NCBI GenBank assembly: GCA_039794845.1
Contig: JAUQVK010000112.1
Span: 1 to 64,000, forward strand
Reading direction: 5' to 3'
Origin: Thermostichus sp. DRC_bins_24
GTDB taxonomy: Bacteria; Cyanobacteriota; Cyanobacteriia; Thermostichales; Thermostichaceae
DNA length: 64,000 nt
In this document: positions 1 to 64,000 of the stretch, in pieces
Numbering within the stretch: the first letter of the stretch is position 1
Layout: every line of letters starts with the position of its first letter
The notes under the pieces: generated by a model
What the model saw: only the letters and a program-made list of their open reading frames with translations
Database searches by the model: none
Told to the model about the DNA's origin: nothing
Program-made: the position numbers and the translations under genes

Positions 1-103
1 TGATTTGGGATGAACTTCCCGAAGGAAGCGCGAAGATTTACACCCTAAGATTAAGTTATCCGTTAAGTTTCGTCAACCTTCCCCTCTCTCCCTGAGAAGC
101 TCC

Positions 104-769
104 ATGCCCACGTCCGAGTGGATTTTAGGGATCCACACCACAACTCCTGTTTTGGGCCTGACCCTTTTGCCGGTCAGGTCGGAGCTGGGGCAAAGTCGCA
201 GCCGGTGTTGGGTGCTGGATCGGGAAATGGCAGCACAGTTGCATCCTTGCTTAAAGAGCTTTCTGGCTTCTCAGGCTTGGTCACAGATAGCTGGAATTGC
301 TGTAGTCGTGGGGCCGGGCAGTTTTACGGGCAGTCGCTTGGGGGTGAGTGTGGCACGCCTGTTGGGGCAGCAGTTACAGATTCCGGTGTTTGGTTACTCG
401 GCTTTGGCCGCGATCGCCCATCAAGTGTGGCGTATGCAGGGATCCCCAGCAGAGCCGATAACCGTTGCTGTGCAGATGGATGCCAAACGAGAAGAGTGGT
501 ACGGCGGCGTGTATCGGGTTGGGGAAGAACAGATCTTTGCGGAAGTAGCGGATCAGGTTTGGGAGCGGCGGGCTTGGCAGGCGGTTCTCCGGCAATGGCC
601 CCAAGCTTTGCCTGTGGATGCTGCCGACTTTGTGGACCCGGTGCCGGTGGTAGCCTTGGCAGAGTTGGCCCGTGCCGATTTTCGGGCAGGGTTGCGTCCC
701 CCATGGCAGGGGGTGCTGCCACTTTACGGTCGACAGCCCCCTGTTGATCCGAAGGCACTGAAAAGGTAA
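104..769 (+). CDS. tsaB: tRNA threonylcarbamoyladenosine biosynthesis protein TsaB
   Basis: N-terminal ILGIHTT and the signature GPGSFTGSRLG; DAKREEWY. Confidence 0.92.
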   Translation: MPTSEWILGIHTTTPVLGLTLLPVRSELGQSRSRCWVLDREMAAQLHPCLKSFLASQAWSQIAGIAVVVGPGSFTGSRLGVSVARLLGQQLQIPVFGYSALAAIAHQVWRMQGSPAEPITVAVQMDAKREEWYGGVYRVGEEQIFAEVADQVWERRAWQAVLRQWPQALPVDAADFVDPVPVVALAELARADFRAGLRPPWQGVLPLYGRQPPVDPKALKR

Positions 770-835
770 CGAATCGGAGTACCCCGTCGCCACGGTAAGA
801 TTGGGAAGTCTACGCAACAGAATCCCCCTGCTGAC

Positions 836-1393
836 ATGATCTCAAGCAACGATTTGCGCCCTGGCACCTCCGTCGAAATTGATGGAGCGCCCTACAAGGT
901 GATCGATTTTCTGCACGTGAAGCCCGGCAAGGGAGCAGCCTTTGTGCGCACCAAGCTCAAAAACATGCAGACTGGCAACGTTGTTGAGAAAACCTTCCGA
1001 GCCGGTGAAACCCTGCCGGCGGCCACCATCGAAAAGGTGGATATGCAGTATCTCTACGCGGAAGGGAACAATCTGGTGTTCATGGATATGGAGACCTACG
1101 AACAGGCGCCGATTACCGCCGCCCAAATTGGTGCGTCCGTAAAATATCTGAAAGAAAATATGGAAGTGGCGATCCTACGCTGGAATGGGCAGGTGATCGA
1201 CGTGGAATTGCCCAATACCGTCACGCTTGAAGTGGTGGAAACCGATCCGGGAGTGAAGGGAGACACCGCAACAGGGGGAACCAAACCCGCCAAGTTGGAA
1301 ACCGGTGCCGAGATACAGGTGCCTCTGTTTATCAAGGTTGGGGAACGGATTCGCGTTGACACCCGCACCGATAGCTACCTGGGCCGTGAGTAA
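836..1393 (+). CDS. efp: Elongation factor P
   Basis: [15 protein letters not shown] and [15 protein letters not shown] motifs; 185 aa. Confidence 0.99.
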
Positions 1394-1439
1394 GTTTTTT
1401 ACTGATTTTGATATTGATTCATTGATTTTGCCGTAGCGG

Positions 1440-1958
1440 ATGGGTGATGAACTAGGAGTGAACCTTCCCTTGGATGCTGTCAATTGGCAGGAAATTCGGC
1501 TCTTGCTCTCTGCCCTGGAGGAGAGTGCCGTTACCGAGCTAACCCTAGAACTGAAGGATTTTCGCCTCACCCTGCGCAAGGGGACTCCGGCTGCTGTGGA
1601 CACCCCTCCGGCCAGTCCTCCCGCCAGTCCGGTTGCGGTCACTGCCTCTGTCCCGCCGTCCCCTCCTGCCCCTACTGAAGCTTCCCCCCCCAGCCGCAAA
1701 TCCACGCCTAGCCATTGGGTGGATGTCACAGCGCCAATGGTGGGGACTTTTTACAGCGCTCCTGCTCCTGGAGAAGCTGATTTCGTGCGCAGTGGCGAAC
1801 GGGTGAACAAGGGCCAAACCCTCTGCATCATCGAAGCGATGAAGTTGATGAACGAGTTGGAGGCGGAAACGGCGGGCGTCGTGACAGAGATTTTGGTCAG
1901 CAATGGGCAATCGGTGGAATTTGGCCAGGTGTTGATGCGGTTGGATCCCACGGGTTAG
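1440..1958 (+). CDS. accB: Acetyl-CoA carboxylase biotin carboxyl carrier protein
   Basis: APMVGTFY, biotinylation motif EAMKLMN, Pro/Ala linker; efp-accB order typical of cyanobacteria. Confidence 0.98.
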   Translation: MGDELGVNLPLDAVNWQEIRLLLSALEESAVTELTLELKDFRLTLRKGTPAAVDTPPASPPASPVAVTASVPPSPPAPTEASPPSRKSTPSHWVDVTAPMVGTFYSAPAPGEADFVRSGERVNKGQTLCIIEAMKLMNELEAETAGVVTEILVSNGQSVEFGQVLMRLDPTG

Positions 1959-1966
1959 AGCAACAA

Positions 1967-2123
1967 TATAGCCCTTGTGCGGGTTTTCTACGACAGGGCT
2001 TGCGCCCTCCAGGGGCTGGGTCTCAACCTCCGTGGTTGCTGTAGTTTTGTTGTAGCTGTATATAACTAGCGGTGCCCTATGGTGGGCAAACGCACTGGTG
2101 TACCCTAAGCGTAAAGGGCTGTA
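1967..2123 (+). mobile_element. MITE family 1, copy A
   Basis: Ends TA-TAGCCCTT...AAGGGCTG-TA; collinear with 13454-13600. Confidence 0.85.
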
Positions 2124-2242
2124 GTGGGCCGAGGTTTTCACTACTTTTGCCCTTTTTCAAGAATAAACTGACGGCATGGTTCACCTCGGGGGGAACGATA
2201 GGCTAGAGTACGGCGTAAATGCTGAGCTAGGAGCCTGTGTAG

Positions 2243-4705
2243 ATGCCCCCTCGCTCCTCTTCCCGGAGTGGTTCTACTCCATTTCCGTTTCTTGAAGGGA
2301 AAAGCTCTTCTTCTGCGGATGAGCCTGAGTCGAGGTTGCCCCTTGGTCAGCGTTTGGTACGGGCGGGGTTGCTCTCTCAATCCCAGTTGGCTCAGGCTCT
2401 GCGGGAGCAACAGCAAAACCACCTGAAGTTGGGGGAAGTATGCCTGGAGCGTGGTTGGTTAACCCTGCCGGATCTCTACCCTTTTATTCCCAGTCAGGCC
2501 CTCTCCTTGGGGGAGGTTTTGGTGGCCCTAGGCTACCTAGATTTTGAGCAGTTGCGGGTGGCCTTGGCCCAGCAGCGTCGCTACGGTCGGAAATTGGGGG
2601 AGATCTTAACCTGGAAGGGGTGGGTAAAGCCAGCCGTCTTGGAGCAGGCCTTGGATGTGCAGGTGCAACTGCAGCGCCTGGCTTCCCCCAATGCTTGGGA
2701 GGCGCTCCAGCCTTTCATGGCGGAGGCTCCCAAACTTGCGGCCCAACCCACTCCGGCAGGGCCTGGGGCTATGGATCTTCTGCAGGCGAACCGGATGCAA
2801 TCGGCCGCCCCAGTTACCCCTGTGCAACCAGTGCCGCCAGTTTCCCACCGAGAGGAGTCCGCCGAAGGTTTGCCGGCGGAAGCGGCCGAGATCCCACAGG
2901 AGGAACCCAAGCTATTCTCGGTTACACCCGAGCCTAAGGCAGAACCTGTTCCTGTAGCAGCTGCGCTGGATCCTTTTGCCCCCGAATCTCAACCCCTCAC
3001 GATTGCCGACTACCGCAAGCAAGTGGAAGCCTTGAAGTTGCAACTTCACTTGCAAGAGCGGGAATGGGACGGGATCCTGGCCAACATGAACCAGCAGATC
3101 GCCGATTTCCAGAGCCAGTACCAGCAGCGCATTCAAAAATTGGAAGCCACCATTCGTCTGCAGCAGGCAGAACTCCAGCAACAGGCCACCTTGCAGCAGG
3201 ATCTGAAGGTTTGGCAAGAACAACTGCAACGGCTGGAAACCGACCTGGCCAACGCCCGCGCCGCCGAACAAAAGGCCCAACGGCTGCTACAAACCCAGCA
3301 GGATTGCTATCAATCAGAATTGGAACAGCTGCAGGAGCAAATTCAGATTTTGCAAAAACGCCAGCTCGACTCGGTGCCCATGGGCGTGGTAGCCGACTTA
3401 CAGGCCCAGTTGGAGGCAGCTTTGCAGCAAGTACAGCAACTCCAGTCGGAACGGGACAGTCTAGAGGAGCAGCTTTTGCAAAGGATCCCTCAGGCTGGGA
3501 CTTCCCATCCCGTAGATCTGGTGGGGGAGCTGGAATCGGCCCGAGGTTCTCCTGTTTGCGTCAGTGGGGCAGAATCCCCGGAACTGACCTGTTTGCAAGC
3601 ACAGGTGGCCAGCCTGCAAGAGCAACTGTTGGAATCGTCAGCAGCCCTGAAGTCCTGGGAAGAGCGCTACGCTCAGTCGCAGCAGGAGCATGCAATGCAA
3701 GTGGCGCAGCTCTCCAGGCGTATCGACCCTGAGCTGGTGGAGGATCTTCAGGGGCAGCTCCGGCAGCTTCAGGTGGAAATGAACCGGTTGATCGCTGTGA
3801 ACCGTGACTATGAAGCGCAGATCGCCCAACAGAAGGAGCAGCTGCAGCAATGCCAAGCCTTGATCCACCAGCTCACCGCAGAACGGGCTGAAAAGTACCA
3901 ACGCATTGCTGAACTGGAGGCATCCCTGCAAACTCGACAGGAAACCCTGGAGCAAGCTCAGCAACAGCTGAAAAGTATGGGATCCCGCGTCAGTGCTCTA
4001 CAGCAGCAGCAGGCAAACTTGACGGTGGAACTGCAACATGCACGGGAACTGCTGACGGCCTATCGCCAGAGCCTGGAGTCTTTGCAGGAGAACCTGAAGA
4101 TTCAGGAGGATCAAAATCGTCTGCTTCAGGTAAGCTACGAGCAACAAAAGCTGATCGCCGAGGCGGCCCGAGCGGAGCTCGAGGCGGTCAGTGTTTCCGT
4201 GGCTCCCACCCGGCAGCGGGTGTCGGCGCGAACCGGGGGATTTGCAGGAAATGATTTAGGCGAGGGGGAACTCCTTTTGGATCCTGATGAGGATACGCTG
4301 CTGGATCCTCTGTTGGCGGAGCTAACCCCTTGGGCGCGGCATTTGTTCCAAAATTTGCAGGAGGCCGGTCTGCTGGCTCAGCCTCAGATCGAACACATCC
4401 TCAGCAACTGGCAGCAGTCGGGGGGGAAACTGACGGCGGTGATTGGCGAATGTACGGGCTTGAAACCCACCACGATCAAATTCTTCGCCGATGGGGGGTA
4501 TTCTGCTCGTCTGTCGGGATGTCGATCGCCAGGGGAGTTTCTCAAGGCTGCCGACCTGTTGCCCGCGGAGGTGTTCGAATCCCTGCCACTGATGGATGAG
4601 TCTTCTGAGCACTGGGGGGATCCCTTGGTGGAGCAGGGGTTGTTGCGGCCAGAGACGGTGCGGTATTTCCGCAAGCATTTCTCGCCTACCCCCGCCAATG
4701 GCTAA
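2243..4705 (+). CDS. Tandem MshEN-domain protein with long coiled coil
   Basis: Repeated LG-x2-L-x3-G(L/W/Y)-x5-L-x2-AL-x2-Q motifs in aa ~31-140; Q/E/L-rich heptads in the central region. Confidence 0.75.
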   Translation: MPPRSSSRSGSTPFPFLEGKSSSSADEPESRLPLGQRLVRAGLLSQSQLAQALREQQQNHLKLGEVCLERGWLTLPDLYPFIPSQALSLGEVLVALGYLDFEQLRVALAQQRRYGRKLGEILTWKGWVKPAVLEQALDVQVQLQRLASPNAWEALQPFMAEAPKLAAQPTPAGPGAMDLLQANRMQSAAPVTPVQPVPPVSHREESAEGLPAEAAEIPQEEPKLFSVTPEPKAEPVPVAAALDPFAPESQPLTIADYRKQVEALKLQLHLQEREWDGILANMNQQIADFQSQYQQRIQKLEATIRLQQAELQQQATLQQDLKVWQEQLQRLETDLANARAAEQKAQRLLQTQQDCYQSELEQLQEQIQILQKRQLDSVPMGVVADLQAQLEAALQQVQQLQSERDSLEEQLLQRIPQAGTSHPVDLVGELESARGSPVCVSGAESPELTCLQAQVASLQEQLLESSAALKSWEERYAQSQQEHAMQVAQLSRRIDPELVEDLQGQLRQLQVEMNRLIAVNRDYEAQIAQQKEQLQQCQALIHQLTAERAEKYQRIAELEASLQTRQETLEQAQQQLKSMGSRVSALQQQQANLTVELQHARELLTAYRQSLESLQENLKIQEDQNRLLQVSYEQQKLIAEAARAELEAVSVSVAPTRQRVSARTGGFAGNDLGEGELLLDPDEDTLLDPLLAELTPWARHLFQNLQEAGLLAQPQIEHILSNWQQSGGKLTAVIGECTGLKPTTIKFFADGGYSARLSGCRSPGEFLKAADLLPAEVFESLPLMDESSEHWGDPLVEQGLLRPETVRYFRKHFSPTPANG

Positions 4706-4729
4706 TAACCAATTCATCCTCATGGTTTC

Positions 4730-5746
4730 ATGGCCCAAACCCCAAGGAGCACCGATAGGGTGAAGGTGTTGCCCCCGTCCCACATTGTTGGGCAAGAGAT
4801 GGCGGTGCGGTTACTCGTGGCCGCCCTGGAGAAGAGGCGAGTAACTTCTGGCTACTGTTTTGTGGGGCCCCAAGGGGTGGGGCGGGGCTTAATGGCCCGT
4901 TGGTTTGCCCAAGCTCTCCTCTGTGAGTCTGGCCAAGAGAGAGAGGGGATCCGACCCGCCGGAATCCCTTGCGGGCAGTGCCCCAGTTGTCATTGGCTGA
5001 TGGCGGGCACCCATCCCGACCTGCATTGGGTCAGTCCGACCTACCTCCATCAAGGCCGTCTGATCGCGGCTGACTCCCCAGAAGCGCAAACTTTGCAACG
5101 GCGTTCTCCACCGCAAATTCGACTGGAACAGGTGCAAGGGGTGGTCCACTTTTGTGCCCGTCGGCCCATTCGTGCCCGCCGCTCGGTGGTGGTGCTGGAG
5201 GGATCCGAAACCTTGGCGGAAGGTGCTGCCAATGCCCTGTTGAAAACCCTGGAGGAACCGGGATTGGCCCATCTGATCCTGATCGCGCCCCAGGCGGCCT
5301 CCCTATTGCCGACGTTGTTATCCAGATGCCAGTTGGTGCCGTTTCGTCGCCTCAGCCCGATGGAGGTGGGCCAAGTCCTGCAACTGTTGAGCCAGACAGC
5401 ACCGGAAGGGATCTCCTGGTCGGAATGGATGGCTTTGGCTCAAGGGAGCCCCGGATTGGCTCTTGTCGCTCGGGAGCAACTGCAAGGGATCCCTCCGGAA
5501 CTGCTAGAGGCGCTGAAACGTTGGCCGGATTCTCTGGCACAGGCCTTGGAATTGGCCAAAGCAGTATCTGCCCGTTTGGATGTGCCAGCGCAGCTGTGGC
5601 TCATTGACTACTTGCAGCAGCATTTTTGGCTGCAGGGATCCCGACAACCGCTCCAGCCCTTGGAACGCATTCGTCGGCAACTGCTGCAGTTTGTGCAGCC
5701 GCGCCTCTGCTGGGAGGTCAACCTCGCCGGCTTGGATGAGCTTTAG
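4730..5746 (+). CDS. holB: DNA polymerase III subunit delta'
   Basis: GPQGVGR, zinc motif C...PCGQCPSC, HPDLHW, AANALLKTLEEP, LLPTLLSRCQ. Confidence 0.95.
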   Translation: MAQTPRSTDRVKVLPPSHIVGQEMAVRLLVAALEKRRVTSGYCFVGPQGVGRGLMARWFAQALLCESGQEREGIRPAGIPCGQCPSCHWLMAGTHPDLHWVSPTYLHQGRLIAADSPEAQTLQRRSPPQIRLEQVQGVVHFCARRPIRARRSVVVLEGSETLAEGAANALLKTLEEPGLAHLILIAPQAASLLPTLLSRCQLVPFRRLSPMEVGQVLQLLSQTAPEGISWSEWMALAQGSPGLALVAREQLQGIPPELLEALKRWPDSLAQALELAKAVSARLDVPAQLWLIDYLQQHFWLQGSRQPLQPLERIRRQLLQFVQPRLCWEVNLAGLDEL

Positions 5747-5853
5747 CTGCAAGACGGGTAGGCCACAGGTCGTTCCTGCCCTAGATTCCGGGGGGATCCC
5801 GTAGCAACTCCCACCTTGCCCTGCCTGAGGGTGGAAGCTGCCACACCAGATGT

Positions 5854-6150
5854 TCAACCCACTTTTGGGTTACAGACTAGGGTCAAGCCTTGGGTTGCAG
5901 GCGGAGCTGCTTCGGTGATATCCGGTACCAGGCGCAGGGGTGAGCCAAAGTGACCGATGGCAATGGTGTTGTCCAAGGTTTCGATCTGGCGGATGGATCC
6001 CTGGCGCAGACAGCGGTGCAGGCGGCGCAGCAGGAAGATGTCAGCTTCGGAACATTCTTGCTGAAACAGCAGCATATTCAGCTCGTGTTCCTGAGCGGAG
6101 GTGAGCAGCCCGGTCATCATGGCAGATTGAATGATTTGCTGCACGGTCAT
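5854..6150 (-). CDS. Small hypothetical protein (cyanobacterial type)
   Basis: ATG at 6150 downstream of GAGG; MTVQQIIQSAMMTGLLTSAQEHEL resembles small helical cyanobacterial hypotheticals. Confidence 0.65.
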   Translation of the reverse strand: MTVQQIIQSAMMTGLLTSAQEHELNMLLFQQECSEADIFLLRRLHRCLRQGSIRQIETLDNTIAIGHFGSPLRLVPDITEAAPPATQGLTLVCNPKVG

Positions 6151-6632
6151 GTCCTTAGCCTCATTCTTATTTTTCCCTGCTCCTATTCTTGACAAGTTTC
6201 CCAAAGAGTTAATCCGCTGAATAGCCGATTGCACGTACGCTCTTTATCCTTCTGTTTCTACGCTCAGTAAACAGGGAATCTCGGAGTATAAATCAGCGCC
6301 TGAACAACCTGATTGCAGTTGTACGGATAGCCTAAAACCCTTTTAGGACAAAGCTTTTGCTCCTAGGGAGGAACAGACTAAGCAATTTGTCGCATTAGGG
6401 TACAACTTTTGTCTTAGTCTGAAGTTAGGCCACAGTTTTGATATTTATAAACTCTGACAGAAGCCATAATTCGGTGTTTTCGGAAGGGTTGCTTTAGAGT
6501 TTTCCTTAGCCTCTGTAAGGGTACGGAAAAAACAAAGCCTTTCTGTCACCGACAAATGGCGTAGCGTCGCCTGCAGAGCTGGGCAGAGGAGCTCCGTGCT
6601 AGGGTGGGGCTGTCCTGTTTTCGTGGCTGTCC

Positions 6633-7163
6633 ATGTCGGTCAGTTCCCCATCGGAACGTCCCTCATCAGAAAGTACCCAAGGCGCTGGTTGTGCTGTCCC
6701 TTTGGGGTGTTGTGGCTGCGGGTGTCTGGGCCTGCTGGCGGTGCTGGGCTTGGGTCTGGCAGGGGCGGGATTCCTGGTTTGGAATGGGATCCGCGCTTCG
6801 GGGGCTTATCGCAGCTACCATTTGGCGGTGGAGGCGCTTGAGGGAGATGCGGTGGTGGTGGAGCGTTTGGGGGAACCCTTGAGGCCGGGATGGCTGTCTC
6901 AGCTGCGCTTTCAGGAAAACGAGGAGGCCGGCTGGGTATGCCTGTCCTTTTTGATCACGGGGGCGCGACGGACAGGAGATGTGGCCGTGGAGTCGGAGCG
7001 GGGCACGGTTGGCTCAGAATGGCATTTGCGGAATGTGCAGGTGAAAGTCGATGGGGAACCGGAGCCGATTCAGGTGATCGGCCCTGACGAGCGGGGATCC
7101 CGGTGTGAACCAGAAGAACCGGATAGTGAAGCCTTGCCCCTGCAGCCTGAGGCCGATGTCTAG
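6633..7163 (+). CDS. Coa1/Tim21-like membrane-anchored protein
   Basis: Gly/Cys-rich segment plus one TM helix, then YHLAVEAL...VVERLGEP. Confidence 0.65.
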   Translation: MSVSSPSERPSSESTQGAGCAVPLGCCGCGCLGLLAVLGLGLAGAGFLVWNGIRASGAYRSYHLAVEALEGDAVVVERLGEPLRPGWLSQLRFQENEEAGWVCLSFLITGARRTGDVAVESERGTVGSEWHLRNVQVKVDGEPEPIQVIGPDERGSRCEPEEPDSEALPLQPEADV

Positions 7164-7223
7164 AGAGGCTGTGCGGCCAGAATTTGAGCAGGTAGAGTAA
7201 ATCAGTTTTGGCCTGGGATCCCT

Positions 7224-8738
7224 ATGCGGTCGGTTCCTTACCTGCGCTTGCTGCTATTGTTAGCGCTCTTGGCTTTTGTTACGGGTCTGATCGTCTGGTT
7301 GATTCAGTCTTTTCTCGATCTGTACTACGCCACCCGTTACCACCCCATTCTGGGAGGGCTGTTGATCGGGGTGTTGGTGTTGGTGTTGCTGGTGTTTCTG
7401 GCAGCCTCCGTCTATTACCTGTTCTTGTTTCGTCGCCCGGCAGAGGCACCCCAACGACCGGCCCTGCCGGAAAAGGCTGTGGACAAGCGAGATATGGCCC
7501 AGCAAAACCTGGCCCAACTGGAGGCGCAGATGGCGCAAATTCAGGATCAGGTGGCGCGGGCCGCTCTGGCGGAACGGTCGGCTCTGTTGGCCAAGAGTTT
7601 GGCTCAGCCACGGCTCAAGGTGGTGATCTTCGGCACCGGGTCGGCGGGCAAGACTTCTTTGGTGAATGCGCTGCTGGGTCGGCGGGCGGGGGCGGTGGGG
7701 GCAACCCTGGGCACCACTGAGGCGGCGGCGCTCTACGATTGGGCTTTGCCCGGGATCCCGGAACCGGTGCAGATTATGGATTGCCCCGGCATTTTGGAAA
7801 TCGGCCCGGCAGGGGTGATGCGGGAAAGTGAGGCCCGTGCCCAGGCGGAAGCGGCGGATTTGCTGGTGGTGGTGGTGGACGGGGATTTGCGCCAGTCGGA
7901 GGTGGATCCCTTGCGCCAGTTGATCGCTTTGGGCAAACGCGCCCTGCTGGTCTTTAACAAAACCGATCGCTACACCCCTGAAGAACAAATGATTGTGTTG
8001 CAACGCCTGCGAGAACGGGTTCACCCCTTGATCCAACCCCAGGATGTACTGATGGCCTGTGCAGCTCCGGCCCCGGTGCAGGTGGGATCCCAAACCTGGC
8101 AACCGGAGGCTAACGTGGTAGCAGTGCGGGATCGCATCCAGGCGGTGCTCTATGCTGAAGGGGGATCCCTGGCTTTGGACAATGCCTTGTTGCAGTCGCA
8201 ACAACTGGGAGAAGAAGCCAAACGAATTATCCAAACCCAATTGCGCCAACAAGCAGACCAAGTGATCGATCGCTTTCAGTGGATTGTCACGGGTGTGGTG
8301 TTTGCCAACCCGATTCCCGCGGTGGATCTGTTGGCGATTGCGGCGATCAACGCCCAGATGGTGGTGGAGTTGGGATCCGTCTACGGCTGCAAAATGAACC
8401 TGCACCAGGGACGGGAACTGGCCCTCTCTCTGGCCAAAACCCTGACCAGCTTGGGCTTGGTGGAAGGGGCAATCCAACTGACAACGGGTATTTTGGCCAC
8501 GGTGGCGGAAGTGAGTGTGGTGGGGTTTTTGGTGACTGCCCCGATTCAAGCTGCCAGTGCGGGCTACCTCACCCGCATTGCGGGCAAAAGCTTCATCGAG
8601 TATTTCCAGCGCAACCAAACCTGGGGGGAAGGCGGAATGCAAGCGGTGGTCAAAGCCCAGGTGCAAAGCACTCAGGGATCCGGTTGGCTACAAGACTTTG
8701 TCCGCGAGGCTTCTGGACGAATTTTCCGTTCTCGATGA
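7224..8738 (+). CDS. YcjF/DUF697 family GTP-binding membrane protein
   Basis: Two N-terminal TMs; GTGSAGKTS, DCPG, NKTD; C-terminal NPIPAVDLLA. Confidence 0.88.
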   Translation: MRSVPYLRLLLLLALLAFVTGLIVWLIQSFLDLYYATRYHPILGGLLIGVLVLVLLVFLAASVYYLFLFRRPAEAPQRPALPEKAVDKRDMAQQNLAQLEAQMAQIQDQVARAALAERSALLAKSLAQPRLKVVIFGTGSAGKTSLVNALLGRRAGAVGATLGTTEAAALYDWALPGIPEPVQIMDCPGILEIGPAGVMRESEARAQAEAADLLVVVVDGDLRQSEVDPLRQLIALGKRALLVFNKTDRYTPEEQMIVLQRLRERVHPLIQPQDVLMACAAPAPVQVGSQTWQPEANVVAVRDRIQAVLYAEGGSLALDNALLQSQQLGEEAKRIIQTQLRQQADQVIDRFQWIVTGVVFANPIPAVDLLAIAAINAQMVVELGSVYGCKMNLHQGRELALSLAKTLTSLGLVEGAIQLTTGILATVAEVSVVGFLVTAPIQAASAGYLTRIAGKSFIEYFQRNQTWGEGGMQAVVKAQVQSTQGSGWLQDFVREASGRIFRSR

Positions 8739-8839
8739 ACGAGGCACAACCTGGCCCCCCTAGAGGCCACAATGGGATCTCTGCCTAAATCTTGCCGGAT
8801 TGGGGCTTTGTCTTGAATGTCTGGATTGCTTGACTTGCG

Positions 8840-10186
8840 GTGCCAAACTTGAGCCAGAATGACCTGCCATTGATGGGTGTTCTCTCACCCAATGCGGACG
8901 GGATCCCAACCCCAGACTGGGACTGGCCGGGATTTCTGGAGTCACTCGGCCATTTTGGGGTGGATCTGAGCCTGGAGCGAATGCAGGAATTATTGCGGCG
9001 CTTGGGGCAGCCACAGGCCGGGATCCCAGTCATTCATGTGGCCGGAACCAATGGCAAGGGATCCGTCTGTGCCTGGGTGAGCCATGTTCTCTGGGCAGCA
9101 GGCTACCACGTGGGGCGCTACACCTCCCCCCATTTGGTGGATTGGTGCGAACGCATTTGGTTGAGCGGGGAGTATATCTTGCCCAGCGATTGGAGCCAAG
9201 TGCTGGCCCAGGTGCGAGACACCTTACAGACGTATCCCCCTGATGAGCCCTCCCCGACCCAGTTTGAGGTGGTCACAGCGGCGGCCTGGCTGTACTTCCG
9301 TCAGCAAAAGGTAGATGTTGTGGTGTTGGAGGTGGGGCTGGGGGGACGGTTGGATGCCACCAATGCCGGGATCGACCCCGTAGTGACGGCAATTACCTCC
9401 ATCGGCTGGGATCATTGGCAACGCTTGGGCAACAGCCTGCCCCAAATTGCCTCCGAGAAAGCAGGCATTCTTAAGCCAGGGATCCCTTTGGTGTGTGCGC
9501 CGCAAACCCCGGAGGTGATGGCTGTGATCCAAGCCAGGGCCGAGCAGTTGCACATCCCGGTTTACGTGGCGGAGCCTCTGTGCTGGTCGGGGCCGCAGAC
9601 GGTGAGCTGGCAAGGGCTCTCCCTCTACTTGCCCTTAACGGGCGATGTCCAGCTGACCAATGGGGCAGTGGCCCTGGAAATTCTACAGAACTTGCGCCGG
9701 CAGGGCTGGCGGCTCCCCGATGCTGCAATAGAAAAAGGCTTTGCCATCACCCGTTGGCCAGGGCGGCTACAGTCTGTCCAGATCGGATCCCAGAGATTGC
9801 TGATGGATGGGGCCCATAATTTGCCCGCCGCCCAAGCCCTGCGCCGCTTCCTGGATGAGCATTATCCTGGCCCCCTCACCTGGTACATCGGCATCCTAAG
9901 CACCAAAGATGTCTCTGGCATTTTAAGTACCCTGCTCCGAGCGGGAGATCGCCTGTTTACCCTGCCGATTGCCGCCCACTCCGGAATGGATCCCGAACAA
10001 CTGGCCCAACTGGCCCGAACCTTACAACCCAACCTCAGCCAAGTGCAAGCCCTACCCGACTTGGCAGCCCTCCGGTCACACCTTTCCCAGGGATCAGATG
10101 ACCAGCCTCCGGCAGTGCTGTGTGGATCCCTGTATCTTCTGGGTCAGGTGATGCAGGAATGTTTGGGATGGGATCTGGCCCGTTAA
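8840..10186 (+). CDS. folC: Folylpolyglutamate/dihydrofolate synthase (start may be ATG 8873)
   Basis: HVAGTNGKGS, YTSPHL, EVGLGGRLDATN, WPGR, DGAHN, GSLYL. Confidence 0.97.
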   Translation: MPNLSQNDLPLMGVLSPNADGIPTPDWDWPGFLESLGHFGVDLSLERMQELLRRLGQPQAGIPVIHVAGTNGKGSVCAWVSHVLWAAGYHVGRYTSPHLVDWCERIWLSGEYILPSDWSQVLAQVRDTLQTYPPDEPSPTQFEVVTAAAWLYFRQQKVDVVVLEVGLGGRLDATNAGIDPVVTAITSIGWDHWQRLGNSLPQIASEKAGILKPGIPLVCAPQTPEVMAVIQARAEQLHIPVYVAEPLCWSGPQTVSWQGLSLYLPLTGDVQLTNGAVALEILQNLRRQGWRLPDAAIEKGFAITRWPGRLQSVQIGSQRLLMDGAHNLPAAQALRRFLDEHYPGPLTWYIGILSTKDVSGILSTLLRAGDRLFTLPIAAHSGMDPEQLAQLARTLQPNLSQVQALPDLAALRSHLSQGSDDQPPAVLCGSLYLLGQVMQECLGWDLAR

Positions 10187-10217
10187 AAGCCTCTTTTCCG
10201 ACTGTCCCATCGCGACT

Positions 10218-10302
10218 TATAGTCCTGTAGTCACTCCCAATAAGAGCGATACACTTGCAGGACGCACAATCCCTGCTGTAGAAAACCCGCGCAAGGGCTG
10301 TA
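10218..10302. repeat. Chimeric MITE remnant: family 2 end joined to family 1 end
   Basis: TAGTCACTCCCAATAAGAGCGATACACT matches the 37121 copy; TAGAAAACCCGCGCAAGGGCTGTA is the reverse complement of the family 1 left end. Confidence 0.75.
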
Positions 10303-10323
10303 AATGGGCTGTGTGTTGGAAAC

Positions 10324-10350
10324 AAAAAACAGGGGCTGAAGTCAGCCCCT
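10324..10350 (-). terminator. Intrinsic terminator of the ycf46 operon
   Basis: AGGGGCTGA/TCAGCCCCT stem with an adjacent A6 tract (U tract on the minus strand). Confidence 0.75.
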
Positions 10351-10392
10351 CTGAGGAAAGCTCGCCGCAGCGATGCCAAGACGGGATCCGGC

Positions 10393-10743
10393 TTAGTGCA
10401 TCACCACTTTGACGTTGGCATTGTTCAAGCCAGGACGCTTCACTTCCGCCAGGGTTTTGTTAACGGCGTACTTTTGGTTGATGGAGTTGATCAACTCGGT
10501 TTGGTTGTGCTTCTTAGCCACGCCCCAGAGATCGGCGATCAAGTCGAAGGAACCATCAGGGTTCTTAGACCAGCCCAAATCGTAGTCGCCCTCCAGCTGA
10601 GCCACGATGTCGGCACGCACGCGTTGGCCGTTGTAGCCGCGCACATCGGCGCCGAGCTTAACGCTGTAGCCGAGATCCCGCAGGGAGTTTTGCAGGATTT
10701 GGGCATCCGTAATCTTGGTGCGCAAGGTGCTAAAATGAGACAT
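10393..10743 (-). CDS. ycf35: DUF1257/Ycf35 family protein (slr0376-like)
   Basis: MSHFSTLRTKI, VRGYNGQ, FDLIADLW, INQKYA. Confidence 0.9.
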   Translation of the reverse strand: MSHFSTLRTKITDAQILQNSLRDLGYSVKLGADVRGYNGQRVRADIVAQLEGDYDLGWSKNPDGSFDLIADLWGVAKKHNQTELINSINQKYAVNKTLAEVKRPGLNNANVKVVMH

Positions 10744-10869
10744 GGTGTTTCTCTCCTGTATTTAGGGTTTGGAACATCGACACACAACAACGAGCAACGT
10801 TCTAGTAGGGAAAGGTTGACCTGTGCCTCTTCCGCCTGTGGTTAGGCAACTTTGGCTGGCCACCTCCCG

Positions 10870-12381
10870 CTAGAACTCCAGTCGCTGGTACTCGGCCACA
10901 GAGGCTGCTGCTGGCCGAGCCCGCTGCTGGGCCCATTCCCTCAACGCTACCACCTGCTCCGTCATGGTGCGAGATAGCGGCTGAGTTGCTTTTGTTGCTG
11001 CCAAAATGTCCAGCTGCGTAAATTCGCGGTTCTGGGCAAAGGCTTCGTACATGGCAGCAATCAAAACCTGTTCAATTTCTGCACCGGAAAAGCCATCACA
11101 GGCTACGGCTAGCTGGCGCAGATCAAAGCGGCTAATGTCGCGCCGCCGCTTCTTCAGATGAATTTCCAGGATCTCCATTCGCTCGGTGGTGTTGGGCAGA
11201 TCCACGAAAAAGATTTCGTCAAAGCGGCCCTTACGGAGAAACTCGCCTGGCAGACGATCCACCCGGTTGGCCGTTGCCATGACAAACACCGGAGAACGTT
11301 TCTCCTGCATCCAGGTTAGGAAAGAGCCGAAGATGCGGCTGGAGGTGCCCCCATCGGAGTCGCTCGAACCTGCGGATCCGGCAAAGGCTTTGTCCAACTC
11401 GTCGATAAACAGGATGGCCGGGGCCAAAGACTCGGCGGTGCGCAAGGCGCTGCGCAGGTTGGCTTCTGATTTCCCCACCGTAGAGCCATCGTAAACGCGG
11501 CCCATATCCAACCGCAGCAGAGGCAAGCCCCAAAGTCGGGAGGTGGTCTTGGCAATCAGGGATTTGCCACAGCCCGGCACGCCCAAAATCAGCATGCCTT
11601 TCGGTTGGGGCAGCCCGTAGGCTCTCGCCCGCTCGGTAAAGGCACCCGATCGTTGGGAGAGCCAGCGCTTCAGTTCCTCCAGGCCACCAACTGCCTCAAT
11701 GGTTTCGTCTTCTTCGATAAACTCCAGGATGCCGTTGCGGCGGATCAGCTGCTTTTTCTCAGAGAGAACGATCTCAACTTCAGCCTCACTGAGGCGACCG
11801 TGCATGACCACGGCCTTGCGATAGACCTTTTCCGCTTCATCTTGGGTAAGGCCGAGGGCAGCTTTGACCAATTTCTCCCGAGTTTCAGGAGGGAGGGAGC
11901 CCGAGCGGGGAGTTTGCTCCAGTTGGCGATTGAGGGTGCGCTCCAGAGCGGGCATATCCGGCAGGGGAAAGTCCACCACGGAGATGTCTTTTTCCAGCTC
12001 AACGGGTACCACCTGCACCGGGGACATCAGAAGGATGGTTTTGTGGGATCCCTTCAGGCTAAAAATGGCATCGCGGATCCAGCGCTTCACCTCCGTGTTG
12101 TCCAGAAAATCGTGCAGATCTTTGAAGACACAAATAGCCGGATCCTTTTGCTCCATTACCCATTGAATGGCGGGTTGAGGAGACTGGGTATTGTGTTGGG
12201 TGAGGCTGCGGGGGTTGCCGTACTCGACGATGCCGTGGGTGACCGTCCAGATGAATAAGCGCCGCTGAGGCTTGAGGGTGCGCGCAATTGCTGCCAGAGC
12301 CGCCTCCGCCCGTTCTTCCTCTGGGGTGAGCAGGTAAAGCAGTGGGTATTGAGCTTGAATGAGGATGTCTAGCTCTTGCAT
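10870..12381 (-). CDS. ycf46: Ycf46 family AAA+ ATPase (slr0374-like)
   Basis: GVPGCGKS, LFIDELDK, RKGRFDEIFFVDLP. Confidence 0.93.
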   Translation of the reverse strand: MQELDILIQAQYPLLYLLTPEEERAEAALAAIARTLKPQRRLFIWTVTHGIVEYGNPRSLTQHNTQSPQPAIQWVMEQKDPAICVFKDLHDFLDNTEVKRWIRDAIFSLKGSHKTILLMSPVQVVPVELEKDISVVDFPLPDMPALERTLNRQLEQTPRSGSLPPETREKLVKAALGLTQDEAEKVYRKAVVMHGRLSEAEVEIVLSEKKQLIRRNGILEFIEEDETIEAVGGLEELKRWLSQRSGAFTERARAYGLPQPKGMLILGVPGCGKSLIAKTTSRLWGLPLLRLDMGRVYDGSTVGKSEANLRSALRTAESLAPAILFIDELDKAFAGSAGSSDSDGGTSSRIFGSFLTWMQEKRSPVFVMATANRVDRLPGEFLRKGRFDEIFFVDLPNTTERMEILEIHLKKRRRDISRFDLRQLAVACDGFSGAEIEQVLIAAMYEAFAQNREFTQLDILAATKATQPLSRTMTEQVVALREWAQQRARPAAASVAEYQRLEF

Positions 12382-12575
12382 GGGAGGCACCAACTGCACA
12401 GGGAAAAAATCTGAACTGAGACCGGGAAGGAGGACTCGAAGAAAATGGGTTGAAAATGGGTTTTAGTCTGGCTTGCTCCTGAGATTGCTTCTGTGTCGTG
12501 GACTGCTGTTATTCACTTCTTATTCACTCAAGTTTGCAAAATAAAGGCCATTCTTTAGGGTGCTTGAGAAGAACC

Positions 12576-12947
12576 TTAACAAGGCACCAAGGCATCTTGT
12601 CGTTGCTCTTCTGAACTGGGTGCAGATCCCCAGTATTCCGGCTCAACCTCCTCGAGGATGGCTTCGGCTGCAGACTGCTTGTGAAGGGAGGTCACCTCTC
12701 CGTCGCGGATGACAAATGGATGGCTGCACTCAGGACATTGATGAACGCGATAAGCACTGCCCTGCACGCCTTCGATCACCTCGGGATGCAGCAAGTAGAA
12801 GGTAAGAGCTTTCTCTGCCACTGCCGACATCGGTTCCCGCTCCACAGCCGCCCGAATCTTCAGATTCCGGTGCAAGTCGGACGAGAGATACAACGTCACC
12901 TTCTGCTTGGCATCCACGCCTTCCACAATCTCTGGCCGATGATTCAT
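12576..12947 (-). CDS. Ribbon-helix-helix protein (slr0373-like)
   Basis: KQKVTLYLSSDLHRNLKIRAA; C-terminal CPEC; first gene of the conserved three-gene stress operon. Confidence 0.8.
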   Translation of the reverse strand: MNHRPEIVEGVDAKQKVTLYLSSDLHRNLKIRAAVEREPMSAVAEKALTFYLLHPEVIEGVQGSAYRVHQCPECSHPFVIRDGEVTSLHKQSAAEAILEEVEPEYWGSAPSSEEQRQDALVPC

Positions 12948-13225
12948 GGCTAACCGCTTTTCTTGCTCATGTGCCGGACTTGGGGCTCATCATAGCTAGC
13001 CCACCAGCTTGACGGCAAGCTTGTAATAATCCTTAACAATTCTCGCTTCCTTGCCCTTCTTGACGACAGCGGCAGCGGGGTAGGCTGGTGGAAGACGAAG
13101 GGTAGCTGATTTGTTGGGAGCGTGCCATCTTGTTTTCGTGGGATGCTTTCATGGGATCCTTGTGTTGGAGCCCTTCTACGGCCGGTTCTGACTCCATGCT
13201 TAACTCTTGATGAGCCTGCAACCCT

Positions 13226-13432
13226 ATGGAACGTGTAATCAACACCCTCAGCAAAAATCTCTCCGCTTGGGGCCGTCGTGCCCTTGTGCAGACCTCAGAT
13301 GGCTTGGCCAGCTTGAAAGAGGTGGCTCTGGACAATGGCAATGTGCTCCTCAGTAAGGCTCGAATTGCCTTTTCAGATGCCGGCTCCACCACCCTACGGG
13401 CGATTCAGTCCCGCTTTGGCGCTCGTCGATAA
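13226..13432 (+). CDS. Possible 68-aa hypothetical protein
   Basis: ATG ORF filling an intergenic gap with plausible composition; no family recognised. Confidence 0.45.
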   Translation: MERVINTLSKNLSAWGRRALVQTSDGLASLKEVALDNGNVLLSKARIAFSDAGSTTLRAIQSRFGARR

Positions 13433-13453
13433 CGCCAGAGTTCAAATGAGTTT

Positions 13454-13600
13454 TACAGCCCTTACGCGGGTTTTCTACGGCAGGGCTTGTGCTTCTTTAG
13501 CCCTAGGGGGTGGATCTCAACTTCCACGGTTGTTACATGGGACTAGCGGTGCCCTATGGTGGGCGAACGCGCCAGCGTGCCCTAGGCGTAAAGGGCTGTA
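13454..13600 (+). mobile_element. MITE family 1, copy B
   Basis: TIRs TACAGCCCTTACGC ... GCGTAAAGGGCTGTA with TA at both ends. Confidence 0.88.
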
Positions 13601-13646
13601 AGTGAGTTCAGAATAGGGATCCCAAAAACCCCAAAAAATCCCCAAA

Positions 13647-15512
13647 CTATCCGCCCAAGTCTTGCAGGCGATAGAGGTTGGCATAAATGCCATTCAGAGC
13701 CATTAGCTCCGCATGGGATCCCTGTTCTTTCAGTTCTCCCCGTTGCAGCACCAAGATGCGATCCACGTCGCGGATGGTGGAAAGGCGGTGGGCAATGATG
13801 ATAGCGGTGCGATCCTGCAGCAGGGTTTCTAGAGCCGACTGGATCAGGGCTTCTGTGCCCACATCCAAGCTGGCGGTGGCCTCATCCAACACCAAAATTT
13901 TCGGATTCCGCCACATGGCCCGCACAAAGCTAATCAACTGTTTTTGGCCGCTAGAGAGGTTGCTGCTCCGTTCCCGCACCGGCGTGGCATAGCCTTGGGG
14001 TAAGTCGCGGATGAATTCGTGCAGGTTCAGCTGACGGGCGGCCCGCTCCACATCGGCCAAGTCCCCAGTTTCCCCAAGGGTGATGTTTTGTTGGATATTG
14101 CCCGAGAACAAAAATCCATCCTGCAGAATCACCCCAAGGTGTCGGTGCAGTTCTGCCTGGGGGATCTCGCGAATATCCACACCATCGATGCGAATGGATC
14201 CCTGATTTACCTCATAAAGGCGGCAGAGCAAGCGGATGATCGAGCTTTTCCCCGCCCCTGTCGGCCCCACCAGGGCCACTTTTTCTCCGGGGCGAATCGT
14301 AAAGTTGAGATTTTTCAGCACCCACTCATCGGCGGTGTAGCCAAAAGAAACATTCTCGAACCGCACCTCCCCCCCGGCGGAAGCAGGCAAGTGGCGGGGC
14401 TGAGCGGGATCCCGAATGGCAATCGGCAGGCTGAGAATGTTATCGATCCGTTCGACAGCCGTAAACCCCGACTGCAGAGCGGTAAATTTTTCCGCCAACT
14501 GACGCAGCGGGTTGAAAAACCGTTGGGAGAACAGGATAAAGGCGTAGAGGCTGCCAAAGGTGAGGGGCTCGCTGGGTAACGGCAGGGATCCCCCCAAGCC
14601 TTGTCGCAGAGCCCCCGTACCGGCCGAGATCACCTGTTGCCCCCCCACCCAAAGCAGGGCTGCTACCGCCAACCACGACACCCATTCCAAAACAGCGGAC
14701 AAAGCGGAATCGTAAAGGATAGTCTGATCGACTTCGTGAATGTAGCGCTGGTTAATGGTTCGGAAGATCTGCCCGTTTAGTCGTTCCCGCCGAAACAGTT
14801 GGACCACCGTGATGCCCAAAATGTTTTCTTGAATCCAGGAGTTGAGTTTGGAGAGTTCTTCTCGCACACGAAAGTTGGCATCACGAAAGCGGCGCTGCAA
14901 CCAAATGACGATGGCCCCAATGGGAATGACGATGAGGATCAGCAGCAGGCCCAAATCCCAGCGTTGGCTGAGCATGACCACCGCGATTACCCCCAGGGTA
15001 AACAGGTCACTGACAATGCCGACGGCCCCCGTCGAGAAGACATCCCCCAAGGCTTCTACATCACTGGTGATGCGGGTGATTAATTTCCCCACCGGGGTGC
15101 GATCAAAAAATTGGGCCGGTAAGGCGAGAATGTGGGCGAACAGATCATCCCGAATGTCGCGGGTCATCAGCTGCCCCAACTTTTGGCTGGTATAGCCCTC
15201 CAAAGATTGGAAGCCCCAGCGCACCAGCACCGTCAGAACCAACAAGCCCACAAAGGGCCACAGGCCGGAGAGGATCCCGTCCCCGCGTTCCATCGCCTGG
15301 GCAATCGGGCCATCCAGGGCTCGCTGCAAGATCAAAGGCTGCACTGCATCCGCAAGTGCCAAGGGGGGCAAAAAGGCCAAAGCTGCCAGCAACAACTTCA
15401 GGTGGCGACGGGCATAGGGCCAGAGAATCCGCAGCAACCGCCAGTCGCTCTCTCGTTGAGGTTGGGGATCCGAATCTGCAGCCGTATCGGGGGGAGTGGC
15501 AGCAAAGGTCAC
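13647..15512 (-). CDS. ABC exporter, fused permease/ATPase (MdlB-like); start uncertain
   Basis: TM domain, GPTGAGKS, LSSGQKQ, LVLDEAT, IAHRL. Confidence 0.95.
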   Translation of the reverse strand: MTFAATPPDTAADSDPQPQRESDWRLLRILWPYARRHLKLLLAALAFLPPLALADAVQPLILQRALDGPIAQAMERGDGILSGLWPFVGLLVLTVLVRWGFQSLEGYTSQKLGQLMTRDIRDDLFAHILALPAQFFDRTPVGKLITRITSDVEALGDVFSTGAVGIVSDLFTLGVIAVVMLSQRWDLGLLLILIVIPIGAIVIWLQRRFRDANFRVREELSKLNSWIQENILGITVVQLFRRERLNGQIFRTINQRYIHEVDQTILYDSALSAVLEWVSWLAVAALLWVGGQQVISAGTGALRQGLGGSLPLPSEPLTFGSLYAFILFSQRFFNPLRQLAEKFTALQSGFTAVERIDNILSLPIAIRDPAQPRHLPASAGGEVRFENVSFGYTADEWVLKNLNFTIRPGEKVALVGPTGAGKSSIIRLLCRLYEVNQGSIRIDGVDIREIPQAELHRHLGVILQDGFLFSGNIQQNITLGETGDLADVERAARQLNLHEFIRDLPQGYATPVRERSSNLSSGQKQLISFVRAMWRNPKILVLDEATASLDVGTEALIQSALETLLQDRTAIIIAHRLSTIRDVDRILVLQRGELKEQGSHAELMALNGIYANLYRLQDLGG

Positions 15513-15749
15513 AGAGCACACCCAAGAACAAATGAAGAACAAAAAAGTGGTGCAGGGCACAGATCCACTTTACGCGCTTGCTGGTCGGGATAAACCGTGA
15601 AGGAGCGCAGAGGTTCAAACCTGTCTCCTGGGAATTTTGAAAAGTCGAGTTTGGTTTTTCCGGGACAGCTGGCAAACTGCCCCTTTTTGGGTTTCCGGCT
15701 AGCCAAACCCGGACAGGCTATAGACATCTTGACGGAGGAGAAGCCAGCG

Positions 15750-16535
15750 ATGTCTTACTACAGAATGCTCTTTCCGGTTGGGGGAGCAGGGCTATTGTTA
15801 TTGATCTTCGGCGGGATCCTGTTTGGCTTCTTCCGCGCCTTCGGATTGCCGATTGGAGAACTGGCGGACTGGGTGATCGGGATTGCCAGCTTTTGGTGGT
15901 TGGTGGTGATCGTCACCATTCCTTGGAACATTTACTTTCATGCCAAGGCCGTGCACCACGAGGCGGTTGTGTCTCGACAACGGGGGATCCCGGTGGAAAC
16001 CTCAGCCTTTACCTTTATTCAGAAACTCACCAACTGGTCGTTGCGCATTGCGATTGCGCTGCATGTGCTGTCGGCCCTGGCCTTTTACGGATTGGCCATT
16101 GGGCAAGTCACCCCAATTGGCTACCCCAGTGCTGTGGCGGCTTTGTTGCTGACGGCTTTGCGCCCGGCCATTCGCGGCTATGAATATCTGGCGGACCGGT
16201 TGGCCCAGCTGCAACAGCAAATTTTGGTGCCCCGCGAAGATGCGATCGAACTGGCCTATCAGCTGAAGAACTTGACCCGCCAAGTGGAGATCATGCAAGA
16301 GCAATTGGATCCCAACAGGCCCCATTCCTGGGCATCTAAAGAAGAGGAAACCCGGCGCTACCTGCGGCAAGAAGTGGCCACTGCCAAAGCCCAGCTCGAA
16401 CAACTGCGGGCCAGCAATGACCTAGACCACACCCAACTGCGGCAAGAGATCCAACAAGCCGTGGCTCAACTCAGCGTTGACAGCCAATTTCTGGGCCATG
16501 TGCGGGAGATCCTCCGCTTTGTCAAAGAAGCTTGA
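15750..16535 (+). CDS. Hypothetical membrane protein with C-terminal coiled coil
   Basis: GGAGGAG RBS before ATG 15750; about four hydrophobic segments. Confidence 0.8.
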   Translation: MSYYRMLFPVGGAGLLLLIFGGILFGFFRAFGLPIGELADWVIGIASFWWLVVIVTIPWNIYFHAKAVHHEAVVSRQRGIPVETSAFTFIQKLTNWSLRIAIALHVLSALAFYGLAIGQVTPIGYPSAVAALLLTALRPAIRGYEYLADRLAQLQQQILVPREDAIELAYQLKNLTRQVEIMQEQLDPNRPHSWASKEEETRRYLRQEVATAKAQLEQLRASNDLDHTQLRQEIQQAVAQLSVDSQFLGHVREILRFVKEA

Positions 16536-16545
16536 GAAAAAGACT

Positions 16546-17493
16546 TTAACGGGCGCTGCTGCTTACTTCCCCCACCTGCGCAGAATACTGGGAGGGAACC
16601 AGCTTGGTGCCTACTCCGGCATCGGTCAGAATCTCCAGCAGCAGGGAATGAGGGGATCCCCCATCCAGAATGTGGGCGGCCCGTACCCCTTGTGCCAAGG
16701 CCCGGATGCAACACTGCACCTTGGGAATCATACCGCCTTTAACGATACCCGTTTGGATCAGCCGGCGGGCAGTTTCGATATCCACCAAAGTCACCAAGGA
16801 GCTGCGATCCTGAGGATCTTTGAGAATACCGGGGGTATCGGTGAGCAAGATCAGCTTTTCTGCCCCCAGAGAAGCCGCCAGCTCTCCGGCTACTGTATCG
16901 GCGTTGATGTTGTAGGCTTGCCCTGTCTCATCGGCGGCCACACTGGAGATCACCGGAATTTGGCCTCCCTCCAGCAGGGTTTGAATCAAATGGGGGTTGA
17001 TGCTGCTCACCTCCCCCACAAAGCCAATCTCCGCTCGTCCTTGAGAGCGTGCCTTGATCAAGTTGCCATCCCGACCACACAATCCCACTGCGGAACCGCC
17101 TGCCAAGCTGATTAGCTGCACGATCTGCTTATTGACCTTACCCACCAACACCATTTCCACCACTTCCATCGTGGCGGCATCGGTGACCCGCAGGCCATCG
17201 ACAAATTTGAAGGGAATATCCAGCTTTTGCAGCCAGCTGTTGATCTCAGGCCCTCCTCCATGGACCAGCACCGGACGAATGCCGACACAGGACAAAAAGA
17301 CGATATCCCGCAGCACTTCGGCCCGCCGCTCTTGATGCACCATGGCAGCGCCACCATATTTGATTACAACAACGCGACCCTGGTATTGCTGAATGTAGGG
17401 CAGTGCTTCGCTGAGGATCTGAGCCCGAGTGAGGGGATCACACTGCACAACCTGAGACTCAGCTGGATTGGAGGAGGAAGAGTGGGTCAGCAC
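16546..17493 (-). CDS. argB: N-acetylglutamate kinase
   Basis: [39 protein letters not shown]. Confidence 0.98.
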
Positions 17494-17556
17494 CGCCGTA
17501 GGGTTCCTGAGTGTAAGAAAACTTGACCTAAACTATCGCATTCTTTGGATTAGAGG

Positions 17557-18516
17557 TTAAGACCACCGTGCCCACTTTATCCACCTCCTGGGAGCCACCC
17601 TACGAAGGGCGCAGGCATGGTAGCTGGGTTGACTGCCGTCCCTTGGACAAGCCACCAACCCAAAGCCCACACCATCCGCCACCATCTGGGTTGGCTTCAA
17701 CCCAAAATCAGACGGGATTCGGACAATAGGGGTCAGGGATCCCTGCCCATCGGTACCTGGCGAGCCCTGCAAATCAATATCGTGAATCGGCACAAAATCA
17801 CCATCATTTTGCTCCCGCAACACCCGACCATCCAGCACCACCGACACCCCCTGACTGAGAGTGGCCCTGAGAATACTGGGATCCCCTTGGGCAGGCGCCA
17901 AAAACCAGCAGTCTTGCCCCTGATGAAGGAGCTTAGTCTCTCTTTTATTCTTTTATAAAGAACTCCTTAATAAAGAAAAATCCTTCATCACCGGGAAACT
18001 ATCGAAATCCAACAACCGAGAGGTCTGCCCCGAGCTATCCACCTGTAACAACTCTGAACCACAACAGGTTTGCACCGCCGGATTTTGCCGAGCGAAAAAG
18101 ACCGGGAAAGACTCTCGGGTGAGAGCTACGCTATTTCCCACCTGCACCAAGTTGGACAGGTATTCGAATACTCCTCCAAAAGAGGAAGCAAACGGGAGAT
18201 TCTCCGCAAAAGTCGAGACTTGGCCCTGGGCATCAACCTGGCTCAAAACGCCGATATTCCGAGTTCTAATCGTTGCGTTGTAGCCCTGAGTGGCTTTCAA
18301 CAGCATCACCCCACCGTCAAAAGCCCCGATTCTCCTGAACCATTCTGAATAGCCTGGCCATGGATTTCTCTCCTCCTCCAACACCAGGCTCACCTGCCCT
18401 GAAGAGGTGATGCGAGTCAGTCGTGACCGGGTATCAATACATCTGCTCGAGGTTAATGAAAACTCCCGACAGTTATCCTCCAGAACCCAATAATCAGAGC
18501 CCGATTTCACCAAGTC
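17557..18516 (-). pseudogene. Disrupted gene of unknown function
   Basis: ORFs 17953-18549 and 17557-17901 share one frame and are split only by TAA at 17953-17955; 5' part replaced by ISL3. Confidence 0.65.
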
Positions 18517-19560
18517 GGCTCTCCTAGACTTATGGTGATCAGCGATCACTAAGTCCAGAAGGCTGTCAATAATCGAGCTCTGAAGTTGGTCATATTGGTA
18601 AACCCGTACCCTTGTCGCTTTATTACCTTGATCCGGTTGTTGATTCCCTCCATCATCCCATTAGTCACACGATTCACAAAATAGTGACAGATCCCCTGAA
18701 GATGATTCCGGACTGCCTTGACCCCATCGGTGTGAACCCTTTGAGCCTCTGCCAGCCATGCGACCAGTTGACTCTCTCCCTCCTTTACAGTAATTATGCT
18801 CTCAAAAATGCTCCGCAACCTCTCTTTCAGTTCATAGGCTTGCCTCAGTCGTTTGCTCCGTTTTAAATAGATCTCCAGTTTTGCCTTTTCTTCCTCAGTT
18901 AAGTCTTTATTATTCTTAAGTATGATTCTTTTTAATCCTTTCTCTGTAATCTGAGCCTGTCGTCTAATTCTGTCTAACTCCTGGATGGCTTTCTGCCACA
19001 TGGAATCTGTCATAGACGATACGGGCCTTCGGAAATACCCGCCTGACAACTTTGGTAAATCCAGCCCACATATCGATACTCACTTCTTCCATCCTCAGCC
19101 TCTCTTCCTCTGCCCATAAGCTTTCCAGCCTTGCAATAAACTCTTCTTCTTTGTGAACATCAATCACCTCTAGCAGACAATGATTCTCTAGGTCGCCGAT
19201 AACTGTCACGTATTGATTGCGCCCTTTTCGTAAACTGATCTCGTCGATACTGATTTTCTTGGCCCGAAACACTGGGGCTCTTTTGGGCTTGTTGCTGCTC
19301 AGACTGACGCTTGAATATCCCTTCCACTTGGTCTCGACTTAATCCTTCATTCTGACTAACTTGTTCAATCGTCGATTGTTTGACTTGTCGATAAATAGAG
19401 GTTTCATAACGCTGTGTATAGGAGCGTTCCCAGTCCACGAATGAGAGGACTTCAGTGGAGTAGTGCTGGCAGTGAGAGCAATAAAATTGGCGGCGAGGCA
19501 CTTGCAGATAGACTGAACGCCCAAACAGGGACAAGTCTCGCACAACGAACCATTCTACAG
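18517..19560 (-). mobile_element. ISL3-family IS remnant; transposase 5'-truncated with two frameshifts
   Basis: RDLSLFG...RRQFYCSHC, ISIDEISLRKG, SIDMW, DRFHV, TNGMMEGINNRIKVIKRQGYGF across three ORFs; GGCTCT terminus at 18517. Confidence 0.92.
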
Positions 19561-19580
19561 TAAATCTCACCTGTTGGTAT

Positions 19581-19817
19581 TTGGATACGTTTCATTCCTT
19601 TTATCGCCACTTTTTGCTGAAGCTGTTCCATGAGGGATTGGGCAAGCCCGATCGCAATCCTGAATTGAACAAACTGCTGGGCAAAATTCCCTATCTGAAT
19701 CTGAATGGCGGCTTGTTTGAAGTCCACCAGTTGAAGGAAAAATATGACACCACTCTGCACATTCCCGATGTGGTGTTTGAGCAAGTGGTGATGTTTATCA
19801 ATTCATACATCGGGTGA
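19581..19817 (+). pseudogene. Fragment of a type IIG/Eco57I-like restriction-modification enzyme
   Basis: FYRHFLLKLFHEGL...KIPYLN(LN)GGLF; CTGAAT is duplicated within the motif. Confidence 0.7.
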
Positions 19818-19850
19818 GCATTGGCGAAGCCTCTCTGCAAGAAAATCGCG

Positions 19851-19916
19851 GCACAACAACGCGCTGCACCCGACCGCCAAGAGGTTATCTGCCGCGGGTG
19901 AGCTAACCCGTTCCCC
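19851..19916 (+). other. Integron attC-like recombination site
   Basis: R'' GCACAAC, 5-nt spacer, L'' GCT(G)CACCCG pairing with L' CGGGTGAGC with one extrahelical base, 6-nt spacer, then GTT. Confidence 0.75.
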
Positions 19917-19949
19917 ATCAATGTCCTTTGCTTTCAGGGATCCCTTTCT

Positions 19950-21053
19950 TTAGCGCAGAAAACGAGCCAGTAGCACCATGCCGATGCCTCCGAACAGAAT
20001 GTTGAAACTCCAGGCCGCCGCCCAAGGGGGCAAAGCCCCGGCTTCTCCCAAACTGCGGGACACACTTAAAATCACGTAGTAGCCAAACACCAACAAAATG
20101 CCGAAAACCACGCCCCCATAGCGCCCCACCCGGCGGGCCGTACTGGATCCCAGGGGCAGCGAGATCAACACCGCAAAAAAGCTGGCCAAAGGCAAGGAAA
20201 AGCGCAAATGAAACTCGGTGCGCAGGGCTTGGGTGTTCAGGTTAGAGCGGGCCAAACGCGCAATTCGCTCCGCCAATTCCGGCAAGCGCAACTCACTCGG
20301 GGGTACGGGCAGCTGCATCAGGGTGGCCAGATCCTCCGAGACCTGCAAGGGCTTACGGTCAAAGACCTGCTCGGCAATGCTGGTGCCGGTGGGACCATAG
20401 ATGTGGGTCACCCCTTCACTGAGGCTCCACTCCAAACCATTCCACACCGCCTGAGCCGCCAAGGTCACTTCTGCCAACTGATAGTTGCCCCCCGGCAAGG
20501 GATTCACCCGCAGCAGGGTTACATCTTGCATGGTGTTCAGGCGGGGATCCACCTGGCGAATGAAAAACCAGAGGTTGTCTTCGGTTTTGAAAAAGACGTC
20601 GTACTGAACCGGGGTGGTGGCTTGGGTGAGCAAAGCCTGCTGATCGATCTCGCGGATTTGCTGTTTGCTGGCGGGGAGCAGCACATTGCTAATGCCAAAG
20701 GCGCTGAGGCTCATGGTCAGACCCACCAACAACAGGGGCCGGAAAATGCGGGAAAAAGGGATCCCAGCCGCTCGCAGGGCGGTGATCTCGCTATTGCCAC
20801 TCAGTTTGCCCAGGGTGAGCATGGTGGCGAAAAAGGCAGCGATCGGCATCCCCAGCACCACCATCTCCGGCATGTCCAGGGCCAAGAGGCGCAATACCAT
20901 CAAAGGGGGGACGGATCCCTCCACCAGCCGCTCGGCTAGGGTAAACAGCCTGCCCACCAGCAGCAGTAGCGTTCCCCCCGCCACACCGGCCAGCACCGGG
21001 GTAAGCATCTGTCCAAACAGGTAGCGCTCCAACAGCCAGAACTTGGTCAGCAA
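19950..21053 (-). CDS. LptF/LptG family LPS export permease
   Basis: LERYL, LSGNSEITALRAAGI, RFSLPLASF, LPPWAAAW. Confidence 0.93.
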   Translation of the reverse strand: MLTKFWLLERYLFGQMLTPVLAGVAGGTLLLLVGRLFTLAERLVEGSVPPLMVLRLLALDMPEMVVLGMPIAAFFATMLTLGKLSGNSEITALRAAGIPFSRIFRPLLLVGLTMSLSAFGISNVLLPASKQQIREIDQQALLTQATTPVQYDVFFKTEDNLWFFIRQVDPRLNTMQDVTLLRVNPLPGGNYQLAEVTLAAQAVWNGLEWSLSEGVTHIYGPTGTSIAEQVFDRKPLQVSEDLATLMQLPVPPSELRLPELAERIARLARSNLNTQALRTEFHLRFSLPLASFFAVLISLPLGSSTARRVGRYGGVVFGILLVFGYYVILSVSRSLGEAGALPPWAAAWSFNILFGGIGMVLLARFLR

Positions 21054-21087
21054 AGGGGCTCTCCTCCGGCTTCACCGGCCACCTACT

Positions 21088-22275
21088 CTAGCCTAAGGGG
21101 GCTGGCGGCTCAGGGAGCTGTGAGGGGGTCGGAGCCCTATCGTGACCGACCTCCGCCCCCCAAGCCTTCAGGTAAGCCCGTTGCTCTGGGGAAAGGCGAC
21201 GCACCTGGCGAAAATCGGCCCCTGCCACGATTGCCCCGGCATAGGCCCCGCTTTTGAAATCGGGTTTTTGTCCCGGTTGAGCGGGAGAGGCAGTTTCCAA
21301 AGGTCCGACAAACAGCAAGGCCCGGTACAGGTCAGCTCCCCTGAAATCCGCATGGCGTAGGTTGGCTCCGCACAAATTGGCATAGCTGAGATCACAACCC
21401 TGCAAGTTGGCCCCTTCCAGACTGGCTTCACTTAGATCGATGGCCCGCAATTGGGTGCCGTGCAGATCGGCCCCCTCCAACATCGTCTCCAGTTTGACGA
21501 CGCGGATCCCGTGCAGGCGATCCCGTTGGTAGCCGCCTTTGCCATCCAAAATCGGGCGCCCGAGGTGATCGTCGCGGCGTAGGGGGCTAAGCAAATTGGC
21601 CGTCGAGAGAAAGCGCAGAATCTTCGCTTTACCAAACCGATCCACCCCATTCAGCAGCGCGGCGGTGCGTCCGGCAGCAATGGCACGTTCTAAAGGCCAA
21701 TCGTCCAACTGACCATCGGGGGCCAGCACCAGACCAGAAATCCCCTCGAAATAGGCATCGATGGTTTGCTGCTGGGTGATTACATTCTGCTGAATGGTCA
21801 GATCCCGAGAGATGATGTACTGCCGCCAGGCAATGTAAGCCGCCAAAATGGCAATTAAAATTTGTCCTGCCGCTCCAAACACCTCCCCCAGCGCCCCGAT
21901 GGCTTCCCAACTCAGGGATCCCACCCCCGTCAGGATCCCGCTCAGATACACCCCTCCCACCATCGCCAAGCTGAGGGCCACCCCCATCCACAAAGCGCCG
22001 GGCCAACTGCGCAACTGATGCCAGAGACTGCGCCCCACCCTGGCCCAGAGCTGTCGCCCCCACCAACCCGCCAAGCCCACCCAAGCCAGCACGGCACCCC
22101 AGCCCAAACCCGGCTGAGCTGTCAGCAGGGCCAGCACCCAGAGCCCTCCGGGGATCCCCAACAACAGCAGATTGAGTAGGGGCCGCCAAGGGGGGACAAG
22201 GGCAAAGGAGACCCCCGACTCGGGAGTGGGAGGGTCGAACGGCAGGAATTCGGGGGCAAAAGGTTTGGAGGTCAT
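21088..22275 (-). CDS. Membrane-bound pentapeptide repeat protein
   Basis: N-terminal TMs; A(D/N)LxG-type pentapeptide repeats; TQQQTIDAYF. Confidence 0.88.
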   Translation of the reverse strand: MTSKPFAPEFLPFDPPTPESGVSFALVPPWRPLLNLLLLGIPGGLWVLALLTAQPGLGWGAVLAWVGLAGWWGRQLWARVGRSLWHQLRSWPGALWMGVALSLAMVGGVYLSGILTGVGSLSWEAIGALGEVFGAAGQILIAILAAYIAWRQYIISRDLTIQQNVITQQQTIDAYFEGISGLVLAPDGQLDDWPLERAIAAGRTAALLNGVDRFGKAKILRFLSTANLLSPLRRDDHLGRPILDGKGGYQRDRLHGIRVVKLETMLEGADLHGTQLRAIDLSEASLEGANLQGCDLSYANLCGANLRHADFRGADLYRALLFVGPLETASPAQPGQKPDFKSGAYAGAIVAGADFRQVRRLSPEQRAYLKAWGAEVGHDRAPTPSQLPEPPAPLG

Positions 22276-22445
22276 GGGATCCTTTGGACGAGAGGATACT
22301 CCAGGGCTAGCGTTGGAGCCAGAAAAAGAAGCCTGCGTTAGTCCGTATCTGGGGGTGAGTACCAGGGCAGGATCCCGTTCCCCAGGTTTGTTAGGATAAC
22401 CTCGACCTTCCTTCTCTAGCCCAACCCGGTGTGAGGGTGACAACT

Positions 22446-24257
22446 ATGGTGATCTCTTTATTGTCTACTGCTCTGCAGAAGTCCAGCGGACGGCAATCCA
22501 CAGCAGGCAAATCTGGCTTACGGGTGCAGCATTTCGCCTCCTCCCTGCTACTCGGCACCACCTTGCTACTGGCGGCGGGTTTCGATCCCGGTTGGGCCCA
22601 AACCTCCTTGGATACGGGCATTTCGGGGGATCAAACCTTACCCAGTGTCCCCCCTCTGCCGGACAATCGCCCCGCCATTTTCGTGGATGCCGCCAATGGC
22701 AGCGACACCCGTGGGGATGGATCCCGCAGCAATCCCTTCCAAACCATTACCCATGCCGTCCAACGGGCCCCTGCCGGTAGTGTGATTCAGCTTTTTCCCG
22801 GGGTTTACAGCGAGCAGAGCGGCGAGATTTTCCCCATTCGTCTCAGGAGCGGCCTCACCCTGCGAGGGGACGAGTCCACCCTGGGAGAAGGTTACCTGAT
22901 CACGGGAGGGGGCACCTACATCAGCCCGACGGTGGCCCGGCAAAATATCACCATGCTGGCGGAGACCGGGTCAGAGGTGCGGGGCGTCACCATGCGCAAT
23001 GAAGGTCGGCGGGGCTACGCCCTCTGGGTGGAATCGGCCGCCCCTCGCGTCCTCAACAACAGTTTTGTGGGCAGCATCCACGATGGCATCTTTATTACCG
23101 GTGCTTCTAACCCCTGGGTGGAGGGCAATCGCTTTTACAAGAATGGGGCGAGTGGCATTTCCGTCTTGGGCACCTCTCAGCCCACCATCGTCAACAACCT
23201 GTTTCAAGAAACCGGCTTCGGTCTTACCCTCGACCAGCGCTCTACCCCAATTGTGCGCAACAACCGCATTCTGCAAAACCGCACCGGTGTGCTCGTTGGC
23301 GGTAGCTCCCAGCCAATACTGCGCAACAACTTCATTGCCCAGAACCTGGAAACCGGCCTCACCGCCATCACCACGGCCCTACCGGATCTGGGCACCGCTT
23401 CGGATCCCGGCAACAACATCTTCGAGGGCAACGGCCAGTACGACATCCACAATTCCACCCGTGGCCTGCGCATCAATGCCAACGGCAACCAACTCCGGGG
23501 CCAAACCAAAGGGGATCTGGATCTGGCGGGCCAATCCACCGTGGCGGCGGCTCCCACTGCTGCTCCCAACCCCATCTCTCCTGGCACTCTGGCTCTGCCC
23601 AGCGCTCCAACCTTGCCTGCTGCCCCGGCTGAAGCGGAGCCTGTACCTGCGGCGGTTACCCCGGCTGAGACCACCCCAACCATGCCGATTTTGACGGTGC
23701 CAGAATCCACCGCTCCCACCGCCGTTTCCCCCACCGAGGGATCCGGAGGGCGTATTTTACCTGACGTTCCTGTGAGTGGCTCTGAAACCTCGCCAACTGC
23801 TCCGGTCACGGCCACAGCACCTGCCCCGCCACCGCCAACCCAAGAATTTACCGCAGTGCCCTTTACGCCGGATGGCTCCACCACCCCTGCCCAACCGGTG
23901 GATCCCCCCGTCACCGCCAGCCGCCCTGCCCCCCTGATGGATATCACCACCCTGTTGCCCCCACCGGCTCAGCGTCAATCCCAAGCTGCCCCGGCGGCTC
24001 CCGTTGCCCCAGCCCCACCCGCAACTACTGTCGCTGCGGCAGATTCTGCCACCCAGTTTCGAGTCCTGGTCACCCCCAGAAGCAGTGAGGATTTGAATCG
24101 GTTACGCCAACTCATTCCCGGTGCGGTGGAAACCGTGTTTAACGGCAGAAATGTACTCCAAGCCGGTCTCTACGACAGCCGCAGCCAAGCTCAGTCGGTG
24201 TTGGATCAGCTGTTGGATGCCGGCTTTGAAGCCGTGGCCGAGATGATCTTCCGCTGA
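22446..24257 (+). CDS. DUF1565 parallel beta-helix exported protein
   Basis: Signal-like N-terminus, PFQTITHA, GEIFPI, PDLGT...PGNN, Pro/Thr/Ala linker, small SPOR-like C-terminus. Confidence 0.85.
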   Translation: MVISLLSTALQKSSGRQSTAGKSGLRVQHFASSLLLGTTLLLAAGFDPGWAQTSLDTGISGDQTLPSVPPLPDNRPAIFVDAANGSDTRGDGSRSNPFQTITHAVQRAPAGSVIQLFPGVYSEQSGEIFPIRLRSGLTLRGDESTLGEGYLITGGGTYISPTVARQNITMLAETGSEVRGVTMRNEGRRGYALWVESAAPRVLNNSFVGSIHDGIFITGASNPWVEGNRFYKNGASGISVLGTSQPTIVNNLFQETGFGLTLDQRSTPIVRNNRILQNRTGVLVGGSSQPILRNNFIAQNLETGLTAITTALPDLGTASDPGNNIFEGNGQYDIHNSTRGLRINANGNQLRGQTKGDLDLAGQSTVAAAPTAAPNPISPGTLALPSAPTLPAAPAEAEPVPAAVTPAETTPTMPILTVPESTAPTAVSPTEGSGGRILPDVPVSGSETSPTAPVTATAPAPPPPTQEFTAVPFTPDGSTTPAQPVDPPVTASRPAPLMDITTLLPPPAQRQSQAAPAAPVAPAPPATTVAAADSATQFRVLVTPRSSEDLNRLRQLIPGAVETVFNGRNVLQAGLYDSRSQAQSVLDQLLDAGFEAVAEMIFR

Positions 24258-24317
24258 ACGGCTGCCTGAGTGGGATCCAAGCCACAATGGGGATAACCCA
24301 CCACAGAAGGGATCCCT

Positions 24318-26300
24318 TTGCAACCTGGTCGTGTCAGCGGGACGCCGTCCCGTCGCCCTTGGATTCCCACCTCTCACCGCCTGGTGTTGTTCAGCGGCAA
24401 GGGGGGGGTGGGCAAAACCACTCTCACCTGTGCCCTGGCCCGCCAACTGGCCCGGGAGGAGCCCCAACGGCATATTCTCTTGATTTCCACGGATCCCGCC
24501 CACTCCTTAGGGGATGTGCTGGATTTTCCGGTGACCGATGCGGCCCAACCTCTGCCGGATCGGCCCAACTTGCAGGTACGGGCCTTGCAGGCGGAGGTTT
24601 TGTTAACGGCCTTCAAACAAACCTACGGAGAGGCCCTAGAGCTGATTGCCGAGCGGGGCAGTTGGTTTGGCCGCGAAGATCTGCTGCCCGTCTGGGATTT
24701 AACTTGGCCGGGGGTGGATGAATTGATGGCGATTCTGGAGGTAAATCGGCTGCTGGCGGGGGGGGCAGTGGATACCATCATTCTGGATACGGCTCCCACC
24801 GGCCATACCCTGCGGCTGCTGGAGCTACCCGATTTTCTGGACAATTTGCTGGCGGTTTTTGCCACCTTTCAGGCCAAGCACCGCGAGATCGCCCAAGCCC
24901 TAACGGGCACCTACCGGACGGATGAAGCAGATGCCTTTTTGGCCCAACTGCAGGGGGAACTCCAGGGGGGTAAAGCCCGCTTGACGGACCCGGCCACCAC
25001 TTCCGCTTGGTTGGTGATGCTCCCCGAGCATCTGAGTGTGGAAGAAACCCGGCGCTTCTGTCAGCAGTTGCAGCATCGCCGTGTACCCATCGGCGGCATC
25101 CTCGTCAACCAGGTGCTGTGGGAAAGCCCAGAGCAGCCCTCACCTCTGTATCTGGCCCGCCAACAGGAACAAAGCCGCATGCTCAAGGCTCTGACGGCAG
25201 GGCTGCCCGATTACCCGATTTGGGTCTGTCCCTACCGGTTGCAAGAGCCGATTGGGTCGTCGGCTCTGGATGGCTTGGTGGAGCAGCTGCGCCCTCTGTC
25301 GGAGTTGCCGGCGATCAACCCTTTGGCCATCCCTGAAAACAGGATCCCTGCGGAAGGGACGGACACCCTGCGCCTACCGGATTTTTTGAACCAGGGGATG
25401 CGGCTGGTCTTAACGGGAGGCAAAGGGGGTGTGGGCAAAACGACGGTGGCCGGAGCACTGGCCTGGAACTTGGCCAAACGACATCCCGACAAGCAGCTGT
25501 TGCTGGTCTCGATCGATCCGGCCCATTCTTTGGGGGATCTGTTCGCGGTGCCGTTGGGTCAGGATCCCGTGCCTTTACTGCCCAACCTGATGGGCCAGGA
25601 GATCGACGCAGCGGTGGTGTTGGAGCAGTTCCGGCAAGACTACCTGGAGGATATCGTCGCCATCTTGGCCGGAGAATCCACCGCTGGGGTTGAAGTGCAG
25701 TACGATCCCCAAGCTTGGCGACAACTGCTGCAAATGCCCCCACCCGGTTTGGATGAAGTGATGGCGCTGCTGACGGTACTGGAACAAAGCGCGGCAGGTC
25801 AGTTCGATTTGGTGGTGCTGGATACAGCCCCCACAGGGCACATGTTGCGGTTTTTGCAGATGCCCCAAGCTCTGGAGGGATGGGTGAGCTTGGCCCTGAA
25901 GCTGTGGCTGAAATATCGAGATGTGGTGGGCAGGCCGGAATTGGCTCAGCGGCTGCGGGGGTTGTTGGCCCAGGTGCGGCAACTGCGGCAACAACTGCAG
26001 GATCCGCAGTTCGTCACCTTTATTCCCGTCTTCAATCCTGAGCAGGCGGTACTGGCGGAAACCGAGCGTCTCCTGGCGGAATTGGATGAGCTGGGGATCC
26101 CACACCCCTATGCCGTCCTCAATCGAGTTTGGTTGGACACCTCCGATCCCTTCGGACAAACGGTGAGCCGGCGCCATCAGGCCATTTTGGCCCAACTGCC
26201 CGAGCGACTCCCCCAACAACGGATTTTGCGGATCCCGTTCCTGCATCCCCCCAGTTTGGAGAGAATGGGAGCCTATTTGTTCTCCCCTCACCAACCCTAG
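24318..26300 (+). CDS. ArsA/Get3 family ATPase, two fused domains
   Basis: Two GKGGVGKTT, two DPAHSLGD and two DTAPTGH motifs. Confidence 0.93.
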   Translation: MQPGRVSGTPSRRPWIPTSHRLVLFSGKGGVGKTTLTCALARQLAREEPQRHILLISTDPAHSLGDVLDFPVTDAAQPLPDRPNLQVRALQAEVLLTAFKQTYGEALELIAERGSWFGREDLLPVWDLTWPGVDELMAILEVNRLLAGGAVDTIILDTAPTGHTLRLLELPDFLDNLLAVFATFQAKHREIAQALTGTYRTDEADAFLAQLQGELQGGKARLTDPATTSAWLVMLPEHLSVEETRRFCQQLQHRRVPIGGILVNQVLWESPEQPSPLYLARQQEQSRMLKALTAGLPDYPIWVCPYRLQEPIGSSALDGLVEQLRPLSELPAINPLAIPENRIPAEGTDTLRLPDFLNQGMRLVLTGGKGGVGKTTVAGALAWNLAKRHPDKQLLLVSIDPAHSLGDLFAVPLGQDPVPLLPNLMGQEIDAAVVLEQFRQDYLEDIVAILAGESTAGVEVQYDPQAWRQLLQMPPPGLDEVMALLTVLEQSAAGQFDLVVLDTAPTGHMLRFLQMPQALEGWVSLALKLWLKYRDVVGRPELAQRLRGLLAQVRQLRQQLQDPQFVTFIPVFNPEQAVLAETERLLAELDELGIPHPYAVLNRVWLDTSDPFGQTVSRRHQAILAQLPERLPQQRILRIPFLHPPSLERMGAYLFSPHQP

Positions 26301-26349
26301 CCTGGGTCATGTTGGCAGCAAATCCTAACCCCTTTTGAGGAGGTTTCTG

Positions 26350-26913
26350 ATGGCACGAACTTTATCCCAAACACTCACTTTGGAAGAGTTTCTGGGTTTG
26401 CCCGAAACCAAACCTGCCGGTGAATACATTGACGGACAAATTGTGCAAAAACCCATGCCTCAGGGGAAACGCAGCTTATTGCAGGGAGAACTACTCCTCA
26501 CCCTCAACAGTCATCTGAAACCTCAACACAGGGCTCGAGCTTTTCCGGAGTTACGCTGTACCTTTGCAGGACGCTCCATTGTGCCGGACATTGCCGTTTT
26601 TCGCTGGGCGCGGATCCCACGCGATGAAAAGGGAGAGGTGGCCAATGTGTTTCCCATGGCACCGGATTGGACAATAGAAATCCTGTCTTCAGAACAAAGC
26701 CAGACAAAAGCAACGAAAAATATCCTTCACTGCCTCAAACAGGGCACAGAGATGGGCTGGTTGATCGACCCAGCAGAGCAAACTCTATTCATCTACAGAC
26801 CTCAACAAGAACCGGAGGTTTTGGATGAGTTGAGCCAGCGCCTTCCTGTCCCTGCGTTCGCGGCAGGATTGGAGTTATCGCTCGGAGAGATATTCGATTG
26901 GTTTTTGGAATGA
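26350..26913 (+). CDS. Uma2 family endonuclease-like protein
   Basis: EYIDGQIVQKPMP, VPDIAV, PDWTIEILS, GWLIDP. Confidence 0.93.
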   Translation: MARTLSQTLTLEEFLGLPETKPAGEYIDGQIVQKPMPQGKRSLLQGELLLTLNSHLKPQHRARAFPELRCTFAGRSIVPDIAVFRWARIPRDEKGEVANVFPMAPDWTIEILSSEQSQTKATKNILHCLKQGTEMGWLIDPAEQTLFIYRPQQEPEVLDELSQRLPVPAFAAGLELSLGEIFDWFLE

Positions 26914-26929
26914 GTGGCTGGCGGCTTGA

Positions 26930-29008
<2,079 letters not shown>

Positions 29009-29072
29009 ATTCCCAAAAAATCTAGGAGGGATGGGTTGTTCTGCCTGCAGGGATGATCTAAGATTCAGTTCT

Positions 29073-29134
29073 AGTGAGGAGTGGACGCCAATAGGGGGAA
29101 GTGGACGAAACACGGACAGTCCCTTCCCCTTTTT
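29073..29134 (+). ncRNA. yfr2: Yfr2-family small RNA
   Basis: 5' GTGAGGAGT, hairpin with GAAACACGG loop, U tract; TAAGAT -10 element at 29059-29064. Confidence 0.75.
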
Positions 29135-29250
29135 GGTTCGAGAAGGTGCAAATGATCCTCGCAAAAAAGTATCTGACTTAACTGTAAAGGCTTCATTCCT
29201 CTGATTGCCGTCTTTGCCAGGGCCAGGAGAGTTCCACTATGATGAGAACA

Positions 29251-29319
29251 GCGGAGACGCATGTTTCCGTTCACTCCTCACACCATCTTCCGCTCGGCGT
29301 AAAGTCGGGCGGTTTTCTT
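29251..29319 (+). ncRNA. yfr1: Yfr1 small RNA
   Basis: Conserved ACTCCTCACAC (29273-29283) between a 5' hairpin and a terminator hairpin; TATGAT -10 element at 29238-29243. Confidence 0.92.
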
Positions 29320-29624
29320 GTGAAGGCTGCTTGTGAAAATACCACCCCCAAATTGACCTGAGGATCCCCTTGGGCAAAGGTGGGTGGACAACGGCGTCGC
29401 TCCTCCATCCACCGGCTTCATCCAGGTTCTCCAGCAGTCTGAGGGGAGAAACTCTACAGACCGGATAGAAATGCTAGACTAGTGGGTCAGTGAGATTTGC
29501 ACAAATTCCGGCATCCTTGCCCCTTCGCCGCCGATTTGCTGCACATTTTCTGAACGTGACCATTCAGCCTCCTTCTGGCTTTTGCCGGGTAGGATAGCCG
29601 AGAGCGAGCAGCAACGAGGATCCC

Positions 29625-30974
29625 ATGGCCAAATATGACTCCCACTTGAAATGCTCTTTCTGCAACAAGTCGCAGGATCAAGTTCGTAAATTGATTGCGG
29701 GGCCAGGGGTTTACATCTGTGATGAATGCGTCGACCTCTGCAACGAAATTTTGGATGAGGAACTCTACGACGGCAACACCCCTGCCGCCACCACCCCTGC
29801 CGCCAGCCGCCGCGAAGCCCCGAAAAAGTCTCCCCGCAGCCTGCCCTCTTTGGCACAGCTGCCCAAACCACGGGAGATCATGCGCTATCTCGACCAGTAT
29901 GTGATCGGTCAGGAAAACGCCAAAAAGATCCTATCGGTCGCGGTTTACAACCACTACAAGCGGCTTGCAGCCAAGGCCGCCCCCAGCAGCGGCGCCGGCA
30001 CCTCCGAATTGGACGAGGTGGAACTGCAAAAGTCCAACATTTTGATCATCGGCCCCACCGGTTCCGGGAAAACCCTGCTGGCGGAGACCTTAGCCCGTAT
30101 GTTGGAAGTTCCCTTTGCAGTGGCCGATGCCACTACCCTCACGGAAGCGGGCTATGTAGGGGAAGATGTGGAAAACATCCTCCTGCGCTTGTTACAGGTG
30201 GCGGATCTGGATGTGGAAGAAGCCCAGCGCGGCATCATCTACATTGACGAAATCGACAAGATTGCCCGCAAGAGCGAAAACCCCTCCATTACCCGCGATG
30301 TTTCCGGGGAAGGGGTGCAGCAGGCTTTGTTGAAGATGTTGGAGGGGACCATCGCCAATGTGCCCCCTCAAGGCGGTCGCAAGCACCCCTACCAAGACTG
30401 CATTCAAATTGACACCTCTAATATCCTCTTCATTTGCGGAGGCGCTTTTGTCGGCTTGGAGAAGGTGATCGAGCAGCGCATCGGCAAAAAATCGATGGGC
30501 TTCATCAAGCAAGGGGAACAACTGTCGGTCACCCGCGACCAGCGCATGGCGGATGCCCTCAAGGCCCTGGAACCGGATGATCTGGTCAAGTACGGCATGA
30601 TCCCCGAGTTCACGGGGCGGATCCCGGTGGTGGCAACTTTGGATCCCTTGGACGAAAAGGCGCTGGAGGCAATCTTAACCCAGCCCAAAAACGCCATTCT
30701 CAAGCAATCCCAGAAGCTGCTGCGCATGGACGGGGTAGAGCTGGAATTCGAGCCTGCCGCCATTTCTGCCATTGCCAAGGAGGCTTACCGCCGTAAAACC
30801 GGGGCTCGGGCACTGCGGGCCATTGTCGAAGAGCTGATGTTGGATGTGATGTACGAGATTCCCTCCCGCCGCGACATCAAGCAGATGCGCATCACCGCCG
30901 AGATGGTGGAGCGCCGTTCTACCCGTGAGTTAATCCCCCATCCCTCCACCTTGCCCAAACCCGAGTCTGCCTGA
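29625..30974 (+). CDS. clpX: Clp protease ATP-binding subunit
   Basis: CSFC...[26 protein letters not shown]. Confidence 0.99.
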
Positions 30975-31010
30975 GTGTAAGATCCTTCCAGGTGAGGGGC
31001 GGGGGAGCGC

Positions 31011-31676
31011 ATGGCTCGGCAGCGGGTGGATCGCGAGTATGCGGTGATCGGGCTGGGACGTTTTGGCTCGAGCTTGGCCCTTACGTTGGTAGAGCGGGGA
31101 CACAATGTTTTGGGGATCGATCGCAGCCGGGAGATTGTGCAGCGGTTGGCGGATCAGCTGACCCAGGTGGTGGCCCTAGATTCTAGCGATGAAGACGCTC
31201 TGCGGGCTGTCGACATTCTCTCCTTTGACACGGTGGTGGTGGCCATCGGCAGCGATTTCGAGAGCAACCTGTTGACCACCGTTGCGCTGAAAAGTTTGGG
31301 GGCTCGCAATGTGGTCTGCAAAGCCTCGACCGAACGTCAGCGCTCGATTCTGTTGCGGGTGGGGGCGGATCGGGTGGTGCTGCCCGAGCAGGAGGCGGGT
31401 CGCCGCTTGGCCCAGGTGTTGACGGCGCCCGGGATCCTGGATCAGTTGGAACTGGAGCCGGGCTACAGCATTACGGAGCTGCAGGTGCCACCGTCGTTGA
31501 TGGGTCATACCCTCTCAGAATCAGATTTGCGCCGCCGCTTCGGCATTACGGTATTGGTGGTGAAACGCAAGCAATCGTTGATCGTCTCGCCGCCGGCAGA
31601 TTATTTGCTGGAGGAAGGGGATCTGTTGGTGGTGTTGGGTGCCAACACGAATATCAGTCGGCTCAATGAGCTATGA
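31011..31676 (+). CDS. ktrA: TrkA/KtrA potassium uptake regulatory subunit
   Basis: VIGLGRFG, GADRVVLPE, RCK C-terminal domain. Confidence 0.92.
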   Translation: MARQRVDREYAVIGLGRFGSSLALTLVERGHNVLGIDRSREIVQRLADQLTQVVALDSSDEDALRAVDILSFDTVVVAIGSDFESNLLTTVALKSLGARNVVCKASTERQRSILLRVGADRVVLPEQEAGRRLAQVLTAPGILDQLELEPGYSITELQVPPSLMGHTLSESDLRRRFGITVLVVKRKQSLIVSPPADYLLEEGDLLVVLGANTNISRLNEL

Positions 31677-31685
31677 GGGATCCCA

Positions 31686-33086
31686 ATGAAATCCGAGACG
31701 GCTTCTGACCCTGCCTCAGCGCAACAGGCAGCGGCCTTTAAGCAGCGCTTTAATCGGTTCTTCGTCGGGGATAAACGTCGTCCGCTGCCGCCCCCACTGC
31801 GTTTGGTAACAGGGCTAGGGCTGCTGGCCGTAGTGGGGACTTTAATCCTGATGTTGCCAGGAATTGGGCGCGGGGATCCCTTGAGCTGGAATGAGGCCCT
31901 GTTCACGGCGATGTCGGCTTTGAGTGTGACGGGGCTCTCGATTATCCAGGTGGCCGATGACCTCACCCTGTTTGGCCAGATCGTGTTGCTCATCCTGATC
32001 CAAATCGGCGGGGTGGGCTTTATGGTGTTGGCGGTAGTGGTGTTTCAGCTGATTGGGCGGCGCATTTCTCTGTTGAATCGCTTGGCGCTGTGCAATTCTT
32101 TGGGGTTAATCGATCCGGGGGCAATCCTGGAGTTAACGCGGCGGGTATTGCTGTTCGTCAGCCTGATCGAGCTGGGGGGAGCACTGCTGCTGTGGGTACA
32201 TTGGCGCGATCTGTATGGGCCGGATCGGGCCATTTTTTTGGCCATTTTTCATGCGGTCTCTGCCTTTTGCAACGCTGGCTTTGATCTGTTCGGGAGAGAA
32301 GGGATCCCGACCGATAATCTGTCTTTGGGGATTTTGGCCGGTTTGATTTTTATCGGTGGGCTGGGCATTCCTGTGTTGTCGGATATGCTGACTTGGCCCC
32401 GCACCCACCGCCTCTCTTTACACACGCGCATCACGTTGGCGGTGGTGGTGGTGTTGCTTTGCACGGGTGGCCTTGGGATGTTCCTGGGGGAAAGTTTGCC
32501 CGGGGGATCACTGCTAGAGGTGAGCTGGCCCCGCCGCTTGGGCCTGACATTTTTTCAGTCGGTTTCCGCCCGCACAGCTGGGTTTGCCGGGATCCCGATC
32601 GACCATTTGTCCCCGCCGAGCCAGTTGTTGTTGATCGCCTTGATGTTTATCGGGGCCGCACCGGCCTCTATGGGCGGCGGCATCACCACCGGCACCTTTG
32701 CGGTCTTGGCCTTGGCCCTGTGGGGCTATGCCCGCGGGTTGCCCAGTGCTCAGATTGCCGGACGCAGTTTGGATCCTTCCATGGTGCGCAAGGCAGCAGC
32801 GGTGTTGACGGTTTCCCTGTTTGTGGTGCTCTTGGCCACTTGGTTGATTTTGATCAGCCACAGCAGCAGCAGGTTGGATCCGGTGCTGTTTGAAGTTATT
32901 TCCGCTTTCGCCACCTGCGGCCTTTCGACGGGGTTTACCGCAGACTTGAATCTGTTTGGCCAATTGATCATCGTTTTGGTGATGTTCTGGGGGCGCTTGG
33001 GGGCCCTGACGATTGTCTTGGCCTTGGCCCAACAGCAACCGCGCCAACTGGTGATCTACCCGGAGGAGCCGATTTTGATCGGTTAA
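31686..33086 (+). CDS. ktrB: TrkH/KtrB potassium uptake membrane subunit
   Basis: Pore motifs SVTGL, FCNAGF, RTAGF, ATCGLS. Confidence 0.93.
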   Translation: MKSETASDPASAQQAAAFKQRFNRFFVGDKRRPLPPPLRLVTGLGLLAVVGTLILMLPGIGRGDPLSWNEALFTAMSALSVTGLSIIQVADDLTLFGQIVLLILIQIGGVGFMVLAVVVFQLIGRRISLLNRLALCNSLGLIDPGAILELTRRVLLFVSLIELGGALLLWVHWRDLYGPDRAIFLAIFHAVSAFCNAGFDLFGREGIPTDNLSLGILAGLIFIGGLGIPVLSDMLTWPRTHRLSLHTRITLAVVVVLLCTGGLGMFLGESLPGGSLLEVSWPRRLGLTFFQSVSARTAGFAGIPIDHLSPPSQLLLIALMFIGAAPASMGGGITTGTFAVLALALWGYARGLPSAQIAGRSLDPSMVRKAAAVLTVSLFVVLLATWLILISHSSSRLDPVLFEVISAFATCGLSTGFTADLNLFGQLIIVLVMFWGRLGALTIVLALAQQQPRQLVIYPEEPILIG

Positions 33087-33335
33087 CCCCGTCTGCGTGC
33101 AAATGGGATGTGCTGGAGGATGGCGCCAGGTCTTCGGGAACTTGAGGAATGGGAATCTGCGTCGGGGGTTGCATTCCACCCGTGTTCTCACATCAAAGGT
33201 GGTTGGGGAAATGCTCAACTCTTCCCCGGTCAAGATCCGGCTCTCTCCCCTGAGCAGCCTCCGTTAGACTGAGTAACGAGCCCCTCAGGCCTGCTCTTGC
33301 TTGTCCTTTGTTCCTTAGCTTACTGGGAGCCCTCC

Positions 33336-34442
33336 GTGTCCAAGTTCCTTTTAATCGGTTCCACCGAGCCCTTCAGCGGGAAGTCTGCTGCGGCTTTGGG
33401 CCTGGCTAAGCATTTGCAGCAGCAGGGGATAAAAGTCACTTACGGGAAACCGATTGGTTCTTGCATGACGGAAGATTGCTCCTTGGAAGGGGGCGATCCG
33501 GATATGCGCTTTGTGGCGGAGTCTTTACGGCTGACGATGGGTCAGATGCCGCCCATGCTGCTACAGCTGAACGGAGACTCTCTGCTGGCCCAAATGAAGC
33601 AATCCCCTGGGGAACTTCCCCCGGAGCATCCCGTCGCCCCTCTGCTGGAGTTTGTCAAGGGATCCCCGGCGGACTTGGTGTTACTGGAAGGCCCGGCGGA
33701 TCTTTATGAGGGGGAACTCTTCGGCCTGTCGCTGGCAAAAATGGCCCAGGCCCTGGAGGCTCCGGTGCTCTTAATTAGCCGTTATCACTCGCCGCTGGCG
33801 GTCGATTCAATCCTGGCTGCCCATGCTCAGCTGGGATCCCATTTGGCAGGGGTACTGCTGAATGATGTGCCCCAAAACCAGATGCAGCAGGTGAAAACGG
33901 TGATCCAGCTTTTCTTGGAAGCACAAGGGATCCCGGTGTTGGGCATTCTGCCTTCCCACCGCATTTTGCGCAGCATCAGCGTTGGGGAGCTGGCACGGCA
34001 ACTGGATGCGGAGGTGCTCTGCTGCCCGGATCGGCTCGATTTAATGGTGGAAGATATCGCAGTGGGGGCCATGAACGTCAACTCGGCCCTAAAGTACTTC
34101 CGCAAGTCGGATCACAAGGCGGTGATTACAGGCGGGGATCGCACGGATATTCAACTGGCCGCCCTAGAAACCTCAACCCTCTGTTTGATCCTGACCGGCA
34201 AGCTCCCCTTGGATCCCCGCATTCAGTCTCGAGCCGAAGAACTGGAGGTGCCGATTCTCTCGGTCGATCTGGACACCTTCACCACCATCAACCGCATCGA
34301 ACGGGTTTTTGGCCAGATCCGCCTGCACGAGGAGGTGAAAGTCCGCTGCATCCAGGAGCTAATGTCATCAAATTTTGACTTTTCTCGTTTGTATGACCAT
34401 TTGGGTCTGACACAATCCCTAGTGTCGGCAGCACGAGCGTAA
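33336..34442 (+). CDS. Phosphotransacetylase-family protein (BioD-like plus DRTGG, no catalytic Pta domain)
   Basis: SGKS P-loop-like motif, YGKP, VITGGDRTDIQLAALE. Confidence 0.88.
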   Translation: MSKFLLIGSTEPFSGKSAAALGLAKHLQQQGIKVTYGKPIGSCMTEDCSLEGGDPDMRFVAESLRLTMGQMPPMLLQLNGDSLLAQMKQSPGELPPEHPVAPLLEFVKGSPADLVLLEGPADLYEGELFGLSLAKMAQALEAPVLLISRYHSPLAVDSILAAHAQLGSHLAGVLLNDVPQNQMQQVKTVIQLFLEAQGIPVLGILPSHRILRSISVGELARQLDAEVLCCPDRLDLMVEDIAVGAMNVNSALKYFRKSDHKAVITGGDRTDIQLAALETSTLCLILTGKLPLDPRIQSRAEELEVPILSVDLDTFTTINRIERVFGQIRLHEEVKVRCIQELMSSNFDFSRLYDHLGLTQSLVSAARA

Positions 34443-34599
34443 AAAAGTCACCCTAGAGCTCCCTCTACATCTAGTGCCTAGCTAGACCAAGCTATCCAAG
34501 AAAAACGCCATATCTACCGAGAGCAAAAAGAGCTTAGCTTTTGTGTGTTAATTTCTAGTGTTGGATACTTTCCAAAGTCAGCAATGATTTTTGCAAAAA

Positions 34600-34709
34600 A
34601 ACGCAGGGAGCCGTTGTCAGGTTGGTCTACCGGCCGGGATCGAAGGATATCATGCGTGTATTCATCACCTCAACACACCACTCCTCCCCCAGGTTTTCTG
34701 GGGGTTTTT
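34600..34709 (+). ncRNA. Candidate small RNA, 5' end uncertain
   Basis: Intergenic; strong terminator CCCCCAG/CTGGGGG-T5 lies about 250 bp past the upstream stop codon and is preceded by a C/A-rich stretch. Confidence 0.55.
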
Positions 34710-34876
34710 GTTTGGACAATTTTGAGCAGAGTTCCTCTTGATGAGCACCGGATCCCTACTACCGATAGCGTAAAAGTAGTTACTTTTGGAGCTACTGATG
34801 CTACCGGCAGCGGTGGTAAGCGACTAAGCGGTAAAATGCAGGTTCTGTTCTCCTAAAGTTTGAAGGGATCCCAATC

Positions 34877-35371
34877 ATGGCCACGGTTTCTTCCAAAGCG
34901 GCACGCCCCACCCGATGGGTTGCTTGCCCCAGCACGGGCATCTTCACCGATGGGGGGTGTTCTCCCAATCCGGGACCAGGGGGATGGGCGGTGGTGGTAG
35001 TTCAGGAGGATCACATCCTGGATGAGTGGTTTGGAGGGGATCCCGCCAGCACCAACAACCGCATGGAATTGACCGGCTTGATTCAGGCTTTGCAGTATTG
35101 CCGCGACACCGCAGGCAATCCCATTCACACTATCTACAGCGATTCCAATCTGTGTGTACAAACCTACAACACTTGGATGTCCCAGTGGGCGGCGCAGGGG
35201 TGGCGACGACGCACGGGTCCGGTGGAGAACCTAGATTTGGTGCAACAGCTCTACCAACTGCGGCAGCAGTGCCCACACATTCAGGTGCGGTGGATTCAGG
35301 CCCACAAAGGCATGCGCTGGAACGAGTATGCCGATGAATTGGTTGCCCGTGGTCGGTCGCAGACGAAGTGA
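34877..35371 (+). CDS. rnhA: Ribonuclease HI
   Basis: FTDGGCSPNPGPGGW, TNNRMEL, SDS, NEYADEL. Confidence 0.95.
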   Translation: MATVSSKAARPTRWVACPSTGIFTDGGCSPNPGPGGWAVVVVQEDHILDEWFGGDPASTNNRMELTGLIQALQYCRDTAGNPIHTIYSDSNLCVQTYNTWMSQWAAQGWRRRTGPVENLDLVQQLYQLRQQCPHIQVRWIQAHKGMRWNEYADELVARGRSQTK

Positions 35372-35451
35372 CCTAGATCACATTTGAGCCGGGGGCAGCA
35401 GACAAGGTTCCAACTTATCGCCTATGCTCAGAAAGATGGCTCGTTGCAGGT

Positions 35452-37095
35452 ATGTCCATGCAGGCCCAACTTCATCGTAGTTTTCGCCCTCTCTTCCTTA
35501 CCCTCATGGCTGTGGGAGGCTCTTGGCTACTGGGGGCCTGTCAGAGACAAGCACCAGAGGCCCAGTTGCCCGGAGACATTTTGCCGGAGACGGTGCTGGT
35601 TCCCCAGTCTGCCCCCGTGGTGCTGGCCTTTGCCACCAATCCAGAAGAAGCCTTCCGCACCCACCCTGACCTCTTGGCTCAATGGGAAAACTGGACTGCT
35701 GAAGCCCTAGCGGAAACCGGTAGCGAATTCCCGAAGGAGGATATTCAAACCTGGGCCGGGGAGCAGTTCACGATGGCGGTGGTGGTGCCCAACTTGGTAC
35801 CTACGGCCTCCGACCCCGTACCCGGGATCCTCTTCGGGGCCAGTACCCGCAACACCGACTTGTCTGGGCAATTTTTGGCACAGGTGCGGCAGCAGGCGGA
35901 AGCGGAGGGGGCGAACTTTGAGCGTCGCCAAGAGCAAGGGGTTACCCTCCACATCCAAACCAACGGGGATCCAGGCGAACGATGGGTGACTGCAGAGTTT
36001 GGCAACCGTTTTGTGGCAGTCGCCAACGATCCGGAGGTGATGGAGCAGGCGGTGGCCGTTTACCGGGGAGAAATGGAATCCGTGAGCCGTTCGGATTTGT
36101 TCCGAGCCGCTGCTGAGCAGTTGTATACCGACGGCACTCTGGCCTTTGCTTACCTCGATTTTGAAGCGTTGCAGGCTAGCTCAGAGTCCTTCGGGGCTTG
36201 GATGGAAGATCTCGATCCGGCGACATTACAATCCTTGCAGCCGCTGCGCTCCTTCGCCATGGCTGCCCACTGGCAAGAACAGGGCTTACGGATGCGCATG
36301 CTGACCCAAATGGATCCAGAAGCCCATTTACAGGCGGGGTTGCAACCGGCTCGGGGCGAGTTGATCCAACGGCTGCCGGGAAGCTCCCTAGTGGTGATCA
36401 GCACCCAGCAAATTGCTCAGCGATGGCAAGCCCTGCTGCCACAACTGGAAGAAGACCCGTCGATCAAAGCGTCTTTGGATGAGCTGAGGGCCGAGTTCCG
36501 TGCCAATACCCGCTTGGATCTGGAAAAAGACGTGATCGCCTGGATGGATGGGGAGATGGCCCTGTTGGTAGCTCCTGATGCGCAAGCTCATCCGCTGTTG
36601 CAGGGGATGGGAGCCGCTTGGGTGATCGAGAGCAGCCAAAAAGACAAAGCCAATGCAGCACTGGCTCAGTTGGATCGACTGGCTCAGGAATCGGGCGCAC
36701 GAGTAACGGAAGCAGGGGGCCAAGTGACCTGGGCGGATCCCTTATTTAATCAACCGCTTCTGATCCGGGCCTGGGAAGGGAATAACTTAATTGTAACCAG
36801 CAGTACCGGAGCCCTACAAACCATCGCTCAACGACAGGGCAACCTGTTACCCCAAACCGAGCCCCTGAAAACCCTCTACGCTCAGCTGCACAAACCCAAC
36901 TACGGTTACTTTTTGCTCAACTGGCAAGGGATCCGCACTGTGCTGGAGGCGGCCCTGCCGGGGGGATTAGCCACTTTGGATCCGGAGGCACGCGAGCTGT
37001 TGACTCGCATCGATGGAATAGGGCTAACCAGCTATCCTTCTGGGGAGCATGCCTTTGGGATGGAACTGTTGGTGACGGTGCCCCCGAAACCTTAG
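35452..37095 (+). CDS. DUF3352-like lipoprotein
   Basis: Lipobox LLGAC; duplicated DI/DV-x2-W-x-G/DGE motif. Confidence 0.75.
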   Translation: MSMQAQLHRSFRPLFLTLMAVGGSWLLGACQRQAPEAQLPGDILPETVLVPQSAPVVLAFATNPEEAFRTHPDLLAQWENWTAEALAETGSEFPKEDIQTWAGEQFTMAVVVPNLVPTASDPVPGILFGASTRNTDLSGQFLAQVRQQAEAEGANFERRQEQGVTLHIQTNGDPGERWVTAEFGNRFVAVANDPEVMEQAVAVYRGEMESVSRSDLFRAAAEQLYTDGTLAFAYLDFEALQASSESFGAWMEDLDPATLQSLQPLRSFAMAAHWQEQGLRMRMLTQMDPEAHLQAGLQPARGELIQRLPGSSLVVISTQQIAQRWQALLPQLEEDPSIKASLDELRAEFRANTRLDLEKDVIAWMDGEMALLVAPDAQAHPLLQGMGAAWVIESSQKDKANAALAQLDRLAQESGARVTEAGGQVTWADPLFNQPLLIRAWEGNNLIVTSSTGALQTIAQRQGNLLPQTEPLKTLYAQLHKPNYGYFLLNWQGIRTVLEAALPGGLATLDPEARELLTRIDGIGLTSYPSGEHAFGMELLVTVPPKP

Positions 37096-37120
37096 GGTTG
37101 GGCACACCGATAGACACTGA

Positions 37121-37251
37121 TATGGTCACTCCAAACAGGAGCGATACACTTTCTGGCCCCCCTCTTCCGCTCTGAGAGAGGGGCTACAGCCGGTGCCACG
37201 CTGCGCGAAAGGGGTGAGGGAGCTGTTTCAGCCTCAATTGCAATGACTATA
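37121..37251 (+). mobile_element. MITE family 2, copy A
   Basis: TA-TGGTC...GACTA-TA ends; reverse complement of 46660-46766 plus an internal insertion. Confidence 0.82.
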
Positions 37252-37393
37252 TCACCACATAATCACCACATAATGAGTGAGCTGGGTTTGTTGGATGGCA
37301 AGCACGCGCAAGCAATCCGAAGCCAGGTGATCGAACAAGCCCCTTCGCGGAAGCGGGGTGCAACCCCTTGAAGAGATGCCATCCGCCGGAATC

Positions 37394-38794
37394 CTAAATT
37401 CCCAAGATCAAGCGAGCGGTGTAGAAGTAAATCAGGACCCCCAGCACATCCACAATCGTGGTGATAAAAGGGGCCGCCATCAAGGCCGGATCCAAGCCGA
37501 AGGAGCGGAACAAGAAGGGCAAACCGGCCCCCGATACGGAAGAGAGAACGGAAATACCAAACAAGCTCAGCCCGACAATGATTGCCACGGATAGATCCCG
37601 TTGCAAAGCATAGGCCCAACCGATGGTGATCGCACTGAGCATCAATCCCAGCATGGCCCCCACCGTTGCTTCCCGTGCGAGCACCCCAAACCCATCCTTG
37701 AGGCGTACCACCGCTGTACTCAAACCACGAATCACCACCGTGGAAGACTGCGCCCCGACATTGCCGCCACTGTCCACCAACAGTGGGATGAAGGCTGCCA
37801 AGGCAATCACCTCACTCAAGACTTCTTCTTGTCCGGCGATGATCGTGCTGGTGAAGGTGTTGGTAAACAGCAAAATCAGCAGCCACACCACCCGTTTGCG
37901 AGCTGCCTGCCAGAAATTCAAGTCAAAGTAATCGTCTTCCCCAGATTGCACTCCCCCCAAGGAGTAGATATCTTCGGTGGTTTCTTGCTCCAAAATGTCC
38001 AACACATCGTCTACCGTGACGATCCCCACCAGGCGATGTTCTGTATCTACCACCGGCACAGCCAATAGGTCGTACCGCTGGATCACCCGTGCCACTTCTT
38101 CTTGGTCGGTATTGGTGCTGACAAACACCACCTCCCGGTTCATCACCTCTCCCAACAGTTGGGTCGGTTCCGCCATCACCAGTTCCCGCAGTGAGAGTGC
38201 CCCCGTTAGATGCCGCTCGGTGTCTGTGATGTAGAGGTAGTAGATCGTCTCTGTTTCTCTGGCCAACAGGCGTACTCGTTCTAGGGCTTGGGCTGCCGTT
38301 AAGTTCTCCTTGAGGGAAATATGCTCGGGGGTCATGATCCGCCCCGCCGTGTTGGGGGCATAGCCGAGCAGTAGTGCCGTGGCTTCCCGTTCCTGTGGGC
38401 TTAGTTGTGGCAGCAGAGCAGTGACGACCTTGGCAGGTAACTCGTCAAATAGGCGGGCCCGGTCATCAGGCGACATTTTATCGAGAATGTCTTGGATTTC
38501 ATGGCTCTTGAACTCTCGTAGCAGGGCTTCCTGCAGTTCCAGATCCAGGTGTTCGTAAACCCGAATCGCCAGATCCTTAGCCAGCAACCGAAAGGCCAAA
38601 GCCTGTTGAGCCTCCGGCAGCTCCCCGATTACATCGGCAATATCCACTGGCTGAACGGGCAACAGGAGAGATTTCGCCTGCTCCAGTTCGTTTTGTTCTA
38701 GGGCAAGGCTCAGTTGACCTCGCAATAGCTCACAGAATTGCTCTCGGCTCAGCTCGGAACGAATTGGGGCTGGGGTTCCTGTAGTGGGGTTCAA
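37394..38794 (-). CDS. mgtE: Magnesium transporter MgtE
   Basis: AGRIMT, CBS pair, GIVTVDD, GGNVGAQS, DPALMAAPFITT. Confidence 0.98.
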   Translation of the reverse strand: MNPTTGTPAPIRSELSREQFCELLRGQLSLALEQNELEQAKSLLLPVQPVDIADVIGELPEAQQALAFRLLAKDLAIRVYEHLDLELQEALLREFKSHEIQDILDKMSPDDRARLFDELPAKVVTALLPQLSPQEREATALLLGYAPNTAGRIMTPEHISLKENLTAAQALERVRLLARETETIYYLYITDTERHLTGALSLRELVMAEPTQLLGEVMNREVVFVSTNTDQEEVARVIQRYDLLAVPVVDTEHRLVGIVTVDDVLDILEQETTEDIYSLGGVQSGEDDYFDLNFWQAARKRVVWLLILLFTNTFTSTIIAGQEEVLSEVIALAAFIPLLVDSGGNVGAQSSTVVIRGLSTAVVRLKDGFGVLAREATVGAMLGLMLSAITIGWAYALQRDLSVAIIVGLSLFGISVLSSVSGAGLPFLFRSFGLDPALMAAPFITTIVDVLGVLIYFYTARLILGI

Positions 38795-38837
38795 CGGCTT
38801 ACCTCCCTGCGACTCTAGCCTTAACTATGCCAGCAAA

Positions 38838-38983
38838 GCCGAGTCTACCCAAACTTTGGCTGCCGTGTATTTGGGACAACCTTCCACCCAAGACCGCTGG
38901 GCCGTTTGGGTGAGAATGCTCGGTGACACGGTTTACACTCTCAAAGAATCTCCCCCACCAGGGTTGCTGGAAGAGGATGTCAA
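38838..38983 (+). other. IS200/IS605 right-end-like structured element with no adjacent tnpA/tnpB
   Basis: Ends AGAATCTCCC...GAGGATGTCAA; nested stems CCGTGT/ACACGG and CACCCAA/TTGGGTG. Confidence 0.55.
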
Positions 38984-39308
38984 TCTCCCTTTGCGCATTC
39001 TGGGCAGGCGTGGGTTTTGAGGGGAATCCTTTCGGGGCTTGAACCTGGCCGAGATCTGACGAAAGCCGCGATGGGGGTGGATTTGGTCGGCTCTATCCCT
39101 AGAGGATCTTGAATAAACCCGAAAGGAACAACACTACCTATAACATCAGGTCTGGAGGAATATGATAGCTTGGTGAGCATCGCGTTGGGTGAACCCCTGA
39201 AACAGCTCTCTCAGTTTGGGGTGGCCCACGGATGGTCGAAAACCATGGGTTGAGTCTATTCATCGTGCTTCGCAGGGTGCGGAGAGTCATCGCAGGAGGG
39301 GTGTGGGT

Positions 39309-42300
39309 ATGGTTCAGGGCAAAGAGATGCGTTCCGCAGAAGGGCTCGGATCCCTAAGCAACGGCGATTTCCCGGCAACGGCTCCGGCAGCCAATCCGGT
39401 TTTTTACCGCACCTACAGCCGCCGCACCGACAGAGGGCGGGAAACCTGGAGCCAGGTGTGTGATCGCACCCTGACGGATATCACCCAGCTAGGCCGGTTC
39501 ACCCCAGAGGAACAGGATTTGATCAACCGCATGCAGCGGCAACTGAAGGCCTTGATCTCGGGGCGGGCCCTGTGGGTGATGGGCACCGACTGGATCCATC
39601 GTCCGGAAAACTTTTCAGGGGCCTACAACTGCACGAGCACCAATGTGATTGATTGGCAGGCCTTTGGTTTGATGATGGATCTGGCCATGATGGGCTGTGG
39701 CACCGGGGCGGTGCTGGAACCCAAGTTCATCAACCGCCTACCGGCCATTGTGAATTATCTGAACATCCAGGTGGTAGGACAAATCGGAGCCACGCCGGCG
39801 AACCAACGCCAAGATCAAACCCGTATCCAGCGACAGGGATCCCGGGTGCACATCCAGGTGGGGGATAGCCGTCGCGGTTGGGTGGATTCCTATCAGGTGT
39901 TGATGGAATTGGCCTCGGATCCCAGTTTCTCGGGAACAATTGAACTCTCGGTGGATCTCAGCGATGTGCGGCCTGCGGGTGAGATTCTCAAGGGGTTTGG
40001 CGGGGTGGCCAACCCAATCAAATTACCCACTTTGTATGAGCGGTGTGCAGCCATTCTGAACAAAGCCGTAGGCCGACAATTGAACTCTGTCGAGTGTTGC
40101 TTGCTGATCGATGAAGCGGCTTCTTGTATCGTGGCCGGGAACATTAGGCGTAGCGCGGGGATGCGTCAATTTGCTGGGGAAGATGTGCTCGGATCCAATG
40201 CCAAAGATAACCTCTGGCAACAAGATGAAAAAGGCAATTGGCGCATTGATCCTGAACGGGATGCTCTGCGTATGGCCAATCACACCCGTGTATTTCACCG
40301 CAAACCCACTCTAGAAGAAACCATTGAGGCGGTGCGGAAGCAATTTTATTCCGGTGAAGGGGCCATTCAGTGGGCAGGTGAAGCGGTGGCACGGGCCAAC
40401 TGTGATCTGATCCCTCTCGATCAAAAGTCCGATTTTCTCAAGGCTTATGAGGCCGGATCTGCCAAAGATTGGCTGCAAAAGCGGGATCCCAATTTGAGCG
40501 AAGAAGAGCTAGAGGATCGAATCAGTCGTTATGGGTTGAATCCTTGTGTAACGGCTGACACTTGGATTCATACAGGAGATGGACCTCGTCAGGTGAAGGA
40601 TTTGATCGGGATCCAGCACAGTACTTATGTGAATGGGGAGTTATTCAGCACCACTCCCGAAGGCTTTTTCTATTCGGGTATCAAGCCGGTTTTCAAACTG
40701 ATAACTCAAGAAGGCTATGAATTGCGATTAACAGGCAATCATCGCGTGTTGAAAGTAACTGCTCAAACCCAGAAGAAACAATATACTCAATGGGTTTCTG
40801 CCGAAGATCTGCAGCCAGGGGATCGTGTGATACTCCATGATCATCGTGACCTTTGCCCTTGGGAAGGAGAAGGGAGCTTTGAAGAAGGATGGCTGCTGGG
40901 TAATTTGCTAGGTGATGGTAGTCTTGCCAAAACTCAGTGGAGTGATATGGGTTTGCTGCGTTTCTGGCAGGATACCCAAAGTGAAATGAGTGAACACGCC
41001 ATAGGTTGTCTGGAAAAAGCAACAGGATACACTCGTCGTACAGATCAAGCCCACTACCATGCTCAACTCAAATATCGAGTGGTTAGCTCTAGCAGTCTAG
41101 CAAGGTTGGCAGCACGTTTTGGTTTATTTCCAGGCCAAAAAGCACTGAATTCATCTATAGAAAAAGCCAGCTATCAATTCTACCGAGGTTTTTTGCGAGG
41201 ACTTTATGATGCAGATGGAACTGTGATTGGTTCTCAGCTCAAGGGAGTTAGTGTTCGCTTACCTCAAAGCAGCCTGCATACTCTACAAGCAGTTCAGCGA
41301 ATGCTAGCTCGACTGGGGATCATCTCTACCATTTGTCAGAATCGTCGCCCTGCTGGATCTCGACTTTTGCCGGATAGTCAACGCCAGCCTAAACTTTATT
41401 TCTGCCAGGCACAGCACGAGTTAGTTATTTCTAAGGACAATCTGCTGCAATTTCAATCTTTGATAGGATTCCAGGATCCTGAAAAATCTCAGAAACTTGA
41501 ACAACTTCTGTCTAATTATCAGAGAAATTTTAATCGGGAGCGCTTTACAGTTAAGGTTTTAGCTGTAAAGCCAGATGGAGTGGAACCTGTTTACGACTGT
41601 AGTGTGCCGGGGCCAAATCAATTTGATGCCAATGGCTTTGTTGCCCACAATTGTGGGGAAATCATCGGATCTAACTATCATTGCAATTTGTCCGAAATCC
41701 ACCTAAATCAGATGGATCCCTACAACTACAAAGAACAAGAGGAAGCCTTTGCCGCCGGGGCATTGGCGGTAGCGGCCCTACTGAATCATCGTTTTCAAGA
41801 ACCCCGTTATCAACGCTCGCGGGAATGGGATCCGATTGTGGGGGTATCCTTTACCGGGTTGTTCGACTTTTTTGTGAAAGCCTTTGGGGTGGAATGGCTG
41901 CGTTGGTGGCAGGAGGGGCGACCGGAAACCATGACCGGCCTGACCTTCAAGCAAAAAGAGCAGGATTACCTCTCTCGCTGGCGGGAGGTGGTGCACCAAA
42001 CCGTCTGGGACTACTGCGACCGCCACGGACTGCGCCGACCCAATCGCTGTACGACCGTGCAACCGGCGGGGACCAAGTCGCTTCTGACGGGGGCAGCACC
42101 CGGTTGGCATCCTCCCAAGGCACAACGGTATATTCGCCGTATTACCTTCGGCAAAAATGACCCGGTGGCCCTGGCCTGTTTGGAATACGGCTACTCAATC
42201 GTGCCCTCGCAGTCGGACAAAGATGAGAACGGTAACCTTCTCAACGATCCCTTTGATCCGCGCTGTACGGAATGGCTGGTGGAATTGCCCGTAGAAGTGC

Positions 42301-42725
42301 CCTGGGCCAATTTGCCCGGTGCCGATCAGATCGAGCTCGAACAGTTTTCTGCTCTGGCCCAATTTGACTTTTACATGCAGGTGCAGAAGCACTACACCAC
42401 CCACAACACCTCCGCTACCATTGAGCTGCGAGAAGACGAAGTGGAAGGGCTGGGATCCCGTATATTTGAGGCGATCCAAGGGGATGAGGGATACATCAGT
42501 GCCGCCTTGCTGGCTCGTTTTGATGCGCCGTTTCCGCGGCTGCCCTTTGAGAAGATTGACAAAGCCACCTATGAGCGGCTCTCGGCAGAAGTGTTGCGCC
42601 GTCGGCAAACCGAGGACTTCTTCGAGGCCTTGATGCGCTACGACCGCGGCTTTTTGAATACGGAAGGGCCGGCGGGTTGCGATGCCATGGGGTGTCTGCT
42701 GCCGGAAGCAGCTCCCCAAAGCTAG
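39309..42725 (+). CDS. nrdJ: Class II (B12-dependent) ribonucleoside-triphosphate reductase, intein-containing
   Basis: APAANPVFYRTYSR, YNCTS, GNIRRSA, NP|CGEI, TVQPAGTKSLL, C-terminal CDAMGC. Confidence 0.97.
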   Translation: MVQGKEMRSAEGLGSLSNGDFPATAPAANPVFYRTYSRRTDRGRETWSQVCDRTLTDITQLGRFTPEEQDLINRMQRQLKALISGRALWVMGTDWIHRPENFSGAYNCTSTNVIDWQAFGLMMDLAMMGCGTGAVLEPKFINRLPAIVNYLNIQVVGQIGATPANQRQDQTRIQRQGSRVHIQVGDSRRGWVDSYQVLMELASDPSFSGTIELSVDLSDVRPAGEILKGFGGVANPIKLPTLYERCAAILNKAVGRQLNSVECCLLIDEAASCIVAGNIRRSAGMRQFAGEDVLGSNAKDNLWQQDEKGNWRIDPERDALRMANHTRVFHRKPTLEETIEAVRKQFYSGEGAIQWAGEAVARANCDLIPLDQKSDFLKAYEAGSAKDWLQKRDPNLSEEELEDRISRYGLNPCVTADTWIHTGDGPRQVKDLIGIQHSTYVNGELFSTTPEGFFYSGIKPVFKLITQEGYELRLTGNHRVLKVTAQTQKKQYTQWVSAEDLQPGDRVILHDHRDLCPWEGEGSFEEGWLLGNLLGDGSLAKTQWSDMGLLRFWQDTQSEMSEHAIGCLEKATGYTRRTDQAHYHAQLKYRVVSSSSLARLAARFGLFPGQKALNSSIEKASYQFYRGFLRGLYDADGTVIGSQLKGVSVRLPQSSLHTLQAVQRMLARLGIISTICQNRRPAGSRLLPDSQRQPKLYFCQAQHELVISKDNLLQFQSLIGFQDPEKSQKLEQLLSNYQRNFNRERFTVKVLAVKPDGVEPVYDCSVPGPNQFDANGFVAHNCGEIIGSNYHCNLSEIHLNQMDPYNYKEQEEAFAAGALAVAALLNHRFQEPRYQRSREWDPIVGVSFTGLFDFFVKAFGVEWLRWWQEGRPETMTGLTFKQKEQDYLSRWREVVHQTVWDYCDRHGLRRPNRCTTVQPAGTKSLLTGAAPGWHPPKAQRYIRRITFGKNDPVALACLEYGYSIVPSQSDKDENGNLLNDPFDPRCTEWLVELPVEVPWANLPGADQIELEQFSALAQFDFYMQVQKHYTTHNTSATIELREDEVEGLGSRIFEAIQGDEGYISAALLARFDAPFPRLPFEKIDKATYERLSAEVLRRRQTEDFFEALMRYDRGFLNTEGPAGCDAMGCLLPEAAPQS
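40545..41651 (+). mobile_element. Intein with LAGLIDADG homing endonuclease (369 aa)
   Basis: Starts CVTADT, block B LTGNHRV, LLGNLLGDG and FLRGLYDADG, ends VAHN before Cys; visibly more AT-rich than the exteins. Confidence 0.97.
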
Positions 42726-42852
42726 GTAAAACCCGGGGATCCCCTCCAAGCTCCTCTGGATCGGGATCCCTGGGCAAAGTCTGTGATACTCCTGTGATAC
42801 TTTTGTAAAGACCGATCCCAGCTTGGCTGGAAATTCAGGGATCCCTTTGCGC

Positions 42853-43833
42853 ATGCAAGATCAGCTTCTCACCCTACAAAGCGAAGCGCTTGCCCAAGTG
42901 GAGCAAGCCGCCGACCTTGAGTCTCTAGAACAGTTGCGCATTGAATACCTGGGCAAAAAGGGCAAGCTCTCCAAAATCTTGGGGGGAATGGGAAAGCTGC
43001 CCCCAGAAGAACGACCCCTGGTCGGCGCTTTGGCCAACACCTTCAAAGAGGCCCTGCAGTCTAGCCTGGATCAACGCAAACAAGCCCTCAGCGAAGCCCA
43101 ACTGCTGAAGCGCCTGGAAGCAGAGCGGCTGGATGTCACCATGCCGGGATCCCGCCATCCCCTGGGGCGGATCCACCCTCTGCAGGCCACCATCGACCGC
43201 ATGCTGGATATTTTCGTGGGTATGGGCTACACAGTGGTGCACGGCCCCGAGATCGAGACGGAGTATTACAATTTTGAGGCCCTCAACACCCCTGCCGACC
43301 ATCCGGCGCGGGATATGCAGGATACCCTCTATCTGGAAAACGGCTACCTAATGCGTACCCAAACCTCTTCGGTTCAGGTGCGCTACATGGAGCAACACCA
43401 GCCCCCTCTGCGCATCGTGCATGCCGGACGGGTGATGCGCCGCGATACCGTCGATGCCACCCACTCGGCGGTGTTCCACCAGATGGAAATTTTGGCGGTG
43501 GGAGAAAACCTCACCTTCTCCGACTTGAAAGGCACCCTCAACGAATTCATCACCCGCCTGTTGGGCAAACGGGAAACCCGCTTTCGCCCCAGCTATTTTC
43601 CCTTCACGGAGCCGTCTGCCGAGATGGATGTGCGCTTTGGCTCAAAGTGGCTGGAAATATTTGGCTGCGGCATGGTTGACCCGAATGTGTTTCAAGCCGT
43701 CGGCTATGATCCGGAGCGCTACACCGGATTTGCCGCCGGGATCGGCATCGAACGGATGGCCATGCTTTTGCACGGCATTCAAGATATCCGCCTGTTTTAT
43801 ACCAGTGATCTGCGCTTTCTATCCCAGTTTTAG
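42853..43833 (+). CDS. pheS: Phenylalanine-tRNA ligase alpha subunit
   Basis: [27 protein letters not shown]. Confidence 0.99.
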
Positions 43834-43916
43834 GCGATGGCTTGGGATCCAGAAGGCCAGTCTCCGAAAAGGTTCAAAAGTGTAGAATGTTCAGGGATAT
43901 CCAGAAAAATCTCTGT

Positions 43917-44213
43917 TCAGGAGAAGGTCTGCTTATAGATCAGCTGCAGTTGCTCTAGAGCTTCTTTGCGGGCGGCGCGACGCATCAGGCGCATCTGTTC
44001 TTCGATCAATTGGCGAGCTTCGTTGCGGCTAATCGGATCAAAGACCAGCTCTTCCACGGTGGAGGGATCCGCATTGTTATCTGGGGAGCCGAAAGAAACC
44101 CGAAAAAAAAGCCTTTGGGCGTAAAGGGTCGTGAAAAGAGCCTGGTTTTCGTTGACTTGACACAGGCTGTAGAGCAGGCCAAAGGTGGGGTGATTTAGGT
44201 AAGACTCACTCAT
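43917..44213 (-). CDS. pipX: PII-interacting protein X
   Basis: MSESYLNHPTFGLLY, LFTTLYAQRLFF. Confidence 0.96.
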   Translation of the reverse strand: MSESYLNHPTFGLLYSLCQVNENQALFTTLYAQRLFFRVSFGSPDNNADPSTVEELVFDPISRNEARQLIEEQMRLMRRAARKEALEQLQLIYKQTFS

Positions 44214-44429
44214 GCTCAATAGCGTATCACCCTTGGAGGAGGAGGGAAGCTTTCCCTCGGCGTTGGGGGGTCGGAGTCCCTGGAATGGCATTGCCATGGC
44301 TTTCTGACTAAAGAATCAGATTATAAGTTCCATCCAACCCGATTTTTGTTCCCGCGACCCAATTTAACAAAGTTTTTAGTCCGGGGTTTATGCTGAAAGA
44401 GTGGATCCCTTTGTGGGTGTTTTCAACTT

Positions 44430-45359
44430 ATGCCCAGAACCTGTACAATCTATCGCCGTGCCCAATTTGCTGCCAGCCATCGTTATTGGCTGCCCGAGCT
44501 CTCGGAAGCCGAAAATTTTGCCCGATTCGGCCCAAATGCCCGTTTTCCCGGCCATGGACACAATTATGTGTTGCAGGTGGGCATGAGTGGCGAAGTAGAC
44601 GACTACGGCATGGTGTTAAACCTCTCGGAGGTGAAGCAGGTGATCCGGCAGCGGGTGATTCAAGATCTCAACTTTGCCTATCTCAATCAGGCTTGGCCGG
44701 AGTTTGCCCAAACCCTACCGACCACCGAATGGATTGCCCACACGATTTGGCAACGTTTGGCGGACGCGTTGCCTCTGATAAGCCTTCGTCTATACGAAGA
44801 TCCCGAGCTTTGGGCCGATTATCGAGGAGAAGACATGCAAGCCTATTTGACCGTCGCCACCCATTTCAGCGCTGCCCACCGGTTGGCCTTGGATCACCTC
44901 AGTTTGGAGGAAAACACCGAGATTTACGGCCTCTGCGCACGCCCCCACGGCCATGGCCACAACTACGGCCTGGAAATTACCGTCAAGGGATCCATCGACC
45001 CGCGCACGGGCATGATCGTGGACTTGGGGGCTCTGCAGCGGGTGATCGACCAATGGGTGGTGAAGCCCTTCGACCATACCTTCTTAAACAAAGACATCCC
45101 CTACTTCGCCCGGGTGGTGCCCACTGCCGAAAACATCGTCTTGCGCATCCAGCAGTTGTTGACCTTACCGATTCGGGAGCTGGGAGTACAGTTGCATCGC
45201 GTGTATTTGCAGGAAAGTCCCAACAACAGCAGCGAGGTGTACGGGGAATATCCCCTCGAGGAGTTGCTCACCGCCGCCGAAGGGATCCCCCAGGGAGAGC
45301 CCTTAGCCCCGCCAGCCTTTCGCGACAGCGGGCCGGAGGCCTTTGTTGGATCTCGCTAA
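44430..45359 (+). CDS. queD: 6-carboxytetrahydropterin synthase / PTPS, tandem-domain type
   Basis: FAASHRY...GHGHNY and FSAAHRL...HGHGHNY; PTTE and PTAEN. Confidence 0.88.
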   Translation: MPRTCTIYRRAQFAASHRYWLPELSEAENFARFGPNARFPGHGHNYVLQVGMSGEVDDYGMVLNLSEVKQVIRQRVIQDLNFAYLNQAWPEFAQTLPTTEWIAHTIWQRLADALPLISLRLYEDPELWADYRGEDMQAYLTVATHFSAAHRLALDHLSLEENTEIYGLCARPHGHGHNYGLEITVKGSIDPRTGMIVDLGALQRVIDQWVVKPFDHTFLNKDIPYFARVVPTAENIVLRIQQLLTLPIRELGVQLHRVYLQESPNNSSEVYGEYPLEELLTAAEGIPQGEPLAPPAFRDSGPEAFVGSR

Positions 45360-45361
45360 GT

Positions 45362-46555
45362 ATGCTGGATCTCGTGAAACTGAGTGGCCAAATCCCCGGC
45401 CTCACCCAGCACCTGCAACAGGAGTCGAAAGCCAGCCAAGAACGTCTGCGCCAAGCTCTGCAGGTGTTCGGGCGCCTACAGCAGGAGCCGCAGGTGTGGC
45501 AGTCTCGTCATGCCGAGTGGAGGGCACAGCTGTCCTTCATCTGTGCCAGTCCGGCGGAACCGCTGGAGAACTGGAGCCCCCCGCCCAAAGTTGAGCCCCT
45601 GAAGGGGCGACACACCGTGGTGGCCGCAGATGGATCCCAGATTGTGCCCAACCATCACGAGATCGCCTACTGCTCTCTAATTAATATCGGGCGGGTGGTC
45701 TTGCACTACGGCACCCAGCAATGGCCGCTGTTGGATAGCTTGCCGGTGTTGCTCTACCGGTCGGCAGAACTGCAGCACCGTGCTGGCTTAGGGACAGAGG
45801 AGGTTTTGGCTTTGCGGCGAACCCAAGCGGAGTGGGAGGAGTTGGCTCAGTTGGCCTTGGCCCTGCCCCGTCGCCGCCCCTGCTTGGCGTTGGTGGATGG
45901 GGCCTTGATCCCATGGGGCCTAGAGCCGCTCTCTGGGCAGGAGCAACGCCTGTGGTTGGATCCCCTCTTGGCGGTGCTAGAACGCCTACGGTTGGCCCGG
46001 ATCCCGTTGGTGGGGTATGTTAGCGCCTCTCGCAGCAGCGAAACGGTGAATTACCTGCGCCTTGGCCTTTGCCCCTATTTGGGGTGTGAGTGTCATCGCT
46101 ACTGCCCCCCCGGAACGGTTACCCCCTGTCAGCCGTTTGCGCCGTTGCCGGATCGGGTCTTTTGGGGATCCCTACTGCAGCCGGGGGAACGCAGCCCCCT
46201 CTGGCGCTGTGGGGCCAAGGTGTTGGATCCCTTCGGGGAGCACCATATTCACTGCTGTTACCTGAATGTGAGCCGGGGATCCCTGACGGAACCCGAGATT
46301 GCCCGATTGGAGTTTCCCGCCTGGGTTGCTGCGGATGAGGAATTGCTCAAGCGGGCCTTGGCGGGGGTGCTGAGCCAAGTCCAGAAGGGCTTCGGATACC
46401 CGGTGGCCTTGGCAGAAGCCCATCACTTGGCAGTGGTGCGCGGCGGGGATCGTCAACGATTTTTTGCCCTGATCGAGCAGGAACTGGTTCGTACGGGTCT
46501 GCGCAATGTAGCGGTGTCCCAGAAGGAAGCCCAGAAGCGGGGTGGGATTGCTTAG
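45362..46555 (+). CDS. NurA-domain nuclease
   Basis: AADGSQI-x-P-x-HH, LVDGAL, EIARLEFP, GFGYPVALAEAH. Confidence 0.88.
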   Translation: MLDLVKLSGQIPGLTQHLQQESKASQERLRQALQVFGRLQQEPQVWQSRHAEWRAQLSFICASPAEPLENWSPPPKVEPLKGRHTVVAADGSQIVPNHHEIAYCSLINIGRVVLHYGTQQWPLLDSLPVLLYRSAELQHRAGLGTEEVLALRRTQAEWEELAQLALALPRRRPCLALVDGALIPWGLEPLSGQEQRLWLDPLLAVLERLRLARIPLVGYVSASRSSETVNYLRLGLCPYLGCECHRYCPPGTVTPCQPFAPLPDRVFWGSLLQPGERSPLWRCGAKVLDPFGEHHIHCCYLNVSRGSLTEPEIARLEFPAWVAADEELLKRALAGVLSQVQKGFGYPVALAEAHHLAVVRGGDRQRFFALIEQELVRTGLRNVAVSQKEAQKRGGIA

Positions 46556-46560
46556 CAGCC

Positions 46561-46860
46561 TTGACATTCTCCCCGCCCTCAGGACGAGGCTTTTTTCTTG
46601 GCCCTACTTGATCAGTTTGGTTGGCGGGACCCCGTCGGCAGCACTCAAGGAGTCTGTTTTAGAGTCGTTGCAATTAAGGCTGAAACAGCCCCCTCACCCC
46701 CGGCCCCTCTCCCAGAGCGGGAGAGGGGGGTCAGAGAGTGTATCGTTCTCATTTGGAGTGACTATAGAATCATCAGAATCACCTTCCGAATCAAACCGAA
46801 ATCTGGAGATCTCTCGACATCGGATCCTCCTCACCGCGCCCTAGAGGGTAAGGCCCGTCG
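46561..46860 (-). mobile_element. Non-autonomous IS200/IS605 derivative containing a nested MITE
   Basis: Minus-strand right end GCCTCGTCCTGAGGGCGGGGAGAATGTCAA; related hairpin GCCTTACCCTCTAGGGCGCGGTGAGGA at the other end. Confidence 0.68.
46660..46766 (-). mobile_element. MITE family 2, copy B
   Basis: TA-GAGTC...GACTA-TA ends; internal CCCCTCTCCC/GGGAGAGGGG hairpin. Confidence 0.82.
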
Positions 46861-46876
46861 ATGATCTGGGATCTAG

Positions 46877-48484
46877 TCAGAGCAAGGGCAATTGTCGGCT
46901 AATGCGCACCATCGGCCCCAGCCCCAATCCCGTCGGGCTCAATGCCTGCATTTCAAACAGGGCCAAGATGTGCCGCATCTGCAACTCCGGTCGCACGGAA
47001 GTTACCCCCATGGCCACCACCAAACCACAATAGCCACCCGTATCGCGGCAGCGCCGTTCCCAGCGTTTGCGAGCCATGGAGTGGATGGGGTCATCTTCGG
47101 GAAACTCCCCGAACAAGTGTAGGTCGCGGTTGCCCGTCTGCACAATTTCTAGGTCGTAACGGTCGCCACCGAAGGGATCCACCCCCGTATTGAAACAAAC
47201 CCCCTGGGGCCCACCTTCCCCGCGCAGATTCTCGATGAGTTGCTTCGCCTTGGGTCGGGAGGTACGCACGATCACCACAGGCAGCCCTTCGCCACTCTCC
47301 ACCAGCTTGCTTTCGGGGAGTGGATGCAATTGCCCCATCAGCCGCAGCGCCTCTACCGTTGTCCAGGGCAAGACCCCCAAACCCAGTTGGGCCCCCTCGG
47401 GTACCAAATCATCCCGCAGCAGAGTTTGGGTGGATGCTTCGGTCGCCTCTCCCAACTCCAGCAGGTCTTCAGCCAAGTCTGGCAGGGTTCGTACCTGTAC
47501 CCAGAGGGTTGTCCCTTTCGCCTGGGGATGAGGAATGCGATACCGCCCCTGACAGGGTTGAAAGTCCTCCTCGAGCTTGCGGCGATGTTGCCTGAGAAAG
47601 CGATGCAACGCTTCCAAGGCCACCAACAAGATTGCTGCCTCATCTTCCTGTAGGGCAGAACGCAAGCCCTCCAGAGGGTGGATAGTACCGAAGTTCGGCT
47701 CAATGGCATCCGGATCCAACTCCGCCAAGTCCAGATCCGGCAGCTCGTTCAGCTCAGGATTGCGAGCCTGAAAGGTAAGGTAGAGGCAATCCTGCTTGAG
47801 GAAGGCTTCTTCCATTTCTTCTGGGCTATCCGGCTGGCCCGCATCCTGGCGAAACTGCTTGAGGGAATGCAGCGAGCGGTAAAACAGCACCCCATACTCC
47901 ATGCCCAGCCGCCCCATCACCGAGACGTAGAGGGTTTCCAGATCCCACCGGTTTAGCTCGATGGCCAGAACCTGGTGATCTTCTAGGTAATCCCAGGGGG
48001 CATCCTGCCAAAGGGTGAGGGCCTTGTTGGTCAGTGGCTCCGCGTAGGTTTCCGGCAGGGGGGGAGGGATCCGCTCATTGGCTTCTTCGAAGCTCTGGAG
48101 AATTTCATCGATCAGGGGCAAGTCCGGCTGACACTCCACCTTAATGTCCAGCTCGTGCAAAACGCCGCGCAAGAAAAACTGCACCTCCCGATCGCGCACG
48201 ATGATCTTCTGGGGACGGGCAGGTGAAGCTGCATGGGGTCGCTCCATCGCCAAAATTAGGGTGCGCACCATCGGCTCAATGCCGGAGCGAGGGGGCACCA
48301 CTTCCATGGCCCGTACCACGCCCTGAATGCCGTCCACCCACAGGATGCACTCCCCTTCTGTGGAACCCGACTGGGATCCCATGCGGAGTCGTCCCGAGAG
48401 GCTGTGTCGATCCCCTTCCCACACCGATGGCACCTGGGGCAACTTTTGTAAGCGACGAACCGTAGCGGCGGGGAGACCGGACAT
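46877..48484 (-). CDS. Conserved cyanobacterial hypothetical protein (DUF6930-like)
   Basis: Long ORF; RRLQKLPQ...VWEGDR, ECILWVDG, VMGRLGMEYG. Confidence 0.8.
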   Translation of the reverse strand: MSGLPAATVRRLQKLPQVPSVWEGDRHSLSGRLRMGSQSGSTEGECILWVDGIQGVVRAMEVVPPRSGIEPMVRTLILAMERPHAASPARPQKIIVRDREVQFFLRGVLHELDIKVECQPDLPLIDEILQSFEEANERIPPPLPETYAEPLTNKALTLWQDAPWDYLEDHQVLAIELNRWDLETLYVSVMGRLGMEYGVLFYRSLHSLKQFRQDAGQPDSPEEMEEAFLKQDCLYLTFQARNPELNELPDLDLAELDPDAIEPNFGTIHPLEGLRSALQEDEAAILLVALEALHRFLRQHRRKLEEDFQPCQGRYRIPHPQAKGTTLWVQVRTLPDLAEDLLELGEATEASTQTLLRDDLVPEGAQLGLGVLPWTTVEALRLMGQLHPLPESKLVESGEGLPVVIVRTSRPKAKQLIENLRGEGGPQGVCFNTGVDPFGGDRYDLEIVQTGNRDLHLFGEFPEDDPIHSMARKRWERRCRDTGGYCGLVVAMGVTSVRPELQMRHILALFEMQALSPTGLGLGPMVRISRQLPLL

Positions 48485-48781
48485 AGACATCCAAAGAAAA
48501 CAAGAGAACAACCCATGGATCAGCACACTGCAACCAGGGATCGGCCTTGGCCATTTTGGCAGCAAGACCAAGGGATCTCGCTGGCTTAATCACCAGTGTA
48601 GGAGCTGAGCCCCTCTTCAGCGATAGGAGATGGCCTGGCTCTGGGGTGGTATGGAAAACGGATCCCCCATGAAACCGGCATATCACTGTCGCACTATTGT
48701 CGCACTGTAGGCAGCTGTTGACGGGAGCAAGGGGTAACCCGTCCCATGCCTGGATAGCTTATGCTGTAAAGCTCTTGCTGA

Positions 48782-48854
48782 AGCTGATGGTCAGATTCGA
48801 ACTGACGACCGCTCGATTACAAGTCGAGTGCTCTACCAACTGAGCTACACCAGC
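48782..48854 (-). tRNA. trnT: tRNA-Thr(UGU), CCA not encoded
   Basis: GCTGGTG/CATCAGC acceptor stem, TAGCTCAGTTGGTAGAGC D arm, CTTGTAA anticodon loop, GTTCGAA T loop. Confidence 0.98.
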
Positions 48855-48992
48855 GATTTAGGCTTATCGATCTTAGCACTCCCTTCCCTACTCTTATCCT
48901 CTGACCTTACTCAAGCCCTTGCTTCTCTTCACGTAGGAGCCAGAGTGAGGGGCTCCGTCCCGCCGGGCAAAACGTCGGAAAAGGCTCTAGCC

Positions 48993-49367
48993 CTACCGTT
49001 CCTCGGGAAATCCGGCTTCCCGCCAGCCCCGTATTCCGCCATCCATAGAGATCACTTTCCGGTATCCCATCTTTCTCAGGTTGTCTGCTGCCAAGGCGGA
49101 GCGAAACCCACCCCCACAGTAGAGAATGATTTCTGCCTCTTTATCAGGGATGGCCGTTTCGATATCCCGCTCGATGATCCCTTTGCCCAAGTGCATGGCT
49201 CCCGCGGCATGGCCCGCCTGCCATTCCGACTCCTCCCGCACATCCACAAAATAAAAGGGATCCCCTTGCAGTTGCTTCTGTCGTACCTGCTGAACCGTCA
49301 GTTCTTGAATGCGGCTTTTGGCATCGTTGACCAAGGCCAAAAACGCAGGGGAGTGCTGAGGGGCCAT
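48993..49367 (-). CDS. Single-domain rhodanese/sulfurtransferase
   Basis: DVREESEW, GH, YCGGGFRS, MDGGIRGW. Confidence 0.93.
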   Translation of the reverse strand: MAPQHSPAFLALVNDAKSRIQELTVQQVRQKQLQGDPFYFVDVREESEWQAGHAAGAMHLGKGIIERDIETAIPDKEAEIILYCGGGFRSALAADNLRKMGYRKVISMDGGIRGWREAGFPEER

Positions 49368-49452
49368 AGGGAACTCTCAAAAAAGAGGGACACATCGCAA
49401 GCCAAAGTTCGGCTCACCTCCTGGATCTTAAACGGCGCAAGGCTAGACTGGG

Positions 49453-50373
49453 ATGCAGATTTGCCTGCTGGAGGCCCACGGTTTGAGATCCCCCTTTGCC
49501 CTTTCCCCACTGCTCTGGCCCCTTGCCTCTGCCCTCTGTCTGGGGATCCCGTTGATGGGTGCCGGTGCTGCCCTGGCTCAGCCTGCCCCCACACAATTGG
49601 AAGGTGGGATCCAACGCCAAGTATCCAGTTCTCCGCCTGCTCCTTTGGTGGAATGGCTCAACCGGCAGATCGAAGCGGCCAACCGCCGCGATTTGGAAGG
49701 GGTGATGGCCACCTACAGCCCTGAGTTTCATCATCGGGATGGCTTGGATCGAGAAGCAGTGAAGCGCTCCATCCAGAAGCTCTGGGAAAACCACCCCGAT
49801 CTCACCTACTCCGCTCAAATTGTGTCTTGGCGGCAGGTGGGCCCCGATATCATTGCCGATGTGGCGAGCCAACTGGAGGGATCCCAAACTTCGGTGCGGG
49901 GCGACTTTCAAGTAGAAGCCTCCACGCTGGTGCGCAATCGCTATCGCCCAGATCCCGCCAATCCTGAACAACTGCTGTTGATCGACCAGGAAGTGTTGCG
50001 GGAAGCGAGCACCCTCACCTCCGGCTCGGCCCCGCCCACGGTCACCTTCAACTTGCCGGATGTGGTCAAGCCCGGCTCCACCTATTCTTTGCAGGCAATT
50101 GTGGCAGAACCCCTGACCCGCTCGCTGCTTTTGGGGGCGGTGACGGAACAACCCATTACCCCCTCCGGCTACCCGGAAGTTACCTCGTTTCCCCTCGAAC
50201 CGTTGCAGGCAGGGGGCATTTTCCGTCAGGCGGATGCCCCGAAGGAACCCGGTGCAGAGTGGATTTCCGTGATGCTGGTGAATCAAACGGGCATTACCCT
50301 GGAGAGCCGTCGTCTCACCGTCAGCGACCGCTTGGCCCTAGAGGGATCCCTGGCTGCCCCTGCCAATCCTTAA
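49453..50373 (+). CDS. Exported NTF2/SnoaL-like protein
   Basis: Signal peptide; AANRRDLEGVMATYSPEF; AGGIFR. Confidence 0.8.
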   Translation: MQICLLEAHGLRSPFALSPLLWPLASALCLGIPLMGAGAALAQPAPTQLEGGIQRQVSSSPPAPLVEWLNRQIEAANRRDLEGVMATYSPEFHHRDGLDREAVKRSIQKLWENHPDLTYSAQIVSWRQVGPDIIADVASQLEGSQTSVRGDFQVEASTLVRNRYRPDPANPEQLLLIDQEVLREASTLTSGSAPPTVTFNLPDVVKPGSTYSLQAIVAEPLTRSLLLGAVTEQPITPSGYPEVTSFPLEPLQAGGIFRQADAPKEPGAEWISVMLVNQTGITLESRRLTVSDRLALEGSLAAPANP

Positions 50374-50600
50374 AGAATCTTCACAAGACGGGGAATGCCT
50401 TCGGGGTAACCTAAGCTGTCAGTTGTGCTTGTGAAGGTGCGCCAGGGTTGGGCGCATAAGGCGGTAAACTATGCATGCTTCGGTTCGCCTGCTCTGCTTT
50501 TTGGTGTTGGGTCTGTTCTTGGTCGGTTGCAGCGGTGGCAACTCTGTAGGTGCGCCGGTGGTGGATCGGCAAACCCCCACACCTGGAGGCAGTTGATCCC

Positions 50601-51638
50601 TCACCCTCCAGAGCCCAGCGCTTCCTCAACCGTGATGGTGACCAAGGGTTGACCCTGAAAGGCGGTGCCGGTTTGCTGTCGGCGGAAGTGGTTCCGAGCC
50701 ATCTCATAAGCCCGACCGGATAGGGGCAAGAAGCGCACCAACGGGATCCAGCGCTCCGGCTCACTTAGATACGCCTCAATGAAATCTCCGATTTGGGGTT
50801 TCTCCGCCAAAGAATCCGTATTGATATACAGCAGCAGAGGGCGGCTAAGGGGGCGATATTCCAAGCTGCGGATGGTCTCTAATTTGGGAAAAATCGGGCC
50901 GCGTCCGCTATCGAGGGGAATGGGCTTGAGATCTTCCCAATGGCGCAGGTAATTGCCAATGTCAAAAAAACCCAAGGCATCGGGATCGTTGCTAATTTCT
51001 TCTACCAAAAACTCCAGATCTTCACTGGCCACATAATCGATGCGGCTGGATCCCGCTTCTCCAACCACAACTTGCGTGAAGTAATCGTAAGTACCCGAAT
51101 CTTGACCACGGCCATACAAATTCAACGGGCGATCCGGCCAACCAGAGCGTACCTGTGACCAGCGGGTGATCTGGCCTTCGGCAGCAGGCTCCCAAATCTT
51201 CTTGAGTTCTTGCAGGGTGATGTCATTTGCCCAAGCATTATTGGGGTGAGCCACAATGGAAATGGCATCCATCGCAACAGGGATCTCGATGTATTCGATG
51301 CCATTTAACTCACAGAGGGCCATCTCTTCTCGGATAATCGGTCGAGAGGCATTTTGAATATCGGTTTCTCCCTCACAAAACTTGCGGAAACCTGCTCTTG
51401 TCCCGGAAAAATTGAGCTTGATTTCAGCTGCTTGACGATTGTTGCGGCGATAACGCCGAATAGCTGAGTCTGTCAGTGGGTAAACGGTACTGGATCCGTC
51501 GATCACAATGGTGCTGTTGGTCTGAGCGGAACCATAATGGGCCAAAACAAGGGTGAAAAGACTGCCTAGCAAAAGCGCGATGAGCATGATCCCTGCAGTG
51601 GCAGAGCGCCCCATGCGGCGAAAAAGTGACGTGAGCAT
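50601..51638 (-). CDS. pstS: PstS family phosphate-binding protein
   Basis: [34 protein letters not shown]. Confidence 0.88.
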
Positions 51639-51689
51639 CGTCCGTATTCCCTCAGGAAATGTATTCACAAAGAACAACTGAATTTGAAC

Positions 51690-51962
51690 TTAGCGATTGA
51701 TCAATTTCTTGAGACTGTCTCGCAGATTATGCAACACCTCATCGATGAGGGATTTCAGATCCTGCCAGGCTTCATCGGTGGCCTTTGCCAAGTCTTCTGA
51801 GCGGATTTGTGCCGATTGCAGATGGTGTTCTAGTCGCTCAATTTCCTCATGTTGAGCTGCCTCACGAGCCTCCTGATACTTGGCCTTGAGATTCTCCAAA
51901 ACCTGCTTGGCTTCTACAATCTGTTGTTCCAAATGATGGAGATATTCTGTCTTAGAATTCAT
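51690..51962 (-). CDS. Small coiled-coil protein (sll1863-like)
   Basis: GGAG RBS; helical, with ATDEAWQDLK. Confidence 0.7.
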   Translation of the reverse strand: MNSKTEYLHHLEQQIVEAKQVLENLKAKYQEAREAAQHEEIERLEHHLQSAQIRSEDLAKATDEAWQDLKSLIDEVLHNLRDSLKKLINR

Positions 51963-51999
51963 TTCATCTCTTCTCCAGTGGATGGGAATAGCTATCCAT

Positions 52000-52105
52000 T
52001 ACAGCCTTTCCACTAGTCACCTACAACTGTAGAAGCCGAGGCTTTTCCTTCCAGTTGACTTAAGAAGTGCAAGTCTTGTTCTAGAAAATCCGCGCAAAGG
52101 CTGTA
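52000..52105 (-). mobile_element. MITE family 1, copy C (diverged, internally deleted)
   Basis: TACAGCCTTT...AAAGGCTGTA ends; reverse complement aligns to copy B. Confidence 0.78.
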
Positions 52106-52155
52106 ACTGTGCTTGTCAAGTTGGCTCAAATGACCTTTCGCCAGACCGTAGGCCC

Positions 52156-53334
52156 TTAGAACAACAGCGAGATGCCCAAACATACAGCGGGCAGCAGGAA
52201 GAAAACCCCGATCACGTAGATCAGCGCCACAATTTTGTGTTCGCTTGCCGCCTTTGCCAAAGCTTCCGCACCCAAGACTGGCAATTGCCGCAAGGGTTGA
52301 ATGCCAAGCAAAAACGGGATCCCGAAAATGAGGATCACACCCAAAAAGTTAAACAAGAAGTGAACCACCGCAATCTCAAGAGCAGGCAAGGCCGTGGCCC
52401 CGGTTACCGCTGTTGCTGCCAGAAGGGCGGTGACACAGGTGCCCACATTAGCGCCCAAAGTAAAAGGGTAGATCTCCACCAAGCCAAACACCCCTGATCC
52501 GGCCAAGGGAACCATCAAGCTGGTGGTGGTGGAAGACGACTGCACCAAAATCGTCATCAGGGTACCAGAGGCAATGCCCATCAAAGGGCCACGCCCAATG
52601 GCGGTATGCAAAATATCTTTGGCTTTACCCACCAACAAATTCTTCAGCAGTTTGCCCACGTAGTAAATGGAGAAGAAAATCAGGATGATGCCCAAAAGAA
52701 TTTGCAGGATGCCGTTCAAGGGTGCAGGGAAAAAGTTGGTTCCCCCCGTGATCAGCTTAGCGGTGGGGGCAGTAGCAAATCCAACGAAGTTTAGCCCCTT
52801 CATACTCAGGGATCCCTCGCCGACAAACACGGATCCGAGAGCCAAACTGAGTCTTTCTAAGGGGTGGAACAAAATCTCGAGGGGCAAGAAAATCATGACG
52901 GCGATGAGGTTGAACATGTCCAACACCGTGGCTGCCGAAAACGCTCGTCGAAACTCTTCTTTATCGGCCACATGTCCGGCACTGACCAAGGTATTGGTGA
53001 TCGAGGTGCCGATGTTGGCTCCCATGATCATGGGAATGGCAGTAGCGACGGGCAATCCTCCAGCCACTAAGCCGACCACAATTGAAGTCGTGGTACTCGA
53101 TGACTGAATCAGGGCTGTGGCTACCGTACCGACAATCAAACCCAAGAAAGGATTGGTGGCAAAGGCAAATAGGGCATTGGCCTGTGTTCCAAGGGCCACC
53201 TTAAAGCCAGAACCGATCACACTTACCGCAACGATCAACAAATAGATAAGCGCCAAAACGCTGAGCCAACTGAAAAAGGGCTTTTGACCTGTCTCAGCCA
53301 GAGGGGGTAAGGCTGCTGCTTGATCACCACTCAT
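52156..53334 (-). CDS. nptA: Na+/phosphate symporter (SLC34/NptA family)
   Basis: Two QSSSTTTS repeats with GANIGTS and GANVGT. Confidence 0.92.
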   Translation of the reverse strand: MSGDQAAALPPLAETGQKPFFSWLSVLALIYLLIVAVSVIGSGFKVALGTQANALFAFATNPFLGLIVGTVATALIQSSSTTTSIVVGLVAGGLPVATAIPMIMGANIGTSITNTLVSAGHVADKEEFRRAFSAATVLDMFNLIAVMIFLPLEILFHPLERLSLALGSVFVGEGSLSMKGLNFVGFATAPTAKLITGGTNFFPAPLNGILQILLGIILIFFSIYYVGKLLKNLLVGKAKDILHTAIGRGPLMGIASGTLMTILVQSSSTTTSLMVPLAGSGVFGLVEIYPFTLGANVGTCVTALLAATAVTGATALPALEIAVVHFLFNFLGVILIFGIPFLLGIQPLRQLPVLGAEALAKAASEHKIVALIYVIGVFFLLPAVCLGISLLF

Positions 53335-53366
53335 AAATAAAAAGTCTTAATTCTAAGATCTCTGTG

Positions 53367-53399
53367 ATTCTACGAAGCTCAAATTAAGTGAGGTTTAAG
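53367..53399 (-). promoter_or_regulatory. Pho box (SphR-type) and -10 element for nptA
   Basis: Minus strand CTTAAACC-n3-CTTAATTT (11-bp period), then TAGAAT 8 bp downstream. Confidence 0.72.
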
Positions 53400-53490
53400 A
53401 GAAAGAGAAATTGTGGAGAAGGGATCCCCAAACACAACTATCCGCTCTCCCCTATGCCAAACGGAATCGCGGGCCGTAGAGAAGAGCGGT

Positions 53491-53701
53491 CTAGCGGGCC
53501 TTCAACTGGAACCTGACTGCCGGGAGGAACCCCAAGCGAGCAAGAACGTGAAGACTCTTCAGTAAACTGAAGGATCTGAGTTCAGATCGTCAGAGAACAG
53601 CCCCGGCGCACAGCCGGCTGACCCCAACTTGATGACCCTTACAACTACTGCTATCTGGCATGGGCAAGAACCTCCCTTACTCGACGACACCCTGAGGCTA
53701 G
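53491..53701 (+). ncRNA. ssrS: 6S RNA (ends approximate)
   Basis: Cyanobacterial 6S blocks GAGTTCAGATC, GACCCTTACAACTACTGCTATCTGGCA and CTCGACGACACC; complementary ends. Confidence 0.88.
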
Positions 53702-53869
53702 CATAAATCCCTATCAGCGGTTCACTTCAGCCCTTCGCAGAGGTTGGTTTTGCCCGATATCGCTATCGCCCGATATCGCTGTCGGATGATGGCTAGGGTT
53801 TGTCTGGGAATACCCCTTTCCAGCAACAGCGTAGGATAGAGAAACGCCATTTAGCCTGCTCGAATCGCC

Positions 53870-56671
53870 GTGGACTACAAAAGCACCCTTAACCTGCCCC
53901 AAACTCAGTTTTCCATGCGGGCAGAGGCCGCCAAGAAAGAACCCGCCATTCAAGCCTTTTGGCAGGAAGAGCAGATTTATCAACGCCTTTCGGAAAACAA
54001 CAGCGGGGATCCCTTTGTGCTGCACGATGGGCCGCCCTACGCCAATGGCGACATTCACATGGGCACCACCCTCAACAAGATCCTCAAGGATATTGTCAAC
54101 AAGTATCAGATCCTGCGAGGACGCAAGGTGCGCTACGTGCCCGGCTGGGACTGTCATGGCCTGCCGATCGAGCTGAAGGTGCTGCAAAGCCTGCCCGCCC
54201 AAGAGCGGGAAAGTCTCACCCCCCTGCAACTGCGGCAAAAGGCCAAAGCCTATGCCCTGGGCTACATCGATACCCAGCGCACCAGCTTCAAACGCTTGGG
54301 GGTATGGGGATCCTGGGATCGGCCGTACATGACCCTGAAACCCGAATACGAAGCCGCCCAGATCGAGGTGTTTGGGCAGATGGCCCTGAAGGGGTATATC
54401 TACCGTGGCCTCAAGCCGGTGCATTGGAGCCCCAGCTCCCAGACGGCCTTGGCCGAAGCAGAGTTGGAATATCCCGAGAATCACATCTCCCGCAGCATCT
54501 ATGTGGCCTTTCCCCTGAAAAGCCTCAGCCCCTCAGCCCAAGCGGTTTTGGATCCCTTTCTGCCGGGTTTGCGGGTGGCCATTTGGACCACGACCCCCTG
54601 GACGATCCCGGCCAACTTGGCCCTCTGTTTTAGCCCCAAGCTCACCTATGCCGTGGTGGAATCCCCAACCTTTGGGCATCTCCTAATCGCGGCGGATCTA
54701 CGGGGGCGGCTGGAAAAAGTCTTAGAAACCTCCCTTGAGGTAAAGGCGACCCTACCGGGCTCCGCCCTGGAATACTCCCAAGGGCAGCACCCCCTCTACG
54801 ACCGCACCAGCCTCTGTGTCTTGGGAGAATACGTCACCACCGAATCGGGGACCGGCATTGTCCATACCGCCCCAGGACATGGGGAAGACGACTTCAAAAC
54901 CGGCCAAAAATATGGCCTGCCCATCCTCAGCCCGGTGGATGATCAGGGAAAATTTACGGCTGAGGCGGGGGCCGATTTTGTCGGGTTGGATGTGCTCTCC
55001 AAAAAGCCGGAAACCAGTGGCAATGCCGCCGTGATCAAGGCTCTGCAGGCAGCCGGTGCCCTCCTCAAAGAAGAACCCTACAACCACAAATATCCCTACG
55101 ACTGGCGCACCAAGGAGCCGACGATTTTTCGGGCCACCGAGCAGTGGTTTGCCTCCGTTGCCGGATTCCGGGATCTGGCCCTGAAGGCGATCAAAGACGT
55201 GAAATGGATCCCGGCGATTGGCGAAAATCGCATCACCGCGATGGTGGCAGAACGTTCCGATTGGTGCATTTCCCGGCAACGGGCCTGGGGTGTGCCCATC
55301 CCCGTATTTTACGACGAAGAAACCGGGGATCCCTTGCTCACGGCCGAAACCATTGACCACATCAAAACCATTTTTGCCCAAGAGGGATCCGATGCTTGGT
55401 GGACTCACTCGGTGGAAGACCTGCTGCCGGAAACCTACCGTCACAATGGCCGTACCTACCGCAAGGGCATGGACACAATGGATGTCTGGTTTGACTCCGG
55501 TTCTTCTTGGGCAGCGGTGGCCAAAGCACAGGGACTGGGCTATCCCGTGGATATGTATTTGGAGGGATCCGATCAACACCGGGGTTGGTTCCAATCCAGT
55601 TTGCTCACGTCCGTGGCGGTGAATGGTCATGCCCCCTACAAATCGGTGTTGACCCACGGATTTGTGCTGGATGAAAAAGGCCAGAAAATGAGCAAATCCC
55701 TGGGCAATGTGATTGACCCGATGCTGTTGATCAACGGCGGAAAAAATCTGCAAACGGATCCCGCCTATGGGGCCGATGTGCTGCGGCTATGGGTTTCTAG
55801 TGTGGATTATTCCGGTGATGTGCCGCTGGGCAAAACCATTCTTGGCCAAATGGCGGATGTGTACCGCAAGATCCGCAATACTGCTCGGTTTTTATTGAGC
55901 AACCTCTATGATTTTGACCCGGCCCAGGATGCTCTGTCTTTTGCTGAACTGACGGAGTTGGATCGCTACATTCTCCACCGCCTGAAAGCGGTGGGATCCG
56001 AAATCACCGAGTCTTTTGAGAGTTACCAGTTCTACCGCTTTTTCCAAGCAATTCAGAATTTTTGCGTGGTGGATCTCTCCAATTTTTATTTGGATATCAG
56101 CAAGGACCGTCTGTATATTAGCCATGCCCAAAGTCCACGGCGGCGACAATGTCAAACGGTGCTGGCCATCCTGCTGGAAAATCTGGCCAAGGCAATTGCC
56201 CCCGTTCTGTCCCACATGGCCGAGGAAATTTGGATGCATCTTCCCTACCCCAAGCCCACCCCATCGGTGTTCGAAGCGGGCTGGATGAGCTTGCCCGAGA
56301 CTTGGTCGGATCCCCAGTTGTCTGCCACCTGGGAGCAGTTGCGTTCTGTACGGCAAGAGGTGAACAAAGCCCTCGAGCAAGCCCGCACCGAAAAGCTGAT
56401 CGGGGCGTCCACCGAAGCCAAGGTCATCCTTAAGGTGGGGGATCCCGGTCTTTACCGGATCCTGGAAGATCATGCTGCGGAGTTGCGTTACCTATTGATT
56501 ACCTCACAGGTAGAAGTGGCCAAATCGACAGAGGGGTTGGAGATCATTGTTCAGCCTGCCGAGGGTAAAAAATGCGTGCGCTGCTGGAACCATTCCATTC
56601 ATGTGGGCGAATCCGCCGAGCATCCAGAATTGTGTGAGCGCTGTGTGGCGGCTTTAGCAGGAACCTTTTGA
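53870..56671 (+). CDS. ileS: Isoleucine-tRNA ligase
   Basis: LHDGPPYANG-x-IHMG, WTTTPWT, DWCISRQR, GSDQHRGWF, KMSKS, C-terminal zinc finger. Confidence 0.99.
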   Translation: MDYKSTLNLPQTQFSMRAEAAKKEPAIQAFWQEEQIYQRLSENNSGDPFVLHDGPPYANGDIHMGTTLNKILKDIVNKYQILRGRKVRYVPGWDCHGLPIELKVLQSLPAQERESLTPLQLRQKAKAYALGYIDTQRTSFKRLGVWGSWDRPYMTLKPEYEAAQIEVFGQMALKGYIYRGLKPVHWSPSSQTALAEAELEYPENHISRSIYVAFPLKSLSPSAQAVLDPFLPGLRVAIWTTTPWTIPANLALCFSPKLTYAVVESPTFGHLLIAADLRGRLEKVLETSLEVKATLPGSALEYSQGQHPLYDRTSLCVLGEYVTTESGTGIVHTAPGHGEDDFKTGQKYGLPILSPVDDQGKFTAEAGADFVGLDVLSKKPETSGNAAVIKALQAAGALLKEEPYNHKYPYDWRTKEPTIFRATEQWFASVAGFRDLALKAIKDVKWIPAIGENRITAMVAERSDWCISRQRAWGVPIPVFYDEETGDPLLTAETIDHIKTIFAQEGSDAWWTHSVEDLLPETYRHNGRTYRKGMDTMDVWFDSGSSWAAVAKAQGLGYPVDMYLEGSDQHRGWFQSSLLTSVAVNGHAPYKSVLTHGFVLDEKGQKMSKSLGNVIDPMLLINGGKNLQTDPAYGADVLRLWVSSVDYSGDVPLGKTILGQMADVYRKIRNTARFLLSNLYDFDPAQDALSFAELTELDRYILHRLKAVGSEITESFESYQFYRFFQAIQNFCVVDLSNFYLDISKDRLYISHAQSPRRRQCQTVLAILLENLAKAIAPVLSHMAEEIWMHLPYPKPTPSVFEAGWMSLPETWSDPQLSATWEQLRSVRQEVNKALEQARTEKLIGASTEAKVILKVGDPGLYRILEDHAAELRYLLITSQVEVAKSTEGLEIIVQPAEGKKCVRCWNHSIHVGESAEHPELCERCVAALAGTF

Positions 56672-56928
56672 GTATTTGGCCAACTCAGGCAGATAGGGTT
56701 ACAACCCCTCACCTAGCCGTTGCAAATGGATTCTGGAGGAGTCTCACCGGATGATTGATTGCTGCGGGCATTCTCCGGAATCGGCCACCGGGAGATGCCA
56801 GCAGAGGAAGCAGGCTGCTGTCAGCACCTCAGGCAATGCACGAAATCTAGCACGCAGCAGACCCCTCCACCCCAAAGATGGCCTTGGGGATCCCATCCTA
56901 AATCTGAATTCAAAATCAATGGGATCCG

Positions 56929-57153
56929 CTATTGCCCCTGCTGCTCTATGGCACGGCGCAATTCACTGGCCATGTCCATAAACTCTCGCGGATTACCCGC
57001 AGTGCCATAGGAGGAGCGATCTTGAACCTTCTTGCCGCTGCCTTGGCGGGTACGGCTGTTGAACAAGGAACTGGCCATGTCCAGGAACTTAGCGGGATTT
57101 CCCTCGCTGCTGGCCCGCGTTGAGGAGCCCCGTCCGGCACGAGTGATAGCCAT
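56929..57153 (-). CDS. 74-aa protein with duplicated GNPxxFxDMAS motif
   Basis: Internal repeat conserved at protein level (GNPAKFLDMASSL / GNPREFMDMASEL). Confidence 0.75.
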   Translation of the reverse strand: MAITRAGRGSSTRASSEGNPAKFLDMASSLFNSRTRQGSGKKVQDRSSYGTAGNPREFMDMASELRRAIEQQGQ

Positions 57154-57260
57154 AACTGTCGCGATTCTCAGAAATGAAATGCTTGTTCACATCATCCCAC
57201 AAGGGATCGGCGATCAACCAGGGCAAATGCTGCATCTTGTTAAGCCGCCCCAAGGTGAGG

Positions 57261-58079
57261 TCAGCGGGTTGTGGTCTTCTCTTGGGTGAAGCGATGGGTC
57301 AGCCAAATGGGGAGCACCGTCAGGGCAATCACTCCCAAAGCCACCACGTTGATCACCGGGCGCTGTCGGGGCTTGGTCAATTGGCTAAACACCCAAATCG
57401 GCAAGGTTTGCTGTTGTCCGGCCGTGAAGGTGGTGACGATGATCTCATCAAAAGACAGGGCAAACGCCAGCAGGGATCCCGCCAATAGAGCTGTGGCCAG
57501 CTCAGGCAAAAGAATGTGCCGAAAAGTTTGCAGAGGATTGGCCCCCAGATCCGCAGAGGCTTCCAGTTGCGAACGTCCCATGCGGCGAAACCGGGCCAGC
57601 ACGTTGTTGTACACCACCACCAAGCAGAAGGTGGCATGGCCGATGACAATTGTCCAAAAGCTAAAGGGGATGTGGAGCAAATTCACCGCCGAACGCAAGG
57701 CGATCCCGGAGACAATGCCCGGCAAGGCAATGGGCAGCAACACCAAAAAGGAGATCGTCTCACGGCCAAAAAATCGACTGCGATAGACCGCCGCCGCCGC
57801 CAGGGATCCCAGCACCACGGCCACCCCCGTCGCCACCAAAGCCACCCGCAACGACAAAAACAAGGCCCGCCAAATATCCGCCCGTCCCCACGCCACCCCA
57901 AACCAATGCCACGTCAGCCCCGGTAACGGAAAGCGCAAGGTCGCCTCATCGGAGGAAAATGCATAGAGAATGATCACCAACAAGGGCAAATGGAGAAAGA
58001 GCAGCACCCCCAGCGAGAGGATGATCCAAGGCCACCGGCTGACGGGAAGAACCAAACGGGGGAAAGAGCGAAACAGCAT
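57261..58079 (-). CDS. PotC-like ABC permease
   Basis: [21 protein letters not shown] (EAA motif), FALSFDE, TLPIW. Confidence 0.9.
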
Positions 58080-58102
58080 GGGGGTTAGTCTACAAATAAT
58101 CC

Positions 58103-58630
58103 TCAAAAATAGCCGGCATTTTTCAGGCTTTGCATCACCAAGTCAATACATTCCGGGATGCTTTGTTCTGCCGTTTTACACACTACTTCAGGATATTCCG
58201 GGGGCTCGTAAGGATCGTCAATGCCGGTGAAATGCTGAATTAAACCCGCCCGCGCCTTTTGATATAGGCCCTTCACATCCCGACGTTCGCATACCTCAAG
58301 AGGGGCATCCACAAAGACTTCGATAAAGTTGCCAATGTGCTGCCGTACCTCCTGCCGCACCGCCCGATAGGGGGAAATGGCCGATACCAACACGATCACC
58401 CCCTGCCGAGTCAGAAGACCCGCCACAAACCCAATGCGGCGAATGTTCTCGTCCCGATCCGTCTTGCTAAAGCCCAGCCCTTTGGTGAGGTGTTGCCGCA
58501 CCACATCCCCGTCTAGCACCTCCACAGGCAGCCCCCAAGCCCGTAGCTGTTGGGCCACTCCTTGACTGAGGGTGGTTTTGCCCGCTCCGCTTAGCCCCGT
58601 AAACCAAACCGTTACCCCCCGCCGCGACAT
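58103..58630 (-). CDS. cysC: Adenylyl-sulfate kinase
   Basis: [32 protein letters not shown]. Confidence 0.98.
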
Positions 58631-58720
58631 CCGTTGGATCCCTTACCCTTTGGCCTCGCCAGAATATCATCTCCAAAAGCGCGGTGATACACTCGAAGGA
58701 TTGCGCATCCTACCCAAGCC

Positions 58721-59971
58721 ATGTCACCCCTGACTTCCACTCTTGTTGATGCCACCACGGGATCCCCGACCACCGCTGAGCTGTTTGCCGACCATGTGAT
58801 GTCCACCTATGGGCGCTATCCCCTGACGTTGGTGCGGGGGCAGGGCTGTCGTGTTTGGGATGAAGAAGGGCGCGAGTATCTGGATTTTGTCGCTGGCATT
58901 GCCACCTGCACCCTGGGCCATGCCCACCCGGTTTGGATTCAGGCCCTTACCGAACAGGCGCAACGGCTCCACCACGTTTCCAACCTCTACTACAACCTGC
59001 CGCAGGCGCAACTGGCCCAATGGCTGACCCAGCACTCTTGTGCCGATAAAGTCTTTTTCTGCAACTCTGGGGCGGAGGCCAATGAAGGAGCCCTCAAACT
59101 GGCTCGCAAGTATGCCCATACGGTGCGTGGGATCCCAGATCCGGTGATTCTCACCGCCCATGCCAGCTTTCATGGCCGGACCCTAGCTACCGTCACCGCC
59201 ACCGGCCAGCCGAAATACCAAAAAGACTTTGCCCCCTTGGTGCCTGGTTTTGCCTATGTTCCCTACAACGATATCGAGGGCACCGAAGCGGTTTTGAACC
59301 AGTTTGGCGAGCGAGTTTGTGCGGTGTTGCTGGAGCCTTTGCAGGGGGAAGGGGGGGTTTTGCCGGGGGAGCCCGCCTATTTTCAGTGGTTGCGCCAGGT
59401 TTGTACGCAGCGGGGCATTTTGCTGATTTTGGATGAAGTGCAGGTGGGCATGGGCCGTACCGGTAGGCTCTGGGGCCACTGCAACCTGGGGGTGGAGCCG
59501 GATATATTCACCTTGGCCAAGGGCTTGGCCGGTGGGATCCCCATCGGGGCGCTGTTGGCGAAAGACTTTTGTGCCGTGTTTCAGCCGGGGGATCATGCCA
59601 GTACCTTTGGGGGCAACCCCCTGGCTTGTGCGGTGGGGCTGGCGGTCTGCCGCACCTTGATGTTGGAAAGTTTGGTCTGGAATGCCCAGCAGACGGGGGC
59701 TTATTTGCACCAAGGCTTATCTCGACTGGCGGAACAGTTCCCGCAGGTGATCCAGCAGGTGCGGGGTTGGGGCTTGATCCAGGGGTTGGTGGTGCGGATC
59801 CCGGCAGCCGAAGTGGTCAAAGCTGCCATGGCCTCCGGGTTGTTGTTGGTGCCAGCGGGGCCCCAGGTGGTGCGGTTTGTGCCGCCGTTGATCGTCACCC
59901 CTGCGGAAATTGACCGGGCTCTGGCGATGTTGGAGACGGCTTTGCAGAGTTTGGCTGCTCAGGGATCCTAA
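58721..59971 (+). CDS. argD: Acetylornithine aminotransferase
   Basis: CNSGAEANE, FHGRT, EPLQGEGG, DEVQVG, AKGLAGG. Confidence 0.93.
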   Translation: MSPLTSTLVDATTGSPTTAELFADHVMSTYGRYPLTLVRGQGCRVWDEEGREYLDFVAGIATCTLGHAHPVWIQALTEQAQRLHHVSNLYYNLPQAQLAQWLTQHSCADKVFFCNSGAEANEGALKLARKYAHTVRGIPDPVILTAHASFHGRTLATVTATGQPKYQKDFAPLVPGFAYVPYNDIEGTEAVLNQFGERVCAVLLEPLQGEGGVLPGEPAYFQWLRQVCTQRGILLILDEVQVGMGRTGRLWGHCNLGVEPDIFTLAKGLAGGIPIGALLAKDFCAVFQPGDHASTFGGNPLACAVGLAVCRTLMLESLVWNAQQTGAYLHQGLSRLAEQFPQVIQQVRGWGLIQGLVVRIPAAEVVKAAMASGLLLVPAGPQVVRFVPPLIVTPAEIDRALAMLETALQSLAAQGS

Positions 59972-59973
59972 TC

Positions 59974-60423
59974 CTAAGCGGGCCGTTCCCAGGCTTGCCG
60001 CAAAAACTCCTGTAACCGTTGCCGGGCAGTGGGTTCGTTGGGTTCAGGATCCCTTGCCTGTTCCAGCAGGGGCAGCAGATCCTCGGCATAGGCGGGGACA
60101 AATCCGGCGGCGGGCCAGAGCAAATCGGAGGTGGCCTGTAGGCTCAACACCCGGGATCCCTGCTTGAGCAGGAGAGGCCGTACCCAGAGCAGGGTTGTGG
60201 ATTCTGCCGGAGCAGGAGAGTCTGGGCCGAGACTGTGGAGGGAAGTCTGAATCAGCTCCACGTACAGGGTGGCTTGCGGCCCTTGCAGGGTGAGGATGGG
60301 GCGGGGCGGCGGCGTGGGGTTGACTTCCACCGAATCGGGCAAAGGGCGACCCTCCAAGTGAAAAACCGAATCAACAGCCTCACCAGAACCACATTTGGCA
60401 GGCAGACGGGGGAACAAGGTCAT
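59974..60423 (-). CDS. Hypothetical protein
   Basis: LYVELIQ, LWVRPLLL, DLLWP, QEFLRQAW pattern typical of a cyanobacterial hypothetical. Confidence 0.7.
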   Translation of the reverse strand: MTLFPRLPAKCGSGEAVDSVFHLEGRPLPDSVEVNPTPPPRPILTLQGPQATLYVELIQTSLHSLGPDSPAPAESTTLLWVRPLLLKQGSRVLSLQATSDLLWPAAGFVPAYAEDLLPLLEQARDPEPNEPTARQRLQEFLRQAWERPA

Positions 60424-60604
60424 GCAGAAGTTCAGCTCAAGGTTACGCAAACTCTTTTTATCGTAACGGAAGGGATCTTCCGTCTGGGTGAGGAGGTGGG
60501 ATCCCCAGGCAGCAGCGCGATTCCGTCCATCGCAGACATTTCGTGAACTCCATTTTGTGGCATGGTGCTAAGTAACGATCCCTCGGAATTTGACTGATCC
60601 TGCC

Positions 60605-61453
60605 ATGATGCACACTTTTGTCCCGCCCCACCGCTTTTTCCCCTACTTGACCTGGACCGAGATCCAGGCCATGCCCGACAAAGAGAATGTGGTGATCATT
60701 CAGCCGGTTGCCTCGATTGAACAGCATGGGCCACATCTGCCGCTGGTGGTGGATTCCTCGATTGGCACAGCCATCATCGGACGCGCCATGGAAAAGTTGG
60801 ATCCCGAGATTCCCGCCTATGTTTTGCCCACCCAGTGCTATGGCAAAGCCAACGAACACTGGCATTTTCCTGGCACCATCGCCCTCACAGCCCAAACCCT
60901 GATGGCGGTGCTTACAGAAGTGGCTGAAAGCGTTTACCGAGCCGGATTCCGCAAGCTGGTGTTCCTCAACTCCCACGGCGGCCAACCGCAGGTGCTGGAG
61001 ATCGTCGCCCGCGATGTTCATCAAAAGTACGAAGATTTCATGCTCTTCCCGGTGTCGGCCTGGCGCGTTCCCCACGAGGGGCGGGATCTGTTTACCGAGA
61101 AAGAACGGGAATTTGGTATTCATGCGGGCGATGGCGAAACCAGCATCCTGATGCACATCCTGCCCGACACGGTGCGAACCGACAAACTGGTGTGCGAGTA
61201 TCCCCACGACCTGCCGGAGAATAGCCTGCTGAGCATGGAAGGAGCGATCCCCTTTGCGTGGGTAACCCGCGATCTCACCCAGAGTGGGGTCTTGGGCGAT
61301 GCCACCGCCGCCACACCGGAAAAAGGCAAGCTGCTGGTGGAGTCGATGTCGGATGGCTGGGTGCGGCTGATCAAGGATCTGCACAAGTTCCAACAGCCCA
61401 AGGCTTGGCGAAAATCTGTGCCCAGCGTTGCCCCGGTGCCCAGCTTGGCTTAG
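60605..61453 (+). CDS. Creatininase family amidohydrolase
   Basis: EQHGPHLP, EH-x2-FPGT, NSHGGQ, HAGDGETS, GVLGD. Confidence 0.93.
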   Translation: MMHTFVPPHRFFPYLTWTEIQAMPDKENVVIIQPVASIEQHGPHLPLVVDSSIGTAIIGRAMEKLDPEIPAYVLPTQCYGKANEHWHFPGTIALTAQTLMAVLTEVAESVYRAGFRKLVFLNSHGGQPQVLEIVARDVHQKYEDFMLFPVSAWRVPHEGRDLFTEKEREFGIHAGDGETSILMHILPDTVRTDKLVCEYPHDLPENSLLSMEGAIPFAWVTRDLTQSGVLGDATAATPEKGKLLVESMSDGWVRLIKDLHKFQQPKAWRKSVPSVAPVPSLA

Positions 61454-61467
61454 GGCTTAGGGATCCC

Positions 61468-63582
61468 TTACAGGCGCTGGCTTACCAAGGTACGTCCCTC
61501 TTGGGTGTAGAGCTGCCAGTAGTTCCAATAGTTACCGAACACAGACTTAACGTAACCACGGGTTTCGGCAAAGGGGATCTGCTCCACAAACAGATCCGGA
61601 TCCGTCAGGCCGTATCGGTTAAGCCAGCGGGCCACATTGCCCGGGCCACCGTTGTAGCTGGCTAAAGCCAGCAGGGTGTTGTCCTGGTAGGTACGGTGGG
61701 TATAGTCCAGATACCAGGATCCCAAGTAGAGGTTATCGGCGGGGTTGGTGAGGCTGTACTGAGTCAAGCCAATCTGTTGAGCAATCCACTGTCCGGTGGC
61801 GGGCATTACCTGCATCAAGCCTAGAGCCCCTGACACCGAAACGATCTCCGGCTCAAAGCGCGATTCCTGCCGAATTAAAGCGGCCACCATGAGCGGGTTG
61901 AGGTTGAACTGCCGCGACCAACGGGCCATACCCGACCGGCTGTAGGGATCCTCGTTCCAGGTATTATCTGGGCTGGCATAGTAGTGCAGCGGGTAAATGG
62001 CCTGCCAGAAATCCTGTCGCTGCCTAAGGGTGGCCAAAAGGGGATCCGGATCCTCGCTAAAGCGCAGAGCCGCCACTTGGTTAATGCCCCGCAGATGATC
62101 CCCAGCCTTGTTGCGCAGAATGCCCGTAACAAAGCGCTCTTGGATGCTCATCTGTTGAGGAGCCCGCTGCACAGGGGTCTCCCCTTGCCAGCGTTCCCAG
62201 GCCAGTTGCCTGGCCCCGATCAGGTGCAGGGTTTGAGTGGCATCGGAAACCCCCGGGAGCGGTAGGCGCACCGGCTGAAAATCCACCTCCACTCGTTTGC
62301 GGCCACTGCCAAAATCTCCCACGGGCCAACCCAGCTGTACCGCCGACCGCCAGCCGTAGTAGGTGTGGGGAAACTGGTTGAGCACCGACTGATAGGTTTG
62401 GCGGGCGGCGGCGGTATCCCCCAGTTGTTCCCGCCACTTGCCCGCCCAGTAGAGCAGTTGGGCCCCCATTTCCGTATCCCGCTGGCGGGATCCCACCTGT
62501 TGGGCAATGGCGATGGCTGGGCTGAGGTTACCCGCTTGGGCTTGGTTCCAAGCCATTGTCCAGGCGGCGTTGGCAGCAGCTTCGCTGTGGGGAAAGCGCT
62601 CCCAGAGGGCTTGCCGGGTGGCTTGGGCGGATTGGGGGCTGGCGTTGCGGTCGTACAGTTGGCTGAGGCTGAGCAGGGCTTCTGGAGCCTCTTTATCCGA
62701 GCCGGATCCCACTTGTTTGAGCAATTCAATCGCCGTGGGTAGGTCGCTCAGATCCGCCAGGCGGCGACGGGTCAGGGAGGCATCCGGCCCATCGGGAAAT
62801 TGCGCCAACAGGGCTTGGTAGGCAGCTACTGCCTGAGGGAACTCTCGCGAGATCTGGTGGCTACGACCCCAACGGTAAAGATTCTGGGAAGTCGCCGGGG
62901 CACGACCATAGGCACGGGCGGCCTTGCCGTACTCCCGTTGCTCCCAGTAGGCGTCGGCGATGATCTGCCAATCTGCCGCCGAGAGAGAGGCCTCTTGGGC
63001 TTGTCGCCAGCGATCCAACAGAGGGGTTAAGCCAGATGTTTGGGGATGGTGTTGAGCCAGATCCCGCAGCAGGTCGAAGCGTTCGGGACTAAGGCCCAGC
63101 AAATGCTTGAGCGCACGTCCGGTCACCGGGTGGGTGGGAAATTGTTGCCGCAGCCGATCAACCTTGCCCATACCCCAGAGGGCGTAGGCGGCGACCGGGC
63201 TGGTGGGGTACTGTTCCAGGATCTTGGGCCACCAAACTCCTCGGGCGGTTTCCTTGTCCTGTAACTGCTCGTAGGCTTGTGCCCGCAGCTTCCAAATCTC
63301 ATCCGTCAAGACCGGCAGACTGTCTTCCAACCCTTGCAAGTAACGCAGGGCCGACTCGGCTTGGCCTGCTTGTAGGGCGGCATAGGCTTGCAAAAAGGCA
63401 GCAGTAGATGTTTGGGGCAGTTGCGTCGGGTCTAGTCCCTCAATCGTAGAAGCCACTTCTACGGTTTCTGCTTGAGACAGAGCACCGGATCCCCATAGCG
63501 CCCCCCCCAAAGCTGCACCCAACATCAGGACTCCGGTTACCATCCCTGTCCAGAGTCGGTTGTTGTTCGACGGGATCCCCAT
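61468..63582 (-). CDS. slt: Lytic transglycosylase with TPR repeats
   Basis: RQESRF, GALGLMQVMP, ASYNGGPG, IPFAETRGYV. Confidence 0.93.
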   Translation of the reverse strand: MGIPSNNNRLWTGMVTGVLMLGAALGGALWGSGALSQAETVEVASTIEGLDPTQLPQTSTAAFLQAYAALQAGQAESALRYLQGLEDSLPVLTDEIWKLRAQAYEQLQDKETARGVWWPKILEQYPTSPVAAYALWGMGKVDRLRQQFPTHPVTGRALKHLLGLSPERFDLLRDLAQHHPQTSGLTPLLDRWRQAQEASLSAADWQIIADAYWEQREYGKAARAYGRAPATSQNLYRWGRSHQISREFPQAVAAYQALLAQFPDGPDASLTRRRLADLSDLPTAIELLKQVGSGSDKEAPEALLSLSQLYDRNASPQSAQATRQALWERFPHSEAAANAAWTMAWNQAQAGNLSPAIAIAQQVGSRQRDTEMGAQLLYWAGKWREQLGDTAAARQTYQSVLNQFPHTYYGWRSAVQLGWPVGDFGSGRKRVEVDFQPVRLPLPGVSDATQTLHLIGARQLAWERWQGETPVQRAPQQMSIQERFVTGILRNKAGDHLRGINQVAALRFSEDPDPLLATLRQRQDFWQAIYPLHYYASPDNTWNEDPYSRSGMARWSRQFNLNPLMVAALIRQESRFEPEIVSVSGALGLMQVMPATGQWIAQQIGLTQYSLTNPADNLYLGSWYLDYTHRTYQDNTLLALASYNGGPGNVARWLNRYGLTDPDLFVEQIPFAETRGYVKSVFGNYWNYWQLYTQEGRTLVSQRL

Positions 63583-63778
63583 GTTCTTCTCCCCACAAAG
63601 TCTTCGACTAAGATACTCAACCTCGGAGAATAGTGATCTACGAAAAGGCGCTCTCTAGACAACACTCTCCGGTATCCCCATTGTTCACAGATTTCTGACA
63701 GGAGTTCTGGACAGTTACGCTGTTGCAGACTACTGTGGAGGCAATTTACGTTTACACAAAGCGTGTGGGGTGGGATCC

Positions 63779-64000
63779 ATGCTCAGGCCCAGTCTCTTGT
63801 TTTCCGGATCGGCCCTGCTGGGGTTGATGTCTTTGCTGATCTTGGGCGGTGAATGCGGTTTGCTCGCACGGCGGCAACGCTCATCCCCTCAGATTCCCCT
63901 GGACGCTTTGGAACAGCCTCTGGAGCCATCCCAGATATTCATATTTTTTGAAGATGAGCCGGATCCGTCGCCGCTACTTGCCCACCAAGCCCAACTGCGA
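63779..64000 (+). CDS. 5' part of a probable exported/membrane protein, truncated by the window edge
   Basis: ATG 63779, open to the end of the window; hydrophobic N-terminus MLRPSLLFSGSALLGLMSLLILGG. Confidence 0.55.
   Translation, partial: MLRPSLLFSGSALLGLMSLLILGGECGLLARRQRSSPQIPLDALEQPLEPSQIFIFFEDEPDPSPLLAHQAQLR

Follow-up and report, generated by a model that had tools for sequence, protein, structure and literature searches.

The sequence at 19851..19916 of the window (the whole 64,000-nucleotide stretch analysed here, from Thermostichus sp. DRC_bins_24) is, judged by homology, a genuine integron attC site by descent. Alignment to intact relatives shows it to be the shortened end of a cyanobacterial gene cassette whose last gene is DprA-like. 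The cassette's own coding sequence is gone, and the site is a SALIN, a single attC lacking an integrase, which is an already described class. The history that explains it best as a whole, at roughly even odds in our judgement, is that a cassette was inserted by an integron-integrase (IntI) at a genomic attG site and has since decayed. The host had been described from the DNA alone as a thermophilic cyanobacterium. That it is one, and Synechococcus-like, is borne out by hot-spring runs and by the frequency of GGGATCCC (1.31 per kb, compared with 1160–1345 per Mb in OS-A/B strains), an octamer given as a HIP1 derivative of thermophilic Synechococcus by Elhai (PMC4390886).

Table 1. Features of the attC site and its flanks, in window coordinates.
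Feature	Position	Strand	Basis or remark
ISL3 transposon remnant, three ORF pieces, 5′ end cut at ~19546	18517..19546	-	PF01610, PF13542, PF14690
Internal fragment of type IIG restriction-methyltransferase (RM) gene, both ends missing	19575..19790	+	PADLOC and G147 comparison
3′ untranslated tail of cassette ending in DprA/Smf-like gene	19789..19850	+	Alignment to L075, L097
attC site	19851..19916	top strand +, recombinogenic bottom strand -	66 bp; covariance model and alignment to intact copies
R″ inverse core GCACAAC	19851..19857	+	Direct read; identical in L075, L077, L083, L095-L099
L″ arm	19863..19877	+	Extrahelical bases 19866 and 19873; constrained fold and model alignment
Single imperfect direct-repeat copy	19881..19891	+	Marks deletion; alignments to L075, L097 and family sites
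L′ arm	19891..19903	+	CGGGTGAGC = 19895-19903; model alignment and intact-copy alignment
R′ core GTTCCCC	19910..19916	+	Crossover G19910|T19911; intact-copy similarity ends at GTT
DNA between crossover and HIP octamer	19911..19936		26 bp
GGGATCCC, HIP1-derivative octamer	19937..19944		From here on, relatives match (lptF/G locus)
lptF/lptG permease gene, native, convergent with cassette	19950..21053	-	PF03739 E 8e-95; matched in 11/11 relatives

The R cores, the L arms and the spacers of 5 nt (R″ to L″) and 6 nt (L′ to R′) all read as the preliminary description had them (Table 1), and the conserved triplets AAC (19855–19857) and GTT (19910–19912) are in place. The L″ arm reads GCT[G19866]CACCCG. 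Its G19866 is indeed a diagnostic extrahelical base, as had been claimed; a second one, A19873, had been missed. On the bottom strand the two are C and T, separated by a 6-bp stem, in line with attC sites in general, which have two or three such bases with a bottom-strand T as the last; according to Nivina et al. a 6-bp spacing between extrahelical bases is needed for IntI1 (PMC5027507). The same source gives G as the usual first extrahelical base; C is the rule in the family to which the window site belongs. Measured against the R-box consensus RYYYAAC/GTTRRRY (PMC5027507), R″ is one base off and R′ three bases off. The mismatches in R′ do not test the site itself, because those bases come from the recombination partner: in 11 of 14 neighbouring pairs in arrays, R′ and the R″ that follows it are reverse complements, as genuine insertion of cassettes leaves them. 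The R″ sequence GCACAAC is also present in the array of genome G004.

At 66 bp, the site is inside the 56–141 bp range given for mobile-integron attC sites, and it is ~20 bp shorter in its terminal loop than seven measured intact copies of 84–87 bp (L096 was left out of the measurement, its site being cut by a contig end). Intact family members carry an imperfect direct repeat twice in this loop; the window site keeps one copy and is without 20 nt. A substitution at 19893 also breaks one stem pair that the intact copies keep.

A generic scan gathered 20 attC sites adjoining intI (from G002, G003, G004, G008 and L079), and a covariance model was trained on 15 of them, with the window site excluded. 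Left out of training were four sites of 126–127 bp and one that had been retrieved by a window-derived pattern. The training alignment shows the expected structure in 87.8% of cells and two-sided (compensatory) changes at 11 of 17 pairs, and its paired share was reached by none of 500 shuffles (slid controls, 27–49%). A covariance check of the kind proposed in the preliminary description returned 49 bits for the window site on this home-built model (E 3.7e-11, roughly calibrated), a test that is not fully independent since the site and the training set have common ancestry, the training site G003a having first come to notice through its 83% similarity to the window site. The next of the four matches in the window scores 14.2 bits, so that there is one strong match in 64 kb and the description of the site as solitary holds. 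Intact family copies reach 66–82 bits on the same model.

Simpler measures are less telling. A strict attC pattern matches once in the window and twice in the genome and is only moderately rare, with at least one match in 9 of 300 dinucleotide-shuffled windows (3%). In an earlier genome scan that tolerated one mismatch, the window site was the sole perfect match among 34. The folding energy by itself does not stand out (z about -0.2) and is uninformative. When the GTDB collection was searched with a pattern that omits the R boxes, 28 genome loci were recovered, 26 of them titled as cyanobacteria; AAC stands at the expected place in 23 of these loci, GTT in 25, and both in 20, and intI lies inside the fetched flank of two. 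Members of the family of the window site also occur inside intI-linked arrays.

The probability of the recombinogenic bottom-strand fold at 37°C is 0.052 (calculated with a constraint of three R-box pairs, compared with four in PMC5371416), as against 0.094–0.132 for five intact copies and 0.016–0.63 for six intI-linked sites. Loot et al. call probabilities above 0.1 very high and 1e-5 very low (PMC5371416). Both the model score and the folding probability of the window site are thus below those of the intact copies but not lost, and the site is predicted to be probably still capable of folding and acting as a substrate, given a working integrase.

The start of this attC is common to eight loci (L075, L077, L083 and L095-L099), and the similarity extends upstream of the site. 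Window positions 19789–19891 are identical to L075 at 90 of 103 nt, and the identity to L097 is 92% over 100 nt. A DprA/Smf-like gene lies directly upstream of attC at six of the eight loci (tblastn), with PF02481 detected on the upstream gene of both loci tested (L075 and L083). L095 and L099 are near-identical, the flank of L077 is too short, and in L098 the upstream DNA is different. The 62 bp preceding the window site are the untranslated tail of the cassette, because they align to these intact DprA-like cassette ends. A second CGGGTGAGC exists at 19811–19819 and had been suggested to be a relic arm. This did not survive comparison: it aligns, with two differences, to TGGGTAAGC in the ordinary 3′ untranslated stretch of intact copies, and the genome has 64 copies of the 9-mer. 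With queries from L075, neither the DprA-like gene nor the RM C-terminus was found in the window's own genome. At L095 (870-5741) and L099, the DprA-like cassette end is found beside the tnsB-tnsC-tniQ genes of a type V-K CAST; integron cassette DNA is possibly carried there as CAST cargo.

Upstream of the tail is a piece of a type IIG RM gene, which matches the PADLOC profile REase_MTase_IIG (E 8.2e-25) over profile positions 233–302 of 1100 and is 72% identical to a 1114-aa protein in genome G147. The C-terminus of this RM family is also encoded upstream of the DprA-like gene in L075, L083, L095 and L099. It is probable that the ancestral cassette comprised the RM gene, small genes such as XisH/XisI, the DprA-like gene and attC, and that a large deletion has since taken place. 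The RM piece and the tail may instead stem from different elements, because the 19 kb fetched from G147, which has the closest full RM gene, contain neither a DprA-like gene nor an attC, and four other RM loci are also without a DprA-like gene. A plasmid search gave matches to the RM gene only and none to attC. The cargo had been described as of a defence type, which is right as to its origin, but it is a non-functional scrap: no intact coding sequence is tied to the site, only the RM fragment and the untranslated tail, and there is no working defence system here.

The left junction of the cassette has been lost, and with it the diagnostic TTGTGC start; no cassette start GTTGTGC was found on the + strand within 15–22 kb. 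A GCACAAC at 19541, at the ISL3 junction, was set aside, as it is mostly ISL3 coding sequence and points in the wrong direction. Other ISL3 copies run on past the junction at 19546, and ISL3 is a resident family (93–95% identity to a copy on contig C5). No contig bridging ISL3 and the RM piece at 19546 was seen among the matches listed. Further left, window positions 17640–18370 hold broken scraps that match a 260-aa gene of G002 at 71–78% DNA identity; they have no Pfam match, and the breaks lie close to GGGATCCC sites.

On the right, the sequence that relatives share at lptF/G does not begin at the crossover. Matches in G001, G008 and G009 begin at 19936, and a contig of run X13 diverges at the same position. 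X13 and X3 belong to a set of 12 runs with small word shares, which as a set was given no evidential weight. The 26–28 nt to the right of the crossover were found in none of the 11 other genomes of the genus at up to three mismatches, and no empty site was found there. The 3′ neighbours of lptF/G differ among the relatives read, in which argB lies elsewhere. The junction between attC and lptF/G is not an assembly error, because it is spanned by an X1 contig (19589–20600, one difference) and an X2 contig (19707–19964, none), both from one study and the former possibly the source of the window itself. In relatives (L006-L016, L151), the 3′ end of lptF/G is a hotspot for accessory DNA: G001 and G002 have CRISPR-like repeat arrays there, G008 and G009 one repeat each, and G005 an ISL3 and a further attC.

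Elsewhere in the window, Rfam gave no match at the site and only a Yfr1 small RNA (29251–29314, +) and a tRNA (48782–48854, -). A 660-aa ORF at 24318–26300 (+) has repeated GKGGVGKTT motifs, from which we take it to consist of two ArsA/GET3-like ATPase halves.

As the preliminary description had it, there is no intI in the window: none is found among the ORFs of 12–28 kb, and the intI matches in the genome are all on other contigs. The search for intI and further attC sites that it had proposed gave an intI disrupted by a stop codon next to chlH, and four further attC matches spread over the genome. The intI match to TIGR02249 (C45:4741-5478, 367.8 bits, cut-off 265) adjoins chlH; a TAG precedes its catalytic end, and its 5′ part is cut off by the contig end. 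A second intI 3′ fragment opens contig C40, and the 5′ part of intI was not found in the assembly by tblastn. The last 148 bp of intI with its tail are duplicated between G000:C45:4738-4885 and C40:7-154, with one difference. The C40 copy starts at the contig end and carries a sense codon in place of the TAG of C45. The model gave five matches at E ≤1 in the window's own genome, all of them single: the window site, a site on C83 (52.5 bits) and three weak ones, of which that on C35 resembles a clear attC in G005.

The arrangement of intI beside chlH also occurs in G003 and G005. Eight of the 12 genomes of the genus have an intI match, four of them over the TIGR02249 cut-off, and attC matches were found in at least eight of 12, with at least 24 in G004 (150 candidates were scored per genome, and training sites match by construction). 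Cassette traffic into this lineage had been proposed; it was not traffic into an integron-free lineage, as intI and arrays are resident in the genus. G004 has a complete integron with at least 14 attC sites (L034:1558-16549 and L125; G004:C1, ~1,917,000-1,946,500), whose IntI of 421 aa is 42% identical to the chlH-linked type. A complete prokaryotic Argonaute is encoded among its cassettes (915 bits on PADLOC pAgo), as are a NurA-like/HerA/methyltransferase block, a DNA methylase and toxin-antitoxin pairs. The chlH-side integron of G003 (L033:8414-13027; G003:C12) has a frameshifted intI and two attC sites, with an addiction module and a Dcm/Vsr restriction-type cassette.

The C83 site (G000:C83:9214-9560; L127) is a second solitary attC, at the end of a decayed PIN-type toxin-antitoxin cassette. 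It sits between two copper-resistance-like genes (labelled by sequence appearance) that are direct neighbours in G001, G002 and G009. GTT has been lost from its R′, and on either side of the site lies a copy of a non-coding repeat, ~95–140 bp long between its conserved motifs and with hairpin-like ends, of which the window's own genome has 114 copies (on contig C112 at 1967, 10280, 13454 and 52083). No transposase was found between these motifs. Three attC pieces (on C46, C83 and C15) lie 18–205 bp from a copy, as if the repeat had captured or cut cassette DNA. A link of the repeat to the window site was rejected, the nearest copy being 6.4 kb away.

Insertion by an integrase at a genomic G|TT (attG) site has, in our view, about an even chance of being the route of arrival. 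The lineage's own IntI would have placed the cassette downstream of lptF/G by recombining a folded bottom-strand attC with a chromosomal G|TT. The cassette ended in the DprA-like gene and would probably have begun with the type IIG RM gene. Decay would then have involved the landing of ISL3 on the left side of the cassette and a multi-kilobase deletion that fused the interior of the RM gene with the tail of the cassette; the end state of both is visible in the window, and their order is our reconstruction. A 20-nt deletion between the two direct repeats, perhaps by slippage, would have shortened the attC loop.

The sequence of R′ speaks for this route. A C as fifth base, which the window site has, is found in none of 20 array sites and none of 27 family sites with GTT, and therefore GTTCC is not a usual cassette start; the DNA after G|TT does not resemble one. 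L095 and L099, which are also solitary, have C at this position. The GTT fits the attG consensus GWT at positions -1 to 2, as would that of any attC, and is thus non-discriminating. Positions 6–9 (CATC) match three of four bases of the second attG motif, CRGM, a match expected by chance in ~16% of cases by our own estimate and to a motif defined for IntI1 (motifs from bioRxiv 2022.09.11.507474). Against insertion at attG stand the failure to find an empty site in the 11 relatives, the loss of the left junction, and the fact that the similarity to relatives starts at GGGATCCC, 26 bp away, and not at the crossover. Secondary-site integration, as first proposed, is accordingly plausible but unproven, and a rearrangement is nearly as likely.

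In such a rearrangement the same attC would have moved without an integrase, as a piece of a dismantled array (cassette tail, attC and the next 26 bp) that was relocated by an IS or by recombination at the abundant GGGATCCC and joined to the 3′ end of lptF/G; we hold this to be a serious competitor, at somewhat less than even odds. The junction with native DNA at GGGATCCC points this way, as does the duplicated 3′ end of intI (C45/C40), which diverges 2 nt after a GGGATCCC. In G005, an attC lies ~2.1 kb past lptF/G and is followed by ~75 bp that also follow attC at two other loci, a shared sequence that fades just after GGATCC. Further in favour are the ISL3 remnant next to the window site, the position of ISL3 beside attC in G004 and G011, the absence of the intI 5′ end and its array from the assembly, and the report by Cury et al. 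that 38% of CALINs have a neighbouring IS (PMC4889954). However, GTTCC is unlike any of the 47 cassette starts tallied, and since GGGATCCC occurs every ~760 bp, little can be read into its being close by. None of the other four attC matches in the genome has a GGGATCCC within 280 bp downstream.

It is improbable that the whole mosaic of ISL3, RM piece and attC was imported ready-made from another hot-spring cyanobacterium, by transformation or a mobile element, with the integrase acting in the donor only. The RM fragment is unmatched in all 22 other genomes of the family and matched in 43 of 400 other genomes of the phylum, related RM sequence occurs in hot-spring runs X2 and X3, the same cassette end stands beside the type V-K CAST in L095/L099, and 17640–18370 is a scrap of its own, akin to a gene of G002. 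Set against this, ISL3 is resident, as its similarity to the C5 copy attests, and no carrier element flanks the site. The reading that a chance palindrome or an lptF/G terminator merely mimics attC, to which the unremarkable folding energy, the matches in shuffled windows and a terminator-like hairpin at 19850–19870 on the lptF/G strand (one found, 0.8 expected by chance) might be taken to speak, is very improbable, and as an origin the palindrome is refuted by homology, given that unrelated cyanobacteria have intact cassette ends 87–92% identical in DNA over 100 nt, the model score and the family members in intI-linked arrays.

The genus is known for shuffled gene order. Extending insertion at attG from this site to the genus, we propose, as a tentative and rather unlikely generalisation, that the genus keeps a chlH-side integron, with a second integrase type in one species, and that mainly defence cassettes are sown singly by integrase-driven attG insertion. 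On this view the window site would be an attG product formed in nature in a thermophile and still able to recombine, and dispersed attC sites, together with GGGATCCC junctions, would help to drive the shuffling of gene order.

The site itself matters little, given how common single attC sites are and that models of cyanobacterial attC already exist. What is gained is a small advance at the level of the genus, with integrons, arrays and scattered attC sites in eight of 12 genomes of a thermophilic genus; no report of integrons in this genus was found in the open-licence literature, and a Synechococcus IntI is named in a phylogeny legend (PMC3108266). Proof of insertion at attG at this site would supply an example from nature of a route known until now chiefly from assays in the laboratory. 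The intact hot-spring IntI of G005 would permit testing of hairpin-dependent recombination at high temperature, and the Argonaute as an integron cassette in G004 may merit separate study.

Among known systems, a complete integron does not apply, as it would have intI and attI beside the cassette and the intI matches lie on other contigs, and neither does a CALIN, which needs at least two clustered attC sites where there is one here, the supposed relic arm having been rejected. The RM piece compares with the type IIG RM system of PADLOC (PDLC03628) in that the fragment and the full G147 protein both score, but it covers only ~70 of the 1100 profile positions and is not functional. The paper that describes SALINs counts 3400 of them in 2469 of 21,105 genomes, by a detection method that, as described there, needs a single attC only (bioRxiv 2022.09.11.507474). 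The window site resembles them in being a lone attC, away from any integrase or further att site (one strong match in 64 kb, intI matches only on C45 and C40; attI is not recognisable by sequence), and in having GWT at the crossover. It differs in that the isolated cassettes of that paper consist of a CDS and attC, while no intact CDS is left here; its origin at attG is unproven, and the integrase would be a cyanobacterial IntI and not IntI1. Cury et al. (PMC4889954) name cyanobacteria as one of the groups with integrons and report 431 single attC sites; the window site is like their isolated attC sites in lying away from intI, with intI elsewhere in the genome, and next to an IS. Compared with the taxon-specific cyanobacterial attC model of Ghaly et al. 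2021 (PMC8352920, PMC9176274), the family described here is cyanobacterial by title at 26 of 28 loci, and the window copy is set apart by being 20 bp shorter than its intact relatives.

What the first reader, a model, noticed from the sequence alone, without database searches (positions are those of the whole stretch)
56929..57153. Mini-protein of two FxxM motifs: candidate bivalent phycobilisome core linker
Seen: GNPAKFLDMASSL and GNPREFMDMASEL joined by a flexible basic Ser/Gly/Arg spacer, with nothing else in the 74 aa. Known: the C-terminal arm of rod-core linker CpcG has a GDPxxFLxMA motif, and FxxM helices in CpcG and ApcG dock on allophycocyanin. Inference: a stand-alone two-headed peptide that could cross-link core cylinders or neighbouring phycobilisomes, or compete with rods for docking sites. 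It lies outside any cpc/apc cluster, so it would be easy to miss.
Basis: partly seen in the sequence, partly recalled or inferred. Interest (0 to 1): 0.8.

Follow-up and report, generated by a model that had tools for sequence, protein, structure and literature searches.

The report
Two-headed phycobilisome-linker-like mini-protein
A real, conserved 74-residue cyanobacterial protein built from two copies of the short helix motif that rod-core linkers use to grip the phycobilisome core; it may clip or regulate the light-harvesting antenna, but binding has not been shown.

Summary
The ORF at 56929-57153 (-) exists and encodes 74 aa with two G-N-P-x-x-F-x-x-M-A-S-x-L motifs. It is a real gene. 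There are 33 relatives of 51-104 aa; the 8 whose names give an organism are all cyanobacteria. dN/dS is 0.11-0.30. The internal repeat beat 5000 of 5000 shuffles. The spacer is not a loose linker. Q37, G38, G40 and K41 are invariant, and the two motifs lie exactly 35 residues apart in 31 of 31 full-length two-repeat members; one member has three repeats. AlphaFold2 gives two helices starting at each GNP and no fold. No Pfam or NCBIfam family claims it.

The link to phycobilisomes is weak but coherent. Three family profiles searched against 177,635 PDB sequences put Synechocystis CpcG1 (residues 211-229) and/or rod-core linker LRC1 (214-234) on top. These are the C-terminal FxxMA stretches, but E is only 1.3-1.9. 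The other six PDB searches gave unrelated hits or none. Binding to allophycocyanin is inferred, not shown.

Verdict: an uncharacterised, lineage-restricted family, best read as a bivalent core-groove-binding peptide (confidence about 0.45). It is a new variant of a known kind.

The parts
56929..57153 (-). CDS of the 74-aa mini-protein (stop codon included)
   Evidence: ORF list and translation. There are 33 relatives. dN/dS is 0.11-0.30 against 6 orthologues.
57064..57102 (-). Motif 1, residues 18-30 (GNP cap followed by FxxMA..L)
   Evidence: G18, A27 and L30 are invariant in 26 of 26 members. It lies within predicted helix 20-37. It matches the NCBIfam CpcG4 profile at 206-228/250 with E 0.12.
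57007..57054 (-). Conserved inter-motif segment, residues 34-49 (R.xQGxGKxxxDxxS[YF])
   Evidence: Q37, G38, G40 and K41 are invariant in 26 of 26 members. There are no indels: the spacing is 35 residues in 31 of 31 members. AlphaFold2 predicts residues 38-49 of it as coil; residues 34-37 lie within helix 20-37.
56959..56997 (-). Motif 2, residues 53-65 (GNP cap followed by FxxMA..L)
   Evidence: G53, P55 and A62 are invariant. It lies within predicted helix 55-73. This is the profile region that aligns to CpcG1 211-229 and LRC1 214-234.
57166..57201 (-). Conserved upstream element, 13-48 nt before the start codon; a candidate promoter/operator or 5' leader
   Evidence: Aligned in 8 of 8 loci whatever gene lies upstream. 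Unique in the window, with 0 matches expected by chance. No Rfam match and no sigma-70 consensus.
56855..56932 (-). 3' flank with stem-loops (possible transcript end, facing the convergent ileS)
   Evidence: RNA fold of -31.4 kcal/mol, z = -2.37, with 3 of 200 shuffles folding as well. The terminator scan found none.

Best explanation
The gene encodes a small, basic, mostly unfolded protein made of two tandem units of about 35 residues. Each unit is an extended Gly/Ser/Arg/Lys segment followed by a GNP-capped amphipathic helix carrying F-x-x-M-A-x-x-L.

This helix is the same motif that the C-terminal extension of the rod-core linker CpcG/LRC1 carries. The phycobilisome papers assign that motif to the helices of CpcG, ApcG and ApcI/LcpA that sit in surface grooves of allophycocyanin.

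I propose that both helices dock at once into two allophycocyanin grooves on neighbouring discs or subunits of the phycobilisome core. The conserved 35-residue connector would run along the surface between them. The protein would then act as a free-standing two-point clip. It has no rod domain (Pfam00427) and no photosystem-binding part.

Shown: a real gene under purifying selection; the internal duplication; the fixed register; the two predicted helices; motif-level similarity to CpcG1 and LRC1.

Inferred: binding to allophycocyanin, bivalency, and the consequence. I put core stabilisation somewhat ahead of blocking of linker sites.
For: - It is a gene. 33 relatives have E <= 1e-3 among 1144 candidates, 8 representatives turn up among 1.84 billion proteins, and dN/dS is 0.11-0.30.
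- It is a repeat. 0 of 5000 shuffles reach the observed half-against-half score.
- The register is fixed. The spacing is 35 in 31 of 31 two-repeat members and 37/35 in the three-repeat member P0015. Q37, G38, G40 and K41 are invariant.
- It has helices but no fold. AlphaFold2 gives helices 20-37 and 55-73, pTM 0.26.
- It is basic like linker polypeptides. K+R is 12 against D+E 7, and net charge is positive in 33 of 34 members.
- It resembles the core-binding stretch of rod-core linkers. Profile A2 against 177,635 PDB sequences gave 2 hits, both rod-core linkers: CpcG1 211-228 and LRC1 214-233. A6 gave 1 hit, LRC1. A7, built without any Thermostichus-clade (74-aa) member, had CpcG1 211-229 as top hit. 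NCBIfam CpcG4 matches at profile positions 206-228/250.
- The literature gives the role of this motif. FxxMA is the 'helix interacting with APC' of CpcG, ApcG, LcpA and Lpp2 (PMC11789067, passages). [quoted passage not shown] CpcG C-terminal extensions traverse several core layers (bioRxiv 2025.04.28.650843, passages).
- Every relative whose name gives an organism is a cyanobacterium (8 of 33; the other 25 names give none).
Against: - Every match to a phycobilisome linker is statistically marginal: E 1.3-1.9 in PDB and 0.063-0.17 in NCBIfam.
- 6 of 9 PDB searches gave no phycobilisome hit. P0001 gave 2 unrelated hits. A1 gave a designed SNARE. The repeat-unit profile A5 gave 2 unrelated proteins carrying AGNPA.F. 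P0015, P0032 and P0026 gave none.
- An obviously spurious GrpE match scores better (E 2.3e-4; it matched 5 of 26 members of A6), so hits at this level can be noise.
- CpcG4 matched only 3 of 26 members.
- No chain named ApcG was ever hit.
- Phe is replaced by Tyr, or Met by A/I/V/F, in one or both motifs of 11 of 31 two-repeat members. In ApcG the Phe is described as completely conserved.
- No phycobilisome gene lies nearby in the window or among the neighbours examined in 7 related loci.
- The family is confined to a few lineages although allophycocyanin is universal, so it cannot be a core structural requirement.
- There are no expression, proteomic or binding data.
Confidence: 0.45

Rival explanations
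1. The protein binds the same allophycocyanin grooves, but it acts as a regulated competitor rather than a clip. By occupying the grooves used by the C-terminal extensions of CpcG (rods) or ApcG/ApcI (photosystem tethers), it would lower rod number or loosen coupling of the antenna to photosystems. Two heads would give avidity.
For: The motif evidence is the same as for the main reading. The best similarity is to the CpcG helix itself, which is what a mimic would need. A strongly conserved upstream element (8 of 8 loci; unique in the window) suggests controlled expression. ApcI is described as swapping in under stress (title and abstract of bioRxiv 2024.09.09.612062).
Against: A competitor needs neither a fixed 35-residue register nor an invariant QGxGK connector. 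There are no expression data and binding is unproven.
Confidence: 0.17
2. The protein is not phycobilisome-related. It would be a small disordered basic protein whose two amphipathic helices bind some other cyanobacterial target, such as a membrane surface, a photosystem subunit, phycocyanin or a regulator. The likeness to the CpcG helix would be convergent or chance.
For: All linker matches sit at noise-level E-values, and unrelated proteins match equally well in some searches. F/Y and M/I/V/A/F variation occurs in 11 of 31 members. The genomic context is housekeeping only. No family library holds it.
Against: Three overlapping family profiles each put a rod-core linker on top of 177,635 sequences, always at the same C-terminal FxxMA stretch. 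An independent library points to the same region of CpcG4. The family is found only in cyanobacteria wherever the organism is named.
Confidence: 0.3
3. The ORF is a leftover or derivative of the N-terminus of a Stf0/NodH-type sulfotransferase next to cysC, or otherwise has to do with sulfation.
For: 2 of 13 close relatives match NCBIfam trehalose 2-sulfotransferase at profile positions 6-37/261, E 0.06. 1 of 26 members matches Pfam Sulphotransf, E 0.099. One source labels the 51-aa form 'LPS sulfotransferase NodH'. cysC lies upstream in the window and in 5 of 7 loci.
Against: The score is 12.6 bits against a cut-off of 400. Only two near-identical members match. The cysC neighbourhood is lost in the more distant loci L006 and L007. 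The internal duplication, the fixed length of 66-74 aa and purifying selection on this frame do not fit a remnant. No longer relative was found (weak evidence).
Confidence: 0.03
4. It is not a functional gene: a chance ORF, or sequence conserved for an RNA or for the opposite strand.
For: The ORF is small, has no recognisable Shine-Dalgarno sequence or sigma-70 consensus, and overlaps ORFs in other frames.
Against: dN/dS is 0.11-0.30 with dS up to 1.2. The start, stop and length are conserved in 7 loci. Relatives down to about 40% identity keep both motifs.
Confidence: 0.02

Closest known systems
C-terminal extension of the rod-core linker CpcG / red-algal LRC1
   Same: It shares the A-G-[ND]-P-x-x-F-L-x-M-A helix motif. 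Family profiles align to CpcG1 211-229 and LRC1 214-234 and to CpcG4 profile positions 206-228. Both have an extended basic segment before the helix. CpcG's extension runs over several core layers.
   Different: It has no Pfam00427 rod domain. It has two heads (in one member three) instead of one. It is a free-standing protein of 66-74 aa. Homology as opposed to convergence was not established (E about 1-2).
ApcG (sll1873) and ApcI/LcpA (sll1911/A0913): small linkers with a C-terminal FxxM(A) 'PBS-binding domain'
   Same: They are small, largely disordered proteins in which a short FxxM(A) helix is the core-binding module. The module is found attached to different partners, which is a precedent for reuse.
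   Different: ApcG and ApcI have one helix plus an N-terminal part that binds photosystem II. Here there is no such part, but a second copy of the helix instead. No search here matched a chain named ApcG. The Phe is not strictly conserved: it is Tyr in some members.
NblA (small two-helix phycobilisome-binding degradation adaptor; its properties are recalled, not from a call)
   Same: A protein of roughly 60-70 residues with two helices that acts on phycobilisomes.
   Different: There is no Pfam match of any kind at E <= 10 for P0001, and none to NblA among 26 members. The motifs are different. Here the helices are not predicted to pack against each other (pTM 0.26).

Membership tests
FxxM(A) / 'HIWA' core-binding helix proteins (CpcG C-terminus, ApcG, ApcI/LcpA, Lpp2) | An F-x-x-M-A motif inside a short alpha-helix | tested here: met
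   P0001 has two FxxMA motifs, both inside predicted helices 20-37 and 55-73. 20 of 31 two-repeat relatives have two strict FxxMA motifs, 10 have one and 1 has none. All 31 have two [FY]xx[MILVFA]A motifs.
FxxM(A) / 'HIWA' core-binding helix proteins | Sequence similarity to the core-binding helix of a structurally characterised member | tested here: inconclusive
   CpcG1 211-229 and/or LRC1 214-234 are the top hits of profiles A2, A6 and A7, but at E 1.3-1.9. The other 6 of 9 PDB searches gave no phycobilisome hit. NCBIfam CpcG4 matches with E 0.063-0.17, in 3 of 26 members of A6 and 4 of 12 of A1.
FxxM(A) / 'HIWA' core-binding helix proteins | Physical binding to allophycocyanin (the ApcA groove, or ApcF/ApcB) | not testable with these tools
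   This needs a pull-down or co-sedimentation with phycobilisomes, or a structure.
FxxM(A) / 'HIWA' core-binding helix proteins | A second, different module that the helix tethers to the core (rod domain, or photosystem-II-binding N-terminus) | tested here: not met
   The protein is 74 aa with no Pfam domain. The remainder is a second copy of the same unit. No longer, fused form was found at E <= 10 (weak evidence).
CpcG / phycobilisome linker polypeptides (Pfam00427) | A Pfam00427 linker domain | tested here: not met
   No Pfam match at E <= 10. None of 26 members matches PF00427.
ApcG (sll1873 family) | A conserved N-terminal region, a positively charged middle and a single C-terminal helix | tested here: inconclusive
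   The architecture differs: two helices and no distinct N-terminal domain. No chain named ApcG appeared in any of the 9 PDB searches. I did not verify that ApcG chains are in the PDB copy searched.
GrpE | Reaches the curated NCBIfam cut-off | tested here: not met
   The best score is 20.8 bits against a cut-off of 192. Only 5 of 26 members of A6 match.
Stf0/NodH sulfotransferases | Reaches the curated cut-off; a full sulfotransferase domain | tested here: not met
   12.6 bits against a cut-off of 400, in 2 of 13 proteins. Pfam matches 1 of 26 members at E 0.099.

The most novel reading that the evidence does not exclude
This would be a new class of phycobilisome accessory: a free-standing, multivalent 'staple' made only of allophycocyanin-groove-binding helices. 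It has two heads at a fixed 35-residue register, and three in one relative. It has no linker domain and no photosystem anchor. It would fasten neighbouring allophycocyanin discs, cylinders or whole phycobilisomes together, or cap linker docking sites. It is confined to Thermostichales and a few other cyanobacterial lineages, and it is controlled by its own conserved upstream element.
Probability: 0.3. Interest if true: 0.75.

Novelty: new variant of a known kind. Interest (0 to 1): 0.55.

Why it matters
Recent work (ApcG, ApcI/LcpA) shows that one short FxxM(A) helix is a portable module for attaching things to the phycobilisome core. A protein that consists of nothing but two such modules at a fixed distance would be the simplest possible core cross-linker or docking-site blocker.

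It would give a direct handle on how core stability, rod number or phycobilisome packing is tuned in the hot-spring Thermostichus/Synechococcus clade to which the window and its close relatives belong. It is cheap to test, because a 74-residue peptide can be made and added to isolated phycobilisomes. It also shows that motif-level searches can find antenna components that domain libraries miss.

Tried and rejected
- **Complex prediction.** I sent two Swiss-Prot references for Synechocystis allophycocyanin alpha and beta, named from memory, with the family alignment as partner. The tool's verdict was 'no answer'. The job was also flawed: the second reference resolved to a 240-residue protein, which cannot be the roughly 160-residue beta chain (length recalled). 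Allophycocyanin beta was therefore not in the job.
- **Repeat-unit profile from diverse members.** I stopped that step. The only repeat-unit profile searched was the narrow one built from window and locus references (A5). It gave 2 unrelated hits.
- **Single-sequence PDB searches.** P0001, P0015, P0032 and P0026 gave unrelated hits or none.
- **Pfam and NCBIfam.** No family claims it. I reject the weak GrpE, KA1 and Stf0 matches as noise.
- **ESM Atlas.** No usable hit, for the whole protein and for residues 36-74.
- **Search for longer or fused forms.** None at E <= 10 among 7999 candidates scored. The tool calls this weak evidence.
- **Genome scan.** Alignments A2 and A3 were too diverse for the tool. 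A4 worked but reached only close relatives: 7 loci. Presence or absence of apcG, apcI and cpcG in these genomes, and the sequence of the Thermostichus CpcG C-terminus, stayed unchecked.
- **The listing of cluster members.** Not available, so accessions and locus tags are unknown and no expression data could be looked up.
- **Phages and plasmids.** No tblastn match.
- **RNA and signal scans.** No Rfam match; no promoter or terminator consensus.
- **Papers.** The supplement of PMC11789067 had no mention of Thermostichus or of the motif. PMC10904348 is not held. bioRxiv supplements, including the ApcG/ApcI genome table, are closed.

Full report
**What is there**

The minus-strand ORF at 56929..57153 encodes 74 residues. 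It carries GNPAKFLDMASSL at residues 18-30 and GNPREFMDMASEL at residues 53-65. It lies convergent to ileS (53870-56671, +). It is downstream of a PotC-like ABC permease (57261-58106, -) and cysC (58103-58630, -). None of the 52 larger window ORFs scanned against NCBIfam is a phycobilisome gene.

**Is it more than chance, and is it a gene?**

- The pattern G[ND]Pxx[FY]xxMA occurs only twice in the 127,996 residues of the window's six-frame translation. Both occurrences are in this ORF.
- The N-half aligns to the C-half with score 52, against 18.2 +/- 3.7 in shuffles; 0 of 5000 shuffles reach it. The alignment runs upstream of the GNP, so the repeat unit is about 35 residues.
- Close relatives: 12 of 12 candidates, of which 11 are exactly 74 aa, at 73-93% identity, from Thermostichus and hot-spring Synechococcus.
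- An exhaustive search of 1.84 billion representatives found 8 more distant relatives of 51-104 aa, at 47-57% identity.
- A profile search found 33 relatives in all among 1144 candidates. All are 'hypothetical' apart from one odd label. Eight carry organism names, and all eight are cyanobacteria.
- The genome scan reached 7 loci.
- Against the 6 same-length orthologues, dN/dS is 0.11-0.30 with dS of 0.4-1.2. L006 was left out because it is 67 aa.

So this is a conserved protein-coding gene of an uncharacterised family. It has no Pfam family and no NCBIfam family above cut-off.

**Anatomy**

- In a 26-member alignment, G18, A27, L30, Q37, G38, G40, K41, G53, P55 and A62 are invariant. That alignment holds 26 of the 34 proteins; I left out 5 near-duplicates, the two 51-aa forms and the three-repeat form.
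- The inter-motif segment is therefore conserved, not a free tether.
- The two capped motifs are exactly 35 residues apart in 31 of 31 full-length two-repeat members, although identity falls to about 40%.
- P0015 (104 aa) has three units, spaced 37 and 35.
- Strict FxxMA occurs twice in 20 of the 31, once in 10 and not at all in 1. Tyr can replace Phe, and A/I/V/F can replace Met.
- Net charge is positive in 33 of 34 members.
- AlphaFold2 with this alignment gives two helices, 20-37 and 55-73, each starting at the Pro of GNP. The rest is coil and there is no tertiary fold (mean pLDDT 64.6, pTM 0.26).

**Link to phycobilisomes**

What the papers say:
- ApcG's binding domain has a conserved FxxM motif whose Phe interdigitates with ApcA (bioRxiv 2023.05.22.541798; bioRxiv 2024.09.09.612062).
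- The same FxxMA helix, named 'helix interacting with APC', is present in LcpA, ApcG, Lpp2 and CpcG (PMC11789067).
- CpcG1 attaches to the core by a 60-residue C-terminal extension, with a short helix in an ApcA groove (bioRxiv 2021.11.15.468712).
- For all of these I read passages or one section, not whole texts.

What the searches here show:
- Profile A2 (11 members) against 177,635 distinct PDB sequences returned two hits at E <= 10. Both are rod-core linkers at their C-terminal FxxMA stretch: CpcG1 211-228 and LRC1 214-233.
- Profile A6 (26 members) returned one hit, LRC1 214-234.
- Profile A7 (17 members, none from the Thermostichus clade) returned CpcG1 211-229 first and a de novo helical barrel second.
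- NCBIfam's CpcG4 model matches repeat 1 at profile positions 206-228 of 250.

Against this:
- All of these E-values are marginal: 1.3-1.9 in PDB and 0.063-0.17 in NCBIfam.
- The narrow profiles A1 and A5 and four single sequences gave only unrelated hits or none.
- CpcG4 matched just 3 of 26 members, and a plainly spurious GrpE match scores better.

My reading is that no single hit is significant. However, landing repeatedly on the same functional 20-residue stretch of one small protein class, with a cyanobacterial query, is unlikely to be chance. This argument is an inference, and I did not count how many such linkers the PDB holds. Whether the likeness is common descent from a CpcG C-terminus or convergence is open.

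**Mechanism proposed**

The protein would be a basic, disordered peptide whose two GNP-capped amphipathic helices dock into two allophycocyanin surface grooves at once. The invariant 35-residue connector would lie along the surface, as CpcG extensions do when they cross core layers. The fixed register and the three-unit relative argue for simultaneous multi-site binding on a regular lattice. That fits a clip better than a simple one-site competitor, but a two-headed blocker of CpcG/ApcG sites remains a serious rival. Binding itself is not shown.

**Context**

- Neighbours are housekeeping genes and vary between loci. cysC lies upstream in the window and in 5 of 7 loci, potC in the window and 2 of 7, and ileS in none of the 7.
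- Among the 19 neighbouring ORFs scanned by Pfam, none is a phycobilisome gene.
- A block of about 55 nt just upstream of the start is conserved in 8 of 8 loci whatever gene lies upstream. It is unique in the window. This suggests the gene has its own control region.

**Compared with what is known**

- It works most like the FxxM(A) module of CpcG, ApcG and ApcI/LcpA.
- It is not a member of the CpcG family, because it has no Pfam00427 domain.
- It does not have the ApcG/ApcI architecture, because it lacks a distinct N-terminal partner-binding part.
- Tandem FxxMA proteins are not in print as far as my searches go. Searches for 'FxxM'/'ApcG', for 'HIWA motif'/'FxxMA'/'helix interacting with APC', for Thermostichus with phycobilisome and linker, and for ApcH found nothing of the kind.

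**What stayed unchecked**

- The native CpcG, ApcG and ApcI of these genomes.
- Any expression or proteomic data.
- bioRxiv supplements.
- The closed metagenome and viral collections.
- A valid complex prediction.

Noticed in passing
window 57154-57215 (-), core 57166-57201: A block of about 55 nt directly upstream of the mini-gene is conserved in 8 of 8 loci, including the most divergent (L006). This holds whether potC, cysC or an amine oxidase gene lies upstream. It contains an ATTTC ATTTC direct repeat and a TTCTGAGAA near-palindrome. It is unique in the window, has no Rfam match and has no sigma-70 consensus.
   Followed up: partly
protein P0015, no window coordinates: One relative (104 aa, from an unnamed record) has three repeat units, spaced 37 and 35 residues. 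Its first unit uses a G-D-P cap, as LRC1 does.
   Followed up: partly
proteins P0013 and P0021: Two 51-aa forms begin at the Met inside motif 1, so they are probably mis-called starts. One source labels P0013 'LPS sulfotransferase NodH'. Two close relatives give weak Stf0 sulfotransferase matches (E 0.06, profile positions 6-37/261) over the QGSGK segment. cysC is the upstream neighbour in most Thermostichus-clade loci. I judge this to be coincidence.
   Followed up: partly
window 56855-56932 (-): The 3' flank of the mini-gene, facing the end of ileS, folds into nested stem-loops (-31.4 kcal/mol, z = -2.37). It includes a hairpin with an 8-pair stem, and no U-tract follows.
   Followed up: partly
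window 39216-42725 (+): A 1169-aa adenosylcobalamin-dependent ribonucleoside-triphosphate reductase matches its model in two stretches. Its middle matches intein-containing models (GyrA with intein, DnaB), so it probably carries an intein.
   Followed up: no
window 18549-19570 (-): Two adjacent ORFs (166 and 136 aa) match different parts of an ISL3-family transposase. This looks like a disrupted insertion sequence.
   Followed up: no
window 2243-4705 (+): An 820-aa protein has two MshE-type cyclic-di-GMP-binding motifs at its N-terminus and a long coiled-coil-like region that resembles SMC.
   Followed up: no
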